From contig NC_059429.1 in the NCBI RefSeq assembly GCF_021028975.2, positions 100,688,001 through 100,752,000 of the forward strand: 64,000 nucleotides of DNA. The letters run 5' to 3'. Shown one piece after another: positions 1-64,000 of this stretch (position 1 is its first letter; the number at the start of each line of letters is the position of its first letter). Source of the stretch: Sphaerodactylus townsendi. Its lineage: Eukaryota. The notes beneath the pieces were generated by a model. That model was given only the letters and a program-made list of their open reading frames with translations. It ran no database searches and was not told where the DNA came from. The position numbers and the translations under genes are program-made.

Positions 1-620
1 TTGAGGGGCCAGGGACCACTAATAAATTGGCCTCCACAGAGCGGAGAGGCCGTGCAGGGAGTTAGCCTTCTGTGCTCATTCGATCTGTAGGTATTGCATG
101 GCCGAAGCATCAAATTTATGTTATGGTCCCCCCCTACCCCCCCAAAACCAACCCAAATAACAAAAAAGAGGGGGGGCGCTTCTGGTTTCAGATAGATTTG
201 TGAAAACATGCACAACATGAATGGAATGTTCAGACATTTAAGCAGGTTGACAATGCGGGTGTTTGTGTATCTGTGTTTGCAACCATAGTCTAAATTTTTC
301 TAATATCACTTTATATGGTCAAAATAGAACATGTGGAAATGCAGCTTTCTCGCAAACCCTTGGCTTCCACAAACTTGATTAATAGCTAGTCATTTCACCT
401 GAGGCTGTGGAGGAGATTCAGGCAGTGACTTGAATTCTCTCATCTTTTGGAGGGTCCACTGGAAGAGAACACCTGATCCACCTGAGGCTATTAAAGTACA
501 ATATCCTGTAACTACTAGTGCCTGTAATCCATCAATAAGCAATACCTTGGTGTCATGTACTTCTGGCCCTCTGTGTAGCCTACTCAGTCTCTCCCTTATG
601 TTCTTGCCATTCCTGTTCAG

Positions 621-851
621 CTGAAGGAAGATCACCAGAAGGCCCTCCTGAGGCGGGAATTTGAGCAGCAGAGTCTGAACCTTCAGAGGAGGCTGGAGCA
701 AAAATTCTGGAGCCAAGAGAAAAACCTTCTGGTGCAGGAATCCCAGCAGTTCAAGCAAAATTTCTTGCTCCTTTTCATGAAGCTCAAGTGGTTCCTGAAA
801 CGTTGGAGACAGGGCAAGATTCTGCAGAATGAAGGCAATGACTTCTTAGAG
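621..851 (+). CDS. MTCL2: MTCL2/SOGA1 internal coding exon (77 codons, coiled coil)
   Basis: ttcag|CTGAAG...TTAGAG|gtatgg; phase 0-0; LKEDHQKALLRREFEQQSLNLQRRLEQKFWSQEKNLLVQESQQFKQNFLLLFMKLKWFLKRWRQG matches recalled SOGA1/MTCL2 sequence. Confidence 0.92.
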
Positions 852-2291
852 GTATGGTGAGCAGCAAGCCGGCCAAGTGTGTACTTGGAGAACTACTATG
901 CTACCATTGAGACTGATGTGGCATAGTGGATAGGGTTGGACTAAAATACTCAGAGAACCTGCGTTCGAATCCCTGCTGTGCTATGGAAACTAGCTGGGTG
1001 ACCTTAGACCTGTCACACACTCAGCCTAACCTACCTTACAGCGTTGTTTCACAGCAAAGGATGTTCTAAGATGCTTTGGGTCCCCATTGGGAAGAAACAC
1101 AGGATATTAACAAAGTAATGCAAATGCATTTGATTTTAGAATAAACAGTTATAGCATTTGCAGGTGTTTTTGCTTCTGTTAATAGTTTTTGCTGAGTTTA
1201 CTTTTTTTCCAGTTCTGCAAACATGGCCACATTGTTTGCTCCCCATTTTCTGTAACTCAAGGGGAAGAAAGATAAGGTTAAGATAATAGAATGAATGGTA
1301 CTATTTGTCCATGTGATGTCATGTGATTTTTTTTCTTCTATTTTACCATGTGTATCAGAAGGGTCCCATATCAGCTCAGCTGTGTCTAACTCCTCCTGTC
1401 TGTTTTGTCTGTTCTTTGGAGGCAAGCTTCGCTGTCTGACCTTCAGCATTCAAGTCCCCTCAGCCATACATAGTATAGCAAAGTGAAGGTCAGCCATTTA
1501 GGGTGATTTTTGCATACAAGGCTTAGGTTTATTTATTTATAGTTAATTTTTTGTTTTTGTTTAGATCCGAATGCAAATTAATAACATTCAGGGTGGTGGG
1601 AACAAGACGTGTAAAATGCTTTTTATTATCACAGATGAAAATGTACTAAGAGAACTGGCCTCCTCACAGATGCAGAGAAAGTTGCAAAGTCTGCTGTTGC
1701 CTGAAGAGGCCTCGGCTGTTTGTGGCAGCCCGTAAGCCTCATTCTAGCATACATTCATTTTATCCCTGCTTTCTTTTAGAGAGGCATCATTTTTTGTTTG
1801 TTTTACTTGTCTGATAATCTCCTATCAAGCATTCCCTCATCTGAATAGGATGAGAAAGGGAGGTTTAGTCAGAGAGAGAGAAATAACACAGTCCCTTGCT
1901 AGTGCAGTGGATTCATTCCTGCTGAAAGCAAAATACATGGTCTGTGGGCAGCTGAGTGATTGTAGGCTTGGGAACAACAGCCTCTTTATAGGCCAGGCTG
2001 AGGAGGAATTCAGATGACTCTCCTCAGACGCAAGTGTACCATAGAGTGCCTGGTGCAGAAAAAGCGACAAGGCTGATGTGGCAATGGAGCAACGTTCCAA
2101 TGGACATGCTGCAGAGAGCCTCATCTGGTGCTCTAGCCTCTTCTGTTTACCTTATTGCACATAGTCCTAAGCCCCTGACCATTGGATGGACTTTACAGTA
2201 GGGCACATATTGTTTTTTTTGCACCCAAATCACATAGTGCAGACGTCCAAGCTCTCCTGCTTACGTTTTGCTCCGTTCTGTGCTTTCTCAG

Positions 2292-2399
2292 GTGAACAGC
2301 ATGAAAGAACTGTACCTGCTGATAGAAGAGGAGGAACTGAACCCCCAGCAGCAAGCAGATAACAAGACGTGTGCTGGAGAACTCTGGTCTCAGAACGCG
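2292..2399 (+). CDS. MTCL2: MTCL2/SOGA1 coding exon (36 codons)
   Basis: ttctcag|GTGAAC...AACGCG|gtgagc; VNSMKELYLLIEEEELNPQQQADNKTCAGELWSQNA; phase 0-0. Confidence 0.9.
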
Positions 2400-2459
2400 G
2401 TGAGCTGGGATGTGGGAGCAATAGGAGACCCGGCATCTATAGAGCTTCAGCTTCTGAGG

Positions 2460-2592
2460 NNNNNNNNNNNNNNNNNNNNNNNNNNNNNNNNNNNNNNNNN
2501 NNNNNNNNNNNNNNNNNNNNNNNNNNNNNNNNNNNNNNNNNNNNNNNNNNNNNNNNNNNNNNNNNNNNNNNNNNNNNNNNNNNNNNNNNNNN
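2460..2592. other. assembly gap (N run)
   Basis: run of n. Confidence 1.
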
Positions 2593-4533
2593 CTTGATAC
2601 CTCTGCTTGATTTGCATTCATCTGAACAGATGAACTGACTTCTTTGAAAGTTCTGCCTGTAGTGTTTGATCTCAGATGGCCCGCATATGTATGCAAGGAG
2701 AGCTAACTTTGGTGCCTATCTTGGTAGGTATCTTTGGTGCCTGTGGTGAAAAATCTGTGAACTCTTTTTGGGCAGGTTCCAAACTTCCACATTAAATCAG
2801 TCTCAGAAGCAACTTTTTATTCCTGCATGGATACTAATGGAGTGCAGCAGTCCCCAAAGCAGTCCCAGGACAGTGCAAAGTAAAAGGGGAGAAATTGCCT
2901 CTTAAGAAAAATAGGTGCTGAATAAATCAAATTAAATATGCTGCATTTGCCTGAATCAGGTAGGAAAGTGTGAAAATCTGATCTTGAGTCTGGTACAAGG
3001 AGTAGAGGCAGGCGGAGGGGGGGAGCAGAGAAAACCCACACCTGTTCCTGGGATCAGAGTGATCTGTTTACACCCACAGTGATCCTGAAAGCTTTTCAGG
3101 AAAGAGACGAACAGAGATGGTTTGCTATTGTCTGCCTCTTTATAGCAACCTTGGATTTCTTTGGTCTTCCATCCTGGTACTGGCCACAGCCAACCCTGCT
3201 TAGCTTTCAAGAGCTGAGGAGATCAGGCTAGCTTGAGTCATCCAGGGTCGGGGCCATCTGGGGTTAGGAAAAAGCCCTGTAGAAGTGATCCTTTATCATC
3301 ACGCAGGGCGTCTCAGAAGGGGCGGGCTTGCTGTTTCTTCCCTGAAAGAGATTGATGTGCAAAGTGAAAAGATCAGGATCACATCTCCCTTGCATGCTAT
3401 GAGCCATGGAAGAAGAGGGGAGAGGGCAATGAAGGTTTGAGGCAGATGTGTGTTATTTTATTCACTGGTCACATGGTTTCGAGCCACCCCTCCCATTCTT
3501 CCCCATGTTTCCTCCGTACCTCCCCTCCCATGGCCGCAGTCCTGGCTGCAAAATGAAAGATTCCAAGGCTGCAGGTAGTAAAAATAACAATAGTTTAAGA
3601 TATGCATGGTAAGTAAATTTGATAGAAAATACAGTTTGGATTTTTGGAATTTGAATTTTCCAAAACAATGTTGGGAGCAGGAGGAAAGATAAAAGTGGGA
3701 GCGCTGACATTTGAATATGCCCAGGATTCCCAGATTGATCTTTGTGCTTAATCGGGTTTCCTTTGCAAGCCGGGTTGCACCATACAAAGTCTTAAGTGTT
3801 CTGTAGCTCCCCCCTCCATGGAAAGATGCCTTTTGCTTGCTTTTTTAAAGGCTGCTGACATAGAGCCAAATCAGACAAGATTATGGAATTTCGTGAGCAG
3901 AGTTTCCAGGGGTTTTACAAATTCAATTATCGGACTTCAGAATTCTTATACCAGTCAGGAAAATGGCATGAAGTGAAGGGGAGAGTCAGGTTTGACTCCC
4001 CACTCCTTCACATGAGCATCAGACTGTAGTCTGGTAAACCTAGTCTGGGTTTATTTCCCACTGTTCCATAAGAAGGCTGCTGGATGACTTCAGGCCAGTC
4101 ACAGTTCTCTCAGAACTCTCTCAGCCCCACTTACCTCACAAGGTATCTTGGGGGAGGGGAAGGAAAGGTTTTAAGCTGCTTTGAGGCTCAAATGTCGACA
4201 AACGCAGGGTATAAAAACCAACTCTTCATCTACGTTTGTGTCTAAGAGTGTCAGACCTAGGACTTGGGTGACCCAGATGCAAATCCAGGAAACTCACTAT
4301 GTGACCTTGGACCATTCACACTCTCCATTATCTACCTTACACGATTGCTGTAAGGCTAAATTGAGAGATGGGAGGACTGTGTATATGTCTGTGATCTCTC
4401 TCTGGAGAAAGGACAAGGTAAAAATATAATCTAAAGGAATTTCTGGTGCTCAGAGGATTGTAGGAGGTGGTAACCAGTGGCTACACTGTCCAAAATACAT
4501 CAGAATTTATTAAGCATTTTTTTATCTTAGCAG

Positions 4534-4701
4534 CCCAATGAGTACGTCAAGACCCTGTCAGACATGAAGGTGATCTTAAAGGAACTGTGCACAGAGCTGC
4601 GTGAAGAGAGGAGAGGCATGAACGAACTGCAGCAACAGTTTGTCAAGGCCAAGGCAACCTGGGAGATGGAGAGGACTGAGCTCAAATGTCTCATCACACA
4701 G
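4534..4701 (+). CDS. MTCL2: MTCL2/SOGA1 coding exon (56 codons)
   Basis: tagcag|CCCAAT...ACACAG|gtcaga; PNEYVKTLSDMKVILKELCTELREERRGMNELQQQFVKAKATWEMERTELKCLITQ; phase 0-0. Confidence 0.9.
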
Positions 4702-5864
4702 GTCAGACTTTCAAGAATCACACTTTACTCTGTCAGCTCCCTGTGTAAGCCCCTTCCAGACTAGGGATACCATTTTCCCTCTGGGGTTGGGGGATGCCGA
4801 TGCCCCTGATTTCCTTTTCCCATGTTTGCCATTTTTGCAGCCCCTGGGAGGAAAATAATGTTAAAAAATGCTGACAACAATAACATGAACTCATTCTGGG
4901 AAAACCTGGAAGTGAAGACAGTCTTTTCTAGGAATCACTGAAAACTCTGTGGTTTTACCATGGACTTTTTTATGATTCCTAGAGAGACGTGACATTACTC
5001 CTTCGTTCCCCCAAAAGTGACATCATGCTGTTGACAACTCCACAGAATGTTCCTGCTTGTCTCCTGCTAGTCTCTGTTGCAACAAGTTGTGCTCATCCTG
5101 CTGAGACCTTCAGTTATGTTCTGTGATGGGAGAAGGGGGCCTCTGAAATCAATCAGGTGATGCCTCTTGATAGCAGAGCATCAAATCCACAGAACTCTAG
5201 GGTATGTGTAGCTTCATAAATTGGAAGGAGTGCACTGTACACACTAAACTTGACAGTCTTTCTGCTGAAAGGGTTTCTGTAGTAGACAGAGCTGTCAGTT
5301 GTTGAGGGGCCTATTTCTGCCCACCTTTTCTGTGAAAAATATCTGAAATGGTGTAATTCTAAATGTGGGTCATATAGGTAGGCCGATCAGTGAGAGAGTC
5401 CCACAAGAGACATTGATAATGTGAGTTAAGCACTGTTGCTTTCTTTGTCTGGGAAAGGATCGTGTTGGAAGGAAGCAGGACAGCATCTATGTGAGGAACC
5501 AATAAACTGGCAGTTTTGGTACAATGTGAGAATGATTACAAGGTACAATATTATTCATTTTGGACTATGCTGGCTTTTGCCTGAGGTGTAATTTCAGCCA
5601 GTTGTCTGACCTGGTGCTCATTTAAATACAATAGTAATAAAGCAGAGAGTATGTCTGCATGCACTCAGAGTTATTTTCCTCACTACTGAGCAATCTCACG
5701 CATCTGTGATGAGGAACCAGGCCTTGTAGGTCAGGCAGAGTCTTTTTCTAGGCAGGCTTGAGTTACTTTGAGTGTCTCTCACTCAGTGTCCTAGTTTCTG
5801 ACAGTGTGCTTTGCATAGGAGGTGGCAGAAACCCACTTATGAATTACTTTGTTCTAGGCAACAG

Positions 5865-6720
5865 GTTATTATCTATAGTGCTGTCTACATGGCATTCTGC
5901 AGAGCAACAAACGAGACAATAAGTCTGTGCCCCAGGGAGCTTGTAATCTAAAGTTTAGCACAGGATGAAGCTGTAGAAAGGTGAAAAGTTGGAGGGAAGT
6001 GGAATAAAGGAAGAATGTGCGTGCATGCCCCAAAGTCAGTTTTGAGAGGCGATTTGAAAGGAAGTGCGAAATGGCACTTTGTAGCTCTTGGCCTTCCAGC
6101 ATAAGGGGCAGCAAAGGAGGATGAGAAGGTTTGTTTAAGGGAACAGGAGAATTTAGATGACTGGAGAAGCAGTGGTCAGAAACCTTTAGAGGGAAGGGTA
6201 TGAACACGAGGGGAGCAAGAACATGGAGGCTTTACATGTGAAGATGGGGGATATAGGCTGGCCAGGGATGATACATGTTGTCAATGTGGAGACCCATTTC
6301 GGAGACATCACACGTCAGAACAACAGGAGAGGGGAACAATTTAGGATTTAGTGGATACAGGTGGGATTCTTGAGATGTAAAAAAGATCAGGTTAGAGAAG
6401 ACTGTAGTAATCAAGTCATGATCAGGGCATGGGTCAGACTTCTGCTTAAGAAGAAAGAGAAGAGCTGACATTTTTGCAGTGTTGTACAGGCAGAAGCTGC
6501 ACAACACAACTGAATATGGGCAGCAAATGAGAGGGGGAATGGAGTACAACATAAAGCCAACGTTTTGTATCTTATCAGCAAGGTGGATATTGGTGGTGTC
6601 TGACGGTGCAAAAAGTATATGAAGAGAGAAGGAATAAGAGGAAAGTTGAGGCGTTTGGAAATCTGACATATCTGCATGGATTCTTTTTTGCTGCCACAGA
6701 CCAGCAGTTGGAGATGTGGG
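5865..6720 (-). mobile_element. old L2 LINE 3' fragment
   Basis: minus translation IQNVGFML...CSFCLYNTAK resembles the L2 ORF2 C-terminus (RNLGVILD...SCRFYLHNISK); gagcttgtaatctaa 3'-end motif and (AAT)n tail. Confidence 0.7.
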
Positions 6721-9700
6721 ATTGTATGGAAAGGGAGAGTTAAAGGTCAGAGCTTTATGTCCTCAGTGTCCAAGTAGGTCTGAAAAAAGTTAGTTTGGAT
6801 TAGAGCGTGAAATGCCACCACTGAACAAAGCATGGTCACGATGTAAACACTATAGGAATAAAAGCTTTTTTTGGGTCTCATGTAACTTTGATGACTGCAT
6901 GATGGGTAGATGTTCAACAGCTGGATCCTTTTCATGTATGATGAGAAAAGCTGAATTTCTGCCTGGTATGTAGGTTACAAAGACTCAGCAACCCTGGTAG
7001 AAAAACATAGACCACCCTGAACTGCTGCCTTTCCAAGAGGAAAAATAAGCAGAATGCTACAGTTCTTCTTAACTGGATGTTGTAAAAAACATGGAACTTG
7101 CACTGTGTTACCTTACTCTCCTTGTCTAATACAAACAATGTGCAGTGTGCCGTCATCACACTGCCTTTTTCCGCCCTCGCCTCTCATAATCTTTTCCATG
7201 AGGTGGGAGGTGGGAGATCCACAACACAATGAATCATCATTTGTTCTTTCTGTGTTAAACACTATGAGGAAGAGTGAGTAAAGAGAGAGTGTCTGCTCCT
7301 TTTACAGTGTCTGGTTTGGCCTTGGCATTTAGGTGGTACTTGCATGAGATTGTGCAGACATGGCCTGGTGCCTGTCCTTTTTGTGTGTTTATTTCACTCT
7401 TGCACTCTGCTGCATATGGCAAGCACAGCAAGAAAGCCTCTTGTCAACCGGCATGACGTTAGGACTAATGCAGTCTGGCACTCAGCCTTGGTGTGTGGCT
7501 TTGGAAAAATGTAATAAAATTGAAGTCTTTATACTGTAGCTTTGCAGCAGCTTGCTGTAGAAATAGCCGAGCAACGGTGTTTCTGCCCAACAAAGGGCTC
7601 CCTTCAGAGCCGGCTGCAAGCAGCTCACGAGCTTCCTCTCCATGTGTTCCAAAACACTCTGGCTTTGTGGATGCTTGCAGCAAAATCCCCAGATGTGGCT
7701 GTAAACGTTGCCTTCAGCATTATGCCTTTTAAAATTAAGACTCAGGGTACAAACTGACTCATGTATTTATTTGTTTAAAACATTTATATGTTTTAACATA
7801 CCATACCCCTAAACCAGCTGTTTCTTAGACAGACTTACAATTAAAATTAAATAATTATTTTAAGAAAATCTGCAAAAGTAGCAAAACTCTAAGCAGCCCC
7901 TCAAAGTGCAGCAGAGATTTTGTATCATGCTACTTATGCCCTTGCTTGCACGCTTGCATGCCTGCTTATGCGGCAGCACATTAAACCCTTATGAGTAGAT
8001 TCTCCTTTTCCTGTGCCCTGCTTCCGCAAAAAACAAACCCCAAAACATTATTGCATTCCTGTTGGCAGCCCTGTTTCTTTTGTAAGTTCCACAGTCTAGT
8101 TCATGTAATGGGAAGCTAGTCCACCAAATTCAGCCTGGGTTATCCTCATTCAACTTCACACTCGTGGCTGCACTGAGGATACGTGAGCAGTCACAGTTTA
8201 CAGGCAGTGGTGCTCATGACTTGGGTAACATTTTCACCTCAGATTTTCATGACTGCAGAAACCGGAAGCGTCAGTTGTGTGCAGGTGTTCACCATTTTAT
8301 ATGTTATATACTCCTTGTGAAGGGACTTCTACATCAGCTAGTTAACAGCCATGTGAAGTTCACTCCTGTTTTTAACTCTGACCCTCTGACTGTGTTGTAG
8401 GTCACAGATCTTCTACTCTGAGAGTGTTTGTGGTTGCCATATGTGTAGGAACAAAACAGTATCCAAAGCCATTGCTTATAGGCTCCTTGGAATTCCATGT
8501 GGTGTCCTTCCTTGATGTTTAGTTTTCTTGAAAGAGGCAAGAAAACATCACATTCTTTGTTCCTTCTGTGTTCTTTTTGTTTTCTAATCCTTTGTGGGCA
8601 TCTGAGTTCTAACTCTTAGGCTAAATATTTATTTCCATCAAGGGCAGGAAAACATTAAGAGAAGCATCAATATTTTGATAGTTATCTCAGCTGCCCCTCC
8701 AAGGCTGGTGTCCAAGAAGCTTTCTCCATTTTGTATGCTGGAAGTGATGTCTGAAAGTCTGGCAACGTGATATCACAAAAGACTCAGACACATGTTCAGA
8801 TAATGTGCATGTACGTGAATGTGCAGTTCAGGCTGCTTGTGTACCATTTTCATAAAGAGTAAATGTGGTGGGGTTAGTGTGTAGAAGGGAAATGAGCTGT
8901 CTGGTTTGTGGCTAAAATGAAGAGTATCATCCTCACCCTTTGTGAATTGCTGAGTCACCTGCTTATTTCCTCTGCCATTAAAATAACTTATGAAGAAGCA
9001 AGCTCATATCCTGTGTGCCCCCTCATGCTGCTCCCAGTCTTTTGTAAAAGACTACTTTCATTTTTGCTCTCAAATCTCCTCAACACTGTCATCATAGACT
9101 ATTTCATCATAATAACAGTGTGACTATTTTTTGCGCACTTCATTATTCCAGCACCTTTCTAGCACTGTTAGAAACCCTGTGGATTCACACAGCAGTGATG
9201 GTTTTAAAAAGCCTGTGTATGGGAATGGATGCTGGTAATTTCCTAAACCCTTCCATTAAAACCTAAGTGTGACCTTAGCTCCTTTTCTCTCTTAATCTCA
9301 TTTTGACTGAAGTTCTTGTTTTGTTTTGCCTTGTATGCTGCAACTGTGAATGAATGAATAAAGGTTTCCAAAATCATCCCGGACATTTTTGAACAACCTG
9401 TGACAGGTCAGGCCCAGTATCAATAACTCCTGGGAGTAAAGCAGTTTGAGGTAGAGTCTTTGGGTGTTTACCAGGTTTCTTGGGATCTTGGGAACTCCTG
9501 TGAACTTCTGCCTCTCTTCTTTCAGGCCCAATTTTGCTCCCTCTGTCTCACTCTTCCCAATCAGAAGCTCTAAAAACTGACTTGGTTGCTGCTACAAAAG
9601 GACCGCCTCAGTTCCTTACACATTACAGTTATGATACCTCTGCAGGGACTTTGCAGGACTTAGTGTTTTACCTGTTGAAAGTGACTGTTTTCATGTTTAC

Positions 9701-10576
9701 TTCAGAGGCAGCAAGATGAAGCAATCAATTGCTTACCTATGGAGGTGTGGGGTATTCAAGCACTCCCCAAACCAACCAAGCTGTTTGATTCTAGTTCCTT
9801 TTCAGAGCATACTTTCATCAAGGTGATTAATTCCGTAATATTTCCTAACACCTCTTCGGCTCAGTATTGATGATCTGTCCTATTAAGTGGGCAAAGGCTG
9901 TTCTGTTGTGATTGTAAAGTCAATTTCTTTTCATGGGCTTTCCTCAAAAGAAAAGCCAGATTTGGCCCTGCCCTGCCTCTCAGCATGGTTGCTCTTGTCT
10001 GTAAACACCCATCTTTTCGCCAGCTATGTGTTCAGCATCACATAAAGTGTTTGGGTGCAGCCTGAAATTATCGGGATCTTAATGGCTGCCATTGAGGCAA
10101 TCTCTGTTTATGAATGTTATTGATTTCTCTCCCATCCTTTAGCTGATGTGAGTGAAAAATATTAAGCATTATGTGTGCCGCACCTAGGTCCTTCAGGGAA
10201 ATGTGTTTATTAGGAGGCAATTAATAGACACTTGGCCCTTGTTCAGAGTTATGTGGATCAGTATTGATCATTCTGTTCTAGCTCACTATTGAAAACCCTG
10301 CTGCCCATCCTGTGGTTTGCCGCAGTGATAAAAAATGCGGAACCTGCTTTGAGTCAGACCAGACAGTACACAGACCAGACAGACAGTAGGCACTTTAGTT
10401 TTGTATTGTCAATTAGAGGCTCAGGGTTATATTTATTTAAAAGATTTATGTCTTGCTTCTCAGTGTAAAAAATTTTTAAAGGCACTCTTAAGGTGGACAA
10501 TGAGATGAGCACAATGATTTCAGGGCTTCTGGTGGTCTTGCCGAACTTGAACCAATAAATACTAACTTAAAATTTC

Positions 10577-10772
10577 TGTTGAAGTCTTTCACAGCCAGAA
10601 TCAACAGACTGCTGTGGATTTTTTTGGGCTGTGTGGACATGGTGTGGTAGTTTTTGCTGCTAATGTTTCCTTGTATGTATGGCTGGCATTGCCTCTGAAG
10701 ATGCCAACCATAGATGCAGACAAAACATAAACTACCAGGCCATGGTCACACAGCCCAGAAAACCCACAACAG
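10577..10772. mobile_element. two inverted Penelope-like pseudo-LTR fragments
   Basis: minus copy 10577-10690 abuts plus copy 10692-10772 (cctCTGAAGAtgcc...cagcccagaaaacccac); same family as 32783, 39812, 63565. Confidence 0.7.
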
Positions 10773-11009
10773 TTAAACATTACTTTTCAGGAGTTATAAA
10801 CATGCATGAATTCTTTTAATTGTCATATACCCCATGCTCTCCATTGACATTTGCAGCAGTAGAGTATTTCTGAAATTTGTTTTCCAGCTTGAAATTGATC
10901 ATTCACCAGTTCATAAGTTAGCTCTGATATGCACAAATGTTGAACAAACTCACAGATTACTTAGGAAAATCCAGTCCCATGCACAGAGGTTTTCTTTATT
11001 CCCTAGCAT

Positions 11010-14000
11010 CAGAGGTGTAGCTAGGTAGACTGGAGCCCGGGGACAAAACTTGAGTTTGGCGCCCCCCCCCCCGGTGTGGGTGGCCATTCCCCCCCCCCCC
11101 CCACAACCAAACAATGATTTTTTGCACCAGGTCATTTCTAAATCACCATAGAACATGCCCCAACACAGCAATAGTCTATACCACTCAGCAAAAATCAAAC
11201 ATTTAGACAATTTTTTCAGAATGCTTTCAAAATGTTTTACTACAGCAGTCGTCCCTAGGCAGAAGGGAAAGTAGCTGCCACATTCCTCCAAGCCAGGCAG
11301 TGCAAGTAAGCATGTAAATCTCTCACAAATCACCCCCAGCAAAACATTTGCCAAACGAATGTCAGCGTCATCTCTCACAAAACACCTCCCAGCCCCAGCA
11401 TAACATACATGGCTCTCTCCCCAATCAAATGTCTTTCCTAATTTTGTCCTCACACCAACCCTATGAGGTAGGTTGTTAGCCTGAGAAACAGCTCCAGCCA
11501 GTGCAAGTGGGTATTTAGCATGCAAATCTCAAAAATCACCCCCAGACAGCTCTACTCCAGCTGTCAGGATGAGTGGTGTCACCACCACCCCCTTCCTTGC
11601 CAGGCTCGTATACAGTGGTCCATGGGCTTAGATTGGAGAACTCTGTATAGCAGTGGTGGCGAACCTATGGCACGGGTGCCAGAGGTGGCACTCAGAGCCC
11701 TCTCTGTGGGCACACACAGAGTCGCCCACAGACACACACACATACAGCATTTATTGGTAACTGATTAATCTGAGATTTAATTATCTGTGACTGCATCCCA
11801 GAGAGTCACCCATTATTTCCCCAGCATTCCCGCTTCCTCTGGTGCAGTATCACTAGAGTGCTTTAAAAACATTGGCTGTTGCTATTGCTATCACACCATC
11901 CTGATTAGCCCAGTTGGGTTCAAGGTTGTCAGGACTTAGAGGCTAAGTAGGGTCACCCATGGTCACTACTTGGATAGGAGGAGACTACCAAGGAAGACCA
12001 GGTTGCTATGCAGAGGAAAGCAATAGCTAACCACCTCTGTTTCTTGCCTGGAATGCTCCATGCAAAGGATTGTCATGAGTCAGTTGCAACTCAATGGAAT
12101 GTTCTCTTTAATTTGTATTCCAAAAGTGTGCACTTGAAGTTCTAAAAATCCTTTGCCATGATCTCTGAATTCTCAGCTTTCATTAACACCCCCCCCTCAA
12201 TAGACTTATTCTTTGCAGAGTTATAAAGCTAGAAATTCAGAAATCATGCTGGTAGATCTTTGGTAGTACACACTTTCTGACCTCCTAAACCTCATTGTGA
12301 GGCTGGGGATGGGAAGAAGCAGTGGTGGGATTCTAATTTTTTAACAGCTGGATCTTTCCCAACCAGCTGGGCAGCCTCCTTGGAAAGGAGAGTTGCTCAA
12401 GCCAGCAACCCTCATCTGGGGGCTGCTGGGGCTTCTCTCCTACAAGGAGGGCTGGGGAAGAGGTTGGCTGGGGAAGAGGTGAAGAGGGAACCACAGTTCC
12501 ATCCACGTAATTTTTAAGCACTTCACTATTTGAATTTTTTAACAGGATATGTTGGGGATCAGTAATAAAGGCAATCTGCGGCTATATCCTGTGCCTGTCT
12601 GAGCCCCCTCCCAGCAGGGTGTCCCCCCTACAAAGTGCCCCCCTAGGAAGACTCCTAGTTTGGTACAGGGTGGGAACCTTGCCAGCCTGTGTCCCGCCAG
12701 GGATTCCCGCTTGCCAACTTCCCTGCCAGGACTTTGGTCCTTCCTTGTCCCAGCCCCCTCATCATAAGGCGCCGAGCTGGCATCCCCACCACCCCTGAAG
12801 TTTTCCTTGGGGTTCTGCATCACTACCTGCACCCGCTCTAACCACTACTGCTCCACAAGTGCCTGGCACCAGCCACAGGAAGGAATCGAAACTGCCTGTT
12901 GGGGCGGGAGGAGCGATGGGCCCACGGAGGAAAACTAAACAAACCTTCCTGGTGGAGAACCAACAAGCGCTGCTAGGACTGGAGTCCCCCTCCCATTCCC
13001 GCCTATTTGGGCGCCTCTAAATAAAGGGAGGGAGCTGACCAGGCCGTCTGCGCCCCCCCCCGGGCCATTTGCATGCACCCCGCACCCCGTGAGCGTGTGC
13101 TTGCCGTCTACTCCACCAGTCCTCTCCCAGCCAGAGCGCCCTTCGGTGCTGCCGCCCGCCCGTTCCCTGCTCAGAACAGGAGGCCGTGTGAAGCGGCCGC
13201 ATCCCTCTCCCCGCAAGTGCATGAGGTCGAATAAAGCCTCCAGCACCCAGCCAGCAGCACCCCCCTTCTCTCTCCCTCACTACCTTCCCAAGCCTCTTCT
13301 AAGGCCAGTTGTTATGCCAGGGGGAGGGGGGAGCAAAACTAAACAAACCTTCCTGGTGGAGAAGCAACAAGCCCTGCAAGGACTGGAGTCCCCCTCCATG
13401 CCCACCTATTCAGGCGCCTCTAAATACAGGGAGGGAGCTGACCAGGCTGTCTGCCCCCCCCCCCAGCGTCTGCTTGCCACCTACTCTCCCAGCCAGGCGC
13501 CCTTCGGCGGCGGCACCCGGCGGCCCAGCTGGCGTGCGCCCGCTCGTTCTCTGCTCCAGAACAGGAGGCCGTGTGAAGCGGCCGCATCACTCCCAGCGAG
13601 TGCATGAGGTCGAATAAAGCCTCCGGCGTCCAGCCAGCAGCAACCCCCTTCTTTCTCCCTCCCTCAGCCTCTTCTAAAGGCCTTGAGTGAGTCGTTATGC
13701 CAGGGGAGGGCAATGAGCCCGCAGGGGAAAACTAAACAAACCTCCCTCGAGGGAGAAGCAACAAGCCCTGCAGGACTGGAGTCCACCTCCCATGCCCACC
13801 TATTCAGGCGCCTCTAAACACAGGAAAGGAGGCTGGCAGCGGCGCACCGACGGCCCAGATGGCGTGCAGCCCGGTGCCCCCTGTTCTCTGCTCAGAACGG
13901 GAGGCTGTGTGAAGTGACCGCATCCCCCCCCCCCCGCAAGTGCGAGGTCGAATAAAGCCTCCAGCACCCAGCCAGCAGCAACCCCTTCTTTCTCCCTCAC

Positions 14001-14593
14001 TCCCTTCCTAAGCCTCTTCTAAGGCCTTAGTGAGTTGTTATGCGGGGGGGGGGCAGCAATGGGCCGGCGGATGAAAAACAAACCTGCTTCCTGTGGCTGG
14101 GACTAGGAGGGACACAGGCTGTTGAATTCGGCACTGGCAGGACTTCGAAGGCAAAAGCCGAGCCAGCTTCTTTTGCCACGTGCCTGCTGCTGCCGCTGCT
14201 TGCTTCCTCCCGGGCCTTCTCTCACCTCTCCTTCCCTTATGCGCTGCTACAGTCACTCAGCAGGGGAGGAGGTTTGTGCAACCTCCGACCACATGCGCTG
14301 AGAGAAGGAGAAGGAGGCAAGGCACGCTGGGTCAAAGGGAGGCGGAGCTTCCCCGCCCTTCGACTCTGGTGGCTTGTCTGAATGGTGGGACTGGCCCAGA
14401 GAGGCTACCGTCCAGTGTGGGCGTGGCTAAGGCAGGCTGCCGACTGCTATGTGCTTGGCTTCACATGATCTGGTGCAGTCTGGGGAGGTGGGGGAGGGGC
14501 CCGCCGCCCGACATTTTGGCGCCCCCCACGTGACCGCCATTGTTGCGCCCGGGGACAAGGGGTACCCCTCGTCCCTATGGAGAAACGCCACTG
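11010..14593. mobile_element. 3.6 kb non-autonomous hAT-type DNA transposon carrying cargo
   Basis: perfect 8-bp TSD cctagcat (11002-11009, 14594-14601); imperfect TIR CAGAGGTGT / CAGTGGCGT; subterminal motifs gcccggggacaa and tttggcgcccc at both ends; no transposase ORF. Confidence 0.85.
12931..14110 (+). repeat. GC-rich tandem array, ~3.3 copies of a ~350-400 bp unit
   Basis: unit starts aaaactaaacaaacc at 12931, 13335, 13728 and partially ~14074; each full unit has gaggtcgAATAAAgcctcc. Confidence 0.95.
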
Positions 14594-17324
14594 CCTAGCA
14601 TGATTCACTTATTGCTGCTGAGTCTTCTATTGAATGTTACACGGCATAGAAGAGTAGATGACTTGCGTGAGCCGATATTAACACATATTAGAGAATATAC
14701 ATATGAATCTTTTCTCTGTTGTACCAGCCAAACACATATAACAAGCAAGGTCCTATTACAATTTAATTTGAAGCGAAGGAACTTAATGGGTTTTTAGAAA
14801 TGGGAGAAACCTAACCTCTCTGACCTGTTTTCTCCAAGTGCAGCCCTGCAATGCTTTCACTGCATCCTCAGCAGCAGGGAGGTACCTGCTGTTCATAGTT
14901 AGCATAAATGTCCATAAATTGGGTGGTTTCGTTAATTTAAGGGCAGTGAGTGAGCAGGCATTTTGGTAAGCACAGAATGTCTGAGTTGCGCTACCCAGCC
15001 CCTACCATTACCATCTTTGACTCTCTGCACAGATGGCTAAGATCTCTGATAGGCTATAGAGTGAAATTAAGCTACAGTTAACTGAGTGCAAATTTGGTGG
15101 ACCCAAGCCATTAGTAACATGCAGTGAGAAATCAGATACTTCATTTATTTAAATAGTTATGACATAGTGCTAATGTCCCTAATTTAGAGGACTGGGAGCA
15201 TTGTATTAGCATTTGTGATCACCCTGCAGTATAACTTTATGGCACGCTTCATCTCATGCTGGCAGTTGATAGCATGTACACAGTGGGGAAAGAGGCTTTG
15301 TTGTGCAGTAAACATAGCTGCCATCCGACGCTAAGTATAATACTATCCCAGAGCAAATACAGGTCCACTGTTTCCCAGAAATCTTTCAAGATTACGGTGG
15401 TGCTAAACTTGCAGGGTGCCCTAATCTATCTGTCAGTATCTGGTTGTACTGTAATGTGAATTTCCTGCCTGCTGCTGAATGTATGCAGTGGGGTTTGAGA
15501 TGCAAAATTTGCATCAGACTCCAACAATCATTGTAATCTCTTAGTTCAGTTATTATATCAATGCAATAGCTTATGGAGAAATTGTAAACTGAAGCCGCTT
15601 TAGTTTGAGTGCGCCTGCATTTCAGCATTCCTGAGAAGACTCATTAGGGTTATAATAAAGAAGTTTTGAATAATAACCCACTTGCTGATATTGTACTCTA
15701 GAGATACCATTATTAGGTTTTCATGGTACCCCTCCCCCAAATGCCCATTATCACCCGGAATAGCATCTGCACTGAACGGCTGTTATGCATAAATGCAGTG
15801 GATATGCCCAATTATTATCTGATTAGAATAATCATTTCCTCTTCAGCTATCTGAACTGTCAGGTGCCAGTGAGCATGGGAAATGGGGCTTCTAAAATTGG
15901 CTTACCGTTCTCTGGAGTGTTGTAGGAGTTTAGAGCTTTTTTCTAATTGGGCCATGTGGTTAACTTGTGTCCAAAGGCACACACTCTTGTTCCTCTTCAC
16001 GGGCTGGTTTTCCTTGTTATTTATCTGTCTTCCATATGGCTGTGCAGGAGTACCAGAATAAAGAGATTCTGTATTGTTTTTACTTCACATTTACTTGCCA
16101 TTGTCAATGTAAAGCTTTTCTGTTCTTAAAGAAACATACAGATATATCTGTAGGTGTGAGTTTATCTGCTGCAAGGAGAGGTCTAATCTCCTTATTGCTG
16201 AATTGACACACGTGCAGTCTATGGCTTCAAGTCCTCTCACCCCCCCCCCCCCAGTCTCCATTCCCCCCCCCCCCCCCGTGTTCATCTGTTCAAATATTTG
16301 TTGGAACCTTTTTTAAAAAAAAGATCTCTTAAGCTTAACAAATCTGTTTTGGGAAGAGTTGGAAGTGGGTTCATGACTGGCCCGCAGGCCAGCTAGTCCA
16401 CATTATTCACAGGCATACTTTAAGGAGGCCAGTGCGAGTGAGTATGTGTATGACCATGATTAACACAAGGACTAGGCGCTGATTTTTGTTCAAGTCCATC
16501 TTTTGCTGTGAAGGAGGAGTGCAGGTTACTGTTGAGCTCATCTAGAGATGCAATATTATGCATGCCCACAACAGGCATCGTTAAAAGTTATGTACATCTG
16601 TATGCATCCTTGGAGCAAAGATGGTATTCAGAATGTTAACCGCAAGGGTACTCCCTGATTCATGTATCTTCCTAGACAAGGAATTATGCCATAGACTTCC
16701 TTGGCATCAGCATGTTACTGGAATCCCCTAATTATGACAGATGCTGCAATTTGACCTTTAGTTCATAATGTGCAGGCAGAGTTGTTGGAAGTATACTAAC
16801 CTCTAGATGTGTATGTGTGAGTGACTGAAAGAGAGAGAGAAGTACCCTCAAGTTGCAGCTGACCTATGGCAACTCCATAAGGTTTTGAAAGCAATTGTTA
16901 AGCACAGGTGGTTTGCCATTTTCTTCTTCTGTGAAGTCTTCCATGGTGGTCTCCCATCCAAGTGGTCTCCCTGCTTAGCTTACAAGATCTGGTGAGGTCG
17001 ACCTAGTCCACATTCTGGCCTCTGGATGACTTAATTCCCCTCTTTGTGGACTGATCACAGAGCTGGCTTGCTGAAGATGATTAATTTGGCCTCTGTCTGC
17101 CTGAAATGGAATTAATTGCACAGTTGAACCTATCATATCCAAGGCTCAGGGACACTTTGCATTTGTGGACTAGGATCTGCTTTGAAGTCACTTGCCCTTA
17201 GGCGCAACACAGATGCCAGAAAATATTGTTTTATTATCACAGTATAAAACAATAGCATTTTCAAAAATTAAGACATATCCAAGCCTCACAAAAACTGATA
17301 AAACAAACTTTTGGACAACAAAAA

Positions 17325-17790
17325 GAAGAAGCAGGTTTGTAATTTAGGGGTGCTGCTAGATCCTGGCCCACTCTTGGCGCCCAGTTATACTATGTGGCTG
17401 ATAATCTACCAGTGCTTTTTCTTCAAAAAACATAGCCTGGCCACAGTAATGTGCACTCTGATCACCTCCAGGATAGTTTACTGTGATATTTCAAAGGCAT
17501 GGGTCTGTCTTTGTAAGCTGTTCAGAAACTTCAGTTGGTCCAGAATTTAGCAACTGGGTTATTGTCAGGGGCTGGATGCAGAGATCGGATCATCGTGGCT
17601 ACCCATCTGTTTCTTGGCACAATTCAAACTGCTGGTTCTTGCCTATGAGGGTCTAAATGGCTTAGGGCCAGGGTACTTTGAAGGACCTCTCCCTCCCAAA
17701 CTGTTCACCCTGTCCCCTGAGATCCTCTTCTCAACCCCTGCTCTCTGTGCTATGGCCTGCAGAGGTGACATTGGTAGCAACCAGAAACAG
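17325..17790 (+). mobile_element. L2 LINE 3' fragment
   Basis: QVCNLGVLLDP, LATVMCTLITSRIVYC, QFKLLVLAYEGLNGLGPGY are typical L2 ORF2 C-terminal motifs; frameshifted. Confidence 0.8.
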
Positions 17791-18277
17791 GGTCTGAATC
17801 CCCCACTCTACCATGATCTTGGGTCAGTCACACACTCTCAGCCTAGCTTACCTCACAGGGTTGTTGTAAGGATAACATGGAGAAAAGAAGAACAATGTTG
17901 TGGCCCATGTTGGATCCCTACTGGAGAGAAAAGCAGGACAAATATACATATATAGTTTAATAAATGCATATTAAATAATACGTGTATTATAAAAACAAAA
18001 GAAGGCATCACAGATGGTCCTTTTTCAAAGTGCCAGTGAGTGGACAGATCACGCTGAGAAGAGAAATTCAGCAGTAGTGAATTCTGTAAGAACTCTCTAT
18101 TCCCATTCTACCTCCCAGCATTCCCATCAGAAAGGAAAGGAACCCACCTATCCTCTATCAGAGCAGATGACAGGTGAAAAAGTGCTGAGCAATTTCCTGT
18201 CACCAGATTCAGATGTTGTGCCCAGAACCTTTGATTTGGTTGGGTTCCCTGACACAGTGGCTGGTTTGGTCTTGCAG

Positions 18278-18529
18278 CTGGAATCCAAGGGTGGGAAAGG
18301 CCTGACGGATCGAGCCCTCCCTGACTGGAAAGCAGCTCTGAAGCGGGAGCGGGAAGAGCACCAGCACCTCCTGGCTGAGTCCTACAGTGCTGTCATGGAC
18401 CTGACCAAACAGCTGCAAATCAGTGAGAAGAACTGGGACCAGGAGAAGCTGGAGCTCTTGGGCCACTTCAAGATTGAGCAACAAGCAGCAGAACAGGAAG
18501 TGAGGGAGCTGCAGAACAAACTGAACCAG
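18278..18529 (+). CDS. MTCL2: MTCL2/SOGA1 coding exon (84 codons)
   Basis: ttgcag|CTGGAA...AACCAG|gtaggg; LKREREEHQHLLAESYSAVMDLTKQLQISEKNWDQEKLELL SOGA-family coiled coil; phase 0-0. Confidence 0.92.
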
Positions 18530-19058
18530 GTAGGGGCTGAGTTGGTGTTCTTAAATAATCTCTTTTTCTCTAAGTGCAGCTCTCTGTACTCAGACAAGTA
18601 TGAATATACCCTATATAAGTTCCAGAACTGATGCATGTTCCTTGCTATGAATGTAGATACATAGGGGAACCTGAGTTCCAGAATCTGTAACCATGTCTTA
18701 TATGGATGTTAGTACGTGTATATATATGAGGAAATCACTGCTTCCCCAAGTAAAGCAAACAAGGCAAACTATAGTAGACCTCCCTTGCATATAAATTGCT
18801 CCAGATAAATCCTGTGAAGCAAGGCATGCATGCAACAGAGGGCGGTGACCTCCCCAGCTCTGGACAAGTCACTGGTTCATACAGCCTGAGGGAAATTCCT
18901 TTTTGACTCCAAATATGGTGAAAACTTGACTGAGTCTTCCCAAGATAAATCATAGTGAGCTGTGTATCCTTGCTATGTAATGATCTTGATTCATTTTTCC
19001 CTGTGTAAAGAGTCTCCACTGCAAACATCATAGAGGTATGGTGAGACTCTCCTTGAAA

Positions 19059-19358
19059 GGCAGTGGCGTAGTGCCTAAGAGCAGGTGCACTCTGATCTGG
19101 AGGAACCGGGTTTGATTTCCAGCTCTGCCGCTTGAGTTGTAGAGGCTTATCTGGGGAATTCAGATTAGCCTGTACACTCCCACACACGCCAGCTAGGTGA
19201 CCTTGGGCTAGTCACAGCTTTTCAGAGCTCTCTCAGCCCCACCCACCTCACAGGGTGTTTGTTGTGAAGGGGGAAGGGCAAGGAGACTGTAAGCCTTTGA
19301 GTCTCCTGCAGGAGAGAAAGGGGGGATATAAATCCAAACTCTTCTTCTTCTTCTTCTT
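19059..19358 (+). mobile_element. tRNA-derived SINE (Squam3-like), (CTT)n tail
   Basis: A box tggcgtagtg, B box ggtttgatttcc, body ggtgaccttgggctagtcac, tail cttcttctt. Confidence 0.8.
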
Positions 19359-19779
19359 TGTAGTGAAAACATGTTCTTTGAGTTTTCCCACTATTGTCAA
19401 TGGCCATAACCAAATAGATCTACCTCCTCATGACCTACTGAACTCTTGTCTTTGCCAGCAGTTAATGCTTCATAGACACAACCTCAGCATGACCCACACC
19501 AAGCTAGATATTTGCCTCTAACCATCAGTATTGTATTAGGAGATTGATTTCCTTTTAGAACAGTAAGCACGCCAGTGATGTGTGAGGTCCTGCAAAGGGA
19601 CACATTTGTTATTCTGCTAATGTTGTCATGCCAGTGCCTGCATGTTGTTAGGATTTGTTATATGCCCACTGGAAACTGAAACAAATAAATTACCATCCAA
19701 GGCAATGACATGCTGAGGACAGTAGGATTTTTATGTACAAGCCAAACTTTCAGATTACTTTGTATGCATCCTCTGTCAG

Positions 19780-19851
19780 CTGCAGAAAGGAGCTGACCGA
19801 TGGGCTTTGAAAAATTCAGAGATGGAAAACCATGGCGCTAGCTGGAAAGAG
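19780..19851 (+). CDS. MTCL2: MTCL2/SOGA1 coding exon (24 codons)
   Basis: ctgtcag|CTGCAG...AAAGAG|gtaaga; LQKGADRWALKNSEMENHGASWKE; phase 0-0. Confidence 0.8.
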
Positions 19852-20319
19852 GTAAGAGGAATGGCTTATTCTCTATTACAAGATCTGGGAGAGGATAAAC
19901 TTGGGCGTTTGCCACTGAACCTGTGAAATAAAATCATATCTCAGAAGAGTTAGAGGGAAATGTAGAATTGCACTGGAAACAAATCCTAGAGATGGTCAGT
20001 ACCTTTTGGGCTATCTGATACAGCCTGTGTGGGACACAGAAATATTAATAAATAAATGCATTTTCTATGACAGGGACTCTGTGGTTTAACAGCTGTGGTA
20101 TAGACAAAAATCCTGGAAAAAGCTGTGCCCACTGAATTTCTGTCTGCAATGTAATTGCTTAAGACTTTCTATCAGGAAGGCCTGTAAAGAGGTCAAAGAG
20201 CTAGCCAGTAGAGCAGTAACAACCACATTCTGATGTCAGCAGAAACTCAAACATCAGACAGGTGTCTTCACCTTGTTCATGATCACCATCAATCAAATCC
20301 CAATCACTGGGCAACCCAC

Positions 20320-20960
20320 TTGCTGAACGCATCCTGATCAGTGGACAGCACGCTTGCTGAACCCAGTGCACACCTTCCCCCAATCCAGTTCTGGGGGAAC
20401 CAGAAGCAGCAAGTCAGTGGGAGCCAACTGGGTACTGGCCCTAAGTGGATCTTCCTTTATTGCCAAAGGGCGCTGGCCATCCATCAGCCCCCACCAGGGC
20501 ATGCAACAATGAGGCCAATCCCATCTTTAAGGTCTTTAGAAGAGGCCCCAGTAATGGGGAGGCAGGCACGCCGACTCCAACCCCCCAAAAGTATCAGTCC
20601 CCATGCACAAACCACCAAGTTGTGATGGGATAGAGGAATAATAATTCAAATGCCTGTAACAATTTTTTAAAACTCAACTCAACCATGCACTAGATGGAGG
20701 GAAGGTGGGGAATGCCATCAAGCACTGGGAGAGGAGACAGAAGTGCTGCCTTCCCCGGCCATATATGACCCTGCATTCTCTGGCTCCACCCCCAGTCCAC
20801 CTTATTGTCCCACACCAGATACCTTTCTCCGGCCTTGCCCTCTGGGCACCATGCAACTCACGGAGATGGCTCTTAATTTCCCCACTCCCAGGGCAGCAAT
20901 GGTGTCATGGGGCAAGTCCCATGCCTCGCTTTGCTGCCCAAGGAATGGAGGGTGGCTACT
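20320..20960 (+). mobile_element. decayed DIRS/Ngaro-like fragment (SGNH-like ORF)
   Basis: RILISG, GSQLG and LAIH...N in the order expected for the SGNH ORF of vertebrate tyrosine-recombinase retroelements; heavily degraded. Confidence 0.3.
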
Positions 20961-21387
20961 GGTCTGCAAAATAAATAACCTAACCTTTTTGTGGCTAAAC
21001 CTCCACCAAAAGAATACTGTAGCACAGGGCCTTCTAGTGAATTTTTGGTAGTGATGAAAACAGCAAGGTCTGTCTGAGTGAGCTATTTTTGGAGAATGGG
21101 GTGCTTTATGTACTCTGGACCTAAACCAGTTGAAGGTCGAAACTGGCATTTTGAATAGGATCCAGAAACAACTGGAAGCTAGTGAAAACTGAAGCAAAGT
21201 TATCCCCTGTGTGTGCAGCTGCAATCACAGTTGCCAAGAACTTTTCCAAGACCGCCCTATGTACAGTAGTCCAGTCTGGAAGGTACTAAGGTATCTGTAA
21301 CTATTGCCAAGTCTAAACTGAGACCTGAGTGTACAAAAAATGGAACAAACCACAAATGATGATAAAACTCTCTTAACATTCTTTCAG

Positions 21388-21458
21388 ACACTCAATGAGA
21401 AGATAACTGACAAAGAAACTGTTTCTGAAACAGACATCAAAGGAAGTAATCTAAAAAG
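21388..21458 (+). CDS. MTCL2: MTCL2/SOGA1 coding exon (71 nt)
   Basis: ctttcag|ACACTC...AAAAG|gtgaga; phase 0-2; split codon AG|G gives NLKRTKSVSSMSEF across the junction with the next exon. Confidence 0.85.
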
Positions 21459-22822
21459 GTGAGAGGCATGAAGTGCTTTTTGCATAGCTCCAGGGGTTGG
21501 GTTATTTCTCTCAGTTCTTCAGCATCTGGAAATAGGTAGCATTCTTCTCTCCTCACGCCCCTATCTGATAATTAGGAAGAAAAGCATGCCCATCACTAGG
21601 AAGCAACACCACTGGTTTCCTTTGAGCACTCTAGAAATTGCAATTGGCCTTACAGGACACCGTGACAGGTTTAGCCTAGCTTTTCAGCTGGCTGGATAAC
21701 ACAAAATGACAGATTTTTCCCATGCAGGCCAAGTTGCTGGGGCTATGTCATTTGCCTTCTGTGAGTGTAAATGTTCACTGTGTGACTCTCTTGCTGACTT
21801 CCACTAGACTAGTGTCTTCCTCTTCTGAGTGTCTCTTAGACAAATGATGCTGGGAAAACCAATGTTTTTAATCTACTTTCTCAGTGAAAATGCAAAACAT
21901 GTCTAATAATGCTTGTTGTCTTGTTTAATTTTTCCATTGGCTTCCATTGTGGTCTCTGAAGCTGTTTATTTGGGGAAAAATTAAAAGGCATGGGGTTATC
22001 CCAGCTGCTCTTTAGCAAAAGTCTATCACATAACCTTTGTGTATTGAAAGCTGAAATGGAGGTGGGAATGGTTGAACTTCAAGCAAAAATTTGTTAGTAA
22101 ATCCAGGATAGTTACTATCCTCTGGTTTTATAAACAAAATCATACTCTCCATGATAAGAGTAACCGGGGGAAGGTGGTGGTGGTAACATTGCACATAGCC
22201 TTCTATTGTGAGCATGAACCTCCTTATCCATGGTGTGTGGAAGTCTAGCAGCTTTTCTGAGGAAAAGGAGACAGGAGAGTCCCCTTTTGATTGTAAGGGA
22301 TTATGGGACCTACTTGTAGGAATGGAGGAGCAAGTGAAGAGGGAAATTGAATGAGATGAGCAGAAAAGCTGGTTGCATCTAGTCCATTGTCCTTAACCAC
22401 AACGATGGCAAGTGTCCTTTTTCACTGTTCCCAGCATTATTTTTCCTACTTATATTTTTGGCCATTATGGAATAAAACAAAAGGCAGAAGACAAGAGTCT
22501 TTAATATCTGAATAGTTAATGCAGATATAGTAGCAGATGTTCCAGGTCCATGCCACAGTCTGGCCTATGGTTAGCTTGAGCTTTGCAGAAGTCATGGCTT
22601 CTACTATCTTTCAGCTTTTCCCTCATGCATGTAAGGCAGTCAGAAAAAGAATGACAAAATTGGCCCTTACAGAGAAACATGGAAGCAGGAAAGTGGGTAT
22701 ACAGCCTAGCAGTGGAAATGGGCCTTCTGTTTAGAGAGATATGAGTCAGAAGCCAGAAATAATCCACTTTTCAAAACTGTTATGAAGATTTGCTGTACTC
22801 ATTCCTTTCTTGTCTCCTCCAG

Positions 22823-24272
22823 GACAAAGTCAGTTTCCTCAATGTCTGAATTTGAAAGTTTGCTCGACTGTTCACCTTACCTTTCTGGCAAGACCAGCCC
22901 TGTGGTCACAGATAATACCAACATCAAAAAAGGGTCTTCACCTGCTCAGATGGTGACTGACACATTAAATGACACTGTAGGGGTCGCCCCCAAGAACTGT
23001 GCTTATGTGAATAGTGAGCAACCCACATCTGAGAACCAGGCCACAGAGGACCTGGCCGCCTCATCATGTGACTGCACCAAGGCCGACATCTTGTCCGTGC
23101 AGGATCAGTCCCAGAAACAAATACAGAGGAGCCACACAGCCCCAGACAAGACTGGGATCCGTATTTACTATAGCCCCCCAGTGGTGAGGAGGTTGGAAAC
23201 GCCTCTGGTGCACAACAGAGAGAGGAAAATCATGGTTGAGCCTGGCTTCTTATTCACAATGGCTAAACCCAAGGAGGAGTCAGACAACTCAGAAAACATG
23301 TACAGCAGATGGCTGTGCAACTTCTCCAAGCAACATCGTGAGCTGCTTGATGGTGGTACTGTTAGCAAGAAAACTGTGGCTCCTGTCCCCAGATTTCCAT
23401 CCTCCCTGCATGACCTGGAGATCTCTGGAAACATGAGTGATGACATGAAGGAGATCACCAATTGTGTCCGTCAAGCTATCCGTTCCAGCTCTCTGGAGAG
23501 AAAGGTGAAGAGCACTTCCAGCCAGACAGTGGGACTGACCAGCGTCGGCACTCAGACCATCCAGACTGTCAGCATTGGTCTACAAACAGACATGCCCAGA
23601 GGCAGCATCCACAGCAGCAAAAGCTGGTCCCCTCGAAGCTCTTCACTCATGTCTATGCGCAGCAAGCAGATTTCCTCATCTCTGGACAAAGTCCATTCCA
23701 GGATTGAACGGCCCTGTTGCTCCCCCAAGTATGGCTCCCCCAAACTCCAGAGAAGATCATCTTCTAAGCTGGACAACTCTAAGGATCGAAGCCTGTGGAA
23801 CCTCCACCAGAGTAAGCAAAATGGGTCCGCTTGGGCTCGGTCCACGACCACCAGAGATAGTCCAGTCCTCAGCAATATTAACGATGGCCTGTCCAGCTTG
23901 TTCAATGTTGTGGAGCATTCTGGGAGTACCGAATCCATCTGGAAGCCAGGGTGCCAGGAAAGCAAAGCCAAGCCAGAGGCACCCAAATACGGAATAGTGC
24001 AGGAGTTCTTCCGGAATGTGTGTGGCAGAACTCAGAGCCCCACTTTCGTTCCTGAGAAGAAGGATCCCACAGGAGTAGAAAGCAGCAGCAAGAAGCCAGA
24101 TCACCCATCTTTAGCTGTGCCCCAGCAGTCTGAAACCACCCCCAAGACCCTTGACAAAAAACCCTTAAAGCAAGGTTGCATTGAGGAACCAAAGCTGTCC
24201 ACCTTGAGCCAAGGAGGCAAGGACAGAGCCTTAAGGGAGCCAGACATCATCTCTGCTACTATTGCCAATGAG
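22823..24272 (+). CDS. MTCL2: MTCL2/SOGA1 large penultimate coding exon (1450 nt)
   Basis: ctccag|GACAAAG...AATGAG|gtaatg, inside the 511-aa ORF; family motifs RTKSVSSMSEFESLLDCSPYL, DKTGIRIYYSPPV, NMSDDMKEITNCVRQAIRSSSLERK, SAWARSTTTRDSPVL. Confidence 0.95.
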
Positions 24273-25318
24273 GTAATGTTTTGTGTTCCCAGAAATGATG
24301 TACTAGCTGAGATCTGACCAGCCCTGAAGGTCCATCTGTGGGCTAAAGCGTAGGATAGGATAGGATGCCTTCCATCTGCTAACAACTTGAGGGGCCAAAG
24401 ACGTCAAGAACATCCAGTGTTTTGGGATGTGATTACAACTTAGACTCTAAATCCACATCGTCGTTATCTGGCTGGTCCAGGGCGGGGGAGAGGGTCCTCT
24501 CAGTATTGGGCAAGGGACCTGATAAATTGTACACATTTTTTGGCAGTCACTCACTTGAAGCTGTGTAACAAGGAAGCTGCAGGCAGATTGCACAAATGGC
24601 TTGAATATGTTGTAAATCAAAAGGGCACTGACAGCAGTCATATGATATAGCGCTTAGAGTGTCAGTGTGGGATCTGGAAGACCCAGGTTTGAATCCCAAC
24701 CCTGCCATGAAAACTTGCTAGGTAACCTTGGACTAGCCACACATTTTTGAACCGAATGTATCTCACTGGGTTCTTTGGAGGATTAAACGGAGAAGAGAAT
24801 AATGGTGAAAACTGCTTTTGGTCCCCACCGGGGAGAATGGTGGGGTATAAATAAAGCAGGTAAATATAAAACAGACTGGATCTTAAACCTTAATTTGGAA
24901 GTCATGCTTACTATGCCCCAGTACCAGTGGTGGTGGGGGTGACTGTAGAAAGTGCTGTCATCACAGCTAACTTATGGACCCCAAGAGAGCTTTTTTGACA
25001 AGAGACAAACATAGGTGGTTGGCCATTGCCTTCCTCTGCAAAGCAACCATAAAAGTGGTTGTTGTTATTTTTTAGCATTTACTCCATACAGGTTCAAAGT
25101 GAATCCCCTCAGTGTAACATTCCTGTGAGGTAGGCCTCAATAGTTGCTCCATATTGCCATGGGGTGGGTGAGGTTTGAAGGCTTGTCTCAAGGACACCTA
25201 GGGATGGAGGTGGGTTTTGCATGGGGAACTGATTCCCACCCAACACCAGATCTCTGTTAGTGTCTTTCCTCTGCAAACCATCCCTTTTCACTGTGCCACT
25301 TTTCCCTTCTCTTTGCAG

Positions 25319-25468
25319 GATGTTGCCTGTGACTGCAGCTCCCAGTCGCTGACCTCTTGTTTTGCTCGGCCCTCGCGCTCAGCTGTCCGCCACTCTCCTT
25401 CCAAGTGCAAGTTGCACCCCAGTGACAGCAGCCGGGCGGAGGAGAGGGCAGGGCCGCTGAGTGAGTGA
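25319..25468 (+). CDS. MTCL2: MTCL2/SOGA1 terminal coding exon (49 aa + TGA)
   Basis: long pyrimidine tract then ttgcag|GATGTT; DVACDCSSQSLTSCFARPSRSAVRHSPSKCKLHP...PLSE*. Confidence 0.9.
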   Translation, partial: DVACDCSSQSLTSCFARPSRSAVRHSPSKCKLHPSDSSRAEERAGPLSE

Positions 25469-27252
25469 AAGGGGCTGTGCTGGCTGCTGTGCTGATGGAA
25501 GAGCAACTCCTCCCTGAACCTGCCGGTCCCTTTGGCAACTCGAGGACCAGCCACAGCAGAGATCCTGAGGGGCTCCACCCTTAGATGCTCAGAGCAGTAA
25601 CGCACAGCTCCTGTCTGTCCTTAGCAGGGGTTCTTGTGAACACAGAAGCTGTGCTATAGAGCCAGGGGACAGAGTGGGAGTTTTGCTGGGATGGGGTGGT
25701 TTTGTGTTCCTGGAAAACCTTCAGCCACACTCTACAGGAGAGGGGCATTGCTGGAGTTTAATGAAACACTCTGTGCCGTTTCTATGGCACACAGTGGGCA
25801 TATGTGGTATTGAGTGTGGCAGCTTTCTCCCGTGGTCACCAGTTTGAGGAGATTCATTCCCTTTCCCATGAAACAGGCATCAGTGAGAGGGGCCAAGAGT
25901 ATTTTGGAAAGCATCAAAGAAGCTGCCTTGGTCTAAAGGAAGGGGAAACAGTTCTTTACAAACAGTGCAGAACTGGTTTTGAGGGCTCTTCTCTTTTAGA
26001 AGTTTCCTGAGAACAGCTGTATGATAAAAGAATCCCCACAGAATGAGGCTCTTGTGTTATATAGAGGAAAATGTGGGATGGGGAGGGTTTATTTTGATAT
26101 CTTAGCTAAGGGGGAGTGGGGGGAAGCCACAGTAACATCACTGCTCTTGGGTGTTGGATTGTGCACAAGTAGGCTGGAAATGTGCCGGTTCTTCTATGGC
26201 CATGTTTGCATGGATAGTTTTTCTCGAGTTTGCTGAGCCAGTAGTGTCTGCACGGTGCCATCCATTCAGCCTGCACTGCAATTGGGTAGGGGTGATATCA
26301 GCTTCCATGTCTGTTCTTGATAAAGTGAGGATGCAGCATTGCACTATCATGTTTTTATCTGGTCGGCAAGTAACAACAATGCAGAGATGGCTTCTGTTGC
26401 CTTCCTACCTATCGCTGTGCATCAGACACCCTGTGGTTACTGAAGTGCGTCAGTAGAGCCAGTCTGTCCTCTTTAGACAGATGATTTCTATAGATCAAAA
26501 CATCTCCTTTATATGATCCACCTCTGCTTCCCTGGTTGGCTGGTCTGGGTGTGGTCGAGTCCAGAGAGGTCACAAAAAGGGGTATGTAAAGTATTTCTGT
26601 GTCTCTAAAACCAACCTCATTTCCACCTTGCCTTCACCAAGGGAAGATGTCACTGTTCCCAAAGAAAATCATACACCTCTTTTTAAAAATAATGTTTGAG
26701 AAGCTTTGTGATCAAGCTGGCCTCAAAGAATTATTAACTTTAAGGGAGAAATGGCAAGGACAGACCCAACAGTGTGAAAATTCACTTGGTTGGGAACAGA
26801 GAATAGAGAAGGTGCCACATTTCCAGACATGAAGAGGTGCCAAACATTCCAAATTCCTGGGAACTTCACATCTCATAGCAGGTTTTTTTTTCTGTGCCAC
26901 CTTCTCAAATTTGTTATGGAAAGCAGTCAATTTACATGCTGTTTGATGCTAATTAGTTCATGTGAATTAACCTTCACCCAGGCCAAAGAAATGGAAATCT
27001 ATGTTTCCTTGATCAGTGTGTGGCATCACCTGTTCTCATGGGCAATTCTCACAGCTGCAACAGACTCGCAGTTCCTCCTTGTTTTGCTGATGAATTATTG
27101 GTGGGAGTTTTGCTGACCCCACTAACGGATTTGTTATTTGGGATCTTTTAATGTTTCACCTGCTAGAACACTGTGCGTGTACAGGATTATGATCTGAAAA
27201 GGTAGGGCAGTGTCCGTGTCCTAGAGGTGTCATCTAGTGAGATATCATAGGC

Positions 27253-27399
27253 CAGGGTGCCCAACTTATGGCACTCCAAATGTGCGTGGACTGCAATTCC
27301 CATCAACTCCTGCCAGCATGGCCAATTGGCCATCCTGCCAGGGGCTGATGGGAATTGTAGTCCATGAACATCTGGAGTGCCATAGGTTGGCCACCCCTG
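27253..27399. mobile_element. palindromic hAT MITE
   Basis: near-perfect 147-bp palindrome centred on ggccaattggcc; perfect 8-bp TSD tcataggc. Confidence 0.9.
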
Positions 27400-30300
27400 T
27401 CATAGGCTACCGTGTTGGTATCTATCCACCTATGCAGTTCCTCTGGTGGAATGATATTTTGTTTTGCGGAAAAGGAGAAATGTGATTTTCACCCTTCCCC
27501 TTCCACTGCAAACCCTCACTTTGCCCCTGTGCCACTACTGAGGGTCTGCTGATGCCCAGAAACAAAATTTCAAAGGGGATTAATAGGCTGCAATGGAGCT
27601 GGAACATGAGAAACTTCCACACCAGGAAGTTTTCAGCTGATTGGATGCGTGCCACTGTTTACAGTTCTGCCACCATACAAAGAGCAAGGTGGACTAAGGA
27701 ATAGCTTCCTTGGAAGAATCTCCCTAAAGAGAAAGAAAGCATGCCCTCCTCCTGAGGCTATACCATTTCAGAATGCAGCCTGGGCATCACAACTTCAAAA
27801 GTTTCTCCATGTTAGAAATGCAAACAGAACTCCCTGCATATAGAAGATTAATGTCATGGAGAAGGCAATGCTGCAACACTTCTTCCTGATGCTCTAGCTT
27901 TCCACAGGTTAAAAGCTTTTAAGAGAGTACATTTCGAAGTGGGAATGCTGAAGGAGGAGAGCATCCTTTTAGAACATATGTATAGATCACTCCTGGGACA
28001 GTATCAAAGCGAAATTTCTTCAGGATACCTGTACTAGAACTTGGCTGATCCATGACAGAAGGGCAAACCATAATGCTGCCATGGAGTGACTGGGGTTCTG
28101 CAGCAGATTTCTGGGCACTCTAATCTATAGGGCAGGAAGTGCTGGGCATTGCACAAGACCTTGAGCAAGCAGGACTGCGCCAAGCCTGTTCATGTTTCTG
28201 CTTGCACATCGTTAGATCCAAGCCTTTGTGATTAAAATAAAGTCTCTAAATTTTCCACCAAGCTTAGCCAAATTTTGCAGCTGAATGTCTACATCATGCT
28301 GAACTCATTTCCTTATTTGCCTAATTTATCTTGCTTCTCCTAATTGTGGAGACAAGCAATTGATCCAAGCCTCTCCCTCTGTTCTGGTAAAGAATACTCC
28401 CAATATTTTCTACCCTTAATCTTTGGGTCCTGCCTAGAAATCCTACTCAGACCTACCTACCTCACAGATCTCACTGGAGTTCCCTACCCTTCTGTCTATT
28501 CACTATTGAACCTGTATTCCCTGTCTTTGGGTGTAGCTCAATTTCATCACATCTCAGAAGCTAAGCAGGGTCAGTTCTTAGAAGGGAGACCACCAAGGAA
28601 GACTCTGTAGAGACAGGCAATGGCACACCACCTCAGCTTCTCACTTGTCTTTAAAAGCCTTTGTTGGGGTTGCCATAAGTTGGCTGTGACTTGACGGCAC
28701 TTTTCACACGTTTCCTGCCTTCATGGTTGGAAACTAATTTCAAACTATATTTGCAGCCCTGGACATTTTAAAGAGAATTGTTCTGTTTTGTTTCACACCA
28801 ATTAAAAGTAAACTGAGCTTTGAACAATTATTGCCACTCCAACCATAATAATAAAACCGAAGGAGTGGAGTTGCTTGTGTGGTATAATTCCATTGTTCTT
28901 TTTCCCCTGAGGACTTTCTGGTATCAGTTAAAGCAAAGGTGGGTGGCTTAATGTTACCTGGTGCACTGGCATGCCCCCCAGCTGCTTTTCTCCCTGACAG
29001 ATCAAAGATTTTGGCCCCTTGTCTTTTTCAGGGAGAAAAGCCACCACGGAAGAAGTGATTGTGAACAAAAAAAGGGGGAGGGAGTCTCTCCTTACCCCTT
29101 GCATTCACCTACTCACATTGGCTTTACCTGATCAAAGAAAACCCTCAGGGAGAATTAAGCTGTAGTTCTGCTCTGGGAAACTGTATGAGGAGGTGCCTGC
29201 CCTGTCTTGTGCCCAGAGCATAGTTTCGGTTATGTATCAAGAACTATGATGTATATCTGTATGAGAGAGAGGCTTGGATCCACTGAAGCATTTCTGTGGG
29301 TGGAAGGATTCACTCCTGCCTGCTAACTTGAGTTGGAAAGAGGAGAAAGTTGGGCTCTGTGAGCAAAATCTCTCTGGTGGATCCAAATTGGAGTCTGCAT
29401 GAGAATCCTTCTCCCCCACTGGGGATGTTTCTGGTGCTGGACTTGCAAGCAAGACATGAGCATTAGTGCAAGTCTGCCTTGGCTTTTCCCCTGTATCTTC
29501 TGCACTGACCAGCTGTCATTTCTTTACAAATCAGTATTGACAAAGAATGAAAAATCACTGTCTCGTTGATTTTTAATTCCTGACCAAAGCCATTCATGCT
29601 GTTGTGGTTGAGGGATGGATGGTTCCTCTGGGACTCCCATGGATACATCTGTGTGTGTTCTAGTGTTTGCCCTTCGGATGGGTTTTTCCCCCTCATTGAT
29701 TGACAGGCACTTACTGCAGCCTTCCTTTTTCTGGAGCTGAAGTGCATGTCCATTTTCAGCCTATTTGTGGTGAAATGCCCATGTGGCCAATTCTAACAGG
29801 GATGACTTATCCTTTGCATACTTAGTTCCTGTGAATTCAGTCACACTTAGTCCAAAGTAATTGTGCACAGGATTGCAAGGTAAAGAAGACAAAACAGGCA
29901 TGGAGAATTTTGGTAGATTTGTGCATCATGGCTTTTGGATCCAGATTGTCACTGACTCAGTTTACAAACACAATGTACGAAACAAGGACAGGAGGTGTCC
30001 CAATCCTGGCCATTGCAACTCTACATGGTAAAAAGTGGATTCACAGAACTCTCCCTGTATCTAATGGCTAGACATATAGAACATTTTACAGAACAATCTG
30101 GGATGGTCCCTAAAGCTAATCAATCTAGTGAGTTTATTTGCTGTATCTTTAGAATGCACTATCCCCCCCCTCCCCTTTCTCTTCATATGTTGATTCATTA
30201 ACAGGCTACATTGAGCACAGACGAAGGGGTAGAGAAACCAACACAGTTTTCAATCCATTTGCTGTTACAAAGGAATCACTTTGAGTAATGATGTTCTCTA

Positions 30301-32782
30301 ACTGTAAGAACAGAGAGAGGATGCGCCAGATAATTAGTTGAAATAAAAATACCTCTTGTGTAGTGGAACTGCAGGTGTGCAGCAGCTGTTGGGATTGTCC
30401 TTGTGTTGCAACCTGTGGATAAGTTCCTGGCTTGTAGCAGGCAACTGAGTCCATTCTAGAGGGAAAGCAACTGGCCCAATTAATAACTAGTAACATTTTT
30501 TTAGACTGGGGAGACTTCAACTCTACAAGCAACATTACTTAATGCCTTTAGCGTAAAACCAGCATTTCTTGGCGTAGATGCCAGTAGTTATTCAGATACA
30601 CGTGTAATGAAGAAGCTTGGCAGAGGGAAGGGAAAGGCAACCAGGCACCTGTTAATGGCTCTAGGATTCTCTTAAGAGTTCATTCCTGTGTTACTTCAAT
30701 TGCACTTAATTGCAGAAGCAGAAATGCCTCCTGCATCCCCTGTCAGGTGTTACTTTAACTGCTGGGAATCGGGAGCTTGTGGCATGTTTTGCTCCTTCAA
30801 GTGAGCATGCTTAAAATAATATAGGAAACCATTCTCCATACGTACTGCAAGTCAAAATGGCAATAATACACAGAGGGTGTGTAAGGATAGGGCTAAAAGT
30901 GTTGGGAATGAAGTCTGCTGTAGAGTGCAGCAAGCCTCATGCCCTGAAATAGATCCTCAATGTGGGACTCAAGAGTATTGGGTCTCCGCCTTCAGGTCTG
31001 TGAACTCCCAAGCTAAACCTACTAAGCACAGCCTTAGCATTACAGCTCAGTACACTGTTGACCCCAAGCCTATGCGACTGAGCTGTTTTCTTTGGCAGAG
31101 CAGTGAGATCCATGCAAATATCACATCTGTGGCCTTGTTCTCAGTCTGCATCCCACTGTGTGAGTTCTTCAGTTACTGCTAGCAGGCAAGAGACTGGCAG
31201 CAAAGGGGTTGAGCTCTCGCCACCAAGCGCCTTACTGTGCTGGGAAAACAGACCTATTGTCTGCCTGTCTGTTGCTGTCTTTCCACTTATAGAGGCAGGC
31301 CTGTTCTCATACATAGAAGAGCATAATGCAAAGTAGGCACCAGCAGCTGACCACCTCCCCAGCTCAAGGCTAGACTGGCTTTTCTGGGGCAGCCCCTTTC
31401 TACTCTTTGCATGAATTTGTATAAAGGGGGTGGGTAGGATATGAGGTTAATTGTGCTTGCTAATTCCTGATGTAAATACTTCCTTTTTAGGATGTTTTTT
31501 AGCATTTTCATTGGAGGCTTTTTTTAAAAGAAAAGAATCTTCTACTTTTTTGGATTGTGATTTTTTGGGTCAATTTTTTTTACCAATGTCTTTTAATTAT
31601 TTATATATTCTTAAATTTTGACTTACTCTGTAAATAGCTGTGCTGGTTTTTTTGTTTTTAAGTATGGAATTTATAGATTCTGGGACATTTTGTCATTAGC
31701 AAATTGCAACCTTGTTATCTCCTGCAAGATGTCCTCCAGTGTCTGCCTGTGGCATCCCTTTGCCACTAGTGCACCACTTACCAGTATGTCTCAAACACCA
31801 CAGTTGGGATTTACTTTGACAACACAGCCTGAGGCATAGACGACTTCATTCTTTATTGTCTCTCTGCTCTGAATCTTGGAAGAATAGAGTTTTGGCAAAA
31901 ACTGGCCTCTGTTCACAAGCATCCCCAGAGGATAGGCCATTCTAAAAATGGTTTGATCAATTTTAAACATGAACTAATTCAATTGCTTAAACTTCCCGCC
32001 AGCACAACTGGCTTAGGCAATTGTGTCCTATTTCCCCTTGTCTCTGAGGAAGGTTGTGTGTCCCCTAATTGTACTTGGCCTGGGACTTCCACTCCTTTCC
32101 TTATTGGCATGCCCAAAAGATCTGACATACAATTCGATAAGTAATTCAGTTCAGGCTGAATGTCTGTCTATCACCTCTTTCTCCTCCTGATGTCTCCTTA
32201 TGTCAACACAGTGACTCTGTGTCAAGTGTGAAACCAGCCCAATTCTTCAAGATTGTGGAAGCCACAGCAGCGTTCCATGTTGAATGAGAGGGAACTTCGG
32301 GAAGCTGCAGTTTTCAGTACTCGTGGAGGGCGCTTACCCCTTTCTCCTTTTGTCATCTTGTTTGCAGGTCTTTTAATATTTACACATACACATCTGGGAT
32401 AATGTGAGGGGAAACAGCTGGGATGATTTGAGGCAGAAAAACAACCAAGGAACAGCATAAAACATCCTGTCGCCTGCTGCTCCTCCACTTAAAATTGCAG
32501 ATTTCCCAGGTTGCTTTTTATTCATTTCTTAAGAATAAGAAAAAATATGGGAACTTTATTACAGGTATTGGCTTGTAACATCTAGTTTGACCCTGACACT
32601 GGCTTTCTTATAGCAAGGGAGAAGTAAGAGGACATTTCAGCTGACAAAGGCTTGCAGTGGTCACCTCTCACTTCTCAGAAGACTGGTCTACCTTCTTCAG
32701 GCAGTAAAATCTTTTCTTTTTTCATACAGTGAGCTCATTTGTATGAAACAATTCCCATGTGAAAATGAAAAACTCATGAGGA

Positions 32783-32864
32783 GTGTTGTGGGTTTTCCGG
32801 GTTGTATGTTCCAGTAGCATTTTCTCCTGTTGTTTCGCCTGCACCTGCGGCTGGTATCTTCAGA
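32783..32864 (-). mobile_element. Penelope-like terminal fragment with hammerhead-like core
   Basis: reverse complement CTGAAGAtaccagccgcaggtgcaggcGAAAC...cccggaaaaccc. Confidence 0.65.
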
Positions 32865-33328
32865 TATGTAATGAGGAATGGTAGTTTTCAAGTATTCTTT
32901 GTGATGCAGTGAATTGTCATTTTCTTTCTCATGAGAACTTTTATTATAGTTTCTCATGTTTGAACTGATGCACTGAATTCAGTATGTGGCACCTCTAAAA
33001 ATAACAGTCGGGGACTATGCATTTTTTTCCACAGACTTGAAAATAGGGTGATAAAGCCATGGAATGAACAAATGTATCATTTTTTCAGTCCCTTTATGGT
33101 CTCCAGTCAAATCAACTTTGGAGATTTTTGAAGCACTTGAAAAATTTGTTTGGAACAATACTGCAGTGAATTTTTAAAAATTGCTCATGCATATTGCAAG
33201 TCTTTATCATACTTTTTCAGATCTCTGAAAGATCTTGCTTGAACCCGCATTCTGTATTTCTTGTGTTTTCCAAACAGCCCCATGTGTTTCTTTGTTGCTT
33301 CACATCAAAAGTAGCTTATTCTGCTTTT

Positions 33329-33334
33329 AATAAA
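33329..33334 (+). terminator. candidate polyadenylation signal of MTCL2
   Basis: AATAAA after U/UG-rich sequence, just before the region turns into decayed LINE. Confidence 0.45.
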
Positions 33335-33499
33335 TTGATTTTCAGAGTCTTTTAATGCAATCCAGCTGTGAGGGGAACTAGAGAAATAGACCCCATGAAT
33401 TTGAGGAGAACTTCTCTTTCAACCTTCACATTTTAGATCTCTGCTTTAGGCAGTGATGGTGAGGTCAGAGCTGCAAGAAAGATAAAACTTCAAATGGAT

Positions 33500-33990
33500 T
33501 CTGAAGTAACTCCAGTCTGAGCCCCTAACAGGTGACCATAGTCCCCCAAGGAGAGCTTTATCTCTTCGAGATGATTTGGTAATTGTTAGAATTATCCTGT
33601 GAAGTAGTAAATAAAGTGTCCCATGTCTCCCACCTGTTTTCCTATCATTATTTTCCCATGCTTCTGCGGGCCCCTGTCTTTTAACTTTCTACTGTTGCTT
33701 CCCTTTTTCCTCTGGTTCTTTAATCCTCATTTGTCTCTGACCATTCCATCTCCCTTTCTCCCTTAATGTTTTCTGTTCCTCCTCCCCATGAACATCCTAC
33801 TATCTTTTCACCAGTTCTTGTTGCTGAATCTCTATATGGACAGGAATGGTCTAAAGCTGATTCATCACATGAGCTTTCATTACTTGATGATCTTGGTGTC
33901 AACTTGGGGCTTGCAAGTAGGTATATCTGTTTGTTTTGCTCTTGCAGTTTGCATGGTTCTGTCCTGTGGAAGACATCACAGGTTGAATAC
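33500..33990 (-). mobile_element. ancient LINE, decayed APE endonuclease region
   Basis: minus strand shows, in order, NCKSKTN (NxRSxxNK), II..NES, DRKTGGR..TLY and LGDY, resembling APE motifs; purine-rich upstream 34800-36900 may be decayed ORF1. Confidence 0.35.
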
Positions 33991-35276
33991 CAGTGATAGA
34001 ATTGTTGTATCACCTGAAAGTGCAGACAGCAATGAACAGAGTTCTGGTTGTGCAACAGAGCTTTCCTGCCCCTTTTCCCCTGCCTTTACACCTCATCTGC
34101 AGCTATTCCTGCTGGCAGGATGAACCTTGGAAGATGGAAACCTGAGATTCCCTCCCCTGTTCATGCAAAAGTGCCTTTCACTCACTCAAAAGGAGCTCTT
34201 TACTGGAGTCAGTTCATGCTTTCAGCAGTATTTCATCACGTGTTGCATATGCCTATGTGAACTAGGCTGTCATCCATCTTTTTAAAACCGTGGCTGCACT
34301 TTTTCCGGCTGTAGTTAGCTGGTTGGTTGCCAGCTGACTGGTTTATACCATTCCAGGAGAAAATTCAGCAGTATGAACTGGTTTCCAGCTTTGTGTTATT
34401 TTGATTCTTTTGGGCTTTCTTGTTACTGTGTTCTACTTCTGCAAAATTCCCCCATAATTCTCTGACACTTGTGCCCTCTCTCTCCATGCAGATTGCCTGC
34501 AGCATGCGAAGGCTGTAGCATTTTAAAGTTTATAGAACAACCTCCCCCCTCCCTGTCCCATCAACAGCATATATGTTCACACACTGTTATTTCAAGAGGT
34601 CTGTATAAAATTAGTTATCTTTCCATCATTCATTTTCTAGCAAAGCTGTGGTACACAGGTTACATTTCCCCAGCATTTAGTCTACTGCAAAGTTGTATAT
34701 GAAGTATAATTTTGCCTCTTTGTTATGTATATGATGATTGAATTTTCCAATTATTACTTATAATTTCCCATTTATTACTTTGCCATATCAACAGTTTTCA
34801 TTGATTTTACACCTCTGATATTCTTCCCATCTATCATCCCTTGAACCTGGATTGACTCTCTCCCCCATTACCACCTTCTAGTCATCAGTAGGCTCTTGTC
34901 TTCTCAGTGCTTTCCCCCATGTTACTTTTGAAATTGCTCCATCCATCTTCCAGCTCTTGTTCTCCACCCTGGATCATTCCCTCCATACCTACTTTTTATC
35001 TCTTTCACCTGTCATTTCCTAACCTGTTCCTATGCCTCTTGGTTAGTTCTGTACTATGTATTCACAATATTGTGTCTTGCTGTTCCTTCTGCTTGGGTCC
35101 TGAGCATTTCCTTTTGCACGTTTGCCACTCCACACCTCCATCTATGTATTTCTGGTTCCTGTGAGTAATTCCACATTAGGTCTGTCACTTTAATACCAAC
35201 TTGTTTACTTGGAAGCTTGTCATAATCATTCTATTTCCCCTTTTTTGGTCTATCCCACTTCTTAATAGCATTAGAT

Positions 35277-35444
35277 CACTGGTTCTCAACCTGGGGGTCG
35301 AACGACCCTTTCACAGGAGTCGCCTAAGACTCTCTGCATCAGTGTTCTTTATCTGTAAAATGGATAAATGTTAGGGTTGGGGGTCACCACAACATGAGGA
35401 AATGTATTAAAGGGTCACGGGATTAGGAAGGTTGAGAACCACTG
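35277..35444 (+). mobile_element. SPIN (Space Invader)/URR1-like hAT MITE
   Basis: TIR ca(c)tggttctcaacct...aggttgagaaccactg; diagnostic gggggtcaccacaacatgagga...tgtattaaagggtc; TSD cattagat/ctttagat. Confidence 0.85.
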
Positions 35445-37362
35445 CTTTAGATGCTCAGACAGAACATTCTTTGTCTCCTTCAACCATTCCTTGGTTCCTG
35501 CCATAGACATAATAACCTGTCTCCCGTGTTTTATTTATTGAAGAGATTTCTACTCTGCTTTTCTACTTTAAGAGCACTCAAAACAACTAACAAGCCAATG
35601 GGCTGGATTCAGCAACTCCCTTCTGCTAGGTAAGGGGGCTTGCTCCAGTGGGAGGAAGGTTCCATGCTTTGCAGAAAGGAGTGGTTGGGTCCAACCCAAT
35701 AAAAACAAAAAATATTAAAACCAGCCACAAAACTTTGTATTTCATATGTCATTAAGAGCGTAGGTTAAAAAAAAAGGAATCTGGAATCTAAATGATGCTA
35801 GCATGCGCATCAGGCATATCTGAGTTAGGAGGAAGTTCTGCAATCACCACCACCACCACCACCACAGAAAAGGCCCTCTCTAGTAGTTACACGTAGTAGT
35901 AGCTGCAGATGTGAAGGTAGCCTGAGAAAAGTCTCCAGTGAAGATGGGTAATTGCCAGGCAGGTCCCATGTGCTCCTTCGGTGCATCTGATCCCTGCTTG
36001 TTTTCTCACTTCCCATCCCAAAACTTTTGCTTTTCTGTCTCCCTGTTCTGATCTTTGTCTGCTTTTGCCAATTGCACAGTATCCTGCTCCTCATTTCATT
36101 TTTTGCCCTGAGTACTGTTGTCCTTGTCTCACTGCCTTTCTCTATCGGTTGGCTCTCCTGTCTGCTAACTCCTGGCTGATGGTGCAGTCCTAAGCAAGGT
36201 TTCACTCTTTTTAGTTCTTTGCTATCAGATAGCTTGACAAAGTACATCTCCAGCCTTATCATGTATCATATTGTTTTCATCTGGCCTCACTTCTAAGTCA
36301 TTCTTCAGCAGATGGTTCCCACATTATTCTGTCTGTTTTACTGTTTATAGTTCTGCACATCTCTAGCTTTTTCTGTGGCCTGACTAAGTCTCAATGTGCT
36401 TCTTCCACAGTTTCCTATCCTTCTTCAGCGCTCACAATTCCTGCCTCTTCTTGTTTCCCTCTGTGCTTTGCCATCTTGAGGTCTTCCCTAACTGTCAAAG
36501 TTCCACATGGTTCTCTCAGTCTTTTTAAAGCCTTGTTCACAAGTATACTGCTGAGGCCCCCTTTTTCTTATTCCTCCATCATTTTGTTATTGCTGCTTCA
36601 GTTGTGACACTGGTTCCAGCTGCTTCCACAGTTTGCTGAAAACATACAAAGAGGCTGTCACCTTTTGTGATTTGCTCTTCTTCCTGTATGAGATCTCACA
36701 CAATGCTGATATGTGGTTGCATCTCTGAATGTAACCTTAGGTGTACTGGGATACATCCTCTCCATTCATTTCAGATTGTCTTCCAATAGTGATTGCGCTT
36801 TCTCCCCTCCAGTTTGTGCTTCTCTGTCTACTGTTCTTCACTGCTTGATTCCAGATCATAAGAACACTACGCTGTTTATATCGGGTGCGCTGTGCTGTAC
36901 AATCTGTGCAAAGGGAGAGGCATTCTCAGATCATCTTCCTCACACAGAATGCAGTGTTATTCTTGGCATTCCTCTACAAGTTATTATGTGTAGGAGGCAG
37001 GCATCCTTTTCTCTTTAGAAAGCCACATGCCCAAAATAGTGCTGTCAATTAGGGTTGATTCTCTTTTTATTTGGTCTGCTGGAGATGCATGCTTGAGTCC
37101 ACTGTGCATGCATGCCCCAGCAAATGTGAAGAGTGTGCATATGCAAAACAAAATTGTGACTCAATTCTTTCTTAGTTGTTTTTCAGAATATTTTTTTTTA
37201 ATTGTTTTACTACTTTTGTAATAAAGTTATGGAAACCATGGGGTTGTTTGTGGCACAAGAACAGACCCTTTGTCAGTTCACAATTAGGACTCCATAGGGA
37301 CTACTGTTCTCCTTTGAGGAAAGACATTGCCTAGTGCCTTGCTAGTTTCTTCCCAAATTGGC

Positions 37363-37583
37363 TCAGATTTTCTTGCTGGAACGTGGGCATAAGAGCCCAA
37401 GTTCTGGGTGCCACTTATATTCCAGCTCTTCTTTCAATGGGAAAACACCCACCACCATCTTCACTGTTGTATTCCTGAAATTCATCCTGCTGCATTCCCG
37501 AGACATGAACTGTTCCACGTGGAGTTGCACATTCTCCATCTGGCAGCCTTGTTCCCAGTCAATGCCTTTCTTCGCTAAGAGGA
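37363..37583 (-). CDS. candidate terminal exon of an unidentified minus-strand gene
   Basis: tttacag acceptor, 72 open codons (LLAKKGIDWEQGCQMENVQLHVEQF...ELEYKWHPELGLLCPRSSKKI*), minus AATAAA at 37066-37071. Confidence 0.35.
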
Positions 37584-38148
37584 CTGTAAATATTTATTTT
37601 GGGTTTGGCCATGTCTTGTTAGTGTTATAATAAAGGGTTTTTATTTTATTGTATTTTATTTTTTCAAGTGTTTAGGTTAAAATGTTCAGTCTGGTCAAAT
37701 TTCCCTGGGGTAACTACCTATATTAAAAAGCAAGTGGAACTAATCACAGTGCCCCCAGGCTGGGTTGTTGTTTTTTTACTCCACTTTCTCAAACTCTTGT
37801 ATATTGTCCTGGGGCTTTTTACACAGAATTGTTGTAGAAAACAAGAATCTAAAAGTCTGTTAAGAGAGCCATTACAAATAATCTCTATTAAAAATCTGCC
37901 TCTGTGTCGTCATTGTTAAGCTCCCACTGATCTGATGTTTTAAACAACAGATCCAACGAGTTAATTCTTGTACTACACTGGAGAATTTCAGTTCTTCAAG
38001 AAATGTTCTGGAATTATGAATTTGTATATCACTTATGACAAACCACCTCTGAACTTCTTGCCTTAAAAACCCCACTGGGTCATCATATAGCAAACATGAC
38101 TTGCTGTCCAAAAAGAAAAAAACCACTTGTATTAGAAAACAAGATGTG

Positions 38149-38379
38149 CCATGTTTCTCCGAAAATAAGACATCCCCTGAGAATAAGACGTAGTAGAGAT
38201 TTTGCTGAAGTGCTAAATATAAAACATCCCCCAAAAGTAAGACGTAGCAAAGTTTTTGTTTGGAAGCACCAGAGCATGCAGCTGTGGAGTGGAAAAATAA
38301 GACATCCCCTGAAAATAAGACATAGCACATCTTTGGGAGCAAAAATATAAGACACTGTCTTATTTTTGGAGAAACACGG
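38149..38379. mobile_element. Tc1/mariner (pogo/Tc2-like) MITE
   Basis: TIR ccatgtttctccgaaaataagac / gtcttatttttggagaaacacgg, internal aataagac repeats, TA at right flank. Confidence 0.8.
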
Positions 38380-39513
38380 TATATGTAGAACACATGGAAT
38401 ATCATCAGTGTTCTAATTCCTGTTGGGAGTGAATCAATAGCCATTCATTTTTAGTGTGTGGCTCATCTGTATGTCCCAAAATGTCTAAGTGATATCATAC
38501 CACTCAATTACATTGGTATTACTAGTTATGTACCCATTTATTTACCATGGAATCTGTAATGTGCTTCTGAATAACCAGCTGATTCCTGTAAATAGATCAC
38601 CATGTGCTTCAGCATAACATATAGCAACTAACATAGCCATAGTGTAGTTTTGATTTGTGTTGCTGTACTGCAACATGTGAGAGACCAAATTGGCTGGGTT
38701 TCTTCATTCTGTTGCACTGCACAAAGGTATTTGAAGCTCACAATTTGAGTGTCAAGGCTATTGTCACTCTCCATCCTCCCTTTTCGTTATAGAATCATAG
38801 AGTTGGAAGAGACCCCAAGGGCCATCAAGTCCAACCCCCTACAATGCAGGAACACACAATCGAAAGTACTATGTGCAGATATGTTGCACTACTATTCAAA
38901 TTCAATCAGTGAGAAGACATGAAAAGTTGCACAATTGTTGTGGTTCTTTCTTTTTTTACTATTCTACTTTGTACACTTATATACATTCAGCTGTAGCTGT
39001 CTCCATGAAAAGACATAACAAAACAGTTTGGGTCAAACACTCCAAGGAGATTGTTTTCTCTTCTACGTCTAATGGTGGTCCATAAGAATATTCCCATTTT
39101 AAAAGTTCCACCACTATACCACATCTTTACAACAGAGGAAGGTTCTTCGTGACTGCTCTGTGGTCATTGGACTCTAGTAACAGCAAACCCAAACTACTTC
39201 CAAGGGTGGTATAAGGATTTATCATTTATATGAACCTTTGCTGTGTTTCTTAAAAGATTCAGAATGGAATGTCTTTTTTAAAACAGAAGAAATGGACACT
39301 TGTACAGAGCTTTTCATGGGTGTGAAGATGACAGATTGAAAAACACTGATTTGTATCCCTAGGGAAAGCCCCTTCATTCCAGAATACCTCAACAGTTTAC
39401 AAATTGGTGAGTCTAACCTTGAAACAAAGTTACAGAGAGGAAATGGCAAGATAAAGTGTATATTTAGCACTGATTCAAATGCATTAAACCAACATCAGTC
39501 AAAACAGAAGGAA

Positions 39514-39788
39514 GGGCCTTTCCCCACTTTTGTCCTTCCCCTCTATGCCGTGCGCTGCTCTCAGCGCGCAGCATCCCAGGCGCGCGCCCGGCCGTCCCCA
39601 CGACCCCGCGCAGAGCCATCAAAAGGCGCCGTTGAGAAGAGCGCCTGGGATGCTGCGCGCTGAGGGGCGCGACAGCAGCAGCTTCGGGGCGGCTGTGCTG
39701 TCGCCGCCCCTCTCAGTGGAGAGTGCCGAGGGACCCCGCGCTACTCTCCTCGAGTAGCGCGGGGCTTAAGGGAAGTGAGGAAAGGCCC
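39514..39788. mobile_element. GC-rich PIF/Harbinger-type MITE
   Basis: TIR gggcctttccccactt / aagtgaggaaaggccc; 3-bp TSD gaa; second copy in opposite orientation at 47207. Confidence 0.75.
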
Positions 39789-39811
39789 GAACTCTACCTA
39801 CATTTTTATTT

Positions 39812-39969
39812 TGTATTGTTGAAGGCTTTCACAGCCGGATTCAACTGGTTCTGGTGGGTTTTCCGGACTGTGTGGCTGTGGTCTGGTAGATCTTGTTCCT
39901 AACGTTTTGCCTGCATCTGTGGCTGACATCTTCAGAGGTGTATCACAGAGGGAAGTCTGTTACACACTG
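39812..39969 (-). mobile_element. Penelope-like terminal fragment
   Basis: reverse complement cctCTGAAGAtgtcagccacagatgcaggcaAAACGTTagg...gaaagccttcaacaataca. Confidence 0.7.
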
Positions 39970-40765
39970 GGCCACTCCCCACTTACCTCGTCTGAGTGCA
40001 ATCCCACAGCGACCCCTCGTAGAAAAGCCTCCGTGGCTTTTGACAACGGAGACATTTGTTCCCCACTCATTTTCCATTCAGGAAATAGTGTGGGGTTCCA
40101 CATCAAGAGTCAAAGAGGCAATCGAGCGTTCTGATTGGCTGGCACACGTGTGCATCATTTACACGTGGGAGTTGCAGCCAGCTGAAGGCGGGGCTCCATT
40201 TTGATTGGCTGACCCGAAAAGTTCGTTTGGATAAGCTGAACGCATTGTTTTAAGACGTCTGCACATGCTGACGTCACTACCTGTTGCAAATTGCTTGGGC
40301 AGAAAAATGAAAGTAAATATCGGTTTCGGTTTACACCGCCGACAACCCTGTGCTCAGCAGCACTTTGCCAAGCTGCAAAACAGTGGAGCTCGAGCAAAAA
40401 AGAGCAATGTTGGCACGTCTTGTTGTGCACACGTCTCAATTTCCAAGCACTTTCTGATGGGAATACCCTCCCTAAACAAAATGATGGTTCCTGTTTCCTG
40501 ATTGGCCGGAAGCTGCGCGTCAGAGCAAATCAGCCACGCGTAAACAGCCGAGGTTCCCCACCCCCCTGCGGCACCTGCGGGGTTTTTGAAAATGTTGCTC
40601 TTTTCAGAGGAGCCAATTTGCCGCGCGACAAGGAGGTGGGAGAGCGGCAAATTAAGGGCAGCTGCGCAGTGGGCGCTGGTGACGTGGGGAACGTCCATCC
40701 TCCTCGTGTCTTTTAAAGAGGTGACCCCGCGGCTTATGGTGAGTGGGGAGTGGCCCACTGTGTCC
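39960..40765. promoter_or_regulatory. CpG-island, probably bidirectional promoter
   Basis: CpG-rich non-repeat DNA; ATTGG boxes at ~40134, 40204, 40501 and CCAAT at 40613; GC box 40187; CRE TGACGTCA 40269-40276; ETS CCGGAAG 40506; TTTGAA 40585; TTTGCCGC 40617; outward donors GAG|GTAAGT (-, 39986) and ATG|GTGAGT (+, 40739). Confidence 0.75.
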
Positions 40766-41645
40766 AGTGAGAAGGGAATGTTATAGTGGGGTATATATTG
40801 TCCACGTCCCAGGGTGGGGAACCAATCAGTAAGTGTTTGGGTGGAACTTGCCATGCAAAGGTGTGGTTGATAGTATTGTATTGCAGGTGGGGTTCCTCCC
40901 AAGTTCACAAGTATCTGTCTTTCCCCAACTGTCTCAGTGCTGTCAGCTGTCTACCACATAACCTACACAGTGCAGGAAAAGTAAGGATGAGACAAAACAA
41001 GAGACTCAAGATGATGAACCACAGCAATGGAAGGGATAGCAAAGGCACCCTCATTCATGAATGGCTGAAAAGTGGGTTACAGCCAAATGTTTGAACTGTC
41101 CTTGCTTTCCAGACTGTGTAGAATGGTTGTTCCTACACAGAACAGGACTAGATGCTGGGACTGTGCTTGCAGAAAACCTCCTGTGCACTTCTGTCATTCC
41201 CTAGATCCAGCCATGCTGGGTTACAACAGAATAACGCACCATCATCCTACTAGTGGCAGAAAGCTTCCCGTGAACTGCTTGCCTCGTGTGTGATGAAGTT
41301 ATGTCTGATACAGAGTGCGAACTCAGAGCCAATCAGTGCACTGTTTAAGGGAGAAGCATCACTGAGCCTGGATCTGCTGGAGGGGCTAGCTGCAGGAGAC
41401 CACTGTCTAGAAGGGTGCTTGGAGTACTTGGGCCATCTAGCTAGCCCTGCATCCCTGTTATGTGCTGCTATTGAGTCATCTCTTGTTCTTGCTCTGCACT
41501 CAGGTTCCTGATCCTCTGGCTGTCTTGCCCTTTGCTCCACTTTGGATGATTTCTCCTCCACTGCCACTTACTCTCCAGAGCCTGTGCAGCTCTGTCGCAG
41601 CCCCATATTTGTTTTCATTGTGCTGAACTCAAAACAATCACTATC

Positions 41646-41683
41646 GTCTCCATGGAAACAGATTTAGTGGCTTCTATGGAAAC
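41646..41683. promoter_or_regulatory. tandem RFX X-box motifs
   Basis: gtctccatggaaac (41646-41659) and gcttctatggaaac (41670-41683) resemble GTNNCCATGGNAAC; just upstream of a minus-strand ATG and GTAAGT donor. Confidence 0.5.
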
Positions 41684-42497
41684 AGGAGTAGAGGAGAAAC
41701 GGAAAGGAGGGGGAGAGCTGGAATCCCTGCAGAGCAGTAGCTTTTACTACTCCTTTGCTCCTTCCCACTTTGTATGCAGCAGTCTGAATGAACCAATGAG
41801 TGTTTGTGGGGGGGGGGTGCTGCTTCCCCTCATGCTACTAACTGCCTGCACGCCCCATGTGTGTGGCAAGGTTAAAGCCTTCCAACCCCTCCCCTTCTAC
41901 TGGCACCCCTATTATGTGTTTTGCTCTGATATGAGACTTTCTCACAGTAGTTTCTCTGAATCCTGACCTCTGGTGTCTGTCACACTGTCTGCCTCACCCT
42001 TTGATACGCTTCAGGGAATAGGAGATATTCTTTATAACACTTATTGAGGTACCCCCTTTTTGGGTGCATTCAGGACACAGGGCAACTCTCCGTCCAAAAT
42101 CTGTCATGCTAGACTGGATCTGTCTTTTCGGATTTTCAGTGCCAGTTGAAGAGATGTGTACTTTACAGCAACCATGGACCCGCCACAGAGGCCAACAGAG
42201 CAGCTCCCTGTGGTTCCAATGTGGCTGCCTCAGCTACACAGTCTCTCTGTTTTCCAATTTGTCCATTCCTTTGATTCATGATTAGAAATTCTAATCTAGT
42301 GTAGTGCTGATGCACAGGAATCTAGTGCATATTAGCAAGATAGTCAGCAACTATAGATCACTTCTACATGGCTTCTCTTCAATTTCTGTATGTGCAGTAT
42401 CTAAACAGGATCAGACTCACAGACTATATACAGAAAAAGCTTCAGCCTTCTCCACACACCATTCCCCCCCCCCCATCTGAAACAGTTTCAGGGAGTG

Positions 42498-42738
42498 AGA
42501 GACAGTATTGTGCAGTGGTTAAGAGTGGTGGACTTTAATCTGGAGAATCAGGTTTGATTCCCCACTCCTGTACATGAAGCTTGCTGAATGACCGTGGACT
42601 AGTCATTGTTCTCTCTGAACTCTCTTGCCCAACATACAAGGTATCTACTGTGAGGGAGATGGAAAGGTGATTGTAAGCCACTTTGAGGCTCCTTAAGGTA
42701 GAGAAAAGCAGGGCATAAAAACCAGCTTTTCTTCTATT
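42498..42738 (+). mobile_element. Squam3-like SINE
   Basis: gcagtggttaagagt...ggtttgattcccc A/B boxes; older copies also at ~915-1110, 3960-4430, 17790-17960, 24635-24870, 59960-60140. Confidence 0.75.
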
Positions 42739-43087
42739 TAGGGAAAGCCACGTGTTCCTTAGAATGTGTCTGGGTTTCCCAGCAGGCCCAACAGAGCTAC
42801 CCTGCAAATGAGTTCTCTGTAATGTGTGAAGAGGCTCTCAAATACTGTGTGACACTGCAGAGTGTACCAGAATACACTACTCGGCTTATACACGCACAAG
42901 CATCACTGCCGGAACACAGACCAACTGCTGTAATCCATCACCCCCATTTAGATCTCCATACATGCTGACTCTGTATATCTAAACTAAGTGCATTCAAAAC
43001 TGCCCCATCAAACTGGTCTGAACAATGGCTACCCACTCCTTTGGATTTTAGGTTCATAGTGGCTGGAGTTTTTGTTTTAAACACTCT

Positions 43088-43228
43088 GGCTCATTCCGTA
43101 CATGCAGAATAATGCACTTTCAAACTGCTTTCAGTGCTCTTTGAAGCTGTGCGGAATGGCAAAATCCACTTGCAAACAGTTGTGAAAGTGGTTTGAAAAT
43201 GCATTATTTTGCGTGTGCGGAAGGGGCC
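43088..43228. mobile_element. short Harbinger-type MITE
   Basis: long TIR ggctcattccg.acatgcagaataatgc; TSD tct; near-identical copy at 44728. Confidence 0.8.
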
Positions 43229-43382
43229 TCTGTCTTTGAGTGCTGTGTAAAAGCACTCAACTCTGTGCACGACTCAGCCTCTAGAAAACATGGCACTAGG
43301 AATATGACCTTGACCTAAATTTCAGGGAGCTAAATACAAGAAAATTATATAGTTAAAAGGGAGAATCCTGAAGCTTGAAAGC

Positions 43383-43600
43383 CCTGACTTGCATGTCCCA
43401 GGCTAGCCCAACATTATCAGTTTTCAGAAGCTAAGTAGGGTCATCCCTGCTCAGTATTTGGATGGGAGACCACCAAAGAAGTATAGGGATGCTACATAGA
43501 GGCAGGCAATGGCAAGCCACCTTTGTTCAGTTCGTGCCTTGAAAACCGTTTGGGGTAGCCATAACTTGGCCACAACTTGGTGGCAGTTTACAAACACACA
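43383..43600 (+). mobile_element. 5S rRNA-derived SINE (5S-Sauria-like)
   Basis: agaagctaagtagggtc...agtatttggatgggagacc matches the 5S internal control region, then a ggcaatggcaagccacc body; related copies ~3110-3250(-), 11900-12100(+), 16840-17015(-), 28530-28710(+), 47715-47860(-). Confidence 0.75.
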
Positions 43601-44727
43601 GGGTTAGCAAACTGGCACAAGGAACGTGCCAAGCAATTGGCCAAACATGACAGAAGATTCAAGCTTTGGGGCTCTATGGTAGCGCTCACGGCTGCCTAAT
43701 TAGTGGCACTTGCTGCTGATCTGAATGGTTAGAACATGTAGGTCGTCATTGTGCATCATGTCACACATCTCCCTGTGCATTGAAGAGACATCCACGTCAT
43801 GGCTCCTACTTGTGACAAAGAAGTAGTTTCACTATGAGAAGGGAACTGGACGGGTACCACAGCATGCACTGTGCCATTCTAGTAAGTAGACTATACACAA
43901 TACACAAGTTGTTATTTATTGTAGCACCAGCATAATTCTTACACTTTCTCCTTGGTTGCTAGAAAACCTGGATCTGACAGCATCTCGTGTCAAACACGAG
44001 GCCAGGGTGAGCCAAGAATTAGAAAACGGCAATTATAATTGCTGTCTGTTGGCACATTGGTTTTGCTTGGTTTGTTATATCTGGTCTGGAAAACTCATCA
44101 TGGAACAACAGCTGTAATTATATATTGCCCTCTGGTGGCTAGACAGCAATAAACAAACACCCTTCTGCAAAACAGTTTTTGCTGTGGGTATAGATAGCAG
44201 TTGGGGCTTGTCATTAATCTAGGTATTGAGTTCCCATGTTTCAGAGGGTAACTGCATGGTTCAATTTAAACCATTTTCCAGCCCTGCTCCCACTGTTGCT
44301 GTGTCTGCCTGAAAAACAGAAAGGCAGTTTTAGTATATTTTTAATGTGCAGGTTTTTAATTGCTGTGAAGAAAAAAATCTTCCCCTGCTTTAAAAAAGCA
44401 CTTGTGATTTGAGTCTTACTTTAATGCAGATATGGTGGTTGTCTATAACCCCATGATGAGGCACATGCAATTGTGTGGGAGGCAGATGAAACATTGCACA
44501 ACAGTACCCTCAGACAGCACTTTGTGGGTGGAGGGAGGATAATGTTTTTAACAACCTCCATCAGTGTATCCCATTAGAGGGGAAATGAGGCCAAATCCAA
44601 CTGTGTATGTATGATTTTCTCTTTTCATTTAAGCGGCAAAATTAAAGGCCAGCATTGGTTGTGAAGTAAATTTTATCAAGTCCTCAGTATTCACATTTCT
44701 GACAGATTGTGAGACACACTAAACTTA

Positions 44728-44877
44728 GGCTCATTCCGCACATGCAGAATAATGCACTTTCAAACTGCTTTCAGTGCTCTTGCTGTGCGGAATAGCTGTG
44801 CAGAATAGCAAAATCCACTTGCAAAGAGTTGTGAAAGTGGTTTGAAAACGCATTATTTTGCGTGTGCGGAACGGGCC
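44728..44877. mobile_element. short Harbinger-type MITE (copy of 43088)
   Basis: same TIR and body; flanks tta/cta. Confidence 0.8.
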
Positions 44878-44885
44878 CTAGATTC

Positions 44886-45192
44886 AGAAGAAGAAAAAGA
44901 GTTTGGATATATACCCTCCCTTTCTCTCCTGTAAGGAGATTCAAGGCGGCTTACAAACTCCTTTCCCTTTTGCTCCCCACAACTGACACCTTGTGAGGTA
45001 GGTGGGGCCGAGAGAGTTCTGAGAGAACTGTGACTAGGCCAAGGTCACCCAGCAGGAATGTAGGAGTGGAGAAATAATTCTAGTTCATCAGATAAGAGTC
45101 CACTGCTCACATGGAGGAGTGGGGAATCAAACCTGGTTCTCCAGATTAGAGTCCACCTGCTGTTAACCACTACACCTCATTACTGGCTTCCT
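44886..45192 (-). mobile_element. Squam3-like SINE
   Basis: reverse-complement copy of the 19059 family with agaagaag tail. Confidence 0.8.
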
Positions 45193-45194
45193 CA

Positions 45195-45757
45195 CATAAG
45201 AACATAAGAACAAGCCAGCTGGATCAGACCAGAGTCCATCTAGTCCAGCTCTCTGCTACTCGCAGTGGCCCACCAGGTGCCTTTGGGAGCTCACATGCAG
45301 GATGTGAAAGCAATGGCCTTCTGCGGCTGTTGCTCCCGAGCACCTGGACTGTTAAGGCATTTGCAATCTCAGATCAAAGAGGATCAAGATTGGTAGCCAT
45401 AAATCGACTTCTCCTCCATAAATCTGTCCAAGCCCCTTTTAAAGCTATCCAGGTTAGTGGCCATCACCACCTCCTGTGGCAGCATATTCCAAACACCAAT
45501 CACACGTTGCGTGAAGAAGTGTTTCCTTTTATTAGTCCTAATGAATGCCCCCTGGTTCTAGTATTGTGAGAAAGAGAGAAAAATTTCTCTCTGTCAACAT
45601 TTTCTACCCCATGCATAATTTTATAGACTTCAATCATATCCCCCCTCAGACGTCTCCTCTCCAAACTAAAGAGTCCCAAACACTGCAGCCTCTCCTCATA
45701 AGGAAGGTGCTCCAGTCCCTCAATCATTGCCCTTCTCTGCACTTTTTCTATCTCTTC
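45195..45757 (-). mobile_element. CR1 LINE 3' end
   Basis: GLEHLPYEERLQCLGLFSLERRRLRGDMIEVYKIMHG...TRTRGH is the CR1 ORF2 C-terminus; (ttcttatg)2 tail; another short CR1 tail at ~38790-38860. Confidence 0.92.
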
Positions 45758-45788
45758 ACATGACTGATTATGCCCATAAAGAGATTAT

Positions 45789-46406
45789 GGTATATTAGAA
45801 AAACATGGCTACTGTAGGCTAAAGCTTAAAATAAACCTCAGTAGCTACAGCGTGTGAAATATCAGGCTTTGATGTCTTATGGTTCATGCACATACACAGG
45901 AGAAACCAGATGCTTACCCACACAACAAACACCCTTCTGAGATTATAAACCACCCCATGTGACAAGCGGTAACCTGTTTCATCTAACCAAGTGCAGTACA
46001 AACAGAAGCCAAGGAAAAAGCAAGTCTGCATAACCACACAGCTGCCTGAACAAGTCACTATTCGACAAACCATTTTGCATGACCTATGAAAAGCAAAGCA
46101 ATGCTCTGTGGGAGCTGCATGCTCCACCATTTCATAGATTGAAATAGTGATGTATTTGTTACAGCCCTGTTCTACCAAGGCTTACTGTCACATTCCCTTG
46201 GTCCTTTACTGTGCAATAGCCTTTCCTTTACAGTCTGAAAAGCCAAATATGGTGGCATGTGTTGTAAAAGGTATATTAGAAAAACATGGCTACTGTAGGC
46301 TAAAGCTTAAAATAAACCTCAGTAGCTACAGCGTGTGAAATATCAGGCTTTGATGTCTTATGGTTCATGCACATACACAGGAGAAACCAGATGCTTACCC
46401 ACACAA
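45789..46406 (+). repeat. 137-bp exact direct repeat (45789-45925 and 46270-46406)
   Basis: identical ggtatattagaaaaac...ttacccacacaa copies 481 bp apart. Confidence 0.95.
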
Positions 46407-46475
46407 GAACCGTTTCAATATAAACGTTTTACACGTGTATTATTTAAAAGCATTTAACATGTTTTCACCTGGACA

Positions 46476-46970
46476 GTGAGACCTAGCCTGCCCTCTAGAG
46501 GGTGGTGGGAGGCCAGGCAAGTGGTTGTCTGGCAATAAGATGTGTGTGTGTGGGGTGTGTGTGTGGGGGGGGGAGGGGGAGAGCATTACTCCCAAGAGGG
46601 AGAAACAGCCAGAGGAGAAGCTGAGGCATTTTTTCTACTGATGGTGTGGAAACTTTCTAAACAGTACATTCCTGTAGAAAACAGTGGAGACAGAGCAAGG
46701 CTGCTTGCAGAGGAGTGGCCGTCTTCTGGAATGAACTCTCCTGAGAGTGTATGGCTTCCCAGTGACTGTGAGGAAAAGTAGCTAGAAGACTTTCTTCTTT
46801 TTTGGTCCTAAGCTTGGGACTGCCATTATAATTTTTATTCATATCGTTAGTTAAACCTCCCAGCTTGACCTTATTGTTTTCTCACCTTTCAATAAATGTT
46901 ATTTACCGGTAAGTGTGTTCAGGTTTTGAATGGGGCATCATTGCTTTGTGATGTGGCTCAGTCCTTGACA
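46476..46970 (+). mobile_element. possible old solo LTR
   Basis: ~500 bp, AATAAA at 46891, ends gtccttgaCA; no clear TSD or 5' TG. Confidence 0.25.
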
Positions 46971-47206
46971 ACTGTTGGAAAACGTGTCACAGCTTCTCAG
47001 CACCAGTTTTCTGTGTGGCTGCAAAGTTGCATCTCTCCCTTCACAACACTGCACATATAGTCGCTGGCTGAGGAGGGATGCCACATAAAATGTAAAGCAG
47101 TCCTTAGACTATTTTCAACTCTGATTTCAGAGGACCCTTCTCCTCCACATTGTCTTCTACCTAACCACTGATCAGAAGTTACATAAATAACATAATAAAG
47201 AGTACT

Positions 47207-47480
47207 GGGCCTTTCCCCACTTACCGTAAGCCCCACGCTACTTGAGGAGAGTAGCGCGGGGTTCCTCCTCCCTCCCCACGGCAGGAGCGGCCAATGCGCA
47301 GCCGCCCTGACGCTGCCGCTCGTAGCGGCATCCCAGGCGGCTCTTCGAACGAGGCATGCCTTTTGGCGACCCAGCACAGAAGCGGCGGGGTGCGTGGGAG
47401 GTTCCTGAAGGCGCCTGGGATGCAGCTGGCGCTGCTGAGAGCAGCGGCATAGGGAGATGGAAGGGAGTGGGGAAAGGCCC
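47207..47480. mobile_element. GC-rich PIF/Harbinger-type MITE (family of 39514)
   Basis: same TIR; body is the reverse complement of 39514-39788. Confidence 0.75.
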
Positions 47481-47861
47481 AGTGAAAGGTGATTTAAACT
47501 CCCTACTGAACACATTCCAGAGGTTGTATTTGGTTAGGAAAAAGAGAAAGACATATCCGTGACTACAAGCAAATTCATATTTATCCAAAAGAGGGCAGTA
47601 GACCCCACATTTTCTCTTCAGAATAGACTGTAGTTCCAGACAGCTGTTGTTTCTAGGCAAAGATTTCATACTCTCTAGTGGCTGTCTACTTCAAGAACAG
47701 AAACAAACAAGTGCTGCTTCCCCCCTTCAAGTAACAGCTGACTTAATGGGACCCTGTAGGTTTTCAAGGCAAGAGACATTCAGGGATAGTTTGCCATTGC
47801 CTGTTTCCTTGTTAGGACCCTGGTATTCCTTGGAGGTCTCCCATCCACATACTAGCCATGG

Positions 47862-48079
47862 CAGTGGCATAACCTATGTCCCTGGGCACAGCTAATCTGG
47901 TCAAGTAAGGGGCACAAAATTGGCCCCACACATGACTATGCCTTCCAGCCCAGCAGCTGCGGTGAGAGAAACTCGTGCCCCAGCTGCTGGGCAGGGAAGA
48001 GGGGCTGGAGCTTGACTCACAAGTAAGCAGGGCTCTGTACGGGGGGGGGGGGGGGGGATTTGGCTGCCATACGCATCTG
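47862..48079. mobile_element. small hAT element related to the 11010 element
   Basis: ends CAGTGGCATA / tacgcatctg; TSD agccatgg/agccaggg. Confidence 0.6.
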
Positions 48080-50521
48080 AGCCAGGGTTAGGATTGAGAG
48101 TGTGTGACTGACCCAAAGTCATCCAGCAGGCTTCCATGGCATGAATGGGGATTTGAACCTGGTTTCCCAGGCCTTGGTCTGACACCTTAACCGCTAACCA
48201 TGTTGCTCTTATTGTTGCTGTGCTGTATACAAATTCTCCTCCAGAAGATTCTGCAGAAGCCACCTGGATTATTGTGGCATATGTTATCATAGGCAAGAGC
48301 TCATCCCATGAGATGTACTCCCCAAAACTTTGCAGAAGTAACATAGCATTGCTAATCGACTGTCTTCTCATTTCCTAGTGGGATGGACCCCTGCTTTGGA
48401 TTCAGGCCAGGAAAGTACATGGCCCAGAAGGGGTTCCTGCACCTGACTTGGAGTCCTTCCCCTAGCCCTGTGGTTTCTCTTCTGCACTCTCAGTGCCTGC
48501 TTGTCACTCATCTTTAAAAGGAGCGAGGAAAAGCTATAGCTCCTGCTAGTCATCTCACCCTCTCCCTCCAGACAGTCGTGTTAATTAGGACCAGAGAGGA
48601 ACAGCAAAGGAATGGGCAGCAGCAAGTGAGCCCACTTAGAGGAGGGGCCCAGCTGAGACCATCTTGTCTAAGGGCCCCTCAAACCCGACCAGTGCTGCTT
48701 CCAGTGAATGAGGACTGGTTCCTCCCTATTCTCTGCCAGAAATTGGTTTGTACACAGCATGGTAGGAAAGAAGCAATGCACCTTGGTTTTGTGGAAAGTG
48801 CCATGACTGCCTTGCAATGGCAATGCATGGATGTGACCACTCGGGGAAGAATTATTGGTTAGTCTTGCAAATCTGCCATTTGAATTCTATGTTTGCAAAG
48901 ACAGTGGGAATGCATGGGTGAAGGATATGTACAGGGCTACCATTAGCAAGTAGGGAGGAGAACGTAACCCCTTCTATGGTCATAGACTCTCACGCACAAT
49001 GCTTCCTCCTTGAGGGTATTTTCCTCCCAGCTAGGTTCATTTCTTTTTAAACTAGGGAATCATTGCAAACCATCTTATTGTAACTTGTGTGATGTAATGT
49101 AAGCCTCTATGCATGTACAAAATTGCCATTACACACCAGCAAAGAACTACTGTCAAAGTCCTTCCCCCACTTCCCTTGGGATTAGAGTTTGTGGACTGAA
49201 GAGACAGAATACTCAGGCAAGATTAAACTCCGGAACATCACACTACGGAAAATGAAGTACTTCACTGCAAAAGGTCAAAGAACAGAAGGAGCTTAATGCC
49301 CAGGCAATCTCAAGAGCCACCATATTTTTGCAGAAAAACAAGTTTTTTGGGTGAATGGCCTTTTAAAAATTGAGTCAAGAAAACCTCCACTCTGTATCCC
49401 AAGATTCACAAGTCTGTACTTGTGAAGAGTGGATTTTATTACTTCCTCCTGGTAATAGGGAATAATTTATAGCTTGTAGATGAAGGTCTGCAAGCAAATA
49501 TGGCTGGAAATGAAGGACTTTGTGCTGTTTCTTAACCTGTGAAGATGGGAAGAGTTCTCCTCATCTCCATAGGCACATGCACACACCTGTTTGCAAAGCT
49601 GGATCCTGGCTTTACAAGGGGAGCAGCAGGGTCAGGGTGCCTGAGTGCTCCCCATCTCCATAGGCGTGCCCCCATTTGCAAAGCTGGATCCCAGTTTTGA
49701 AAAGGGGGGGGAACCAACAGGGTGTTTGTTGCCCTTGTGCAGCTGCTTTTGCAACAGCAGTGCCTTTTTTTTTAAAGCATTTGTGCGAAGGCAGCAGCAT
49801 TTCCTACAGTGGCAGTCTTAGCAAGGTCTGCTGGAAAGTATAAGTGGAATCTGGACCCTCCTCGATGGTTGAGGACTACCATTCCCAGGAACCCTTGCCT
49901 TTTCTGGTTCAGAATTGGGAGCTTGCTACACAATTATATAGTAAGGTAACTGTCTGTAAAACAGTCTTGTAAATCTAGTCAGCACTATTGTATCTCTACT
50001 GCAAAAGAAACTGGGGATGAGGGAGTAGCCTGCTTAAGGTCCCCTAGTGAATTCATGAGAGAGGAGAGATTCGAACCAGGGGGTTCCTGCTTTATAGCTC
50101 AGTATCTTTGATGCTAGGCAACACCAGTTCCCCTTCATGGGTGCTTCATCATCAGCTTGAGAATAGCTCTGCTAATTTTCTTATCTCAAAAAAGCAGGAA
50201 GGAGCAACAAGTAATGAAAGGCACTGTGGTGGTATTAAGACTGACCTGCATTGGTCTGAGAGATTTGTTCCCCTGCCTCAGACTCTGGAACAAGCCTCCG
50301 ACTGACAACATTACCAAGCTTAATCTGGGTTTGGTCCAGTCAATTCAAAACAACACAAATAAAGCAAAATAAAACATTATTGAATATTTTTAAAAGACTT
50401 TAAAAGCAATATATTTCCAGTGACAGTATTAAGTATGCAGAAATAAAAAAAGCTCTCTTTCTACATACACTTACAGAAAGCAAGCAGCATGGATCTTAGC
50501 TTTTTACAACTACAGCAGTTG

Positions 50522-51258
50522 TGTTACCGCGCTGCTCAGGGTAACACTTTCCTTGCTCTAGAGTATCCCGCTCTCGGCAGCGCCCAGGAACCCAAGCAAG
50601 ACCCGACAAGGCTCGGATATATATAAAAGAGATTTATTGAGATGCTGACCTAAGTGTCAGCACCTCCCTTCTGCACAAACACTGCGCTGCCTAGCAGCCT
50701 TACAATCCCTTAAGTACACTTTCTCCCGTCGGGAGCCCGGGAGAACCAAAGACAGCCCACCACCATTCAAAACAACCAATCATACATTGCAACATGCAGG
50801 AACCAATCAATGTCCGATAGGCATTCCCTTCTCGAGTTTCGCGCCAGAGCAGGCGGCCGAGGCGATGGCATTAATCCCACTGGCGGGGGGGGACACACAA
50901 AGGTTTTCTCCAGGTGTCGGGGTCAGGAGGCAGAGGGGAAGCGATGACGTGTTCCCCTTATCTGCCTGCTGATGGGATTAGGCAGAACGAAGCCTCGGCG
51001 GAGGTTTCCCTTTGTCAGCGTGCATCAAGAAACTTTACCTGCGTGAATGGGATGGGTCGGGTGAGGCAGCGATGGCTCTCTGCCTTGGGCCCAAGGAGGT
51101 TCCATACAAACACAAGTACAGGAAACTTACAAATCCTATTGCTTATCTAATACAAACTAGTTTCTGCCTAGCCAAATACAAAACAGAATAAATCTTTCAA
51201 GCGTTTTTTGGATTTCAGACACAGTCCAGGGTAGGGATTCTCTCCTGGCTCCGTATCA
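50522..51258 (-). repeat. 3' LTR (737 bp)
   Basis: minus AATAAA at 50633-50638, ATTGG boxes in U3; preceded by the PPT. Confidence 0.95.
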
Positions 51259-51272
51259 TTTCCCCACTTTCT
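51259..51272 (-). other. polypurine tract
   Basis: AGAAAGTGGGGAAA immediately before the 3' LTR. Confidence 0.85.
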
Positions 51273-51424
51273 GGGCTTTCCGCCATTTGCAATCATGGCG
51301 TGAATGCCCAGGCTAATTCGCTGTGAGTACCGGGAAGGGGCCCTGGCTGCACTGGGTAGTCAGGGATGCGAGGAGCATGACAGGCTCTTGGCAGACGGCG
51401 GGGAGCATTGGGACCTTTAAGAAC

Positions 51425-52764
51425 TTATATCATACATATACAACAGAACATCAAAGTACACCCATAAATCAGGAGATCCCCAAGTAAACCCAACCAAAGA
51501 AGGAACAGAGGGTAGTCCAGGCACTTTCTGAAACGTTCGAATTAGCGGCGAGGGGGGGCGCATGGAGGTGTTCCGGCAACGGAGAAGACAAAGGGCTGAG
51601 TTGAGACAACACAGAAGGCAGAAAGCGTCGGGCCTGTGATGGGCGTCTTGGTCTTGAGGACCAGTAGAAAGCGAGGGTCCGTTTGAACTACAGCGGGTCA
51701 CCAGCGCAAAGACAGTTGAGTGATCACAGTTGACATTGACAAGCGCTTACACCGCCGCTCGAAGTCCGAGAATCCGGCTGCATCTGCAGAATCCTTGGCA
51801 TCTCGGGGAGGCGGCTCAGTCACCCGGGATCACCCCCCCTTTGGTACTTCTGGCGCCCGGGGTGGCTGTCAGCTGGCATGGCACGCTCTTCACATCTTGG
51901 CAACAGAAGTAGGTCAATGGCATCTTCGCCATGGCTCCCTGCGTCACCAGAGGCGGCCGGCATCGATCCCAGGTCGCGATCTCGCCCGAGGGGACATCCC
52001 AGCGCGGCGGGCATGAAGCAGCGAACTTCGGCTTGTCAGATCTAATGCCTGGAGCGGATCCCAATGCGGCAGACGCCAAAAGTCCATAATTTTTTATGAA
52101 AAGTGCCTGGACACCTCCCATGTAACTTGCTAAACAACGTTGCATAGGAAAAACACTTCGGTGAGAAACATACGGTATAGGGGTAAGCCGGCAAAGTAAG
52201 CGAAGGGAGGTGTCAGGGCGGGGCTGAAACCCTTAGGGCAAGAGCAAGCCTAAGCGTAGGTGAGCAGCGTCAATGGCGTGGCGTAAACAGGCTCCATGGT
52301 GTCTGGACCGCCACCACCAACAAGGGCTGGGCTATAGGAATCATGGGTATGCATAGCTAATTACAGGCGAAAAAATGAATTCACAACAGGGTTTCCCGGA
52401 TCCCAGACCGTTTCCAGCGGAGAGTGGCATAGGCCATGAGGGTGTCCAGTGGCGATGTAAGTAACGGTTTCCAATTGTGGTTTTTAATGGTGTCCACGTG
52501 TCTGTGAATATGCTACTTAGGAGGGCAAAACTTCCGGAGTTCCCAAGCTAGACATATGCAGTCTTCTTAGGAACCGTCATTGTCCCTGGTTTCACGTGCT
52601 GCCCTGCGCTTCCAGCACATTGCACAGTAGGACTGGTTTTTTAACTGTAAATATGTTGATATGTAAATATAGGCCAACTGTACATAGTTTTTGGGGAGTG
52701 ACCCTGCTAAGGTCCTCCCTTGCTGAGTAGTGAAAAGAAAAGCGAAACAGAGAGGAAAATCCAT
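51425..52764 (-). pseudogene. env: decayed env
   Basis: splice acceptor ctctgttttcag at 52859; gccATGG with hydrophobic leader; NQSYCAMC (CxxC); SY..L....GRC; AIDLLLLPRCEE ISD-like; C-terminal hydrophobic/Cys segment. Confidence 0.6.
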
Positions 52765-53569
52765 GGCGAGTGGTCTGAACCACAGCGGTCCAACCCAACC
52801 CGCCAGTGTGGTCCCTTCCTTCTTGTGGATGGTGCCGTCATGGTGGAAAAGGGCCAATCTGAAAACAGAGCTTGTAGAACTGGGCCAAAACAGAGTAGCC
52901 AGAAACAGAGTGGAAACTGAGCCCATGTGGCAAAATCGTCCAGTGCTGGTACAGTTTTCCTAACCCTTGCCCGAACAGAAAAATGCACCTAAGCAAAGAA
53001 ACAGCATAGCGTGAACTCCCTCCCCCCCTTTCATCCTAGTGATACCCTGAAACCAGCCCGTAGCCTTCCCCTTATGCGACTTTTTTGGCGGCAGTTGTGG
53101 CACTATTCCTAAGCGGCTTTATTGAATGCAAAACTCCGTTCGATCTGTTAAGCCCAACTGCGGCAGGAAGGGAGGCTTCACTCTATGGCAACCAAGAAGC
53201 TGAGGTGCGGGGTTTTGGCCGAGTCCGAGCACGTGTCAGCCTGAAAATCGCCTCCCAGCGGGGGACTCACAGCCACTAATCCCTTGTCTACAGAATTGGC
53301 TGGAGCCTCAGGACTGAAATTCTGCGTGTGCTCTGAGACTGCAGCGTTTCTAAGGGCGAAGAAGAAAAAAGCTGGCTGGTTGAAGAAAGCGGCTGGTTGG
53401 ATCTGAGACATTGCATCCATTTTAAAGCGTGGTCTGGATTCTCTCCACCCCCCTGAGGCAATGTCTCAGAAACAACACCAAAACCAGACCCACCGAACCA
53501 AGGCGTTGCAAAATCCCAAAAAGCCAGGGGACCCAACAAAATTAGGGGAGGCTAAGGGGCAGAAGGAGG

Positions 53570-54190
53570 CAGAAAGGAAGCGAAAAGCCAAGGCCACCTG
53601 CCCGCACCGCGTAGACCCGAGGAGGGCTGCAAATCGGCCCAAACCATGAGTGAAGAGGAAAACTGCGCCCGAGACGGCAGGGGCAGGGCTTCGGTGCATG
53701 AGGGCAGCGGGGCGGGGCAACAGAACCACGTGTCCCGGCTCTAAAATTCCCCTTAGCTGCCCGCGCTCACATGAAGACGGGGGCCAGGAGGCACCCGGGC
53801 AGAGCAGGAGGCATGGCGCCCCAGGTGTGGAGTCAGAAGGGGACCAGCAATGGCTGGCCGAGGGGACGGGCCAGCCCAAGGCAGCGAGAGGGACAGAGTT
53901 GTGGTCAAAAGCGGTCCGGGGAATCCCACACGCACAGCAGCCACCGTTCTACATGCTGTATAGCACAGCCCCGAGCAGCTATAAGCCTTTGCAGTGGGCC
54001 AGCGGGTATAAGAGGAGGAGGGATACAACATCATTCTCGAACCCAAAGGCGAAGCGCAGGTCAGGCCGCTGAAACTCCAGCGCTTACCGTTTGGAGTCGA
54101 GGAACACAGTCCGTGCAGCTAAGTAAGAGCTTGGACAAGCAGGGCACATCGGGAGCTGGGAGTCGGGTCTCCAGCCCGAAGGACTGATTC
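53570..54190 (-). pseudogene. heavily decayed integrase core/C-terminal remnant
   Basis: in order, across frameshifts: FGL, S(N)GK..E-like, LEPGHVVLL, WFGP(F)AALL. Confidence 0.45.
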
Positions 54191-54269
54191 AGTGATGGGG
54201 CCCATCAGGCCGGGGCCCGGCGGGGGCGAATTTCCCTCAATTCAGGTCCCAAAGTCAACGAGCAGCCAG

Positions 54270-54600
54270 AGTGGGGAAAATGAAAGGGGAGGCGTTCAAT
54301 TTGAGAGTAGTCGGCGGCCCAAAAAAAAGGGAGACGGGCAATCCTCCATGTTGAGGAAGGAATGCTTTCACGACCGCCACCGGGCAGCCGGAGACAGAAG
54401 TGGGGCGGTAGGGAACAAGCTGCAGCTTCGCCACTAGCACCCATGATACGCACCTCACTCCCCGTGCGTGGGAGCGGAAAGGTAGAATTCAGAACAGAGC
54501 AGGAGGCCCCAGTATCAACCAACATGGGAATAGAGGCTGCAAAACAGGAAAATCGGGTCAGAGGGGATAGGGGAGCGAGGCCATCAGGGGCGCCACAAGG
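54270..54600 (-). pseudogene. pro: retroviral aspartic protease
   Basis: MLVDTGASCSVLN (DTG at 54508-54516), flap IMGASG, decayed LGR..L motif. Confidence 0.85.
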
Positions 54601-55179
54601 CAATAAGCCCTCGGCGAAGGGCCGCAAAGGGTCTAGCATCAACTCCGATACAGGCATCGAATCTGCGTAGGTCTACCGGGCGGATGAATCGCAGGGACAA
54701 GGGGAGAAACAGGCTCAGGAAGAACATCTTGCACATGTTCAGAGGCATTGGGAGGGCCAGGCAGCTTGTGGAGGAAGCCAAACACGGGGCTAATTCCATG
54801 GTGTGAACACGGGTGGGAGAGAGATGCGTTAGAGCGAGGCTGACCTCCGAGGTTGGTGAGGGCTGAATGATCCCAACGACCCACCTCAGTGGCTCCAGAA
54901 TGGAACAGGGACTTCAGGGGCGGAGCTGGCGATCACCCCCCCCCCCAGCGCCAGGCGAGGTAAAGATTTGGCGATGGCTGACGGAGCTCACTGCTTGAGC
55001 CGCCCGCTGCTGATCTTCGTGGGGAACTTCGGAGGCGCAAGGGGCGCTTGTCAACCCGAGGGGAGAGCGGCAGTTAGATTCGAGCCCAAAGATCCCAGAG
55101 CCTGCCTGTTGCTCCGGTCTCCAGATCCGGGCACCCACTCAAACGGGGTTCCCGTGCCTGGAAAAATTACCGGGCTGTC

Positions 55180-57322
55180 CTAGCGGAGGTTTGGGGAGAT
55201 TGCGCCGGGGGGTTGAAATGCAGAGACTGGGGCCTGGCAGACTGAGGGTTGCGGTAACTGTTGCCACGCGTGGCTGGGGTTGGCGGCCTCCCGAAGCCAG
55301 CAGCGCTTACACTCGGCGCCAGTGGCCATGTTGGCTGCAATAACTGCACTGATCTCTATCCAAGGGGCATTGCGTGGAGCCGACGGCCGGGCTGCGGGAG
55401 AGCCCTTGGTAACCCGAGCTCCCACCAAAATCCCGGTTCCCACCCAGCGGCCGGCCCGTAGGCTCCCACCACCACCTCCTGCAATGAATTCTGAATCTGC
55501 TCTAAGGCGGGGTTGTTGGGGCATGTAATGAAGTCCTGGGAACATTCCCATAGGATGGCTGGGAAACCAGGGTCTCGGCCATTGCTCACAGCTGCTTGTG
55601 GGCTCCTACTAGCTGGCGGTGGCGGTTCTTCCTTAACCTTCTCCTTCGCATCCTGTGCCATCTCCTCCCGCTCAAATATACAGTATTGGCGTTTTCGGAG
55701 ATCAGCCCGGATCCTTAAGGGTATTATCCGGGATCCGATTCAACTTTTCTAATATCCGGGCACTCCACCGGCGAACACGCTTATTGATTAGGCGTGGTAG
55801 ACTGGGTCGGTGGGATCCACCCGTGTCCATTTCGACTTTTCGAACGAATCGCGTTCCATAAAGGCGCGTGGTGACTCATCCTTGTTCTGAGCTAGCTGGT
55901 GAAGTTTGGACAGATCATGGCGTGATGGAGGCGCCATTTCGAGAACCGAGATTATAAAGCGCCGATAATTCCCCAATTTATCCCGGTCTGCCTCTCTGTT
56001 CACATCCCACCCTGGGTCTAACTTCGGGAACACCTCAGCCAATGTGGCGAGTGCGGCTCCTTCCTGATGAAATTAAGTCTACATATTGGGTGGCTTCGAT
56101 TCTAGCCGCCTTGCATGGTAAAACCCTCTCCTCCCGGTCAAAGGAGTAAGTAACAGCTGCTGGATATCCTTGAAAATTGGGCAAGTGGAATTGTGAAAAT
56201 GGATTCTACCAGTTGGGTCAGGGCCAAAGGGATCAGCGATTAATACGGGGAGGCGACCTCTCCTTCCAATTATACAGGTCGAAGGCAGTAAAGGGAACAT
56301 GGACATAAAGAGAACGGGCTGCGGTCGGGGTCATTCCCATCTGAGTACGGATGGAGAACATGCCGCCGGCGCCGCCTCGCACCTTTGACTCAACCCCACT
56401 TAGGCGGTCGGGAGCGGCGTCGAGCCGGTAGCGGCTGCCATTCTCTGAAGCTTGTAGACGGCGTGGATGGGAAAGATGGGGTCTCAACCATCTCGGTGGA
56501 GAGGGAGGCACCCGACCGTGGGGAAGACCAGGTTGGAGCCAAACCCGGGAACTCCTGAGGGCAGACTGCATACTATGAACTTGGGAGGCCACTTAGGTCC
56601 AGCATCTGAGCCAAATGCGATTGTACTGGGGTCGATGGGAGGAAGTCCCGGGAGGAGCCTGAATTCGAATTGGGGATGAGGGGCCGGACTCTCTCCGGGG
56701 GGAAAGCTGAGTCACGTGAGCTGTGGAGCCAGAAGGAGGGCCATCCCCATCTGAGGAGGCGGAGGGCACCACTCGAAGGCCCGCTATCAGTCGCATCTTG
56801 AGGGGAAACGACAGCCTGCTGTCCAAATGCTGGAGGGTTTTCCGTTTCTAGCCACACTTTCCGGTGGGGGCTGAGGCCATGCTAGCTTACTGGGAAATCT
56901 AATAGATCATCTGGGGGGGAGGGCAGGATCTCCATGGGGGCTGCCCTAAAACTACTGACTCCTCGGTGGACGCCTGGCTCCACCACTAGCATGATTTTGG
57001 TTCCCTGAACGCAGGCATAACTCTTGGGATTTCTATAGACCTCCATAAAGGTCCTCTCCAGTGTCTTAGCCTGCTTCTTTAACCCAGTGCTCCTTAGGAC
57101 CTGATACAAATTCTGGAGGACTGGCCAGCTAAACGAGCCGTTACTGCCCAGAGGCCGGCCCGGACAAATTGTAATTGGTCCATTAGCCTGCACCACGACT
57201 CCAACTTTCTTCTTAGACACGGGGCTGCGACTGAGCTTATTCCAGTTATACAGGACGCAAGCCAACTGGGTGGATTCTGGGAGAGACTTGAGGCTTCCAT
57301 CCTTAGACCCACAGGCTCCCAT
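55180..57322 (-). pseudogene. gag: gag (MA-CA-NC), frameshifted in this assembly
   Basis: myristoylation-type start MGACGSK; CA motifs YVHVPFTAFDLYNWK, DIQQLLL, FPKLDPGWDVN, MHR QNKDESPRAFMER; single zinc knuckle LDRDQCSYCSQHGHW..EC at ~55308-55365. Confidence 0.9.
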
Positions 57323-57725
57323 TTTCTAACCAACTCTGCTCGCTAATTTCTGACCTGGGCTTCTGTTCCCGTCCTTCCCGGACCAAAACCCGTTTGCAAA
57401 ATTCCTGGGCCTAAGGACACGCTGGGTTTAAACCTGGCCTGGGTTCTTTCTTGTCCTTCGGACTAACCCTTAACGCCGAGGCCCTCCGTTCCCCTTCTTT
57501 ATGGCTCCCACGGAAAATTCTCTCTCTCTCTCTCTCTCTCTCTGGGATCTCCCGTCCCCTTTTTCGCCAGAGTCCGTCTCACCTGTCCTGCAGAGGGCGC
57601 CCACAACCTCCGACCAAACAGGTCCTCCGACCTCGAATCGCTGCAACCAGCGCCGTTCTCGGAACTGCACTCCGCCAGTCGGGTCGGTTCCTCGAAAACA
57701 ACCGGTTCTCCCGTAGGTTCAGGAA

Positions 57726-57743
57726 ATCCCGAGACGAGCCCCA
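57726..57743 (-). other. primer binding site, tRNA-Pro type
   Basis: TGGGGCTCGTCTCGGGAT vs MLV PBS-Pro TGGGGGCTCGTCCGGGAT. Confidence 0.85.
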
Positions 57744-57745
57744 AC

Positions 57746-58465
57746 TGTTACAGCTGCTCAGGGTAACACTTTCCTTGCTCTAGAGTATCCCGCTCACCGG
57801 CAGCCCAGGAACTCCAAGCAAGACCCGACAAGGCTTCGGATATATATAAAAGAGATTTATTGAGATGCTGACCTAAGTGTCAGCACCTCCCATCGCACAA
57901 ACACTGCGCTGCCCTAGCAGCCTTACAATCCTTAAGTACACTTTCTCCCGTCGGGAGCCCGGGAGAACCAAAGACAGCCCACCACCATTCAAAACAACCA
58001 ATCATACATTGCAACATGCAGGAACCAATCAATGTCCGATAGGCATTCCCTTCTCGAGTTTCGCGCCAGAGCAGGGCGAGGCGATGACGTGTCCACTGAC
58101 GGGGGACACACAAAGGTTTTCTCCAGGTGTCCGGGGTCAGGAGGCAGAGAGCGATGACGTGTTCCCCTTATCTGCCTGCTGATGGGATTAGGCAGGGCAA
58201 GGCGCCTCGACGGAGGTTTCCCTTTGTCCGCGTGCATCAAGAAACTTTACACGTGAATGGGATGGGTCCGGGTGAGGCAGAGATGGCTCTCTGCCTTGGG
58301 CCAAGGAGGTTCCATACAAACACAAGTACAGGGAAACTTACAAATCCTATTCTTATCTAATACAAACTAGTTTCTACCTAATAAATACAAAACAGAATAA
58401 ATCTTTCAAACGTTTTTAGTTCAGACACAGTCCAGGAGCGGGATTCTCTCCTGGCTCCGCTATCA
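57746..58465 (-). repeat. 5' LTR (720 bp)
   Basis: direct repeat of 50522-51258; abuts the PBS. Confidence 0.95.
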
Positions 58466-61400
58466 GTTGTAATGCAGAGCATGCAGCACTTAGAAGTCCT
58501 TTGTGTGCCTAGTTCAGTTCCAGTACAATCCTAAACTGAGCTCTATCAATAAACTTAGAAGGGCATAACTCCATTTAGGATCGAAGTGGCAGTTGTTAAA
58601 AGGGAAAGAAGGAACATTTTAATGACCACACAAAAAGACCACTGGGAACACTGACACTTCTGTTATACAGAATTAAAACGCAATGCTCTATTTCCAGCTT
58701 TCTTCTAGCTTTTCCAGGTGGTCTCAAAAAAGTCTCTTTCATATGCTCTCACAGGCTTCCAAACACAGAGTCTGACAGTGGAAACTTACTGGAGAAGGCA
58801 AGTCTAATTTTACTTAACTACCCTTGACTGTGTCCCTTTATCTTCATGGTCCAAGTGGTAAATTGATACCATTGCAGTGAGGCTCAGCCTGAGCTTTCCA
58901 TATTCCCAACTGCAGAGTCATGTCAAGCATTTGCCAATGTCAGTCTGAATTCCTTACAGTTGTTTTGATCTTTTCTTCTTTGGCTCCCTTAGGCTGCACT
59001 TTCTCTTCTAGTCTCTGCTTCAAAGAAAATGTCTCTCCATCTTATTCTTCAGTTTGCCAAAGTCTTCAGGTGCTTCAAGTAGGTTATTTCTGCCCCTAGG
59101 GGAGCTGTTTTGCTTCTCTTAAGGGCTCCAAAGGCCACTGAAGGGTGCCCTATTGTAAACCCATCTTTTCTCATCAAAGAGCCACATAAAGTGATGAGGC
59201 CCTGGGCAAGCCTTTCGATCACTGAGAAAGAAAATGTGACCTGCTCTGTATCAGTTGAAAGGATTGTTGGCAATCAGGTGTCAAGGACAAGCACATACAG
59301 CAGAATTTTGTAGCATAGAAACAAAAATTGGAGCGGGGGGGGGGGGGGCACACACAGCACAGTGTATGTGATGCAACTTTTGCCAGTGCAAGAGCATCAA
59401 AAATTCATAGGAAGATGCTAAGGAGATTTGGAGGTTGCATGCCATTATTTGCAAAGCAAAAATATATCATATTTCAATATCAAGGAATATGCATGGCTGC
59501 TGGCATCCACCTTTTAAAATCCTTAGGAGAGGTTTCACTTTTGGATTCCTTAAGTCTATGTTGTCAAGTCTGTTCAGGGAGTATTCCTGGGTGGGGTCTT
59601 AGGCTGGAGATGGGCAACAGTTTTTAAGAGTACAGCAAAGATATTTGTGCATGGGAAATAGATCAGTCACTCCTTTTGTCCTGCTGTCTTCAGTTGAAGA
59701 GGTTTTTCAGATTTTTGAAGCACTTAAAACCTTTGCAAAACATGTTTACTAGAAATGATTGGGATGAACATATACCATGAGCACACAAACACAAAGCCCA
59801 TTATATGTCTTATATCATTTATCCTTCCAGCAACCTATGAAGGAAGGTTAAGCCAAGAAATATTAATTTTCCCAAGACTGCCAGTTTCTGAGTGGAAGGT
59901 TAAAGATCCACCTCCTGAGTATAAATGCAACCCCTCCCCCTCCCCCCGAAAGTCATTGTGGTGTCCTGGTTAGTGTAGTCACAGACTAGAATCTGGGATA
60001 CCCAAGTTCATATCTTTATGTACAATGGAAGTTCACTACATGATCTTAGGTAAGTCACATAGTCTCAATCTAACCTACCTTACAATGCTGTTTTGATAGT
60101 AAAACTGGCGAGAGAATGGGGAAAGACAGGATATATATGAAATTAATAGATATTTTTGTCATTTTTACAAATTCATAGAAAGCAAAAATCATATTTCAAT
60201 GTTCAGAATTTGGTTCTGCAAGGAGAGGAAAGTTTGTCATGTTTTCAAGGGTATTTGTAACATCTATCCCATCTTGTCACATTGCTTTATTATAACTAAT
60301 CCTTTTTTGCCATTAATTTACTTCTCCCCCTTCTTTATATACAACATATTGTGCGGATGATCTCACAGAGCACTGAGTGAGCACTGCTATGCTCAGGAAG
60401 CTGTAATTGAAGCTCAGGAAATATTCTTCACCTGTTACACCTGTTGCTCGCTCTCACTACCTTATTGATTGTAATTCCTAGCTGATAGACTCTGAGTGGC
60501 ATTTCTTTCCAGCTGTCATAGGTAAACAGAGCCAGATGTTATTTTAAAAGCTTTGCATAGAACCAGTATGAGAATATGGGCATTAAAAATATAGACAAAA
60601 TAAGAACTCTTTAGGAACAGAGTTTAGGCCCCCAAAACTGAAAATTAAATCAATTAATGCAATACTTTTGGACAACCCTACATTATCCTTCTATTTTTGA
60701 AGTCAGGAGATAGCATACTTTGGAATCAACCATTTTAAACAGTTTCAACTCATGGGAATGTTGGGGCATTTCTTGCTCAGTCATATGGGAGAAATTCTGA
60801 GTAGCAAGAGTATGCTTCATACGAAATTGCTTGATCAAAAATTTTTGCTCATCCAACCATGGGAGAGCAGGTAGAGAGGAACTGCTTGCCAGGGCATATT
60901 GGTTGCGGGTTTGTACTGCACTCATATTTGCTGAAACAGTCATTGCTGAGTTAGAGGCAATGATTGAGACTTCTTCATTTAACACCTTGCTTCTTTAAGA
61001 GCTTCCTTTATATCAGCAACTCACTTTGCATCAGAGGAAAATATATGCAGAGGAAACATGCTGGGCCCATAACCTTTTATTGTATTGTAATGAATTAGCA
61101 GAGCAAATAATAGAGCAGAGATGCAAATGAGTTGGTTTGTAGAACTTTACTAGATAACAAATGAATTTGCACTAAATATAGGAACAGCAAACTCTGTCTA
61201 TGCAAGTGCTCAGTCTGGGTCTCTGTGCAGACTATTTGTGCCTGTGTGTCTATTTCTCTTCTTTTGCTGAAAGAAGCAGAGAGATCTTTCCAGAAGCTCA
61301 TGTGATTACAGGCATGTGACTTCAGCAGTAAACTTGTTTGATTGAATGTAAACTCCTAAAAATGTATTTAGATTAAACTGAGTGAACCATGGAAATTACA

Positions 61401-61542
61401 TACTCTGATAAAGGACTCATATAAAGACATACTTATTCTGATTTCTAGTAGTAATCATGACACTTGGGAATAAGAAGAAAAAATCAATTGATTATTTTAG
61501 ACAACATCTAAATATACAAATAAATTGCTATCTATCCATAGG

Positions 61543-61688
61543 NNNNNNNNNNNNNNNNNNNNNNNNNNNNNNNNNNNNNNNNNNNNNNNNNNNNNNNNNN
61601 NNNNNNNNNNNNNNNNNNNNNNNNNNNNNNNNNNNNNNNNNNNNNNNNNNNNNNNNNNNNNNNNNNNNNNNNNNNNNNNNNNNNNNNN
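61543..61688. other. assembly gap (N run)
   Basis: run of n. Confidence 1.
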
Positions 61689-62292
61689 TTACTAACTCAA
61701 CTGTCCTTAATACATATTGACAGTTATGTGAGTGTTTGATGTTAAACAGCTGGAAAATATGGGCTAAAGCAGTCAGTCAGTGGACATAATGAACCTGTCC
61801 AGAAGTGAATGTCTCTTGCTGATCTTCCCAGCATCCTTCATCAAATTGCCTTCTTAGTTTTTGTTTACTGGGTACTGTATTTAGTGAACATACAGTAAGA
61901 AACTGTCCCCTGAAGAAATTTAAATTCATTAGATGGAAGTTAGGGAATGCCTTTTTTGAATTATAGCAAAGCTACTTGGAATGACAAAAGGCAAGCTGTC
62001 AGCTACTATTGCATTAAGTACTGAGTAACTCCTGCATACAAGGGCAGATCATGACATGCTGAGGTCCTAAGCTATATCAAGTTTCAGAGGCCCCATAGCA
62101 TTACCAAAAACGGTAATTTAGCAATTCATAGTAATTAAAAATTTATTTGGAGGTCCCTCATAACTTAAGGTCCTAAATGATAATTTGTTTAACTTGTGTA
62201 CCAGCTCCAATTGCATGAGTAGCTCACACTTCTTCCTTCTTATATCAGACTAGTTTTTCATGTGTGTTGTGTGCGCCTTTCATCCTCTAGTC

Positions 62293-62440
62293 CAGGGGTC
62301 TGCAACCTGTGGCTCTCCAGATGTTCATGGACTACAATTCCCATCAGCCCCTGCCAGCATGGTCAATTGGCCATGCTGGCAGGGGTTGATGGGAATTGTA
62401 GTCCATGGACATCTGGAGAGCCGCAGGTTGTAGACCCCTG
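62293..62440. mobile_element. palindromic hAT MITE (same family as 27253)
   Basis: caggggtc...gacccctg ends; TSD ctctagtc/ccctagtc. Confidence 0.9.
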
Positions 62441-62903
62441 CCCTAGTCACATGAATCCACGGTTCTCCAATGAGAAGTCTAATTTGTTCCAGCAGATGGC
62501 AGCAAGCCCCATATTGATGGGTCAAAGTTTTATCTTTGGCTTGGAGATGTCTTATGAGAGCTGCAGCAACTGCCCTTGTCATGATAGCATCTATCAACAT
62601 AGGCAGCCATACAATTTTGAGACTTATGGGGAGAGATGAAGGAGAAGAGCCCAGTTTGCTGCACTGTTTCAAATACAAAGTGACTGACAAGATACGCAAA
62701 TACATGAGAGACAGCATTCTTCTTCTGCCTGCCAGAGTATTTCTGGCAGTGTTTGGATTCTAACAGCTGATTCAGAGTAGATCAAGCTGGTGCCACTATC
62801 TCCAAGAAGCTGAGGTGCCCTGCCTAAAAAAGTAAGCCATCGCAAGGAGCTATTTGTTGTTTTGTAAAGTGTCATGTATAAGATGATGATGGTGATTAAT
62901 TAA

Positions 62904-62987
62904 TTAATTGGGATTGGTGTTTGGTGCATCAGCTATATCACCGGCAGCAGGCAAACGAAGAAGCTGCTTGATACCTTCTTTCAATTT
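62904..62987 (-). other. candidate terminal exon of a minus-strand gene lying beyond the window
   Basis: pyrimidine tract + ttgcag, KLKEGIKQLLRLPAAGDIADAPNTNPN*; not recognised. Confidence 0.25.
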
Positions 62988-63044
62988 CTGCAAAGCATAT
63001 TAATGCAAAAATTTGGAGGAAAATGTCTGATCTACGGTTTTTAG

Positions 63045-63290
63045 TTCTGGTATGGCACCTATGCCAGTGGGGAGAGCAAACAGAATGGTGGGCAGGTGCT
63101 GCACAGCTTCATGGTGCCGGACCAAGAAGTGGCTGCCTCCCCCAAAAGCCATGCTGATATAATGGAGGACAGCAGTGTGACTGGGGCTGAGCTAGGGGCA
63201 TTCCCAGAAGTGGAGTCAGATTCCACAGGGGTTTTGGCCTGGGAATGTCCCTCTCCCCAGCCGCAGACTTGCACCATGGGAAATCGTGGT
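63045..63290 (+). other. candidate symmetric 246-nt exon, gene unidentified
   Basis: tttttag acceptor, GTAAGT donor, one fully open frame (FWYGTYASGESKQ...TMGNRG); next strong acceptor ttttttttcag at 63872. Confidence 0.3.
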
Positions 63291-63564
63291 GTAAGTCTGT
63301 TTTCTCTATGGGGCTATCTGGGTAGCAGGAGGGTTTTTGAATTTCCCTCCTCCCTGAAAGGCTCAAGAAACCATCCAGATGCACAAAATATATTTTCTAC
63401 ATGAAATAGTTGTTCTGTTGATATTCATGGATGGAAAACTCTCAAACAAGAAAGGAACATTGTTACTCACATGCTACATACTTCGTTGTTACTCACATGC
63501 CAGGCTACTTCTATTCAGATGCCCTCACCTATTGACCTTGCTACCTTTATTGTTACTCACAGGT

Positions 63565-63728
63565 ATATATCCTCGACTTGCTTTCCTTTCCTATTATCAG
63601 ATCCTCTGAAGATGCCAGCCAAAATACAGCCAAAATGTCAGGAGAGAATGCTGCTAGAACACGGCCATACAGCCCGGAAACCACACAGCACCCCAGTGAT
63701 TCCGGCCGTGAAAGTCTTCGACAATACA
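63565..63728 (+). mobile_element. Penelope-like terminal fragment
   Basis: cctCTGAAGAtgccagcc...ggccatacagcccggaaa...gattccggccgtgaaagtcttcgacaataca. Confidence 0.7.
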
Positions 63729-64000
63729 AGAAAGTAACAGTGACACAAAACATTTATCTCAAAAACAGTGTGATTCCCTTTCAATATTTTGCAGAAAGCA
63801 ACAATATCAAGGTGTGATATTAAACAGGGATTAAGTAATTGATGTACTTGGCCTAATATAATTTTTTTTCAGGTAAATGCTTCTCATCTAACAGTAAAAC
63901 GTGCTACCGCCAATGGTGTATACCTGCTGGTTCAAATTTTATTCACAGTTTCATCACTTGATGACTGCAAAAGCCAATGATATATAAATAGGCCATTGCA

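Follow-up and report, generated by a model that had tools for sequence, protein, structure and literature searches.

A gamma-like endogenous retrovirus family of Sphaerodactylus townsendi that appears to depend on a helper and to keep a drifting pol-derived frame free of stops

The element analysed here is a gamma-like endogenous retrovirus (ERV) which would be copied by a helper virus and which, in our preferred reading, keeps the frame behind its protease, designated X, free of stop codons so that ribosomes reading through the gag stop shield the RNA from nonsense-mediated decay (NMD); to this reading as a whole we assign a probability of roughly 0.45. Two selections that are usually fused are split in this family: over ~470 codons and a tree length of ~1 substitution per site, stops are strongly selected against, whereas amino acids are under almost no selection.

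Structure of the element

The window, i.e. the whole stretch of 64,000 nucleotides that was analysed, contains one copy of the element with exact bounds, both edges being flanked by GTTG. Its outer parts are as follows:

50522..58465, minus strand: complete ERV element
50518..50521, no strand: left target-site duplication (TSD), 4 bp, GTTG, identical to the four bases at 58466-58469
58466..58469, no strand: right TSD, GTTG, pairing with the left copy
57746..58465, minus strand: 5' LTR (TG...CA, AATAAA)
57726..57743, minus strand: primer-binding site (PBS), presumably of the tRNA-Pro type, common to the helper and in a cleaner form in sister copies
57323..57725, minus strand: 5' leader, which from its position would hold the packaging region; CpG o/e 0.93
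51259..51278, minus strand: polypurine tract (PPT), a purine run also present in sister copies
50522..51258, minus strand: 3' LTR, with 21 substitutions (one of CpG type) and 24 mostly 1-bp indels relative to the 5' LTR

All cis signals named in the original prediction (LTRs, TSD, PBS, PPT) were found, the tRNA-Pro label of the PBS in element and helper being our own assignment, and the abundance of CpGs that it had noted is borne out by a CpG o/e of 0.60-0.93 within the element versus 0.09-0.46 outside (2-kb bins). The two LTRs are 94% identical when counted by alignment column, and a genome-wide first look with this LTR gave 1374 candidates. In organism C the site is empty, as judged from the left junction only.

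The gag and protease part comprises the following features:

55183..57322, minus strand: gag, comprising MA (N-terminal MG), a p12-like region, CA and NC with one CCHC; clean copies have 720 codons, whereas numerous 1-bp indels interrupt the copy in this assembly
55180..55182, minus strand: gag TAG stop, in the same frame as pro in clean copies; putative readthrough site
54588..55179, minus strand: spacer of ~205 codons from the gag stop to the protease, found in the helper too, opening with a predicted hairpin
54270..54587, minus strand: retroviral aspartyl protease, DTG at 54508-54516; in clean copies RVP matches at E 1e-7 to 1e-8

A clean copy matches Gag_p30 (PF02093) at E 3e-46 and the window at E 1.6e-11, and the best PDB matches of the capsid are MLV-type capsids (E 3e-39). 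Gag and protease motifs had been described as crisp; the protease DTG and the Gag_p30 match are confirmed, but the window's gag is not crisp, since an alignment with a clean sister over 2160 nt shows 85 indels and 117 substitutions. The window copy's frameshifts are likely to be assembly errors; between paired LTRs in this assembly, 1156 indels stand against 1027 substitutions, and, as a general caution, an ERV may look decayed, or its LTRs old, through error when a long-read assembly is noisy. The gamma-like (class I) assignment is supported by Gag_p30 with one CCHC, gag and pro-pol in the same frame split by TAG, TG..CA LTRs, a 4-bp TSD, PBS and PPT.

Purifying selection acts on Gag and protease, as had been proposed: omega is 0.15 for MA, 0.14 for CA and 0.25 for the protease, compared with 0.07-0.12 for helper Pol (all IQ-TREE values; a separate M0 fit for CA, which gave 0.48, did not converge). 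At the end of gag, 14 short loci and 7 helper loci carry TAG, and 13 short loci carry TGG; TGG marks sub-lineage S2, and sub-lineage S1 has the readthrough-type stop. The predicted hairpin following TAG is conserved, with two-sided changes in 2 of 21 pairs and a covariation term of -0.76 from a tool that is blind to pseudoknots.

A family with a common loss of pol, and its likely helper

The short layout of the element is shared by 76 loci, among which the RT core occurs once (in a hybrid) and RNase H and the integrase core not at all (0/76 each). Exact and differing 4-bp TSDs flank 29 of the 35 parsed two-LTR short copies. Both the common lesion and these separate TSDs agree with the earlier proposal that pol was lost throughout the family and had decayed before the window copy was inserted. 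Several open copies sit on unplaced contigs of 10-22 kb, and these contigs may be collapsed repeats.

A partner with similar LTR and PBS, whose existence had been predicted, is represented by 14 longer loci which have an RT core and the same LTR, PBS and gag as the short element, and whose TSDs match in 5 of 6 parsed cases. Their domains include Gag_p30, MLVIN_C and a TLV_coat Env, the latter two being consistent with gammaretroviral placement. These loci are likely the helper of the short family, even though none of the helper copies examined is intact in this assembly. Short and long copies have recombined, because they are mixed in the LTR and capsid trees and separate in the protease tree: a single clade of short copies is rejected for the LTR (p-AU 5e-5) and for CA (p-AU 0.029), whereas in the protease tree the short copies form one side, with 1 change versus 7.4 in shuffled data and weak support of 82/47. 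One short copy (L034) is 91-99% identical to one helper copy (L060) from leader to CA, including 96% over the 400 nt upstream of gag, and only 61-81% identical from the spacer onward. Common lesion, TSDs and helper loci together support the view that the element was copied as part of a satellite system, and the family is very probably helper-dependent.

Composition of the region behind the protease

The remainder of the element consists of the following parts:

54011..54269, minus strand: decayed RT N-terminus, stopping short of the LPQG motif; omega 1.2
53501..54010, minus strand: internal duplicate of the pro/RT-N region, decayed but in frame; coordinates transferred by alignment to sister copy L021; omega 0.94
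53391..53472, minus strand: RT remnant from behind YxDD, which we take to be the thumb start, in frame; hhalign E 0.0009 with probability 23%, nhmmer E 1e-9 to 1e-13
52709..53390, minus strand: tail of ORF X, hydrophobic, ~residues 614-841 of the pro-X frame, open in clean copies
51439..52708, minus strand: non-coding stretch at the env position, no sense frame open, 5-17 stops per sense frame in 15 sister copies
51279..51438, minus strand: remnant matching the 3' end of the helper's env with the cytoplasmic tail, ~72% nt identity in sister copies; nhmmer E ~1e-38

The RT-N remnant is still weakly recognizable in L015, the least decayed copy (MLV RT residues ~20-90, E 0.016), in which the duplicate is found by blastp at E 4e-18; within the family, nhmmer finds the duplicate at E 1e-14 to 1e-21, and it is longer in S2 than in the sub-lineage of the window copy. 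The RT-thumb remnant is present in all 76 short loci. The absence of RT-RNase H was predicted correctly: the element contains neither LPQG nor YxDD, and the helper-Pol profile has no match in the six frames of the window. An eroded integrase had been placed ~300 bp past the DTG; that position holds the RT N-terminal remnant, followed by the decayed pro duplicate, and Pfam, profile search and nhmmer gave no integrase homology. Pol is lost, as stated originally, and the remnant, which had been regarded as merely decayed, is derived from RT and pro and is kept as an open frame. The env-position stretch has no nhmmer match in the helper.

For the X tail, searches of Pfam, helper DNA, the protein database and 1.84 billion representatives gave no match, and for X as a whole none of 7994 scored candidates (462-1472 aa) and none of the 1.84 billion representatives was a homologue at E<=0.001. 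An AlphaFold model of protease plus X (12-row alignment) has a mean pLDDT of 28.7, with the protease itself unfolded in the model.

An open frame with drifting amino acids

In clean copies, pro and X form a single open frame of 824-849 codons, of which X makes up ~470. Eight clean copies have no in-frame stop in X, versus 12-20 stops in the other sense frames, and on the internal branches of 14 open copies ~20 nonsense changes were expected and none was observed. Among all 76 loci, which were not selected for openness, new stops arise at 4.9 per 1000 substitutions in frame versus 27-29 off frame, i.e. a depletion of ~6-fold, and at 25-31 in the env-position DNA; one stop site is shared between loci in frame, versus 19-21 in the comparison. 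The depletion reaches ~residue 780 and is absent from the last 60 codons (p=0.62). Indels of at least 4 nt are multiples of three in 13/32, 17/28 and 22/59 cases in X and in 10/38, 10/39 and 6/29 cases in the control, which is a weak test. It is highly likely from these patterns that selection holds the X frame open.

That the frame is an artefact of polishing or collapse, or an unselected leftover of too recent a loss of pol, appears very improbable. The noise of the repeats seen in the paired LTRs and the location of some open copies on small tandem contigs speak for an artefact, yet errors and homogenisation are not frame-specific, and only one frame is depleted in all 76 loci; moreover, chromosomal copies with TSDs (L030, L053) are open as well, and chromosomal copies give an equal omega. 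A leftover is at odds with the ~1.06 substitutions per site that X has accumulated over the tree while no frame has stayed open in the adjoining env-position DNA.

The amino acids of X are hardly conserved. Omega is 0.89 (p=0.07 against 1), with values of 0.85 for S1, 0.93 for S2 and 0.88 when chromosomal copies alone are used, and 81% of the codons are classified as neutral (M1a/M2a). As read from substitution patterns, selection acts on the frame and hardly on the protein. A better fit of M2a than of M1a (p=0.008), which would mean positive selection at ~1% of sites, is probably due to misalignment and was dismissed. An antisense ORF of 233 codons, present in many S1 copies, was rejected as the common driver, as it is missing in L015, L088 and L053, whose longest ORFs in that frame have 108-121 codons.

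It is conceivable, though in our view unlikely, that X in this helper-dependent family is open since its C-terminal segment (~residues 600-780) has a protein function on a Gag-Pro-X fusion, the neutral middle serving as linker. Candidate roles, considered with the same reserve, would be to hold the element's own RNA in cis, to dock helper Gag-Pol, to act as a membrane or degron signal or to interfere with the helper. This is favoured by the end of stop depletion near residue 780, by omega values of 0.59 for the thumb (p=0.08) and 0.78 for tail residues 626-780 (p=0.03) versus 0.94-1.2 upstream, by the TGG of S2, with which the fusion would always be made, and by the mouse element IAP 1delta1, whose Gag-Pol fusion is reported to work in cis (PMC6466679, PMC7411935). 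The remaining ~19% of X codons are slow, and at residues 600-760 position 2 is more conserved than position 3; both hint at some protein-level constraint. The predominance of neutral codons and the lack of any X homologue in the searches above argue against such a function, as do S1 and S2 tails of only ~50% identity and a T-enrichment that is seen at third codon positions and in the non-coding 3' region as well and of which the hydrophobicity may be a by-product.

Proposed role of the open frame

In the reading that we prefer, the RNA of the short element would be co-packaged with the full-length helper genome, the element's own Gag would favour packaging of its own RNA, and its own protease would serve to mature particles whose helper Gag-Pol is diluted, with RT and integrase supplied in trans by the helper. 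Template switching would renew LTR, leader and gag from the helper. The steps of which we are least sure are that pol-derived RNA is retained for a role in cis and that this RNA, lying 3' of the gag stop, must remain translatable. Ribosomes passing the gag stop would then read X, and the RNA would be spared NMD. Termination lies ~2.1 kb from the poly(A) signal (AATAAA) after X and 3.7-4.6 kb from it otherwise, and in MLV readthrough is reported to prevent NMD of the long 3' UTR created by the gag stop (PMC4917968). In reporters, however, a longer read-through ORF is described as requiring more readthrough for stability (PMC5360307), and deletion of X might therefore aid escape from NMD better than its retention. 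The undepleted last 60 codons and the slow codons were also counted against the NMD account. As the cause of the open frame, NMD avoidance or ribosome transit falls somewhat short of even odds.

An RNA-based alternative, which we consider quite unlikely, holds that X is kept only as RNA, serving export or polysome loading or acting as a genome-length spacer, and that the open frame results from translation for cis-preferential packaging and not from NMD. Gammaretroviral pol RNA is reported to lift Gag output ~30-fold in cis via NXF1, with two pol fragments in MLV/XMRV (PMC4174252), pro/RT-N was retained and even duplicated rather than lost, and the title of Saito et al. 2008 makes translation itself the determinant for IAP 1delta1. 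Yet stop depletion, strong here, is not expected from an RNA element alone, and over residues 320-600 conservation is poor at codon position 2 as well as at position 3, so that no large conserved RNA element is evident there.

Put more generally, and more tentatively, a satellite retrovirus that co-evolved with its helper over a long time may have made pol a 'translation runway', in which ~470 codons are selected for being read and not for their encoded content; the helper's current LTR, leader and capsid would be captured repeatedly, and the TGG branch would always read the runway. If so, the family would provide natural evolutionary evidence that gag-stop readthrough can serve RNA survival apart from Pol.

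Comparison with known systems

An MLV-type gammaretrovirus and the helper have in common Gag_p30, a single CCHC, an in-frame TAG between gag and pro-pol, MLVIN_C, a TLV_coat Env, a 4-bp TSD and a Pro-type PBS, and differ in the spacer of 190-215 residues between gag stop and protease; the short family in addition is without RT core, RNase H, IN and Env. Plant TR-GAG elements keep gag without pol and move by helper enzymes, as mammalian MaLR elements are described to do, though both belong to other LTR lineages than the family, and we know of no retained open pol-derived frame in elements of these types. To our knowledge, the helper-dependent ERVs described are either non-coding or carry one recent in-frame deletion. 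VL30 and ETn are essentially non-coding, whereas the family is under coding selection. In the literature covered (titles and abstract starts, with few subscription journals and repeat databases), neither a neutrally drifting open pol frame in a non-autonomous ERV nor a report of this family was found.

As helper-dependent ERV families, the pairs VL30/MLV and ETn/MusD resemble the present system, VL30 being of class I and reported to be co-packaged with MLV (PMC6466679). In the cattle family ERVK[2-1-LTR], a defective subclade (D-type) with a poorly alignable centre likewise outnumbers the competent one (C-type), and the types recombine in shared flanks; the D-type is reported to have no intact ORFs, whereas the family keeps gag, pro and a long junk frame (PMC10924933). 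Mouse IAP 1delta1, a non-autonomous IAP with a 1.9-kb gag-pol deletion, is similar in that an ORF is preserved across the pol lesion, that helper Gag and Pol are needed, that its fusion is reported to be of benefit in cis and that the element outnumbers its helper among new insertions (PMC6466679, PMC7411935). IAP 1delta1 is beta-like and arose by one deletion that took part of gag together with pol, whereas the family is gamma-like with constraint on the whole gag and the protease, carries in S1 a stop of the readthrough type, and has a mosaic ORF, made up of a duplication, deletions and the tail, that drifted far at omega ~1. Set beside these systems, the family may show which components a retrovirus parasite has to provide itself (Gag, protease and a translated RNA) and which it can borrow, and represents a natural experiment on the reason for gag-stop readthrough in gammaretroviruses.

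Structure, age and apparent decay of the element in the window

The element is in minus-strand orientation, its 5′ LTR starting with TG at position 58465 and its 3′ LTR ending with CA at 50522. GTTG is present on either flank, the LTRs (about 720–740 nt) are 94 % identical by column, a primer binding site (PBS), which we take to be of the tRNA-Pro type, is located downstream of the 5′ LTR, and the 3′ LTR is preceded by a purine tract. All cis signals of the original prediction were thus found, as was the abundance of CpG, with an observed/expected ratio of 0.60–0.93 within the element versus 0.09–0.46 in outside bins. A fragment of the window matches Gag_p30 (E 1.6e-11), and the copy carries TAG at the gag stop, being a member of sub-lineage S1 of the short copies. 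Further features of the window have these coordinates:

54508–54516, minus strand, protease motif
17993–18631, plus strand, host-gene exon of the SOGA/MTCL family (PF14818, E 1e-18)
22710–24317, plus strand, host-gene exon with no Pfam match, presumably of the same SOGA/MTCL-family gene

The ERV is situated about 26 kb downstream of these exons on the opposite strand. LPQG and YxDD motifs are absent from the window copy, and a Pol profile of the helper (long, RT-bearing copies) had no match in the six frames of the window, in agreement with the proposed absence of RT. Pfam, hhalign, profile and nhmmer searches recovered no integrase remnant behind the protease, and this proposal was rejected.

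Between the two LTRs there are 21 substitutions, just one of them a CpG transition, and 24 indels, mostly of 1 bp. The gag gene differs from that of the short copy L021 by 85 indels (66 single-base). The window copy has zero new in-frame stops in gap-free windows. Across 35 LTR pairs, 1156 indels were counted versus 1027 substitutions (rho 0.82 between them). The decay of the window copy is likely assembly noise. Short-read contigs of organism A, which match the flank–LTR junction without difference over about 750 nt, hint at assembly indel errors within the element: among the matches listed, even the longest ones inside the element are short and almost all are interrupted by gaps, and at least 308 indel places disagree. 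A 3285-nt contig of organism C follows the left flank as far as 50522, beyond which its sequence does not align here; this left junction suggests an empty site. Internal bins of the element were covered in all four runs, which carry three organism labels. The family looks older than the split of these species and the window insertion younger. LTR divergence is 0.3–1.2 % in the cleanest short copies and 1.6–2.1 % in the cleanest helpers.

The family of short copies

Searches of the same genome returned first-look candidates in the following numbers: LTR, 1374; protease-downstream junction, 112; gag, 118; 3′ region, 102. For each search, 40 were scored, and 113 loci were fetched in addition to the window. 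The short layout, that of the window element, was present in 76 loci (window and one hybrid counted), several being tandem neighbours, which leaves about 70 sites. The others comprise 14 loci with a helper-type RT core, 17 with only an LTR within the fetched stretch, and truncated copies or other families. Since most short loci came from queries of their own middle, the short share is biased; among the best 40 of the 118 gag candidates, an unbiased query, 25 had the short layout, 10 were of the helper type and the remaining 5 were truncated or hybrid. An RT core occurs in one of the 76 short loci (the hybrid L037), RNase H and an integrase core in none, which bears out the proposed shared loss of pol. 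Exact 4-bp target site duplications (TSDs) flank 29 of the 35 short copies whose two full LTRs were parsed, and three of the six misses are tandem arrays. As judged from sequence, the pol lesion predates many separate integrations, because these have their own TSDs on a shared layout.

Several loci deviate from this layout. L037 (G000:C877:1000-10500) combines gag, pro and an RT core of the helper type with, behind them, a spacer, protease and X (the post-protease part of the open frame) of the short type; its two protease motifs mirror an old pro duplication of the family, and, being on a small contig, it may be an assembly chimera. Head-to-tail pairs, whose copies have one LTR in common, were found on small contigs (L021/L042, L025/L039, L026/L057 and L015/L074; in C1176 most of the LTR is missing), where they may be collapsed repeats, and on a chromosome (L032/L040, C6:26.88 Mb), where the pair looks like unequal LTR recombination. 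L035 and L027 have additional gag deletions of about 1.2 kb with intact TSDs, and, as the LTRs of L035 are nearly identical, a gag-less derivative may be mobilised too. Directly behind X of one short element is an open 785-codon beta-like gag plus dUTPase (L051:42-2396, minus strand; Gag_p10, Gag_p24, zf-CCHC and dUTPase domains), probably from a different ERV nested at this site, and beside another copy is an 855-codon ORF with PNMA and zf-CCHC matches of Ty3/Gypsy-type gag (L009:137-2701, plus strand).

The probable helper and a proposed origin of the short layout

The long copies (about 9–10 kb) contain gag, pro, RT, RNase H, integrase with MLVIN_C and a TLV_coat env, share the PBS type with the short copies and have matching TSDs in five of six parsed cases. 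They are the likely candidates for the postulated autonomous partner, every long copy being broken at some point in this assembly. Copies with many gaps were left out of the trees (for capsid, 29 of 83 were kept). LTRs of short and long copies intermingle completely in their tree (9 label changes versus 9.5 shuffled), and a single clade of short copies is rejected there (p-AU 5e-5); the capsid tree is likewise mixed (p-AU 0.029). The protease tree places the short copies on one side (1 change versus 7.4 shuffled; support 82/47). The short copy L034 and the helper L060 are 91–99 % identical from leader through capsid and 61–81 % from the spacer onward. The simplest reading would be that the short pro–X block arose once and that template switching, in particles containing both RNAs, repeatedly supplied it with helper LTR, leader and gag; the mixing of LTRs could in part reflect gene conversion. 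In the helper loci L003, L060, L064 and L070, an unusually long Pro/Ala-rich spacer (about 180–215 aa) separates gag stop and protease; in short copies, its first 75 codons are constrained (omega 0.40).

The reading frame in place of pol

In clean copies (L021, L026, L030, L034, L036 and L037), gag of 712–720 codons ends with TAG and is followed by one open frame of 824–849 codons, composed in order of:

Spacer, about 205 residues
Protease (RVP, E 1e-7 to 1e-8)
Decayed RT N-terminus, ending before LPQG
Decayed second pro/RT N-terminal copy (blastp E 4e-18 in L015; nhmmer E to 1e-21)
Short RT piece from behind YxDD (hhalign, nhmmer)
Hydrophobic tail, with no homologue in Pfam, nhmmer or protein database searches

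Behind this frame, all frames are closed for 1.05–1.55 kb, of which just the last 180 nt match the helper env end. The gag stop position reads TGG in 13 loci (sub-lineage S2, including L015, L052, L053, L074, L075, L078, L085, L087, L088 and L096) whereas 14 short loci and 7 helper loci have TAG there and a further 11 matches are noisy; S2 therefore encodes an uninterrupted Gag-Pro-X. The stem behind TGG is more altered in some of these loci. X (window 52709–54269) is poor in A (15 %, compared with 21 % for helper pol) and rich in T regardless of codon position, which may reflect mutational bias, editing or RNA-level selection.

Codon models, run on naturally unbroken segments, gave omega values of 0.15 for MA, 0.58 for the p12-like region, 0.14 for CA, 0.38 for post-CA/NC and 0.25 for PR, as anticipated for constrained gag-pro, and 0.12, 0.07 and 0.11 for helper RT, RNase H and integrase. 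For X, omega was 0.89 (GY 0.93; p=0.07 against 1), or 0.85 in S1, 0.93 in S2 and 0.88 when the set is limited to chromosomal copies; its RT N-terminal, duplicate, thumb (short RT piece) and tail parts gave 1.21, 0.94, 0.59 and 0.78. Site models assign 81 % of X codons to the neutral class, compared with 8 % in CA and 22 % in PR. In eight clean copies, 12–20 stops interrupt the other sense frames of X and none the X frame itself; of about 20 nonsense changes expected on internal branches, none was seen, in copies chosen for openness. To avoid this bias, each of the 76 loci was compared with its nearest clean copy in gap-free windows (Table).

Table New stops per 1000 substitutions in the 76 loci; inherited events are counted more than once, so that p-values overstate independence
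X, in frame: 4.9 (19 stops, 3845 substitutions; 1 shared site)
X, off frame: 27–29 (19–21 shared sites)
env-position DNA behind X (control): 25–31
gag, in frame: 10.9

The depletion is present in the RT N-terminus, the duplicate and the tail up to about residue 780, and does not reach significance in either the short thumb piece or the final 60 codons.

Proposed mechanism

From gammaretrovirus biology, the element would make its own Gag, which favours its own RNA, obtain protease by readthrough of the gag stop, and rely for RT and integrase on the Gag-Pol that the helper contributes to mixed particles. A stop right behind the protease would lose no protease, so that the openness of X needs another cause. 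The distance to the poly(A) signal is 4.6 kb from the gag stop, 3.7 kb from the protease end and 2.1 kb from the X stop, and in MLV readthrough shields such RNA from nonsense-mediated decay (NMD; PMC4917968). By analogy, X may be kept open so that readthrough protects the element RNA from NMD, the leading explanation, with a probability of roughly 0.45. Against it count two reports: in XMRV, a frameshift behind the gag stop left Gag unreduced and pol worked as RNA (PMC4174252), and longer read-through ORFs require more readthrough (PMC5360307). The main rival, that the weakly constrained C-terminal segment of X acts in cis, we consider less probable.

Comparison with known systems

The original observation is real and richer than stated: on sequence grounds, this is a satellite ERV of the gag-pro kind, its helper identified, in which selection maintains a reading frame of almost no information content, and the short family appears to be a class I, trans-complemented ERV. 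In titles and abstract openings from literature outside subscription journals and repeat libraries, neither this family nor a neutrally drifting, stop-free pol frame is described. The closest known systems are mouse IAP 1delta1 (PMC6466679, PMC7411935) and the D-type elements of cattle ERVK (PMC10924933); VL30 and ETn are non-coding analogues.
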